Translations under genes and position numbers: made by a program | In this document: in pieces, positions 1 to 24,782 of the stretch | Numbering within the stretch: the stretch's first letter is position 1 | How the letters are laid out: each line of letters starts with the position of its first letter | Assembly: GCA_038046645.1 (NCBI GenBank) | Contig: JBBSVU010000006.1 | Coordinates: 169,196 to 193,977, forward strand | Origin: an archaeon | GTDB lineage: Archaea > Iainarchaeota > Iainarchaeia > Iainarchaeales > 0-14-0-20-34-12 | DNA length: 24,782 bases | Direction of reading: 5' to 3' | The notes under the pieces: generated by a model | Databases searched by the model: none | What the model was told of the DNA's origin: nothing | The model's input: only the letters and a program-made list of their open reading frames with translations

Positions 1-721
1 CTTCCTTAAAATCTGGCACATCAGTAATTAATTCAGGCATTTTAGCCCATAATTTTTCGTATTTCTTCAAGGCATCAAAAAATTTTTCTTTTGTGAACTT
101 TATCTGATAATAACTCATTTTTTCGTTTATCCAATCTACTCTTATTCCTACTCCATGAGAAAGCAAATACCAAAGGTCATAAAGATCGCGTGGGCGATCT
201 CTAGTAAATATAGTGCGTACTTTTTCTGTGAGGATTTCTTCCCTTGACATTACAATAACTGTGTAATCTGAAAGGTCTTGATAAACCGGATCAATCTTTA
301 CAATTTCCCTGGTTTTAGGTGTTTCTCGTTTGCTTATTTCCACATAAATATAACAATGACCAAATCCAGAAGATTCTGTAAGAGGTCCAATTATATCAAA
401 CCTAAATGATATCCCGATTTCTTCCTTTACTTTCATTTTTTTAACAGTATTCTGGCATTCAAACTTTGTTGAAAGTTCTTTGCTTATCTTCTCAAGTAAT
501 TCATTGAAATCGACTTCCCCAATTCGGGTAAAATCAAGGTCTTCGCTAAATCTCTTGAGACCGTAAGCTTTCTTTATTGCGGTTCCACCCTTAAAGAGCA
601 ACACGGAGGTCTGGGAATATATTAATTGAAGAATGATGTGCTGAAAGTATTCTTTTTCAATTTGCCATGGTTTCATTCTAAGCGTTTTCGAATATTCTTT
701 AATATCTTCCTTGGTTATCAT
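1..721 (-). CDS. AbiEii-family nucleotidyltransferase toxin (type IV TA), 3' end runs off the window
   Basis: Not in the ORF track; manual minus-strand translation from ATG at 721: MITKEDIKEYSKTLRMKPWQIEKEYFQHIILQLIYSQTSVLLFKGGTAIKKAYGLKRFSEDLDF... and later EKVRTIFTRDRPRDLYDLWYLL. These are the AbiEii motifs (KGGT, RFSEDLDF, K...RxRDxYD). The start overlaps the antitoxin stop (ATGA). Confidence 0.9.
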   Translation of the reverse strand, partial: MITKEDIKEYSKTLRMKPWQIEKEYFQHIILQLIYSQTSVLLFKGGTAIKKAYGLKRFSEDLDFTRIGEVDFNELLEKISKELSTKFECQNTVKKMKVKEEIGISFRFDIIGPLTESSGFGHCYIYVEISKRETPKTREIVKIDPVYQDLSDYTVIVMSREEILTEKVRTIFTRDRPRDLYDLWYLLSHGVGIRVDWINEKMSYYQIKFTKEKFFDALKKYEKLWAKMPELITDVPDFKE

Positions 722-1428
722 TCAAGCACCTCGTTGGCAATAATCCTCCATTTGGAATTCTTCATCCCTTTTTTTGGAAGCAAAGGATTAAGTAGCACAT
801 AGTTTTTGCTGATTAGTTTATTGAAAGAAACCGGATTTTTTATTTTATTCAATTCAAGCAAATACCCAAGGCGTTGAATTAAAACTGTAGAATCCATTCT
901 CTTTGCATACCCCCTAAGCTTCTTTGCATCACAAGAAGAAAGAGCATTGTTGATGTCGCTAACAGCTACGCCTTTTTGTAGGTAAAGGCAGTCAATAACT
1001 GTTTTTTCTTTATCAGCTAAAAAGGCATAACCTTCCCCAAAGCGATATTTATAATAGCCAAAAATCCTGCTTGCAGGGAATTTTATGAACTCAAAGTCAT
1101 AATTTTCAAAGGCAAGAGGTTTTTTGGAGACAACAGAAACAACTTGAATTTTGATGGGGATTTGAGTAGTTAAATGATGTGTGTATAATGCAAAAAGAAA
1201 CGAAATGTATGAAGGTTTTGACAGTTTAGTAACTATGGTTAATGGATTAATGCCCTTGAGTGCATATTTGTTTTTTTCAATGCGAAAAATAAGCTTGCGT
1301 TTTTCAAGGCGATGGAGATAAAGGCGCACATATTGCCTGGATTTATCCAGCACCTGCTCTGCATCAACCACTGTAAATACTAGTAAACCAAGGGCGTGAA
1401 GTTTATCAAGAAAGCTTATTGCCTGCAC
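718..1428 (-). CDS. AbiEi-family antitoxin / transcriptional regulator (type IV TA)
   Basis: N-terminal wHTH-like segment (LHRLEKRKLIFRIEKNKY), PSYISFLFALYTHHLTTQIP and ADKEKTVIDCL motifs typical of AbiEi; translationally coupled to the AbiEii-like gene. Confidence 0.85.
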   Translation of the reverse strand: MQAISFLDKLHALGLLVFTVVDAEQVLDKSRQYVRLYLHRLEKRKLIFRIEKNKYALKGINPLTIVTKLSKPSYISFLFALYTHHLTTQIPIKIQVVSVVSKKPLAFENYDFEFIKFPASRIFGYYKYRFGEGYAFLADKEKTVIDCLYLQKGVAVSDINNALSSCDAKKLRGYAKRMDSTVLIQRLGYLLELNKIKNPVSFNKLISKNYVLLNPLLPKKGMKNSKWRIIANEVLE

Positions 1429-1492
1429 ATAATACTATGCTCAGTATAGGTTTATTAATATTTTGTTTCAACAAAATTATCAAAAAGGATAA

Positions 1493-1591
1493 TTATAATA
1501 AAACAAAAAATGCAACAACCAAGCTTTTGGGCATTTTCTCCAATAATTTCATTCTTTTCCCCAAGCCTGCAGCAAGAATCAATGCCTCCAT
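1493..1591 (-). pseudogene. Truncated N-terminus of a sugar-phosphate nucleotidyltransferase
   Basis: Manual translation MEALILAAGLGKRMKLLEKMPKSLVVAFFVLL* matches the NTP_transferase signature (ILAAGxGxR...PK) but stops after 32 codons. Confidence 0.7.
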
Positions 1592-1596
1592 AAAAA

Positions 1597-2355
1597 TCAC
1601 TTTTTCTTAGGCAAATACCTTCTCCACTGCCCTTTCTTTGCAATCTTCCATAAAAGATTGAAATGCTTAGTATATGAATTTGCAACTTCTTTATTTTTTA
1701 TAACTACCGCGTACAAGGGATGGCTCCAGGTGATTATGGAAACAGTGTCATATGCCATGTGTGTTGAAATAGGGCTAAAGAATTCTTCAGGTATAAATTT
1801 GTATTCGGATGTTTTGCCACCGGCAAAGAATTTTGATCCTAATGGGGAAATCATTCTCTCATTTATTCCGCTTTCTTCAATTAATTTTATAAATTGGTGG
1901 AAATAAATAGGTTCATTTTCCACATATCTTGCATCATCTACATTCATAGCATAATGTATGCCGCCATGTTTTTTTAATAAATTTAAATTATTTGTAAGTA
2001 CTGTCCTTAAGACATGTTTTCCCCTGTGCACAGTAACACTTGTTTCATCAGTTTTTTGTGCAATCATCTGATTTAATTCAGGGATTATTTTATGCAGGGT
2101 TTCATGCTTTTCAAGCAGATACTCCTCTAATTTTTCAGGTTTTTCTGCCCTGAAGTGCTTTACTCTGTCACTTATTACAAAGCTGACAAGCCCTTTCTCA
2201 ATCAGGCTTTCTAGGTTATCATATACATTAGGCCTGTATATCCCTGTTTTTTCGGCAATCTTGCTTGCAGTTAGATTTTCTGCCCTCAATAAGGTAAGAT
2301 AAATTTCTATTTCTTTCTGGCTTAATCCAACTTCCTGCAGAATTTTCTTGTCCAT
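1597..2355 (-). CDS. TrmB-family transcriptional regulator
   Basis: MDKKILQEVGLSQKEIEIYLTLL...TASKIAEKTGIYRPNVYDNLESLIEKGLV is a TrmB-type wHTH followed by an effector-like domain. Start moved to ATG 2355. Confidence 0.85.
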   Translation of the reverse strand: MDKKILQEVGLSQKEIEIYLTLLRAENLTASKIAEKTGIYRPNVYDNLESLIEKGLVSFVISDRVKHFRAEKPEKLEEYLLEKHETLHKIIPELNQMIAQKTDETSVTVHRGKHVLRTVLTNNLNLLKKHGGIHYAMNVDDARYVENEPIYFHQFIKLIEESGINERMISPLGSKFFAGGKTSEYKFIPEEFFSPISTHMAYDTVSIITWSHPLYAVVIKNKEVANSYTKHFNLLWKIAKKGQWRRYLPKKK

Positions 2356-2386
2356 ATCCTTACTTATAAAACAAATTGTTTTTAAC

Positions 2387-2408
2387 TGTTGTCTTTTTAT
2401 CGACAACA
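2387..2408. promoter_or_regulatory. Candidate operator, TGTTGTC-N8-GACAACA inverted repeat
   Basis: Perfect 7-bp inverted repeat in the 86-nt divergent intergenic region between the TrmB-like gene and the DUF2156-like gene. Confidence 0.4.
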
Positions 2409-2441
2409 AGGACATTAATCCAGCAAGCAAGCATATTAGAT

Positions 2442-3458
2442 ATGAACAGCATATTCAATGAATTGGAAAATGGCATACTTGCCTTGCCAAATATCTCACA
2501 TATTGAAAGAAATGATGAAGTATTATTCAATGATTTTTTCAGTCAAAATAAAGAAACCTTGGACTACGGAAATTCCTGGCCTTATATTGTCCAATCCACT
2601 TTTTTCAAAGGTTACAAGTACTTTGATGGGGATACGTTAATTGCATTTACCCTAAAAGAGCCAAATAAACTGCCATTTGTCATCACAAAAGCTTTGGGCA
2701 AAGCTGCTTTAGAGAAAACAATCCTGTTGGCAAATAAACTTCATAAGCTTTCAAATGAAAAAGTAATCCTAAAGAATCTTTCAGACAAGCAATTTGATTT
2801 TTTCAGGAAGAATGGATTTTCAGACTACCAAAAAGGTGATTGCTGGAATAACTTTTACAATTATGATGATGATTCTTTTCCTGAAACAGTGATTCAATTA
2901 AGGCCCTTGATGGATAAGAAAGGCGAAGACTATAAATCATTAAGGTATCATTTGAATCATTTCAGCAAAAAAGTGGGTTTTGAGATTAAGGAATATGATT
3001 TAAGCAATCATCTTTCTGATGCAAATAATGTACTGAATTATTGGGTTAATTCCATAAAGGAAAGATACCCTAAACATTTGCAAAATGATCCAATTTATTT
3101 GCATTCAGTTGATCTGCACAGGAAATACATTTCCGAGCTTCCAGCCGGGAAAAATGGCCAGCATTATTTTGCAAATATCCTTTATGCAAATAACCAGCCA
3201 GCAGGCTTTGCTCTGCTTTCAAAAATATCTGATAAATGTGTCGGAGTTTATTCCAACTTTTGCAAAAACAGCCATAAAGGATTATCTGAAACCCTATTAT
3301 ACTATTCACTAGCAAGAGCCTATGCTGCAGGTTTTGAATTTGCAAATTTTGGCGGGGCTGAATTCGAAAATCTTCTCGAATTCCGTTACAAATTCAATCC
3401 AATGACCCATCTACAAAGGCATCACGCAATACTTTATCCTAAAAAGGTGAGAGAATGA
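2442..3458 (+). CDS. DUF2156 / phosphatidylglycerol lysyltransferase C-terminal-like (GNAT-fold) protein
   Basis: LxxxxGxxYKSLRYHLNHF, HKGLSETL, FANFGGAEFENLLEFRYKFNP resemble the DUF2156 C-terminal pattern. Start ATG 2442. Confidence 0.65.
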   Translation: MNSIFNELENGILALPNISHIERNDEVLFNDFFSQNKETLDYGNSWPYIVQSTFFKGYKYFDGDTLIAFTLKEPNKLPFVITKALGKAALEKTILLANKLHKLSNEKVILKNLSDKQFDFFRKNGFSDYQKGDCWNNFYNYDDDSFPETVIQLRPLMDKKGEDYKSLRYHLNHFSKKVGFEIKEYDLSNHLSDANNVLNYWVNSIKERYPKHLQNDPIYLHSVDLHRKYISELPAGKNGQHYFANILYANNQPAGFALLSKISDKCVGVYSNFCKNSHKGLSETLLYYSLARAYAAGFEFANFGGAEFENLLEFRYKFNPMTHLQRHHAILYPKKVRE

Positions 3459-3643
3459 TTGCAGCATTTTTTGTTCTGGTTTTTTTCCTAACCGCTTTGA
3501 ATGCCAAGAAATCTATTACTGGATTTTTGCTAGCCATTGGCATTTCAGTAATTTTTGAAATTTATATTTTAGCGATGATTTCAATTTACCTTACATTTAT
3601 GTTTTTTGATAGGATAGAATCAAGGACAAGCATGGGCATGTAA
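3455..3643 (+). CDS. Small hydrophobic (2-TM) membrane protein
   Basis: 62 aa, mostly hydrophobic; ATGA overlap with the upstream stop. Confidence 0.45.
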   Translation: MIAAFFVLVFFLTALNAKKSITGFLLAIGISVIFEIYILAMISIYLTFMFFDRIESRTSMGM

Positions 3644-3674
3644 ATTAGAAATTCATGCATTTTTTGCAGCACAT

Positions 3675-4589
3675 TTATCCCAAATTAATCTTCATCAAAT
3701 CGCGAGCAGCCTGCACATTTTCAAATATTTCCTTTGCTTCTTTTTCCAGAACAGAAGCGTCAGAATATCTTGAAGAAATATGCGTGAACAATAATCTCTT
3801 TGCATTTGCCTTTTTTGCAAGCATTGCTGCATCCTTTGCAGTTGAATGTTTTGTTTCAAAAGCCCTTTTCCTTAAATCCTCAGTGAAAACAGCTTCATGA
3901 ATCAGCAAATCTGCATCTTGTATTAACTTTGCATTCTTCAAATCAAGCATTGTATCCACAATTATTGCAACCGTTCTTCCCTTTCTCCCTTTATCATAAT
4001 CCATTACCATTTCTGGCGTAATTTTTTTCCCATTCAACTCAATATTTTTCCCTTTCTGCAACTGTGAAAACATTGGGCCAATTGGAATCCCCAAAGAAAT
4101 TGCCTTCTCCCTTTGAAATTCCCCTTTCTTATCATTCTCTTTGAAGAAAAATCCAAAGCATTTGCCCCTGTGTTTTAATTCAAATGCCTTTACGATAAAA
4201 TTATCCCCTTTCAAAACAATTCCATTTTTCAGTTCAATGCAATTTACCTTAAAGCATAAATTTTCCAAAGGCATTGGTGAAATCTTTTCTACAATTTGTT
4301 TTATGCCCTTAGACCCATAAATGTTCAATTCCAAGTCCCTTTCATACATATTCATGGTTGCCAGCAATCCAGGCAATCCCAAAATATGGTCTGCATGGAA
4401 ATGGCTTAAGAATATGTGATTTATTGCCATGTAACTTAAATTGGATTTCATTATCTGCCTTTGCGTTCCCTCAGCACAATCAAAAAGAAGGTTTTCACCC
4501 CTATACTTCACAATAGTTGAAGAAAGATTCCTTTCAGCTGTCGGTGAGGAACATGATGTCCCCAATATTGTTATTTCCAATGGCTCCAT
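3675..4589 (-). CDS. rnz: Ribonuclease Z (tRNA 3' processing)
   Basis: ILGTSCSSPTAERNLSS, LLFDCAEGTQRQ, HFHADH metallo-beta-lactamase motif, GP-rich flexible arm, LIHEA, HST, THISSRY. Confidence 0.95.
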   Translation of the reverse strand: MEPLEITILGTSCSSPTAERNLSSTIVKYRGENLLFDCAEGTQRQIMKSNLSYMAINHIFLSHFHADHILGLPGLLATMNMYERDLELNIYGSKGIKQIVEKISPMPLENLCFKVNCIELKNGIVLKGDNFIVKAFELKHRGKCFGFFFKENDKKGEFQREKAISLGIPIGPMFSQLQKGKNIELNGKKITPEMVMDYDKGRKGRTVAIIVDTMLDLKNAKLIQDADLLIHEAVFTEDLRKRAFETKHSTAKDAAMLAKKANAKRLLFTHISSRYSDASVLEKEAKEIFENVQAARDLMKINLG

Positions 4590-4666
4590 AGCAAACAATA
4601 TGGGGACAATTATTTATAATACTTTTATCTCTTTCCTAATTAGTTAATTGGAAAAATTGAGGGCCT

Positions 4667-5005
4667 ATGCGTAGTTTATTCTTAATTTTATTTCTTTTAG
4701 CTATTTTGATTGCTTTTACTGGTTGTATTTCAAATGAAGAATCCAAAGAATTTTATTGTTCTTCCGGCTGCCACCCAAAATCAGCAACATGCACAAAACA
4801 AATCGAGCCAGTTTATTGCACAATGGAATTTCAATTAACTGATGGCTGCGCAAAATATTTCTCCTGTGAAAAGATAGGTAATGATTGTAAAGTAGCGGTT
4901 GATGAAAAATATGAAATTTGCATGGATTGTATAAACAATTGCGTATCAAACAGTAAAGAGCCTTTAATTATTTCAGAATGTGCCCAGAAATGCACATTAA
5001 GCTGA
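4667..5005 (+). CDS. Cys-rich secreted/lipoprotein-like protein
   Basis: Hydrophobic signal ending in lipobox-like FTGC, followed by a Cys-rich mature region. Confidence 0.6.
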   Translation: MRSLFLILFLLAILIAFTGCISNEESKEFYCSSGCHPKSATCTKQIEPVYCTMEFQLTDGCAKYFSCEKIGNDCKVAVDEKYEICMDCINNCVSNSKEPLIISECAQKCTLS

Positions 5006-5096
5006 TTGAGTTTTGTTTTTGTATTAATAGGTTTATATTTATTTTGATTTACTTGTATTTTATATAATTAATTATATATTGCTTTAGAGAATAATT

Positions 5097-6101
5097 ATGC
5101 CATCAAATATTTTTGAGGAATACAAAACAACAGCAGAAATTCCTGTGCCGGAAAAGCTTGTTGACCAGGTAATTGGGCAGGAGAATTCTGTCGAGCTTAT
5201 TAGAAAAGCTGCCTCGCAGAAAAGAAATGTGCTGCTTGTCGGTTTGCCTGGAACTGGAAAATCAATGTTAGCGCAGGCAATGGCTGAATTGATGCCTGCT
5301 GAGCAGCTTGAGGATGTAATTGTTTACGAAAATAATGTTGATCCGCAGAATCCTATTGTAAAAACAGCAAAAGCAGGTGAAGGAAAAAAAATTGTGGAGC
5401 AAGCACAATTGGAAGCGCAGAAGGAAGAAGGAAATCTGAGAATGATTTCAATGATTTTCCCTTTAGGCTGGTTTTTGCTTTCCTATATTATCTGGTCATT
5501 GAAAATGATTTCAGATATAGTGTACACAGGCACTTTATTATTAGGGGGATTTTTAATTGTTGGATTTGCATTAAGTTCTCAGTTAAGAACAAGGAATAAG
5601 GTTTCTGTGCCAAAGGTTCTGGTTGATAATTCAGGAAAAAAAATTGCCCCGTTTGCAGAAGGGACTGGTGCAAGGGCTGGGGCATTGCTTGGGGACGTGA
5701 GGCATGATCCGCTCCAGTCGTCAATTGACGAAGATTCATTGGTTGTTTGCTTAAATGGTATTTGGAAGGAAATTTCTTATGAAAAACTTTGGAATAGAAT
5801 AGTAAAGAAACATCCTGACTTAATTGAGAAACATGAGAAAGGTTACGAAGCAATTGTATTGCCCAAAAATGAAAATGTTTATGTTTGGGGCATGAAAGAG
5901 GGCAAAGTAGTTAAGTCAAGGATTTACTCCTTAAACAGAAGGCCTTATGAGGGCGAAGTTATTGAACTTTCGGTTGGAGAAAAGAAAATCACACTCACTC
6001 CTGAACATAAAGTTATTACAAAGAAGGGTAACAAAATTGCAGAAAAAATTTCAGAAAAAGATTTACTATTCAATCTTTCCTCACCAAAAAGCATCTGCTA
6101 G
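5097..6101 (+). CDS. lonB: LonB protease fragment 1 (Walker A, two TM helices) fused to split-intein N-half IntN1
   Basis: LVDQVIGQE, GLPGTGKS (Walker A), two hydrophobic helices, GALLGDVRHDPLQ, then intein-like sequence up to a stop at 6099-6101. Confidence 0.93.
   Translation: MPSNIFEEYKTTAEIPVPEKLVDQVIGQENSVELIRKAASQKRNVLLVGLPGTGKSMLAQAMAELMPAEQLEDVIVYENNVDPQNPIVKTAKAGEGKKIVEQAQLEAQKEEGNLRMISMIFPLGWFLLSYIIWSLKMISDIVYTGTLLLGGFLIVGFALSSQLRTRNKVSVPKVLVDNSGKKIAPFAEGTGARAGALLGDVRHDPLQSSIDEDSLVVCLNGIWKEISYEKLWNRIVKKHPDLIEKHEKGYEAIVLPKNENVYVWGMKEGKVVKSRIYSLNRRPYEGEVIELSVGEKKITLTPEHKVITKKGNKIAEKISEKDLLFNLSSPKSIC
5721..6098 (+). mobile_element. Split intein 1, N-half (IntN1, ~126 aa)
   Basis: Block A-like SIDEDSLVV directly after DPLQS; YEGEVIEL; block B ITLTPEHKV; no C-terminal intein motifs in this ORF. 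Confidence 0.85.
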
Positions 6102-6154
6102 ATTTAGTTAGCCGCAATTTCTTATTCCTCCAATTTCCTACTAATTATATTCTT

Positions 6155-6327
6155 TGAAATAATCGCCACCTCCTTATTGAATTTTTTCTTAGGACTCTGC
6201 TTTTCTCGACTTAAACCTTTCCCTGCCTTTGGCAGGTCGCTGGCGCTAAAGGTTTAATGTCTCCAAAAGCAGCAAAGCCGTCCAAGAAAAAATTCTTTGT
6301 TCGGAGGTGGCTCAAATGATTTTTTCA
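6155..6327 (+). promoter_or_regulatory. Long imperfect hairpin occluding the SD/start of the endonuclease gene
   Basis: Nested complementary segments: 6165-6173/6303-6311, 6179-6190/6284-6295, 6197-6204/6265-6272, 6211-6220/6248-6257, inner hairpin 6222-6236, outer 6155-6164/6318-6327 (1 mismatch). Confidence 0.75.
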
Positions 6328-7374
6328 GATAATCAATCACCGGAAATCTACTCTCAAAATAATTATAAGCCTGAAATACAGGCTTCTATTATGGAACCAA
6401 AAATCCTTGTTTCTGAGGAAGATATAATAAATACTTATTCTAAGGCAGAGCAATTTTCTTGCCAGAAATATTTTGAATATCAAAAATTGATGCAGGAAAA
6501 CCCTTCTTTCGGTTACAAAAAATGCGCTAAATTTCTTAGTATAAAGCAAGGGCAGGTGAGATGGTGGCACACAAAAGGGGCGAAAAGAGCAATTCCTTTG
6601 CCTTTGAAAGTAACTCAAAAATTAAAAGAAGTAGGCTTGCTTCCTTTCAATGAAAATCACAAGGATGCAGAAATAATCTTCAACATTCTTGGAACTCTTT
6701 TTGGTGATGGGGGTATTGATATTCGCTTCAATACTGTTGCTTTCATTTCTTCAGATAAAAGGGATGTTGATTTATGGCACTCTGATTTGCTCAGGATTTT
6801 TCCATTTGCTCAAGGAAAGACTCAAATTGTTGAGGGAGGAGAATACGGACATTCTTACAATATTCGCTGTTATGACCGTGCTGTTGTAAGATTTTTTGCT
6901 GCACTTGGTGCCCCTGTCGGAAGTAAAATTGTTACTGATTACTCTTTACCTAAATATTTTTCTGAGCTAAAAGGCAGATCATATAGAGCATTCTTTGATG
7001 GATTATTTTCTAGTGAAATCGCTATTCCAAGGTTTGTTAAAACTAAATATATCACCGACTATTTCAAGAATTTTAGTTTGAGCCTTTCAAAGGCAGAGTT
7101 TCTTGAGCAAAGCCATCTGGCTTTTATGAATGCAATTAAGCACTACTCAAAGAAAATTGGCATTAAGTGTACAGCCATAGTTAAGAAAGATAAATATCGT
7201 AATGAACCGCGGAAAGATGGCCATCATACTCACGGATATAGAATATTTTTCAGGACCAATATGGGCAATGCCTTATTTTTCAACAAAATCTTCCCTTTGT
7301 GTTATTCAGCAGCAAAGAAAGAAAAACTTCAAAAGGAAGTTGAGTTCTGCATTCAGCATAATCCACCCACCTAG
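6316..7374 (+). CDS. Free-standing intein-type LAGLIDADG homing endonuclease with N-terminal HTH
   Basis: ILGTLFGDGGI (motif 1), RFFAALGAPVGSK, FFDGLFSSE (motif 2); own SD GGAGGTG at 6303-6309, 6 nt before ATG 6316; no splicing motifs. Confidence 0.85.
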   Translation: MIFSDNQSPEIYSQNNYKPEIQASIMEPKILVSEEDIINTYSKAEQFSCQKYFEYQKLMQENPSFGYKKCAKFLSIKQGQVRWWHTKGAKRAIPLPLKVTQKLKEVGLLPFNENHKDAEIIFNILGTLFGDGGIDIRFNTVAFISSDKRDVDLWHSDLLRIFPFAQGKTQIVEGGEYGHSYNIRCYDRAVVRFFAALGAPVGSKIVTDYSLPKYFSELKGRSYRAFFDGLFSSEIAIPRFVKTKYITDYFKNFSLSLSKAEFLEQSHLAFMNAIKHYSKKIGIKCTAIVKKDKYRNEPRKDGHHTHGYRIFFRTNMGNALFFNKIFPLCYSAAKKEKLQKEVEFCIQHNPPT

Positions 7375-7534
7375 GCATTATTTTTGTTCTACAAAATTGC
7401 AAAAATCAATTTAATATCTTTAATAATAAGCGTAAGGAGGAAGGAATAGGTAGTGTAATTGAAATAGCTCTTGAGCACAGAAGAAAAAAAGCAAACCCAA
7501 TTACTTTAAATTTTGTTTATTTTATGTTGTCATT

Positions 7535-8353
7535 ATGCTAAGCAGAAGAAGAATTAACCTTTCACAGCTTTCAAGAGGAGAAAGGCATAGGATTAAATCA
7601 AGCAGGCCGAGGAGAAGGATTGCAAAAGAAGCTGCTAAACGAAGGGCACTTACTGATGCAAATATCAGGAGGACATTTGTAGGAATTTTCCCACATGATC
7701 GTGAATATATTCTTAAATCCGATTCACGAATTATTGGGGCGGGCAAAGGAAGATTAACCATCTCATTAGGTACATTGGTTGACCCTAAAACAGGCAAGAG
7801 CGGTTGCTTTGCTTTTAAGGTTTGCAGAATGCCAGACAATTTTGTTGAAGCCCATAAAAGGCACGTTATTTTTGGTGAGACTCACAGGTATAAATCCCTC
7901 TTTATGCCTGATTTCAAATCTGCAGAATCGTTTGATAACCATTATTTTTTAGAGTTAGCAGCACTTTATGATTTTAAGGTTGAACATGCACGGTTCAGAA
8001 GAATTGCCTCTTTAAGGATCCCAACTGTTTTTTCTAAGCTAGTGCCTATTGACCCTGCACAGGCTAATGGAATTCTTTTGGTTGAGGATTTAAGTGGGGG
8101 GGGGAGAAACAAGGTTGAAGAATTCCATAAATTCAATCATGCTAAAGTTTCAAATGCCCTAGAATTAATGACACAGTTTGAAAAATATTATCAAAAATTA
8201 TTGAAAGCGGGCATTAAAATAAGTAGCGAAGCAAGGCACGGGGAACATTCTTCTTTGAGGGAGGAAACTGAGAGAAGTTTCTTTGTTGTGATTGATCCAA
8301 AAACCCGCAAGGGAAAACTTGTCGCTGGTGACGCTGACCAGATTGAGTTTTGA
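7535..8353 (+). CDS. Hypothetical protein, Arg-rich N-terminus, possible atypical protein-kinase-like fold
   Basis: 272-aa ORF with ordered kinase-like motifs [17 protein letters not shown]...[29 protein letters not shown] at 7505-7510, about 25-30 nt upstream of ATG. The ORF is well supported; the fold is inferred. Confidence 0.55.
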
Positions 8354-8364
8354 AAAACAATACC

Positions 8365-8372
8365 TATTTAAC
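8365..8372 (+). promoter_or_regulatory. TATA-like box for LonB fragment 2 (possible leaderless transcript)
   Basis: TATTTAAC 25-32 nt upstream of ATG 8397; no SD present. Weak given the AT-rich background. Confidence 0.35.
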
Positions 8373-8396
8373 CCTTTTTTCTTTTATTTATTTTAT

Positions 8397-8519
8397 ATGC
8401 AGTTGAAAACAAAGAATGCAAGGATTTCTTCAAAAACTAAAAGAAAATTCAAAGGTCATGTTTACAACGTTACAACAGATACAGGCAACCTGTTTGTTGA
8501 AGATGTCCTTGTGTGCAAT
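8397..8519 (+). mobile_element. Split intein 1, C-half (IntC1, 41 aa)
   Basis: Basic N-terminus, block F-like [12 protein letters not shown], block G VLVCN followed by Ser+1 of the conserved Lon SGGLGTP. Confidence 0.85.
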
Positions 8520-10289
8520 TCAGGCGGCCTTGGAACCCCAGCGCATTTGCGAGTAGAAGTAGGATTAATCCACAAAGCAAACAAAGGTGTTTTGTTTATT
8601 GATGAACTTTCTGCATTAACCCCAAAAAGCCAGCAGGAACTTTTAACAGCAATGCAGGAAAAGAAATATTCAATTACAGGGCAAAGTGAAATGTCATCTG
8701 GTAGCATGGTAAGAACCGAGGCAGTGCCTTGTTTTACCCCCAAAACAAAGATTCTTACAGAAAATGGGGAAAAGCCCATTGGTTATTTTGTTGATTCTTT
8801 GATGACTAGTTTTTCAGATTCTGTTGAAATAAGCAATGGTGTAGAAACCCTAAACCTGCCAAAGGATAAATTTTTTGTTTTTGTTGCAAATGATAAATTA
8901 GGCCTATCTGAACTACAAAGAGTTTACCGGAAATCATTTAATGGAAAACTTATTCGTTTGACCTTCGATGATGGGACTGAGATATTAACTACGCCAGAAC
9001 ACCCAATTAAAACAGAAGATAGTTTTGTGAAAGCCAATGAAATTAAGGAAAATACCTTGGTTGAAACAGTGGATTCAATTGTCAATCTCAACAGTAGTAT
9101 AACAACCTATTCTTTGAATAACCAGAGAATGGCATTAACATATTTAAAATGGAAAAAATTTTTTTTACAATCAAATAAATCCAATTATGCTGTTGCAAAG
9201 CAGCTAGGGGTTGATCATAAAGTAGTGGCTAATTGGAAGAATAATGGTGTACCTATGGCTTTGCACTGTGTTAATTGGTTCGAAGCAAAAAATTTGCTGA
9301 ATCTTGCACTGGATGATCCTCGTTTATCTGTTATTGCTAAGTTGTGTGGTGCTTTATTTGGTGATGGGGGAATATCAAAAGAGATGAAGAAAATTTATTT
9401 TTGTACTGATTTCAACAGTCAGCATGATTTGTCTGATTTCAGCAAAGATTTAATTACTGTGTTTGGAGAATCTATCTCTAATAATATAAAAATAAGAAAA
9501 ACCCAAACAAGTAGTGGTGCAGGTTTAGAGCTATCTCTCAATAATGCCTTTGTTGCGAGGTTTTTCAACATACTAGGGGTTCCAAAAGGCGATAAGGTTA
9601 TGCAAGCTTTTGCTGTTCCAAATTGGGTTTATCTTAATAAGAATTTTGAGAAGGAATTCTTTTCTTCCTTAATCTTCTGTGAACTATATGGTAAAATCAG
9701 AAGTAGTCAAGATACGCCAACTTTTGTTATGGCTAAATTACAAAACATAGAGAAAGAGCATGTTTCTTTTTTGAATGAGATTAGAAGTTATTTGATTAAA
9801 AATGGCGTCAAAGTTTCTGAGATTATCAAAGGTAAAGAATATTTTAAATCCATATCTCAAAACAGAGAATTAGCAGCAACTTATTTATTCAAAATAAGGG
9901 GTTTGTATGGAAATATGTTGAAATTTAGCGAGGCAGTTAATGCCTATTATGCTACAACAAAGGGCAAGTTTATTGGTGAACACAATGCAAAAGGAAAAAT
10001 ATTTTTAGAAAATAAGAAGAATTTTGAAAATTTAATGAAACAATCCTTGCATTTGAGAAGTAAAGGCAAAACAATCAGACAATTAGAGGCCATTACTGGC
10101 ATTTCTAAAAATACAATCTTGAAAAATATCGAACCAACATATAAAAAATATTCAGAAGAAGATATGAAAAGAGTTTTCTTTTTACTTGAAAAAGGATTTA
10201 TTTCGAAACAAATCGCTAAAAAACTTATGATGCCCTACCAGACAGTTCTTTACTGGAAAAATAATTATTGGGGTGCTGCTAATGTTTAA
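8397..10289 (+). CDS. lonB: LonB fragment 2: IntC1 (41 aa) - 70-aa Lon segment with Walker B - IntN2 with LAGLIDADG endonuclease (519 aa)
   Basis: Probable start ATG 8397: MQLKTK...[21 protein letters not shown] | [15 protein letters not shown]...VLFIDEL...VRTEAVP | CFTPKTKIL...TTPEHP...GALFGDGGI...stop. Confidence 0.92.
8730..10286 (+). mobile_element. Split intein 2, N-half with LAGLIDADG endonuclease and HTH-like segments
   Basis: Block [10 protein letters not shown], block [29 protein letters not shown], two C-terminal HTH-like segments; ends without blocks F/G. Confidence 0.85.
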
Positions 10290-10401
10290 TAAATCATTTA
10301 AAAAGGTCATTACGGTAAGCGAAGAACCGTTTATTGGTAATGTTTATAATTTAAAAACAGCAGATGGGACATACATAGCTAATTCAGTAATCGTTCATAA
10401 T
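10282..10401 (+). mobile_element. Split intein 2, C-half (IntC2, 40 aa)
   Basis: Blocks F/G ending in canonical HN followed by Cys+1. Confidence 0.85.
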
Positions 10402-11481
10402 TGCGATTTTGTTCTTGTTGCAGCAGGAAATTACCAGGATTTGGAAAAGGTGCATCCTGCTTTGCGTTCGAGGATCCGCGGCTATGGGTATGAAATTTAT
10501 ATGAATTATGATGTTCCTGATACCGAAGAAAATATTCATAAATTAATTCAGTTTGTTGCACAGGAAGTGAAAAAGGATGGGAAGATTCCGCATTTTTCTA
10601 AGGAAGCTGTTGATGAATTAATTTTAGATGCGCGCAGAAGAGCAAACAGGAAGAACCGCTTAACCCTGCAGTTAAGGGATTTGGGCGGATTGTTGAGGGC
10701 AGCAGGGGATATTGCAATTAAAAAAAAGCATTCTGTTGTCCAAAAGGAAGATCTTTTTGAAGCAAGGATTTCAGCAAAAACCCTGGAGCAGCAAATGGTT
10801 GACAAGATGATTGAGACAAAGAAAGAATATAATGTTTATTTGAGTAAGGGAAGTGCAATTGGCAGGGTAAATGGTTTGGCAGTTACTGGGGATGGATCTG
10901 CAGGATTGATTTTGCCATTAGAAGCAGAAATCACGCCAGCAGCCTCACAGTCTGAAGGGAAAATAATTGCAACAGGAAAATTGGGGGAAATAGCAAAGGA
11001 AGCAGTGCAAAATGTTTCTGCGATAATTAAAAAATTAAGTGGGAAAGATATTACAAAGAATGATTTGCACATTCAGTTTTTGCAAACCTATGAAGGAGTG
11101 GAAGGAGACTCAGCATCAGTTTCTGTTGCCACTGCAATTATTTCCGCTTTGGAAAGCATTCCAGTAAAGCAGGATTTGGCAATGACCGGTTCATTGTCTG
11201 TGCGAGGAGAAGTTTTGCCTGTTGGTGGCATTACATCAAAGATTCAGGCAGCAATACAAGCAGGTTTTTCTGAAGTGATAATTCCAAAATCAAATATGCA
11301 GGATATTGTTTTGCCAAAGAAAGAATTAGATAAAATAAGAATAATCCCAGTATCCTCTCTTACCGAAGTTTTGGATATTGCCTTTGTAAAAGGTGCAAAC
11401 AAAAACAAGCTGATTAAATCATTGAACAAAATAATTTCAATCGCAGCAATTAATTTGCCAATTGCAAAATCAGCTGCTTAA
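10282..11481 (+). CDS. lonB: LonB fragment 3: IntC2 (40 aa) fused to AAA+ lid and Lon protease domain
   Basis: ATG 10282 overlaps the upstream stop and has GGGGTG 6 nt before it; [20 protein letters not shown] | [15 protein letters not shown] (Arg finger), EGDSAS (catalytic Ser), GGITSK (catalytic Lys). Confidence 0.93.
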
Positions 11482-11555
11482 TAAGGTTCTCGTTTTTAGA
11501 AAATATAGCTTATTAAATGGCGTGTGCCGTGCTTGCCATTAATTAGGAAATTGCC

Positions 11556-12797
11556 CTAAGCAGTTAAATATATGCGGCCGCTCTTGAAGAAGAAATCCCC
11601 TTCCTTCACATTCAGATTCTTTTCAGCGGTTTCAATAATGATTACATTCTTTTTTTTGTCAATTGCAATCACTTTGCCTTTGAAATTGTCATTTATTGTG
11701 TAAACCGGCAGGTTTACTATAATCGGGCTTATCCTCCTTCTTATATCAACGCTTTCAGTTGCCCTGAATGCAATGAACAATATTACAAACGAGATTAATA
11801 TTGTCAAAAGGAAGAAATTTAAATCACCAATTCCAAGGAAAACCAAGGTGGCGGAATCAATAATCAGCCAGCCTAAAACTGTTGAGACAAAATATAAAAT
11901 ATATTTTCTTAGGTAAAATGCTTTCTTGAAGTGAATCATATCCAAGGATTTTGCGAGTATTATGCAAATGATTGCAAGCACAAAAAACAAGTAGCTGCCC
12001 TGCAAGGCTTTAACCCCATTCTTCAAGACATCGCCTGTGAAAGGTATGTTTGTGGCTGCAGAATAAATCCCAAATATAAATATGAAAATGCTTCCGATAT
12101 AAAACGGGAATGAAACACGTTCAGCAGATATTGATGTTTTGATATTTTTTGTAAACCTACTTAGCATTATTTCAATTCCAAAACCTTTAATTAGTAAGTA
12201 AGCACCAATAACAAATGAAATACCTTGTATAAATAATGCCTGTGCACCCAAAACCAAAGTAATTGCATATATCAAAAGTATTGCACCAGGTATTCCAAAT
12301 ATTACCCTTGCAAAATAAGGATCGCTTAATGTTTCCTTTATGGTAAAGTATAATGATTCAACTTCTTTTGCCTGCTTTACAATAACAAGCTCTTTAGAAA
12401 TTATCTTTGCCCTGCTTTGCAATATGGGGATTATCTGGTCATCCTCAGCACCATCAGTTATCAAAACAAACCCATTGATCTTGTATTTTTCAGCAATCAT
12501 GTCTAACTGTTCATTAATCCTTTTGTCAGAAACAAACCCGGATTTTCCTATGCCTGTTAATGTCACAATTTCAACATGCTTGTAGTGCTCCTTTACCTCA
12601 TCAAATTTTTTTACTGCGGCAAACATTGAATTAGCATCAGCTTCACCAGGGTCGGCCAAGATTAATTTATTTGCGGCATTTAGGTTATTTTCCCTTCCAA
12701 GGATAGGCCCTTCTACGCCTGCCTTCCTTCCAATATCATTGTCTCTGTCAACGCATACGACAAATATATATTCCTTATCTTCAGAAGCCATAACCAT
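11556..12797 (-). CDS. DUF373-family archaeal membrane protein
   Basis: VVCVDRDNDIGRKAG, DPGEADAN, LITDGAEDDQIIPILQSR, VKQAKEVESLY followed by multiple TM helices. Start could be 12791. Confidence 0.85.
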   Translation of the reverse strand: MVMASEDKEYIFVVCVDRDNDIGRKAGVEGPILGRENNLNAANKLILADPGEADANSMFAAVKKFDEVKEHYKHVEIVTLTGIGKSGFVSDKRINEQLDMIAEKYKINGFVLITDGAEDDQIIPILQSRAKIISKELVIVKQAKEVESLYFTIKETLSDPYFARVIFGIPGAILLIYAITLVLGAQALFIQGISFVIGAYLLIKGFGIEIMLSRFTKNIKTSISAERVSFPFYIGSIFIFIFGIYSAATNIPFTGDVLKNGVKALQGSYLFFVLAIICIILAKSLDMIHFKKAFYLRKYILYFVSTVLGWLIIDSATLVFLGIGDLNFFLLTILISFVILFIAFRATESVDIRRRISPIIVNLPVYTINDNFKGKVIAIDKKKNVIIIETAEKNLNVKEGDFFFKSGRIYLTA

Positions 12798-13009
12798 CAA
12801 ATCATGTTACTTAGCGTAATTCTCCTATTACTATCTATTTTAGGGCAACTTATATATATAAATTTACTCAGTACAATATTATAGTATTAGGCATTGCAAT
12901 ATTTATCAAGTGATGCCAAGCAGCATAATGCCAACATTTATCAAATATATAACATATTTGTTTTATGTGTACATAGTAAAAATAAGCCATTTTAGGTAAA
13001 GGTGTTTTT

Positions 13010-14011
13010 TTGAGTTCTGAAAAAAAGCAAAAGCAGGGCATTTTTTTATTAATTCTGATAGCCATGCTGCTTTTTTTCGTAATAGGATTGTTTTTCTATA
13101 AAGATTTGATTGAACAATGGCCATGGCTTGCCCTTCTTTCATTGTTTTTAATAGCTATCTGGAGATTTGATTTCCTAATAACACTTAAGGATTATGAACG
13201 TGCAATTGTTTTCAGGTTTGGCAAGGTAAATAGGGTTGGAGGCCCTGGCTGGATTTTTATTCTTCCGCCAGTAGAGTCTTTTACTAAAGTTGATTTAAGA
13301 ACTAAAACTACGGATGTTCCAAAGCAAGATGTGATTACAAAGGATTCAATCGAAGTAAGGATTGATGCCATACTTTATTTGAGAATTAAAAAAGACCCAC
13401 AGTCAATAATAAAATCAGTTATTGAGGTTGAGGATTATAATTTAGCAGCACAGAATTTCATCATGGCTGCATTGAGGAATAAGATTGGAAATATGCTTTT
13501 ATCCGACGTAATTGCCAACATAAACAGCCTTAATGAAGAATTGGCCCATGAGTTGAAATTGCTGATTGAAGGCTGGGGCCTAGATGTTGTTGATGTTGAA
13601 ATAAAGGAAGTGCAGATTCCAAGAAAGATAATTGAGGCTATGCACGATGAAAAGGCAGCAGTGCAGGAAAAGCTTGCAAGGATGGAAAGGGCCAAAGCGC
13701 AGGCAGAAGAGATTAATGCAGTAAGCGAGGCAACAAAAAGCCTCTCACAAGATACCCTAAATTATTATTACATTAAAGCATTGGAGGAAATGGCCCGCGG
13801 TAAAAGCACAAAATTAATTTTCCCACTTGAAATCAGCAAGATAGTCCATTCTTTAAGTTCCAATATTTCTTCTTCAGATTCCCCTAATTTAAATAATCTG
13901 ATGAAAAATGCCGAACCATACAAGAAGATGCTTCAGGGGTATGTGGAAGATGCTGTTAAAAAGGCCAAGATAGAAGAAAAGAAAAAAGAGATAGACATTG
14001 AAGAAAAATAA
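13010..14011 (+). CDS. SPFH / band 7 (stomatin-like) membrane protein
   Basis: YERAIVFRFGK, GPGWIFILP, VDLRTKTTDVPKQDVITKD, coiled-coil tail; TTG start preceded by AGGTG. Confidence 0.92.
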   Translation: MSSEKKQKQGIFLLILIAMLLFFVIGLFFYKDLIEQWPWLALLSLFLIAIWRFDFLITLKDYERAIVFRFGKVNRVGGPGWIFILPPVESFTKVDLRTKTTDVPKQDVITKDSIEVRIDAILYLRIKKDPQSIIKSVIEVEDYNLAAQNFIMAALRNKIGNMLLSDVIANINSLNEELAHELKLLIEGWGLDVVDVEIKEVQIPRKIIEAMHDEKAAVQEKLARMERAKAQAEEINAVSEATKSLSQDTLNYYYIKALEEMARGKSTKLIFPLEISKIVHSLSSNISSSDSPNLNNLMKNAEPYKKMLQGYVEDAVKKAKIEEKKKEIDIEEK

Positions 14012-14056
14012 TTGCCAAATTTCAAAAGATTTGTTTCATTGCCGCTAAATAATCAC

Positions 14057-14196
14057 TGAAGCTCCACAGGTGCGCGGAAGCCGCACCATTTATGGTGCGG
14101 AGGAGCGCACCTGTTTGTTATTTTTTCTTGCATAGGCTTCCGCCTAAAGCCTATTGTGAATATGAGAAGCCACAGGCTTTAGCCTGTGGAGCTTCA
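14057..14196. repeat. Small non-coding palindromic element, IS200/IS605-end-like
   Basis: 14-bp inverted repeat TGAAGCTCCACAGG (14057-14070) / CCTGTGGAGCTTCA (14183-14196) enclosing GC-rich hairpins, including two GAAGCC-stem-TTTA-stem-GGAG units. Confidence 0.6.
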
Positions 14197-14222
14197 CTTC
14201 AAATCTATAGAGTAACTGCTTA

Positions 14223-15194
14223 TTATAATTCGAACTTCGGTTTTGGCTCGTAATGGTAGGATTCCTTTTTCCTGATGCCTATTATGAATAACACTATCCC
14301 AATAATATATGCCGCAGAAAGATATGTTGGAATTTCCTGATTTCCTATAATTATGTTGGCTTCAATGATTGCCCCGACAAGTATGCTTATGAAAGCAAGC
14401 AAGGCGAATATTAATACTTCAACAATCATATGAACAGCAACAATTTTTTTCATCCTGTGCCTTACTATCATTGCAGAAAATAATCCGCCAGCAATTGCAG
14501 CGCTAAAATATCCTATAAATTCAGGAATGCCATGTGGTAAAAACCCTAAAAATGCAAAGTGCTGCACAGTATTTAAGCGTTCGGCAATAGCTATTGCAAC
14601 AACCGAGGAATTCCAGCTTATCAGGAAAATAGCCCCTGAACCATATAATACTGAGAACAGTATTGCAAAAACCATGACTGTAAGGTTATTGACAAAAATA
14701 GTGTCAAACCAGCATCCTGAACTTGCCCCACAACTTGCGAATGCAGTAACATCTCCGGTTAATTTTGCCCTTAGGCTTTCAATTCCCTTTAATGTTTTCA
14801 TTTGCTCTGAAAAGAATAATTCTTTTGAAATATCATTAATGCACATGTCTTTAGTAATGCAAACAGTTGTGCTTTGGTCAGGCAATATTGCATACCACGC
14901 AATAAAACTCAAAATTGTCCCCAAAGAGAGGAAAACATATATTGCAATAAGATAGCGGTGTATCACTAATTTATTTTCCAGGCGTTCCTGTATATGCTCT
15001 GCTTCAACAAATATTTTGTAAAATATTGGGACCATGCCAATTGCGATAAATGCTATTGCCAAAATGCTTGTGTGCGAAGGGAAAGTGAAATATGCAGTCC
15101 ATAAGGCAACCGAGCTTATTATAAATGAGAATATTGTCATTAGGATTGCGTGCCTCCTTAATGACCTTGTTGACAATAAGTTTTCGACTACCAT
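14223..15194 (-). CDS. Stage II sporulation protein M (SpoIIM)-like membrane protein
   Basis: Multi-TM protein with IFVNNLTV, SWNSSV and LPHGIPEF motifs. Confidence 0.8.
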   Translation of the reverse strand: MVVENLLSTRSLRRHAILMTIFSFIISSVALWTAYFTFPSHTSILAIAFIAIGMVPIFYKIFVEAEHIQERLENKLVIHRYLIAIYVFLSLGTILSFIAWYAILPDQSTTVCITKDMCINDISKELFFSEQMKTLKGIESLRAKLTGDVTAFASCGASSGCWFDTIFVNNLTVMVFAILFSVLYGSGAIFLISWNSSVVAIAIAERLNTVQHFAFLGFLPHGIPEFIGYFSAAIAGGLFSAMIVRHRMKKIVAVHMIVEVLIFALLAFISILVGAIIEANIIIGNQEIPTYLSAAYIIGIVLFIIGIRKKESYHYEPKPKFEL

Positions 15195-15418
15195 AGATAT
15201 TAGCTAGGGCAAACCCTATATATTTATTACTTTCTATGGAAATATTTTGTTATATTGGAGCATAACTGAGGAAAATTGGTATTTTTTGGCCTATAGTAAA
15301 GGACATAACTATTTGGCTATAATATAATCCTTTACTATCTAGCAAAAGACAATAAAAGTCTCAAAATTAAAGTCTTTTGCTATAATTTATAGTATTTTTT
15401 ATATCAAAAGGTGAATTA

Positions 15419-15976
15419 ATGGATAAAGACATTGTAATCCCAGGGGAATTCATTGCATATGAGGAGGAATTCCTAGAAGGGAAGAATACAGTAAATGCAG
15501 ACGGCAGGATATATTCCACAACATTGGGAACTTTAGATGTTGATGAGAAAAACCGCTTGGTAAATGTTAAAAAAGCTAGGGATATAGAAAAGTTGAAGGT
15601 TGGCGCAGTCATAACTGGGACAGTTGCCTTTGTAAGGGACAATGTTGTTTCAATAAGGATGGCAGAAGCCCATGATGGAAAAACAAAATTAGTATTGTCA
15701 TCAGGAAGCGCATTCCTTAAGGTTTCAAATGTAAGCACTTCTTACATTGAATCATTAAAGCAGCATTTTAAAATAGGCGATATTGTGCAAGCAGTTGTCA
15801 CCGAAATTAAGCCGTTTGGCATACAACTAAGGACAAACGACCCTAATTTAGGGGTAGTAAAAGCATTTTGTTCAAAATGCAGGTCAGCAATGCACTTAAG
15901 CCACGAAAAATTACAATGCTTAAATTGCGGGAGTGTTGAGCTAAGAAAGTTAAGCAGCGAATATGCAGTAAAGTAA
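15419..15976 (+). CDS. csl4: Exosome RNA-binding subunit Csl4
   Basis: VIPGEFIAYEEEF N-terminus, S1 domain (FKIGDIVQAVV), LGVVKAFCSKC...CLNCG...RKLS zinc ribbon; upstream of rpoL. Confidence 0.92.
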   Translation: MDKDIVIPGEFIAYEEEFLEGKNTVNADGRIYSTTLGTLDVDEKNRLVNVKKARDIEKLKVGAVITGTVAFVRDNVVSIRMAEAHDGKTKLVLSSGSAFLKVSNVSTSYIESLKQHFKIGDIVQAVVTEIKPFGIQLRTNDPNLGVVKAFCSKCRSAMHLSHEKLQCLNCGSVELRKLSSEYAVK

Positions 15977-16017
15977 TTATTCTTATGCTTTGATTAATAA
16001 AAAAGAGAGGTGTTATT

Positions 16018-16290
16018 TTGAAAATACAGGTTTTGAATCACGATAAAAATGTGCTCGAATTCAGGATGCTTGGGGAAAGGCACACATTGCCTCAATTGCT
16101 CAAGACAGAACTGCTTTCGAATTCAGATGTGGAATTTGTATCCTATAGGTTGGAACATCCAACAGATGACGATTCATTATTTATTTTAAAAACAAAAAAA
16201 GCAGACCCAAAGAAAGTGCTGCTTGAAACATGTAAGGATGTAACAAAGGAGTTAGACAGCTTTGAGGATGCAGTAAAATCCTTGAAGTAA
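16018..16290 (+). CDS. rpoL: RNA polymerase subunit L (Rpo11)
   Basis: GERHTLPQLLK, FVSYRLEHP motifs; TTG start with GAGGTG SD. Confidence 0.93.
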   Translation: MKIQVLNHDKNVLEFRMLGERHTLPQLLKTELLSNSDVEFVSYRLEHPTDDDSLFILKTKKADPKKVLLETCKDVTKELDSFEDAVKSLK

Positions 16291-16317
16291 TCCCTTTTTA
16301 CTTATTTATTTGATGTT

Positions 16318-16878
16318 ATGCCTAGCAAGATTCGGGCTATTGCAATAGATGATGGCTATTTTGAAAAAGGTAAATCTAAAACTACGAAATTAATAGGCAT
16401 AATCTGCCGTTCTGATTCTCAGGTAGAAGGCATTTTATCAAAAGATATAGAAATAGATGCATTGGATGCAGCTGATTTGATAGCAAATATGGTGAAAAAA
16501 TCAAAATTTTCTGACCAAGTAAGGTACATCTTCCTTTCAGGCCTGAATTTTGCAGGCTTTAATATTGTTGATTTGCAGGAACTTTATTCTAAATTAAAGA
16601 TTCCAATCATAGTTATCCTAAAGAAGAAGCCAGATTTGCATAAAATAAATTTAGCATTAACCAGATTTGCTGATTTTGATAAAAGAATTGATTTAATTAA
16701 AAAAGCAGGAAAATTATATTCATACAAAAAAATATATTACCAAAAGATAGGCCTGGACGATAAGCAAGCGCAACATATAATAGGTGCTTTTACATATACA
16801 TCTAACATCCCTGAGCCAGTAAGGCTAGCACATATTATTGCTTCAGGCCTTACCTTGGGTGAAAGCACAAGGCCTTAA
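16318..16878 (+). CDS. DUF99 family protein (endonuclease V-like)
   Basis: IAIDDGYF, GLNFAGFNIVD, IPEPVRLAHIIASG; usual position after rpoL. Confidence 0.88.
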   Translation: MPSKIRAIAIDDGYFEKGKSKTTKLIGIICRSDSQVEGILSKDIEIDALDAADLIANMVKKSKFSDQVRYIFLSGLNFAGFNIVDLQELYSKLKIPIIVILKKKPDLHKINLALTRFADFDKRIDLIKKAGKLYSYKKIYYQKIGLDDKQAQHIIGAFTYTSNIPEPVRLAHIIASGLTLGESTRP

Positions 16879-16879
16879 A

Positions 16880-17734
16880 ATGACGAAACACAATAATCCT
16901 AAAATTCAGAGGAAAAGTATTTCTGATAATAAACAAGAACCCAAAATCAAATCATTGAAGCAGAGGCTTGCATTTTTGCGATGGCTTGACCCATTTACCT
17001 ATGTTGATATTTTTATACTCCCAAAAATAAATCCTAGCGAGAATAAAACAATTACAAATATTATCTATGTTATTTCAGCATTCATCTTTGCGTTTGCATT
17101 TTATTCCTTGTTCGGTTTTTTGCTTTCCACAAATTATCCTGCAACAGTTGTTCTTTCAGGGAGCATGGAGCCAGTTTTTTACCGTGGCGATATTTTAATT
17201 GTTCAGGGTATTTCAGCAGAAACACTTATTGCGCCAGAAATCTCTTTAGATATTGAATCACTTGAAAATGTTTCAACATTTTTTTATGCTAATGGTTACT
17301 GCTCTTTAACCGGAAGCACTTCCCCAGTAAAATGTTTGCAATTATTAAATCCTGTGCTTGCGAATAAAATTTCCCTAGGCAATTTTACCACTAATGAAAT
17401 AAGGTTTTCTGATGGCAGGGTTCTGCCAATTGAAACATCTGGTGACATTGTCATTTACTATTCAAAGCTGCAGAACAAGGAGATTGTCCACAGGGCTGTG
17501 GCAAAAATAAAAGCAAAAGACGGCATTTATGTCCTTACAAAAGGTGACTCAAAGCAAAATCCATTTATAGATCAGGAAGGCGGGATTGTGGAATACGCAA
17601 TAAATGTAAATGACCTTTACGGAAAGGTAATTTTCAAGATTCCGCTTTTGGGCTATGTAAAGCTTTTGCTTCTTGATGATCCTATGCAGTTAATAAAAGG
17701 CTGTTATCTGACAAACACTTGCGTTCTTCCATAG
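16880..17734 (+). CDS. Signal peptidase I (S26, Sec11-type)
   Basis: TM anchor then VVLSGSMEP (Ser), RGD, IVHR (His), TKGD, GKV..KIP.LGY. Start ATG 16880. Confidence 0.9.
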   Translation: MTKHNNPKIQRKSISDNKQEPKIKSLKQRLAFLRWLDPFTYVDIFILPKINPSENKTITNIIYVISAFIFAFAFYSLFGFLLSTNYPATVVLSGSMEPVFYRGDILIVQGISAETLIAPEISLDIESLENVSTFFYANGYCSLTGSTSPVKCLQLLNPVLANKISLGNFTTNEIRFSDGRVLPIETSGDIVIYYSKLQNKEIVHRAVAKIKAKDGIYVLTKGDSKQNPFIDQEGGIVEYAINVNDLYGKVIFKIPLLGYVKLLLLDDPMQLIKGCYLTNTCVLP

Positions 17735-17769
17735 GAAGGTTTAAAATAATAAATCAGCAATTGTTTTGT

Positions 17770-18519
17770 ATGATTTTATCTTTGGAAAATGCTATCTCTT
17801 TCAAAAGATGCATTGATGCTATTTCTGTCCTGATTGATGAAGCGGAATTTTCAATAACTGAAAATGGTCTGGAATTAAGGGCGACAGATCCAAGCCAAAT
17901 AAGCATGATTGATTTCAAGATAAACAAAAGCGCATTCAAGCAGTTTGATGTGAAAGAGGACATAAAATTAGGCATTGACATAGGCTATTTGAGCCAAATC
18001 TTAGGAAGGGCAAAAAAAGATGATTCCATTTCTTTAGATTTAAATGCAACTAAAAGCTCCTTGAATGTTACATTCTCAGTAGGCAATTCCAAAAGGGCAT
18101 TTTCTGTTCCATTAATAGACATATCACAGGCACAATTGCCTTCATTAAATATTGATTTCGATTCAACAATAACCTTGAAAGCAGATTCAATAAAAGAAGC
18201 GATGAAGGATGCTGCCCTGATATCTTCCTATGTCGTAATCCTGGCACAAGCTGATAAATTTGTTGCAGAAGCAAACAGCAGCAAAGGGCATTTAGTTAAT
18301 GAAATATCTGCAAAAGATGCAGCAATAAAGGAATTCAAGGTAAGGAAGGAATGCAGAAGCATGTTCCCCTTGGAATACCTGCAGAATATGTTAAAAGCTG
18401 CTGAATCAAATGATTTTATTGAGATTAGCATGAAGAATAATGCGCCTATCCGCATATTTTACCCAATAGGCAAGGCAGAAATTACCTATTATCTGGCGCC
18501 AAGGATTGAAACAGAATAA
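17770..18519 (+). CDS. pcn: DNA sliding clamp PCNA, copy 1
   Basis: LRATDPSQISMIDF and canonical C-terminus YYLAPRIE; 249 aa from ATG 17770. Confidence 0.95.
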   Translation: MILSLENAISFKRCIDAISVLIDEAEFSITENGLELRATDPSQISMIDFKINKSAFKQFDVKEDIKLGIDIGYLSQILGRAKKDDSISLDLNATKSSLNVTFSVGNSKRAFSVPLIDISQAQLPSLNIDFDSTITLKADSIKEAMKDAALISSYVVILAQADKFVAEANSSKGHLVNEISAKDAAIKEFKVRKECRSMFPLEYLQNMLKAAESNDFIEISMKNNAPIRIFYPIGKAEITYYLAPRIETE

Positions 18520-18655
18520 AATGCACCAGCACTAAAAGGGTTTATATTCTCTTATTTGTTATTTGTATAATATTGGTTTGAAGTAAATCTAATATCAAAG
18601 GCCAAAAATAAAGAAACAAAATTTGCCCTTTGATATGAATTTAATAAGGATAATT

Positions 18656-19375
18656 ATGATTGTTCTTGAAAATATAAAACAATTGCAGACAGCAATAAAA
18701 TCCATTTCAAATTTCATTTCGGAAGGAAATTTTAGGTTTAATGACAAAGGAATTGCGTTAAGGGCAATTGATCCAAGCCAAATTGTATTGGTAAATTATC
18801 TAGCCCCAAAAGGCATTTTCAAGAAATTTTCTGTTGAACCCTCATTAATAGGAATTAATATTGAGGATTTTGAAAAGATAATGCGAAGGGCTTTTGCAAA
18901 TGATGTTATGGAATTATCCCTTGAGGATTCATTTTTGAATATCCGATTTTTAGGGGATTTGGACCGAAATTTTAAACTCTCATTGATTGAGTTGAATGAA
19001 GAAGAGGCATCCTTGCCTGATATCGCATTCACTGCAAAGGTAACAATAAAAGCAAGGATTCTTCAGGAAACATTAAAGGATGCATCATTGTTTGGCAGTT
19101 CAATTGTGCTGAACATAAAGGACAATGTTCTCACAATGGAAGCAAGGGGCCAGCAGGGCACTTTAAAAACACTGATAAAAAAAGAATGCGCAGCTGTTGA
19201 TTCAAAGGATGAGATTAATAACAAATATTCATTGAACTTCTTTGAGAATTTGGTTAAGGAAGCAGATCCAGAATCTGAATTGAAGATTGAATTGAAGACC
19301 GAATCCCCAATGAAGATAAGTTATAGAATCGGGGATTCAGAGATACAGTTCTATCTTGCGCACATGATACTCTAA
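18656..19375 (+). CDS. pcn: DNA sliding clamp PCNA, copy 2 (divergent)
   Basis: LRAIDPSQIVLVNY, KYSLNFF, PMKISY, C-terminus FYLAHMIL. Start could be 18635. Confidence 0.9.
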   Translation: MIVLENIKQLQTAIKSISNFISEGNFRFNDKGIALRAIDPSQIVLVNYLAPKGIFKKFSVEPSLIGINIEDFEKIMRRAFANDVMELSLEDSFLNIRFLGDLDRNFKLSLIELNEEEASLPDIAFTAKVTIKARILQETLKDASLFGSSIVLNIKDNVLTMEARGQQGTLKTLIKKECAAVDSKDEINNKYSLNFFENLVKEADPESELKIELKTESPMKISYRIGDSEIQFYLAHMIL

Positions 19376-19411
19376 GTCTATGTTTTTCCCAATTATTGGC
19401 AAATTAACTTA

Positions 19412-19443
19412 AGAAGCTGCAGGCTTTAGCTTGCGGAGCTTCA
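19412..19443 (+). repeat. Second copy of the GAAGC-hairpin-GGAGCTTCA element
   Basis: AGAAGCTGCAGGCTTTAGCTTGCGGAGCTTCA matches 14165-14196 at 28/32 positions; the differences preserve stem pairing. Confidence 0.7.
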
Positions 19444-19484
19444 GTAAGCATAAAAGACCTTTTCTTTAGATTTTATTAGTGCAT

Positions 19485-20510
19485 ATGTGGACTTTAGACC
19501 AATTGATTTTTGCATACAAATACCCAATTTCCCAAAAAACCAGGGAAATAATAAAGGACTACAATTTTTCACTGGATAATCTAGATATGGAAATAATTGA
19601 TATAGCAGTTTCAAGAATAAAATTATCTTATTCTGGCAAGGAATACCTTCCTTCCTATATTGAACATTCAAAATCAAAGGATTTAATTTTGAATGAAATT
19701 ATTGCATTCCCTGTGGCAAAAATTCTTGTTTCATGTTTGGACCGGACTTTGATATATAAATTTTCAGAAAATGTTTCTTCCACACTTTTTTATCACCTAA
19801 ATAGGGAGCAGAAAAGGCTTCAAGTAGCATTAGGCCTTGCAAATGAGCTAAGCCTTAAAGTGGATTTAAAAGAAAATGGTGAAAACTATATTGAATTGCC
19901 TTTGTTTGATTTCGTTGAGGTCTCAAATAAGGATCCCCAATTAAATTTGGTAAACCAGCATGTTTCTTTAGGGAAAGTTTTGCTGAATGAAATAAAATTT
20001 TGCAGATTTTTGGCTGCAAAAGCATATTTCCTTACCTTTAATTCATTGCAGGCAGATCCAGCATCAATCCCAAAATACCTGAAGGATATTGCCAAAGGGA
20101 TAAAGTTTGAATCTGCATTTTCACCCAAATTTGAAAGCTTTGGTGCCTTTGGAAAAATAGACCCTAATGCTTTCCCGGCTTGCATGAAATCTATTTATAC
20201 CTCTTTATTGGCAGGGGAAAACATTCCCCATAATGCGCGCTTTAACATCACAACATTCTTGAATTCAATCGGGATGCCAAAGGAACAGATAATAAATGCC
20301 TTCAGGAAAACGCCAAATTTTGATGAGCGCATTACCCGGTACCAGGTAGAAAGGATTACTTCAGGCAATATAAAATATTCTGCCTCAAGCTGTGCCACAA
20401 TGAGGAGCAATGGCTTGTGCCCTGATAAAAATTGCATATCAAAGCACCCAATTTCTTTTTATAAAAGAATGCTTGCTGTTCCAAGAAAGGCATCAAAGGA
20501 AGAAAAATGA
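19485..20510 (+). CDS. priL: DNA primase large subunit
   Basis: KYP N-terminus, FPACM, HNARF, PNFDERITRYQV, SCATMRSNGLC...C..KHP Fe-S domain. Confidence 0.93.
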   Translation: MWTLDQLIFAYKYPISQKTREIIKDYNFSLDNLDMEIIDIAVSRIKLSYSGKEYLPSYIEHSKSKDLILNEIIAFPVAKILVSCLDRTLIYKFSENVSSTLFYHLNREQKRLQVALGLANELSLKVDLKENGENYIELPLFDFVEVSNKDPQLNLVNQHVSLGKVLLNEIKFCRFLAAKAYFLTFNSLQADPASIPKYLKDIAKGIKFESAFSPKFESFGAFGKIDPNAFPACMKSIYTSLLAGENIPHNARFNITTFLNSIGMPKEQIINAFRKTPNFDERITRYQVERITSGNIKYSASSCATMRSNGLCPDKNCISKHPISFYKRMLAVPRKASKEEK

Positions 20511-21754
20511 TATTTATGGGATTAAATGAAAATGCAAACGAGCAGGGATTCCTGAGGAAAAAATTCCAGGAATTTTATGCTGGCAATGAAATTAATTATC
20601 CTACTAAAGTTGCGAACAGGGAATTTGGGATAGGCGAATTCGGGAAGAAGATTGTGAAAAGGCATATGGCCTTTTCAAATCCAAATTTCTTCAATGCATT
20701 CCTTAAGGAAGATGTTCCCTTTTATGTTTCTGCCTCAGCCAGCCTATACAAAATGCCTGATGCGAGGCCGATGGACAAAAAGGAAATCATCGGTTCTGAA
20801 TTGATTTATGAGTTTGATGCTGATGACATAAAAACTGACTGCAGGAACCAGCACGATTCTTGGAGGTGCACGCAGTGCAATGCTTCTGGTTCAGGAACAG
20901 TGGAAAAATGCACATCTTGCGGCTCAAATTCCCTGCAGCTTGACCAATGGTTTTGCCCTGAATGCCTAAATGAAACAAAAAAGCAGGTATTTAATTTAGT
21001 AGATATTCTGCAGGAAGATTTCGGGATAGCTGAAGGCCTTTATATAAATTTTTCCGGCAATGCAGGCTTTCATGTGCATGTTGAAAATCAGGCGGTTGAA
21101 AAACTTTCAAAGGAAGCAAGGATTCAATTGCTTGATTATTTGACCTTGCATGAAATAAACCTTGAATTGCTCGGGTTTTTCCTTGAGAAGAAGACATTTG
21201 TCTGCCCAAAAGATCCGACATTTGGGCAAATTAAGAGAATAAAAAACTCTTTGAGAATTCTTTTGAAGACTGCCGATATTGGCGAGCTTGCAACATATGG
21301 ATTAGTGCAGAAAAGCAAGCTGAAGTCAGTCCTTAAAAATAAAGATCTTGTTTTAGAAGGCCTTTCTTCTGGTACATTATTTTCAATTGATGCTGGTGCG
21401 GAATCAAATAAAAAATTCTGGCACAATATCCTAAACCATATTGTTTCCAGCATTGCTTTGGATATTGACAGGCAGACCTCAAGTGATATCTACAAATTAG
21501 TCAGAGTGCCGAATACATTGCATGGCGGTACTGGCTTGATTGCAAAGGTTTTGCCGATTGATTCACTCGATAAATTTGATGCCCTAAAGGATACAGTGGC
21601 ATTTTCAGATGGTAGGACAAACGTTTATATTACTAAGGTACCTAGATTTTATTTGTACGGCAATTACTTTGGGCCTTATGAAGATACGCAGGTTGAATTG
21701 CCAGACTATGCTGCAATATATTTGATTGCAAAAGGAAAAGCAAGGCTTGTTTAA
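20507..21754 (+). CDS. priS: DNA primase small (catalytic) subunit
   Basis: REFG, RHMAF, ELIYEFDADD, SGNAGFHVHV, IDRQTSSDIYKLVRVPNTLHGGTG; Zn-binding Cys cluster. Confidence 0.92.
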   Translation: MIFMGLNENANEQGFLRKKFQEFYAGNEINYPTKVANREFGIGEFGKKIVKRHMAFSNPNFFNAFLKEDVPFYVSASASLYKMPDARPMDKKEIIGSELIYEFDADDIKTDCRNQHDSWRCTQCNASGSGTVEKCTSCGSNSLQLDQWFCPECLNETKKQVFNLVDILQEDFGIAEGLYINFSGNAGFHVHVENQAVEKLSKEARIQLLDYLTLHEINLELLGFFLEKKTFVCPKDPTFGQIKRIKNSLRILLKTADIGELATYGLVQKSKLKSVLKNKDLVLEGLSSGTLFSIDAGAESNKKFWHNILNHIVSSIALDIDRQTSSDIYKLVRVPNTLHGGTGLIAKVLPIDSLDKFDALKDTVAFSDGRTNVYITKVPRFYLYGNYFGPYEDTQVELPDYAAIYLIAKGKARLV

Positions 21755-21772
21755 TTTTTTATTTTGATTATT

Positions 21773-22318
21773 ATGTCACTGACTTATGATGATATCCGCA
21801 GGATTTATAGGCTTGAAAAAAATTCTGTTGATTTAGTCAATACCGGTTCGAATTTTGACGAGCAGCTTGCGGAATTAATCTCAAAAGAAAGGGAAAATTA
21901 TTTAGATTCAATAAAAAAGGCATCTTTTTCTAAGGCAAAGGATTTTAGCAATTTAAAAAAACTTATTGAGGAGATATTTCAGATGAGGGAAAAGAAGCTT
22001 TTGAATAAGGCTTTGCTTACTACCCGGCTTGAGGATTATACTAAAGTAAACCTTACTGATGCTGAAATTGAGACATTTGACAAACTTTTAAAAGCCCTGA
22101 CAGAGCACAGAAAAAGGATTGAATTTTTATTTGATGAGCAGGCTGGGAAGCAGGATAAGTCTTTAAATAATCTTGCAGTGCGAATAATTAAGGAAGTGCC
22201 AAGTTTTATTGGCGCAGACATGAAGGAATATGGGCCATATCCCCAAGCGCAGGAAATAATATTGCCTACTAAAGTTGGCATGCTTCTTGTTGAAAAGGGC
22301 CTTGCCCAAAAAGTTTAA
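21773..22318 (+). CDS. GINS subunit (Gins51/Gins15-type)
   Basis: Helical A domain (REKKLL) plus C-terminal B domain VRIIKEVPSFIGADMKEYGP...LLVEKGLA; follows priS. Confidence 0.88.
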   Translation: MSLTYDDIRRIYRLEKNSVDLVNTGSNFDEQLAELISKERENYLDSIKKASFSKAKDFSNLKKLIEEIFQMREKKLLNKALLTTRLEDYTKVNLTDAEIETFDKLLKALTEHRKRIEFLFDEQAGKQDKSLNNLAVRIIKEVPSFIGADMKEYGPYPQAQEIILPTKVGMLLVEKGLAQKV

Positions 22319-22339
22319 TATTTACAAACAGGTGATTTT

Positions 22340-22537
22340 ATGGATTACAGCGGAATGATTCCAAAAGCCAAGACGCATTTTATAAAAGTAAAATGCAAGG
22401 CATGCAATAACCAGCAGAATATATTTTCAGCAGTTTCGAGGGTTGTAACTTGCAATGTTTGCGGTGCTGTTTTGGCTACCCCTACGGCAAATCATTCTAA
22501 GATAGAAGGGGAAATTGTAAAGGCAGTGGATTCTTAA
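22340..22537 (+). CDS. rps27e: 30S ribosomal protein S27e
   Basis: FIKVKCKACNNQQNIFS...CNVCGAVLATPT; SD AGGTGA. Confidence 0.95.
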   Translation: MDYSGMIPKAKTHFIKVKCKACNNQQNIFSAVSRVVTCNVCGAVLATPTANHSKIEGEIVKAVDS

Positions 22538-22544
22538 CCGCCTT

Positions 22545-22741
22545 TTCTTTTCTTTCTAAAGAAAGAAAAGAACAACATAAAATTCATTGAATTTTATGTG
22601 TCCAATAAAATTTCGTAGAAATTTTATTTGGAAATGTAGGTTGCAACAAAAATCCAAAAGATTTTTGTGCACCACAAAACCAAAGGTTTTGTTGTTGCCA
22701 AAAGAAAAGAAAGACACTTCAGGTTGCCAAAAGAAAAGAAA
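22545..22741. repeat. Array of five AT-rich hairpins plus a 19-bp direct repeat
   Basis: Stems at 22545-22572, 22575-22599, 22604-22628, 22646-22668, 22674-22692; GTTGCCAAAAGAAAAGAAA at 22694-22712 and 22723-22741. Confidence 0.75.
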
Positions 22742-22803
22742 AATTGCACTAGCAATTAAAATCTAAAAGAACTTTATCTTTAATAACTTAATTTTGATTT
22801 TTT

Positions 22804-23592
22804 ATGGTACAAGCAATAGAATTCCCAGAAAGGAAGGAAAAGGTAATTACTAAAATAAAAAAGATACTTGACTATGGTGCGATTGTTGAATTGATGGAAT
22901 ATCAGCATCTTGAAGGCTTTGTGCATATCTCAAACATTGCTTCAGGTTGGATAAAAAACATAAGGAATTTCGTGAAGGAAGGGCAGATTAAAGTAGCAGA
23001 AGTCCTTGTTGTTAATCCGGAAAAGAGAAATGTTGAGCTTTCTTTCAGAAGTATTTCTTCAGCAGATGAAAGGGAAAAGCTTGAACAGTTTAAGCAGTTC
23101 AAAAGGGCAAAAAGCCTTATTGAAATTATCGCAAATAACCGGAAGGAGAAATTTGAGACAGTTTGGTCAGAAATAGCCGATCCATTAATACTTGAACATG
23201 CGACAATCGGAAAAGCATTTACTAAAATTGCTTTAGAAGGGGAAAGTGCAGCTTCAGGCGTTCCCAAAAAATGGCTGCCTGACCTGCTTGAAATAATTGA
23301 GAAGAATGTGCCTGTATCAGAAAAAGTGATAATGGCAATCCTTACCTTGTCCTCTTACGATTCCTATGGTGTTGATAAAATAAAGAAGGTTTTGGAGGAG
23401 GCAATATCTGCAGTAAAAACAGGAAAGGATTTGAAATTTGAGCTAAGTTATATCGGTTCTGGGAGATATGATGTAAGGGCTAAGGCATTATCATTCAAAA
23501 AAGCAGAGAATGCGATTAAGCAATTCCAGGAATCTATTTTGCAGCTTATGAAAAAGAATTCAATTATAGGGGAATTCAAGCGCAAGGAATAA
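22804..23592 (+). CDS. eif2a: Translation initiation factor aIF2 alpha subunit
   Basis: S1 domain (YGAIVELMEY...EGFVHISNIASGWIKNIRNFVKEGQ), DSYGVDKIK, YIGSGRY. Confidence 0.95.
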   Translation: MVQAIEFPERKEKVITKIKKILDYGAIVELMEYQHLEGFVHISNIASGWIKNIRNFVKEGQIKVAEVLVVNPEKRNVELSFRSISSADEREKLEQFKQFKRAKSLIEIIANNRKEKFETVWSEIADPLILEHATIGKAFTKIALEGESAASGVPKKWLPDLLEIIEKNVPVSEKVIMAILTLSSYDSYGVDKIKKVLEEAISAVKTGKDLKFELSYIGSGRYDVRAKALSFKKAENAIKQFQESILQLMKKNSIIGEFKRKE

Positions 23593-23789
23593 TTCCCATA
23601 GTAAAAGACATTTATTTTTTTGAATTATGGCAAGTGATCTTAATAGTTAGACATTTATTGCTCGCTTACCCTCGGTAAATGATAATTATTCGCATAATTA
23701 CTTTTGTCATTTAATATATTTATGTTCTCAATCCTAATTTCTAAATCCTCCTGCATAAGTATATAAATTGCTCGAACTGATTTTACATT

Positions 23790-24560
23790 ATGGGTACAGA
23801 AATCCACTTTAGCGTAAAGAAAAAACTGAAAAATCCGGTGCTTTTTATAGGATTGCCTGGTATTGGGCTTGTAGGGAAGATAGCCATTGATTATATGGTA
23901 AAGCAATTGAACCCAAAGAAGATTGCGGACATTTATTCTACGAGTTTTCCACCATCGATTTATACGAATGATGGCATAATCAACCTGATTTCAGATGAGA
24001 TTTACCTTTATGAAACAAAGAAAAGGGATTTTCTGTTTGTTATCGGGCCTGTCCAGCCGTCCCTGAGCATAAATTTTGCCTCTACTGAACAGCATTATGA
24101 ATTCTCAGCAAAGCTTGTTGAACTAGCAATACAATTAGGGGTAAAAGATGTTTATACCTTGGCAGGGATTAATGTGGGCGATAAAAGAATGGAATCAAAG
24201 CCACAGATTGTGGTAGCAGCAACCCATAAAGATATGTTAAAGTCATTTAAAGAAGCAGAAATAAACAAGACAGGAGGCTTAATTTCAGGAGCTGCAGGAT
24301 TAATTCTAGGGATGGCTAAGCAGAGAGGCCTGAAGGGAGCATGCATAATGGGAGAAACTAACGCTAGATTAATTTATGGCGACCATGGTGCAGCAAAAAA
24401 AATTATTGAAACTATCGTCGGATTATATGGCTTTAAACTGGACATGAAAGGCATAAAAAAGGAGAGCAAGAATATTGAGGATGCGTTCAAGCAGCTGAGC
24501 AAGCAGATGCCGCACAAGGAAGAGGAAGAGCATCACGAAGACCTGACTTATGTGAGATAA
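23790..24560 (+). CDS. PAC2-family (proteasome assembly chaperone-like) protein
   Basis: LKNPVLFIGLPGIGLVGKIA, FPP, GAAGLILG, CIMGET, D..AAK, C-terminal DLTYVR; usual position after aIF2-alpha. Confidence 0.9.
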   Translation: MGTEIHFSVKKKLKNPVLFIGLPGIGLVGKIAIDYMVKQLNPKKIADIYSTSFPPSIYTNDGIINLISDEIYLYETKKRDFLFVIGPVQPSLSINFASTEQHYEFSAKLVELAIQLGVKDVYTLAGINVGDKRMESKPQIVVAATHKDMLKSFKEAEINKTGGLISGAAGLILGMAKQRGLKGACIMGETNARLIYGDHGAAKKIIETIVGLYGFKLDMKGIKKESKNIEDAFKQLSKQMPHKEEEEHHEDLTYVR

Positions 24561-24782
24561 TCCCTTATTTTAATCAATTTAGTTTATTTTTCTTATTTTT
24601 TTCATGATTTTTGGTTTGTATCCCAAATTGCCAAAAATAATTAACCCCTATGGGCATATGTATATCTGGTGTGATTTGTTTTGTATTGATCCTCGTGATC
24701 TTTACAAAGTGTTTTTTCCTTCGGGAAATCTAACACTCTTAGGATAAATTCTTCGGAATTTCTATTCCTATCGAATCACACC

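Follow-up and report, generated by a model that had tools for sequence, protein, structure and literature searches.

The only AAA+ LonB protease of the archaeal genome G000 is most probably built from three separately encoded polypeptides that are connected by two protein trans-splicing reactions. The lonB gene is broken at two sites, each within an intein, and since this layout is kept under selection in many relatives, LonB is most likely stitched from three polypeptides after translation. Our literature search found no paper describing a trans-spliced LonB of this kind.

Organization of the lonB locus

The analyzed stretch of DNA (hereafter, the window; 24,782 nucleotides of contig JBBSVU010000006.1) belongs to a cellular archaeal chromosome, and the neighbours of the lonB locus are conserved. 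The host is a tiny groundwater archaeon of the DPANN type. An earlier note, made from the sequence alone, had assigned the parts of LonB to ORF A (5097-6101), ORF B (8397-10289) and ORF C (10282-11481), and these coordinates hold. A profile search with the NCBIfam LonB model TIGR00764 (608 positions) shows that, as that note maintained, lonB is split into three genes by breaks inside two inteins, with the ORFs tiling the profile end to end: A matches positions 3-197, B positions 191-267 and C positions 266-607, so that together they span positions 3-607. None of the pieces (201, 119 and 512 bits, respectively) reaches the curated cut-off of 516.6 bits; their scores add up to about 833 bits, compared to 811-918 bits for the contiguous relatives. 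For both inteins, the N-half and the C-half reside in separate genes, each in frame with its own extein (Table 1).

Removal of the intein parts in silico yields a LonB of 207 + 70 + 359 = 636 aa, in agreement with the 636-637 aa claimed before; this product is 61-71% identical to five intein-free LonBs of relatives and aligns with them without gaps at both junctions, so the joined ends restore LonB as proposed. The product retains the Walker A (GLPGTGKS), Walker B (VLFIDE) and sensor-1 (VAAGN) motifs as well as GDSAS and GGITSK. The roles of the Walker A/B, sensor-1 and Ser-Lys dyad motifs are assumed here to be those given in the LonB literature, and the hydrophobic stretches of the N-extein are, by LonB architecture, presumably membrane helices. 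The middle extein is 75-80% identical to those of relatives; the C-extein, in addition to its TIGR00764 match, matches PF05362 and PF20436.

Table 1. Features of the split lonB locus (positions in the window)
Feature	Positions	Strand	Description	Evidence
LonB N-extein	5097..5717	+	207 aa, ends HDPLQ	TIGR00764 positions 3-197
Walker A	5241-5264	+	GLPGTGKS, in the N-extein	motif search
Two predicted membrane helices	5442-5501, 5517-5579	+	in the N-extein	hydrophobic stretches read from sequence
IntN1	5718..6101	+	N-half of split intein 1, 127 aa + stop	TIGR01445 intein_Nterm and PF14890 matches
HE1	6307..7374	+	free-standing LAGLIDADG-type homing-endonuclease gene, 355 aa	
ORFX	7535..8353	+	orphan gene between intein halves, 272 aa	
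TATA-like box	8365..8371	+	TATTTAA, ~30 nt upstream of the ORF B start	
IntC1	8397..8519	+	C-half of split intein 1, 41 aa	alignments
LonB middle extein	8520..8729	+	70 aa, starts SGGLGTPAH, ends TEAVP	TIGR00764 positions 191-267
Walker B	8589-8609	+	VLFIDEL, in the middle extein	
IntN2-HE	8730..10289	+	N-half of split intein 2, 519 aa + stop	intein_Nterm, RtcB_rel_intein, HTH_7 and HTH_23 matches
IntC2	10282..10401	+	C-half of split intein 2, 40 aa, ends VIVHN before Cys+1	
LonB C-extein	10402..11481	+	359 aa + stop; sensor-1 VAAGN, LID domain, S16 protease domain	TIGR00764 positions 266-607
GDSAS; GGITSK	11104-11118; 11224-11241	+	in the S16 protease domain of the C-extein	

According to the proposed scheme, piece A would consist of the N-extein, with Walker A and the membrane anchor, fused to IntN1; piece B, of IntC1, the middle extein with Walker B and IntN2 with its homing endonuclease; and piece C, of IntC2 followed by the rest of the ATPase and the protease domain. 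Pairing of IntN1 with IntC1 would join HDPLQ to SGGLGTPAH, pairing of IntN2 with IntC2 would join TEAVP to the start of the C-extein, and the outcome of both reactions would be a normal LonB of 636 aa. Piece A would form a transcription unit of its own, piece B apparently has its own TATA-like promoter, and translation of C would be coupled to that of B via the overlapping stop and start codons. Nine of 13 relatives have a similar box between -40 and -24 (a post-hoc pattern with a background of 2%), and three further relatives have TATTTTAA; TATTTAA could serve pieces B and C as their own promoter.

Authenticity, conservation and selection

Independent contigs lack indels here, which establishes that the breaks are genuine. 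Contigs of runs X3 and X4, from another study, and X5, from another sample, cover positions 5448-9056, 9027-11457, 5908-9277, 9750-10543 and 8119-10542, and differ from the window by at most two substitutions, with 0 gaps and no indel rows; all three gaps between genes, singled out in the earlier note for a check on misassembly, are bridged in this way. In the same assembly, approximately nine further genes with inteins have long open frames (622-1626 aa), most of them with both intein ends.

The same split points are found in related genomes. An IntN1 homologue is present in 51 of the 196 genomes of the order, and in 48 of these it lies in a frame of only 50-827 aa (some cut by contig ends), which indicates the site-1 break; in the remaining three (G033, G046 and G050), it is part of a contiguous frame of more than 1100 aa. 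The site-2 break occurs in 10 of the 196 genomes and the contiguous form in none, so intein 2 is found in split form only. The protein collection contains 21 further clusters that span 92% or more of ORF B, and all 21 ORF B-like proteins that were fetched (18 starting with IntC1 and 3 with LonN) end at the endonuclease tail.

Both the extein pieces and the intein halves evolve under purifying selection, with dN/dS values of 0.04 to 0.2, as opposed to the relaxed selection that would have spoken against the earlier interpretation. Between G000 and G001, members of the same genus (dS of 0.64-0.84), the ratios are 0.039 for LonN, 0.061 for LonC and 0.089 for IntC1, values that average both lineages such that function lost very recently, and only in G000, would escape notice. 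The comparison of G183 with G184 gives 0.145 for IntN2 and 0.070 for IntC2; that of G027 with G174, both of which have the three-piece form, gives 0.21 for IntN2, 0.205 for the endonuclease, 0.084 for IntC2 and 0.10 for LonC. The endonucleases span the range of 0.09 to 0.2.

A search of the G000 genome, which is 89% complete, detected no second AAA+ LonB; the other Lon_C matches are two membrane proteins that lack the ATPase, consistent with the anticipated lack of another intact lonB, and the incompleteness of the genome leaves room for such a gene on the missing DNA.

The two split inteins

Both inteins have the traits of class 1 inteins (HINT splicing domain): a Cys or Ser nucleophile at position 1, Thr-x-x-His in block B and a terminal Asn ahead of a Cys/Ser/Thr +1 residue. 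IntN1 has Ser at position 1, block A SSIDEDSLVV and block B LTPEHKV, and stops about 30 aa past TPEH. The TPEH motif is invariant in 15/15 IntN1 sequences (ORF A and 14 aligned relatives), and position 1 is Ser or Cys in all nine split relatives aligned. The terminal Asn and Ser+1 (N/S) are invariant in 13/13 IntC1 sequences, with a Met 39-43 aa ahead of N/SGGLGTP in 12/12 aligned C-pieces. Located at the insertion point of the endonuclease, the break separates block B from block F and leaves blocks F and G in IntC1; IntC2 likewise contains both blocks, so the description of approximately 40-aa C-halves that follow a break near block F was accurate. The penultimate residue of IntC1 is Cys, not His, a feature common to G001 only; among the relatives of intein 1, this position is mostly occupied by His, in some cases by Ser or Ala. 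The available part of PMC4031507 classes the penultimate His among the assisting residues, and some of the papers cited there deal with splicing without it. Given the replacement of this His by Cys, the splicing efficiency of intein 1 could be low.

In G000, IntN1 shares only 51-58% identity with its G001 counterpart, although the flanking exteins are 95% identical, and 72-74% with the IntN1 of another family, in which the flanking extein is just 56-61% identical. Because IntN1 diverged from its G001 counterpart while the extein remained 95% identical, the present IntN1/IntC1 pair may be recombinant, with presumed compatibility. Docking prediction, which covered the IntN1-IntC1 pair, suggests that the two halves may associate: the predicted complex has an ipSAE of 0.87, against 0.00 for the best of three controls; of 157 solved complexes, 116 attain the mark passed here, as do 2 of 215 mismatched pairs. 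The three runs have no less than 92% of their contacts in common, with a partner pLDDT of 76 or higher. Split-intein complexes of this kind have already been solved, so this pass may reflect memorization of known structures.

IntN2 begins with Cys1 (CFTPKT) and contains TPEH in block B (TTPEHP). The second N-half of an intein had been correctly recognized before, but its 519-aa length, which is due to the retention of a LAGLIDADG endonuclease and an HTH region, had been overlooked: the endonuclease motifs lie at 9342-9371 and 9657-9683, followed by the C-terminal HTH region. IntN2-HE matches the Mja KlbA intein 2jmz by sequence and has full-length homologues, 41-49% identical, in eight other genomes of the order; G184 encodes an endonuclease-free IntN2 of about 140 aa. 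The HN/C end, including the penultimate His, and the same aligned start Met are present in IntC2 of 10/10 genomes examined, and in all 10 the upstream stop overlaps the IntC2 ATG, by 1, 4, 8 or 13 nt. In G000, this overlap, which had gone unreported, is 8 nt (ATGTTTAA).

IntC1 and IntC2 of G000 show no mutual match at E<=1e-3; each of them matches the C-half of the other intein in relatives, with 31-44% identity. The two inteins are related, and cross-reaction, such as cyclisation of piece B or formation of an A-C product, may occur.

Also absent from the earlier description are the two genes between A and B. HE1 matches (2e-17) the endonuclease portion of an intein-containing model and shares 34% identity with the endonuclease inside the contiguous G033 intein; in 9/9 free-standing HE1 homologues, both LAGLIDADG motifs include the acidic residue. 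HE1 apparently derives from the endonuclease domain of an ancestral contiguous Lon intein. A free-standing endonuclease ORF is located between the intein halves, in the same orientation, in G012, G025, G027, G040, G127, G136, G140 and G158 as well. ORFX is cargo that lies outside the splicing machinery: it has no match in Pfam or NCBIfam, only four other clusters in the protein collection contain it, and its 3' end remains in G001. Its structural look-alikes in the atlas are RIO/ABC1 kinase-like (TM of about 0.5), which is a lead only.

Alternative explanations

Assembly or sequencing errors in this metagenome-assembled genome, conceivable in view of the homopolymer runs near the B/C junction, are a negligible source of the breaks: the region is recovered with 0 gaps in contigs of another study and of other samples, the site-2 break is common to ten genomes whose junction sequences differ, and inteins elsewhere in this assembly are unbroken. 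Hardly more credible is the decay of lonB into pieces that no longer yield a protease. DPANN genomes are reduced, public records annotate the middle gene as an unrelated regulator, and the genome is incomplete; however, the extein pieces have dN/dS of 0.04-0.06 at dS of 0.66-0.84, all catalytic motifs are intact, and the same layout is seen across genomes in which exteins differ by 25-40%.

Because the stop of B and the start of C overlap, the two frames are in contact, so a frameshift or read-on might produce intein 2 as one chain that splices in cis, leaving only site 1 split. This is quite improbable: the frame of C is +1 relative to B in five genomes with the 8-nt overlap (G000, G027, G174, G181 and G183, by the aligned ATG) but +2 in the other five (G010, G049, G003, G127 and G184, with overlaps of 1, 4 or 13 nt), the junction sequences vary (ATGTTTAA, ATGA, TAATG), and the ATG, conserved at a single aligned position, agrees with termination-reinitiation rather than with a common shift site. 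A somewhat better, albeit still unlikely, candidate is a working Lon that forms non-covalently, with the intein halves acting solely as docking domains and no splicing involved. A precedent is the fragmented phage ribonucleotide reductase that is held together by domains derived from mobile elements, as described in the available part of PMC3045599, and the missing penultimate His in intein 1 of G000 points the same way. Docking, however, requires none of the nucleophiles, TPEH, terminal Asn and +1 Ser/Cys that all aligned split relatives keep, and an intein of ~170 to 560 residues left in the conserved ATPase core (at DPLQ/SGGLG and just before sensor-1) would probably disturb the fold. The real and conserved breaks, the kept residues, the selection and the lack of another LonB all favour assembly by two trans-splicing reactions, which the earlier note had put forward as an inference; its further idea that splicing might gate membrane attachment or ATP coupling is speculative.

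Comparison with known systems and evolution

The classical naturally split inteins are those of cyanobacterial DnaE (Ssp/Npu) and Nanoarchaeum equitans PolB, and the contiguous Lon inteins of Thermococcales are known as Pab Lon and Pho Lon. That Pyrococcus Lon carries a contiguous intein is borne out by Pyrococcus yayanosii LonB (P0104), where it occupies the same position as site 1, DP[FL]Q / ... N / SGGLGTPAH (DPFQ in P. yayanosii); on visual comparison, blocks F and G of this intein resemble IntC1, and the LAGLIDADG motif is aligned. The Thermococcales Lon intein is part of one polypeptide and splices in cis, whereas here there are three ORFs (IntN, endonuclease and IntC) and an extra gene. 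The DnaE and PolB inteins resemble those of LonB in the break between blocks B and F and in the ~40-aa IntC and, among the relatives, in the dispersed halves of G018 and the endonuclease-free IntN2 of G184; however, they have one split per protein and an endonuclease on neither half, as opposed to two splits in LonB and an IntN2 with a 400-aa endonuclease/HTH region. The available part of the reference list of PMC4031507 includes papers on the P. abyssi Lon intein and on DnaE split inteins.

The fractured genes of marine metagenomes (Dassa et al. 2009, PMC2677866) are, in the available part of that paper, found in phage-like loci with GIY-YIG or Vsr-like endonucleases, and its authors suggest that an endonuclease gene invaded from outside. 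Like the lonB locus, these fractured genes combine a conserved enzyme gene interrupted by a split intein, a free-standing endonuclease gene located between the intein halves on the same strand, purifying selection on the pieces and stop/start overlaps at the downstream junction. In contrast, they are broken in two, whereas lonB, a housekeeping gene of a cellular archaeon, is broken twice; the word LAGLIDADG does not occur in the available part of PMC2677866, and here the endonuclease would be the intein's own LAGLIDADG domain set free. In engineered ligation with orthogonal split inteins (PMC7090010, in the part available), the middle fragment is flanked by the IntC of one intein and the IntN of another, just as in piece B; those constructs are designed, and LonB would be a natural case with two orthogonal trans-splicing reactions.

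Intein 1 appears to have arisen by fracture of the contiguous Lon intein of the Pyrococcus type into IntN, a free endonuclease gene and IntC, with later steps that would have included insertion of cargo (ORFX), loss of the endonuclease or dispersal of the halves. The relatives can be arranged in a putative series from the contiguous intein through the fractured form and endonuclease loss to dispersed halves; in G018, the halves are on different contigs among unrelated genes.

A more tentative proposal, to which we give somewhat less than even chances, is that two related but orthogonal split inteins build the essential LonB while both are still mobile, intein 1 via the freed endonuclease and intein 2 via that of IntN2. 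If so, engineered multi-fragment ligation would have an equivalent in nature, and intein 2 would represent a split-only lineage that still homes as one DNA cassette. Mobility is suggested by the patchy distribution of the split inteins (48 and 10 of the 196 genomes, respectively), by the endonucleases, which are subject to purifying selection and have intact LAGLIDADG acidic residues, and by the IntN1 of G000 being closer to that of another family than to that of its own genus.

A LonB protease encoded by three genes

Contig 6, from which the window was taken, belongs to a genome (G000; 1.17 Mb, 25 contigs, 89% complete, ~35% G+C) that the public names of close homologs ('Candidatus Diapherotrites', 'Micrarchaeota') place among the DPANN archaea. 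In this genome, the NCBIfam LonB model TIGR00764 (608 positions) matches three consecutive pieces, namely, ORF A over positions 3-197 (201 bits), ORF B over 191-267 (119 bits) and ORF C over 266-607 (512 bits). ORF A reads ...HDPLQ followed by a 127-aa intein N-part (IntN1) with Ser1 and block B TPEH. ORF B begins with an intein C-part of 41 aa (IntC1) ending ...VLVCN, continues with SGGLGTPAH of LonB and, after ...TEAVP, runs into a second intein N-part of 519 aa (IntN2-HE) that begins with CFTPKT and contains TPEH, two LAGLIDADG motifs and a helix-turn-helix region. ORF C opens with a 40-aa intein C-part (IntC2) ending ...VIVHN and followed by the LonB C-extein; its ATG overlaps the end of ORF B by 8 nt. 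Removal of the intein parts in silico yields a 636-aa product that aligns with five LonBs from relatives, all intein-free and 61-71% identical to it, with 0 gaps at both junctions (site 1, DPLQ/SGG, and site 2, VP/CDF), and retains GLPGTGKS, VLFIDE, VAAGN, GDSAS and GGITSK. Thus, the three ORFs, intein parts, restored junctions and motifs described in the earlier note are correct, with the coordinates, model matches and gap-free alignment all in agreement. The layout given there also stands, except that the 2.3 kb between ORFs A and B is not empty and holds two genes that had been missed, a free-standing endonuclease (HE1) and an orphan (ORFX).

Features of the split LonB locus (window positions unless a genome or locus is given)
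Feature	Position	Strand	Length	Remark
ORF A	5097-6101	+	334 aa	
Spacer	6102-6306		205 nt	
Spacer stretch	6178-6219		42 nt	inverted repeat
HE1	6307-7374	+	355 aa	
ORFX	7535-8353	+	272 aa	
TATA-like box	8365-8371			TATTTAA
ORF B	8397-10289	+	630 aa	
ORF B stop codon	10287-10289			TAA
ORF C	10282-11481	+	399 aa	
Lon S16-only protein (L002)	G000:C4:21940-22434		264 aa	membrane-anchored
Lon S16-only protein (L003)	G000:C2:59851-60294		at least 684 aa	membrane-anchored; within a 799-aa open frame
PF00882 gene (L041, G003)	4246-5022			at gathering score or just above
PF00882 gene (L044, G012)	3069-3794			at gathering score or just above
LonB of G001 (L042)	3215-6193			no site 2 intein; ~520-aa contiguous intein at a third site

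Authenticity of the split

The three-gene LonB, broken inside two inteins, is real, conserved and maintained by selection. A misassembly, which the earlier note had considered at three places, finds no place in independent data: Logan contigs from other samples and another study bridge all three. Those from two runs of another study cover 5448-9056 and 9027-11457 (X3) and 5908-9277 and 9750-10543 (X4), and those from a run of another sample (X5) cover 5689-7155, 7221-8061 and 8119-10542, in each case with 0 gaps and at most 2 substitutions; no inserted or deleted letters relative to the window are listed for the contigs of the three runs. About nine other intein-bearing genes of the genome (contigs C2, C6, C8, C10, C19, C20 and C23) have splicing-domain matches, mostly with both intein ends, in open frames as long as 622-1626 aa, and therefore the assembly is not generally frameshifted. 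As this count indicates, the genome is rich in inteins.

Sequencing error at the B/C junction also fits poorly with the relatives. Among the 196 genomes of the order, nine encode a full-length IntN2-HE homolog (41-49% identity) and a tenth (G184) retains only its first ~120 residues; in none of these ten carriers does an open frame continue from IntN2-HE into the C-extein. All ten share the aligned Met start of IntC2 and its HN/C end, and in all ten the upstream stop overlaps the IntC2 ATG, by 1, 4, 8 or 13 nt (8 nt at the aligned ATG of G183). The frame offset between the two genes takes two values, +1 and +2, each in five genomes, and the sequence at the junction varies; this fits neither an error nor programmed frameshifting at a shared site, whereas coupled termination and reinitiation fits. 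In a collection of 5.8 billion proteins, ORF B matched 21 other clusters at no less than 92% coverage and 40-53% identity; all 21 proteins fetched stop at the endonuclease tail, with 18 beginning with IntC1 (some N-terminally partial) and three with the Lon N-extein, that is, split at site 2 only. No contiguous intein 2 was found among proteins of 1104-3150 aa at E <= 1e-10, which is weak evidence.

A substitute enzyme is not apparent either: there is no other intact lonB in this 89%-complete genome, where the only other genes with a Lon protease domain encode two membrane proteins without an ATPase. Membrane-anchored, ATPase-less Lon S16-only proteins of ~800 aa are also present in most relatives. 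One relative, G134, has two forms on separate contigs (C43 and C44), one a contiguous LonB frame of 1066 aa and the other a 686-aa frame that includes an IntN1 homolog; this double form could represent two strains binned together (contamination ~3%) or two alleles.

Diversity of the split loci in the order

The earlier note had suggested looking for the same split points in related genomes, and both recur, with short frames at site 1 in 48 of the 196 genomes and a split at site 2 in 10. In a first survey, LonB was in pieces at site 1 in 10 of 41 genomes, including the present one. Across the order, IntN1 homologs were identified in 51 of the 196 genomes (53 of 215 in the phylum set); in 48 of the 51, the open frame is only 50-827 aa, some frames being cut by contig ends, and in three (G033, G046 and G050) the homolog lies in a frame longer than 1100 aa, that is, in a contiguous intein. 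TPEH is present in all 15 aligned IntN1 sequences, and all 13 aligned C-pieces, ours included, have a Met 39-43 residues ahead of the invariant N/SGGLGTP. The penultimate residue of intein 1 is Cys in G000 and G001 only and His in most others; two have Ser, and the contiguous intein of G033 has Ala. LonB of Pyrococcus yayanosii carries a contiguous intein at exactly site 1, with blocks F and G that resemble IntC1 (by eye, from printed sequences) and an endonuclease motif that aligns with HE1.

Variants of the split LonB loci among genomes of the order
Character	State	Genomes
Site 2	middle gene of the ORF B type (eight loci)	G000, G003, G010, G027, G049, G127, G174, G181
Site 2	split at site 2 only	G183
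Site 2	split at site 2 only, endonuclease lost, canonical-looking IntN of ~140 aa	G184
Intein 1, position 1	Ser	G000, G003, G010, G018, five genomes of family f10
Intein 1, position 1	Cys	G001, G012, G025, G027, G040, G127
Site 1 gap	endonuclease gene alone	G027, G040, G025, G127, G136, G140, G158
Site 1 gap	endonuclease and another gene	G000, G012
Site 1 gap	zinc phospholipase-C-like gene	G003 (present in G012 too)
Site 1 gap	opposite-strand gene	G010
Site 1 gap	almost nothing	G001
Series	contiguous	G033
Series	cut into IntN, endonuclease and IntC	G027, G040
Series	cargo inserted	G000, G003, G012
Series	endonuclease deleted	G001 (intein 1), G184 (intein 2)
Series	halves on different contigs, unrelated neighbors	G018

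Unrelated cargo genes appear to accumulate in the site 1 gap; in particular, a zinc-dependent phospholipase-C-like gene (PF00882) is flanked by the split-intein halves in members of two separate families. The 290-nt gap of G001 consists of positions 6117-6236 of the window fused to 8242-8379, so that the last ~35 codons of ORFX remain; this corresponds to a clean deletion of ~2 kb, by which G001 lost the endonuclease and the bulk of ORFX. In G018, which has its halves on separate contigs, the usual neighbors are absent from the flanking genes. The contiguous intein at a third site in G001 and a further one in piece A of G003, in its Walker A region (822-aa frame), bring the intein insertion points in LonB of this order to at least four.

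HE1 aligns at 2e-17 with the endonuclease part of intein-containing models and shares 34% identity with the internal endonuclease in the contiguous Lon intein of G033 and 25% with that of intein 2; in HE1 and in 9 of 9 free-standing homologs, both LAGLIDADG motifs have retained the acidic residue. We infer that HE1 is the homing endonuclease of intein 1 itself, now a separate gene. A search against PDB sequences gave no match to HE1 at E <= 0.01. ORFX matches no Pfam or NCBIfam family and has homologs in only four other clusters; its AlphaFold2 model, built from 5 sequences, is poor (mean pLDDT 44), and ESM Atlas structural look-alikes at TM ~0.5 provide a lead, and nothing firmer, to a fold like that of RIO/ABC1-type atypical kinases.

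Selection and mobility

All parts of the locus are retained by selection, namely, exteins, intein halves and endonucleases. The dN/dS ratios come from one same-genus pair, a pair split at site 2 only and a pair in which both members are three-piece; in more distant pairs, synonymous sites are saturated.

Ratios of dN to dS for parts of the LonB locus
Segment	Genome pair	dN/dS
LonN	G000/G001 (same genus, dS 0.64-0.84)	0.039
LonC	G000/G001	0.061
IntC1	G000/G001	0.089
IntN2, splicing part	G183/G184	0.145
IntC2	G183/G184	0.070
IntN2	G027/G174 (both three-piece)	0.21
Endonuclease	G027/G174	0.205
IntC2	G027/G174	0.084
LonC	G027/G174	0.10

IntN1 of the present genome shares 72-74% identity with IntN1 of five genomes of another family (f10), whose N-exteins are only 56-61% identical to the one here, and only 51-58% with IntN1 of the congener G001, whose N-extein is 95% identical. 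The last ~35 residues of IntN1 are alike in the two congeners (by eye), and the spacer 3' of it is 85% identical. From these comparisons, it looks like the first ~90 codons of IntN1 were replaced by a foreign allele. Together with the selection on the endonucleases and the patchy distribution, this replacement suggests that the split cassettes are still mobile. The graded series within one archaeal order, from contiguous inteins to dispersed halves, bears directly on the origin of split inteins.

Predicted assembly by double protein trans-splicing

Inside the cell, matching intein halves would associate, and the two inteins thus reconstituted would splice, yielding a single 636-aa LonB. Such assembly by two trans-splicing reactions, as proposed in the earlier note, is the best explanation of the locus and in our judgment a likely one, supported in silico by the intact catalytic residues, selection, the lack of a substitute gene and the predicted IntN1-IntC1 complex. 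This complex reached an ipSAE of 0.87 (best of 3 controls, 0.00), passing a mark that 116 of 157 solved complexes attained, as did 2 of 215 mismatched pairs, a pass that shows likeness rather than binding because similar complexes have already been solved; three runs share at least 92% of contacts, with partner pLDDT of at least 76.

Because piece B would react at both ends, the two inteins must avoid cross-reaction. IntC1 and IntC2 of this genome show no match to each other at E <= 1e-3; in relatives, each matches the C-half of the other intein at 31-44% identity. These matches, along with the 25% identity of the endonucleases, show that the two inteins are related and may thus cross-react.

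A TATA-like box lies ~30 nt ahead of the start of ORF B. Similar boxes occur at -40 to -24 in 9 of 13 relatives (background 2%), a pattern that was written post hoc so that its significance is overstated, and three more have TATTTTAA. ORFs B and C may accordingly form a transcription unit of their own, with a short or absent leader.

The spacer has no repeat elsewhere in the genome, and a single sub-threshold Rfam match (E 0.58) in 5900-8500 was taken as chance. In two runs, short unrelated contigs also match a 42-nt stretch of the spacer and have loose ends to its left and right; the stretch lies where the spacer is 85% conserved with G001. An inverted repeat (TTAAACCTTT ... AAAGGTTTAA) is present in it, without an Rfam family match.

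Relationship to known split inteins

In nature, split inteins are rare; in protein engineering, they are heavily used. The locus belongs to this known class; what sets it apart is the double split, the endonuclease-bearing N-half and the presence of intermediates in one order. A close parallel is with the 'fractured genes' of marine metagenomes (PMC2677866), in which, as at site 1 here, the halves of a split intein flank a free-standing endonuclease gene. Those loci are phage-like and each consists of two pieces; their endonucleases, GIY-YIG or Vsr-like, are regarded as outside invaders, and the word LAGLIDADG is absent from that paper. According to the relevant part of a review, position 1 is Cys or Ser, position +1 is Cys, Ser or Thr, and the penultimate His is an assisting residue; its references include work on the Pyrococcus abyssi Lon intein and on splicing without the penultimate His (PMC4031507).

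Among the matches listed from open-access PubMed Central and bioRxiv, none describes this split-intein LonB: those on two split inteins in nature are all engineering by title and abstract, and those on split genes in DPANN deal with other subjects, judging by title. The main text of an intein survey (PMC4760082) mentions neither 'Lon' nor 'split intein', and that of a 2020 review (PMC7765530) yields only the word 'long'.

An archaeal housekeeping enzyme that needs two trans-splicing events would imply a naturally orthogonal intein pair. Intein 1 of this genome is a split intein with nucleophiles Ser1 and Ser+1, in which non-catalytic cysteines remain; cysteine-less split inteins are wanted for labeling under oxidizing conditions (PMC13014065). 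Intein 2 is a split intein that retains a full homing endonuclease on its N-half. The locus also corrects the public annotation of the middle LonB piece: four homologs of ORF B (P0002, P0004, P0010 and P0016) go under the name 'sigma 54-interacting transcriptional regulator', an error that stems from the Walker B region, so that automated surveys would score such genomes as lacking LonB or having a truncated one.

Follow-up and report, generated by a model that had tools for sequence, protein, structure and literature searches.

Fractured genes from marine metagenomes are mainly phage DNA-metabolism genes in which GIY-YIG or Vsr-like endonucleases are found (Dassa et al. 2009, PMC2677866). According to the passages of that paper used here, these enzyme types are not known in inteins and were modelled as invaders, and the existence of mainly phage or metagenomic loci with a free endonuclease between split-intein halves, to which a first-pass annotation of the present locus had referred, is confirmed there. 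The natural split inteins of cyanobacterial DnaE and Nanoarchaeum equitans PolB represent another arrangement, with the halves at separate loci and no endonuclease (PMC2677866). Phage HEG-islands are different again, with endonuclease genes that flank essential operons without discrete borders (PMC10448857).

The window analyzed here is a stretch of 24,782 nucleotides from a tiny, Iainarchaeales-like archaeon of groundwater. The sole lonB gene found in the genome (copy number 1 in an assembly that is 89% complete) is interrupted at DPLQ|SGG by IntN, a free LAGLIDADG gene, a passenger gene with a predicted kinase fold, and IntC. No description of this lonB split-intein layout was found in the literature searched. 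The explanation that we consider probable is that lonB is split at a known intein site with the endonuclease of that intein and a passenger between the halves, that the protein is likely trans-spliced, and that the endonuclease likely copies the cassette as a unit, passengers included, into empty alleles.

A lonB gene in pieces

All of the pieces lie on the + strand in the ORF list. The first frame, LonN+IntN (5097–6101), encodes the LonB N-extein (5097–5717; 207 aa), which includes Walker A and a membrane segment and ends in ...HDPLQ, followed by IntN of split intein 1 (5718–6101; 127 aa plus stop). The endonuclease frame (6316–7374) and the passenger (7535–8353) come next. A further frame (8397–10289) carries IntC of intein 1 (8397–8519; 41 aa, ending in ...VCN), the LonB middle extein (8520–8729; 70 aa, with the +1 Ser and Walker B), and the N-part of intein 2 with its endonuclease still fused, a singly split state (8730–10289). 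The last frame (10282–11481) joins IntC of intein 2 (10282–10401) to the LonB C-extein with the protease domain. The NCBIfam model lon_rel is accordingly spread over three pieces, at positions 3–197, 191–267, and 266–607 of 608. The endonuclease frame had been placed between IntN1 and IntC1, in a different frame and 214 nt past the IntN1 stop, and the ORF list agrees. At intein 2, the overlap is 8, 1, or 4 nt depending on the genome, which involves both frames and makes a programmed frameshift unlikely. A contig from an independent study covers 5448–9056 with two differences, so the locus is not an assembly artefact.

Class 1 inteins have an N-terminal Ser or Cys, a block B TxxH motif, a terminal Asn, and a Ser, Cys, or Thr at +1. 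Split intein 1 fits this pattern with Ser1, TPEH, and ...VCN|S; its penultimate residue is Cys, not His, at a position that is also variable in one-piece relatives. Intein 1 itself was correctly recognized in the first-pass annotation (intein_Nterm scores above its cut-off on the first piece), but its start had been put at 5721, and the empty alleles, which read DPLQ|SGG, set the first residue as the Ser at 5718. IntN, IntC, and the endonuclease are under purifying selection wherever dS is unsaturated, with IntC1 at dN 0.037 and dS 0.61 against the same-genus copy. Charge complementarity between IntN and IntC was looked for and none was seen. Given this conservation and a single-copy lonB, the halves would associate, and LonB is likely rejoined by protein trans-splicing after translation.

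A long hairpin of 147 nt (6165–6311; −66.4 kcal/mol, z −8.1), present at 19 of 42 loci, precedes the endonuclease. The gene had been credited with a Shine–Dalgarno sequence of its own, and GGAGGTG is indeed found at 6303–6309, but it sits inside the hairpin, buried in a stem where GCCACCTCC (6165–6173) pairs with GGAGGTGGC (6303–6311). In an alignment of 18 of the 19 loci (G173 was omitted owing to an insertion), 16 pairs changed on both sides compared with 9.3 after shuffling (0/500). An Rfam search returned no credible match, with one chance match at E 0.69, and as a single-copy sequence in the genome the hairpin is not a dispersed repeat. It is likely a translational brake on the endonuclease.

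The start common to relatives is likely ATG 6391, giving 327 aa, the length of database protein P0001, where the frame from 6316 gives 352 aa. A TATA-like TTATAA lies 28 nt upstream of this ATG with a conserved CACCGG motif nearby (6338–6368), and by the spacing familiar from archaeal promoters the region is likely the endonuclease's own promoter. Another TATA-like site (7505) precedes the passenger, and ATTTAA (8365–8372) lies about 30 nt upstream of the IntC start. Across 28 loci, 27 of the 40 matches to a TATA-like pattern before IntC fall at −26 to −32, and ATTTAA is likely a promoter that makes the C-half independent of the content of the gap. A sigma-70 promoter scan, a method not apt for archaea, stayed at chance level.

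The passenger (272 aa, with a basic N-terminus) has no Pfam or NCBIfam match. Its AF2 model (pLDDT 89.9) is predicted to have a minimal protein-kinase-like fold; kinase folds came top in both fold searches and make up all of the matches listed, with weak scores (TM 0.3–0.4; Z 9.4, rmsd 3.3 over 139 aligned aa). Two paralogues are found elsewhere in the same genome, and the gene is shared only with the same-genus genome. Its most likely source is this local family of paralogues, with entry in the ancestor of the genus. No insertion-element ends were seen around it among the largest repeats shown by a repeat search.

Descent of the free endonuclease

The endonuclease has two LAGLIDADG motifs, ILGTLFGDG and FFDGLFSSE, that retain the acidic catalytic residues, and a 58%-identical homologue has the family fold; a Pfam search gave no match and a PDB sequence search 0 matches. 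The enzyme had been taken for intein 1's own domain set free, on the strength of an alignment of its start with intein 2. The idea holds, by way of same-site relatives and not of intein 2. The aligned segment, residues 30–46 of the 6316 frame, does fall within a 25% match to intein 2 over 312 aa (E 8e-21). In the endonuclease tree, the free enzymes form one clade among the enzymes of site-a inteins, apart from intein 2 at 100/100. Because they group with the enzymes of LonB same-site inteins, for which one-piece and two-piece forms are known, and not with intein 2 or with unrelated free-standing enzymes, the endonuclease is intein-derived. The tree also suggests, with moderate support, that the one-piece site-a inteins are basal.

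The contiguous, singly split, and doubly split states that the first-pass annotation proposed to look for at this site all exist, with one-piece forms carrying a related enzyme in G033, G046, and G050, a two-piece form in L126, and three-piece forms such as the one in this window. Of the 186 genomes of the order in which lonB was matched, at least 46, belonging to 18 families, are split at this site, as classed among the matches listed (150 of 199). The layout recurs in dozens of genomes, Woesearchaeota included.

Cargo and movement of the cassette

Cassettes range in size from 0.8 to 5 kb, and their passenger genes vary among relatives, a point that the first-pass annotation had proposed to check, with about 20 of 30 complete gaps holding cargo of widely different content. 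A full endonuclease is missing from 8 of the 30 and broken in 2 more. Cargo persists in 7 gaps without the enzyme, indicating that it accumulates without homing. For the phospholipase-C-like cargo, 18 of the 29 copies examined lie outside inteins; the intein-borne copies cluster on the cargo tree (3 changes versus 9.0 shuffled, 0/500).

Parts of the cassette have moved sideways. For none of the host families f10, f20, and f23 does the endonuclease tree allow monophyly (AU p 0.005, 7e-6, and 0.02; the f23 test left out G134:C43, whose exteins group with f2), while the extein tree retains f10 (99) and f23 (93) and holds f20 as one group only weakly. One clean trio of genomes bears on homing. The empty-site genome G104 is sister to G106, with exteins 96–97% identical at the amino acid level and five flanking genes concordant, yet the 2.5-kb cassette of G106 is shared with the more distant G107, along with a cargo gene that no other of the 196 genomes has. 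Four-fold sites identical between G106 and G107 number 41/49 in the cargo and 92/145 in the intein parts, compared with 83/183 in the exteins (p 8e-7 and 8e-4). From −30 to +90 nt relative to the site, G106 agrees with G107 by 13:7, versus 64:210 elsewhere (p 2e-4). This pattern, with its co-conversion signal at the site, is what homing with cargo would be expected to leave behind. When the exteins of G104 and G106 are the reference, however, the cassette as a whole is only marginally younger (133/194 versus 130/214, p 0.06) and the cargo alone more clearly so (p 0.001). Among seven cargo-sharing pairs, three have no silent-site excess and two more are confounded by base composition. In the pairs G112/G128 and G012/G003, the trees agree and the excess is absent, with saturation probable; the pilin-like pairs of f10 were excluded, their chance identity being 64–80%. 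The notion of a vehicle for cargo thus finds backing in relatives, from one trio and the tree discordance; the passenger of this window has paralogues elsewhere and is shared within the genus only.

A competing account, which we consider unlikely, is that of an ancient split passed down vertically. Empty alleles would then have arisen by loss, the gap would be a hotspot for neutral insertion, and parts would be exchanged only through ordinary homologous recombination between alleles already split, not through homing into empty sites. The nearest neighbour of IntC is in the same host family in 19 of 22 cases, a pattern consistent with prolonged vertical descent with losses and counted against homing. 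Also in keeping with such a history are the cargo retained in enzyme-less gaps and the same-genus genome, where a 2-kb deletion removed the enzyme and most of the passenger and the split was kept. The locus in this window is a mosaic, with IntN nearest f10 (70–72% identity to its copies versus 51% to the same-genus genome), IntC nearest its own genus, and an endonuclease that shares no more than 62% identity with any other, as recombination between split alleles could produce; however, identity to f10 jumps exactly at the extein–intein junction, from 19–26 of 30 nt outside to 28–29 inside. To explain the trio, vertical inheritance would also have to invoke two events, a replacement in G106 together with precise loss in G104, and would not alone yield a site-centred co-conversion patch. 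Moreover, 20 of 30 enzymes are intact with their catalytic acids and with dN far below dS.

A very improbable account, taken from the Dassa model, is that a mini-intein was invaded and broken up by a free-standing endonuclease of foreign origin, with the one-piece relatives as later re-fusions. Such a model has been published, for loci of phages (PMC2677866), and the deep root of the endonuclease tree is weak (91/84, on a long branch), but all 19 longer homologues have a LonB N-terminal Pfam match. Five of these are one-piece LonB–intein proteins and 13 are LonN–IntN–endonuclease fusions (the 19th, of 677 aa, missed the motif test). The free protein begins at the residues found after IntN in one-piece inteins, and the close matches (≥45% identity, E <1e-85) are 35/35 within the lonB gap, none having been found outside it. 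A single clade of all split forms is rejected (AU p 0.015), so repeated fracturing fits better than one invasion. It is scarcely credible that lonB is decaying as a pseudogene or was misassembled: the genomes are metagenome bins and one relative's locus, G134:C43, looks misbinned, but the single-copy gene has intact pieces under strong purifying selection, the independent contig spans the locus, and the layout is repeated in dozens of genomes and in Woesearchaeota.

In the homing explanation that we prefer, a one-piece ancestral intein would have acquired stops and starts flanking its endonuclease, on at least two occasions among the DPANN archaea. The TATA-like site before IntC would allow the C-half to be made whatever the gap holds, and the gap may thereby have turned into a place where genes can safely insert, be exchanged, or be lost by deletion. 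The endonuclease, restrained by the hairpin that buries its ribosome-binding sequence, would cut empty DPLQ|SGG alleles, and repair would copy everything between the exteins. Cassettes presumably recombine with one another as well, which would account for the differing histories of IntN, endonuclease, cargo, and IntC. The passenger of this window would be carried along only when homing next occurs.

Comparison with known systems

A broader proposal, to which we lean with less assurance, sees in the homing split intein a mobile element of DPANN archaea that carries cargo. With neither integrase nor transposase, it would drive accessory genes, and even entire diversity-generating retroelements, across species into empty lonB alleles. 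It would be a fixed-border cassette inside a housekeeping gene, where piecemeal deletion would cost LonB. If homing carries the cargo, the locus would act as a natural gene drive by which accessory genes spread in archaea with small genomes. One-, two-, and three-piece and enzyme-less states at one site make the origin of split inteins testable, and the series indicates that the intein's own enzyme was set free, not that a foreign one invaded. The loci also provide dozens of natural split inteins with a C-half of 41 residues, and LonB here would require two non-interfering trans-splicing reactions.

The closest relatives are the one-piece LonB inteins (P0155, P0156, and P0160–P0162; G033, G046, and G050), which have the same insertion site, homologous splicing blocks, and an endonuclease with 31–36% identity, but they differ in having a single reading frame, cis-splicing, and no cargo space. 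As with DnaE and PolB (PMC2677866), a cellular housekeeping protein is made from two genes with half an intein each; unlike them, the lonB halves remain together in a single cassette, alongside an enzyme that appears to be mobile. HEG-islands (PMC10448857) likewise have homing endonucleases proposed to mobilize cargo via recombinational repair, whereas at lonB the host is a chromosomal gene and the accessory cargo lies between fixed borders within a split intein. Judged by its sequence, the lonB locus is a variant of the phage-type fractured genes (PMC2677866). As described in the passages used, these have the same order of host-N+IntN, endonuclease gene, and IntC+host-C on one strand at one locus, a hairpin in the endonuclease 5′ region upstream of the start, and one published locus without an endonuclease; cargo genes do not figure in those passages. 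The lonB variant differs in that the host gene encodes a cellular protease, the enzyme is the intein's own LAGLIDADG and not a foreign GIY-YIG or Vsr-like one, the gap holds variable cargo in a cassette of up to several kilobases, and each unit has a TATA-like site.

Layout and distribution of the split lonB

The split lonB locus is real, conserved and mobile. Its host genome is 1.17 Mb in size and 89% complete, and the sequencing runs that contain window DNA and name a habitat are groundwater metagenomes. The gene consists of three ORFs that jointly span the full length of the NCBIfam LonB model, and no other copy was found in the 89%-complete genome. Intein 1 extends from Ser 5718 to Asn 8519, because empty alleles read DPLQ/SGG at this insertion site (site a); the first-pass annotation had the end right and had placed the start at 5721. 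The IntN half stops at 6101 and the IntC half starts at 8397. Between them lie, as that annotation proposed, an endonuclease gene (6316-7374) and a passenger gene (7535-8353). From 5448 to 9056 the locus is also covered by a contig of public run X3, which belongs to a study other than the possible source runs; this contig shows two differences. Runs X3 and X8 differ silently at 8531 and 8537, just past the IntC junction. Intein 2 (8730-10401) is split as well, between its endonuclease and its IntC, with an ORF overlap of 8, 1 or 4 nt depending on the genome, and LonB here would therefore need two trans-splicing steps. Trans-splicing, and an intein origin of the endonuclease, are both very likely. 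Elsewhere in the window, a tandem gene pair (17719-18519 and 18623-19375) resembles PCNA sliding clamps by eye only.

A lonB match is present in 186 of the 196 genomes of the order. Loci were chosen from the 150 of 199 matches listed, taking those with an IntN-length match and leaving out G101 (contig end); three further genomes (G139, G164 and G074) entered through endonuclease matches. Among the matches listed, the site-a split occurs at 44 loci in 43 genomes and 17 families, with the contig stopping before IntC in 14; including the three additions, at least 46 genomes carry it. One-piece, two-part (locus L126) and split forms with variable cargo all exist among the relatives, the range of states that the first-pass annotation had proposed to look for. 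The three-part layout with cargo recurs in Woesearchaeota, where three of five loci have IntN, enzyme and IntC together on one contig, two of them with extra gap ORFs.

Two more LonB intein sites lie 13 residues past site a (HLRVE/C) and in the Walker A region (L033:3880-5445 in G001, L041:2551-3890 in G003, and L082 in G174).

Probable origin and context of the free-standing endonuclease

A Pfam scan of the window endonuclease gave no match. An acidic residue is kept in both of its LAGLIDADG-type motifs, and a 58%-identical homologue has a fold like those of I-Tsp061I, I-DmoI and intein enzymes. Named homologues are mostly Candidatus Diapherotrites (Iainarchaeota) proteins, and all 35 close matches within the order sit in the lonB gap. 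All 19 longer homologues carry a LonB N-terminal Pfam match (five one-piece forms, 13 LonN-IntN-endonuclease fusions and one unclassified). Contiguous relatives exist: G033, G046 and G050 have one-piece inteins at site a with enzymes 34-36% identical. In a tree of 35 rows, a subset of an 83-row set, the free enzymes form one clade (98/99) nested among site-a enzymes, while intein 2 enzymes are set apart (100/100). The earlier proposal that the enzyme is intein 1's own domain cut free holds, although intein 2, on whose likeness it drew, is a distant cousin (25% identity). Monophyly of all split forms is rejected (AU p 0.015), which argues that fracturing likely occurred more than once.

A 147-nt hairpin buries the SD upstream of the endonuclease (z -8.1), and a pattern search was positive at 19 of 42 loci. 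Across 18 loci, whose relatedness may inflate both values, two-sided changes occur in 16 of 46 hairpin pairs versus 9.3 when shuffled (0/500), and pairing is 83% versus 42-61% in slid controls. In 12 relatives, an acidic ORF of 44-53 aa starts at the buried SD and stops just before the endonuclease (for example L056:5893-6036, minus strand, conserved in 11 other loci); its product could possibly be an inhibitor or leader peptide. The window lacks this ORF, its start being fused in frame. TATA-like hexamers cluster before IntC, where 27 of 40 matches across 28 loci fall at -26 to -32. Others lie upstream of an inner ATG of the endonuclease, at -28 or between -31 and -36. By the usual archaeal spacing, both sets are likely promoters.

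Probable exchange of intein modules

The extein tree matches host families (f10 99, f23 93 with G134:C43 left out, f30 100), whereas the endonuclease tree rejects families f10, f20 and f23 (AU p 0.005, 7e-6 and 0.02). Identity of the window's IntN is 70-72% with f10 copies but 51% with a same-genus genome, even though the exteins of that genome are 94-95% identical. The intein's opening 30 nt match five f10 copies at 28-29 positions, against 19-26 of 30 in flanking extein windows. IntC, unlike IntN, tracks host family in 19 of 22 cases. These discordant histories of IntN, endonuclease and IntC suggest that the intein parts recombine as modules.

The opening IntN codons (5718-5747 in the window, and in relatives) fall into several types dispersed over families, starting with Ser or Cys, or with Thr in one-piece forms; this scatter may reflect intein-for-intein replacement. 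The first 14 nt of the window IntN are a perfect palindrome common to f10 and G176. G134:C43 (L064) is a second lonB of its genome whose exteins group with f2, and the contig is likely misbinned.

Cargo in the gap and its possible movement

Of the 30 gaps that are complete, 22 have the endonuclease at full length (20 intact), and a script counted an extra ORF of at least 90 aa in 21, one of these being just a reading frame antisense to the hairpin. Among the cargo products are phospholipase-C-like proteins, AAA_14/DUF4143 ATPases, a nucleotidyltransferase, a TPR protein, an aspartate decarboxylase and a WYL protein, as well as a reverse transcriptase whose neighbours are Avd-like and Lcl-domain genes. 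This last set, assigned by Pfam and with a pilin-like Lcl-domain gene, lies between IntN and IntC at L049 (G144); similar ORFs occupy the gap at L131 (G164), an arrangement resembling a diversity-generating retroelement.

The window's passenger has 23 relatives, itself counted, in the representative set, matches in six of 196 genomes, and two paralogues elsewhere in its genome (36-44% identity). Weak scores predict a minimal kinase-like fold. In the same-genus genome, a deletion of about 2 kb has taken out the endonuclease and all but the passenger's last codons; the passenger therefore already sat in the gap when the two species diverged, and it is dispensable.

The best case for cargo transfer comes from G104, G106 and G107, which belong to a single genus. 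In G104, the sister of G106 (exteins 96-97% identical in amino acids, five neighbouring genes concordant), the site is empty. G106 and G107 both have a cassette of 2.5 kb, and the 210-aa cargo gene inside it is present in only two of 196 genomes. In this pair, four-fold sites are identical at 41 of 49 positions in the cargo (chance 28%), and at 92 of 145 in intein parts versus 83 of 183 in exteins. Near the site G106 agrees with G107 by 13:7, versus 64:210 elsewhere (p 2e-4), the trace expected had the element homed into an empty allele with co-conversion. A point on the other side is that the whole cassette is only marginally younger than the G104/G106 exteins (p 0.06). Across seven cargo-sharing pairs, silent sites are positive in two (G106/G107 and G129/G127, p 2e-4), confounded in two and without signal in three. 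The phospholipase-like cargo, present in 25 of 196 genomes, sits in the gap in 11 of 29 copies examined, and these cluster on the tree (3 changes versus 9.0); in G112 (f16), enzyme and cargo both group with f23 copies. Homing with cargo into empty sites seems rather more probable than not for the family, a claim that does not extend to the window's copy. The first-pass suggestion of a cargo vehicle is supported to this degree by the trio and by the discordant trees; for the window's own passenger, no movement by homing was seen among the relatives and paralogues compared.

In a literature searched largely as open-access main texts, no paper was found that describes a LonB intein in split form or cargo genes within split inteins. 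Sections of PMC10448857 propose endonuclease-driven cargo for phages, and sections of PMC10643990 describe homing and co-conversion of haloarchaeal inteins. The locus appears to represent a previously undescribed archaeal version of the fractured-gene arrangement. As described in parts of PMC2677866 (Dassa 2009), this layout occurs in mainly phage genes with invading GIY-YIG or Vsr-like enzymes, whereas here it would combine the intein's own released endonuclease with a cargo slot.
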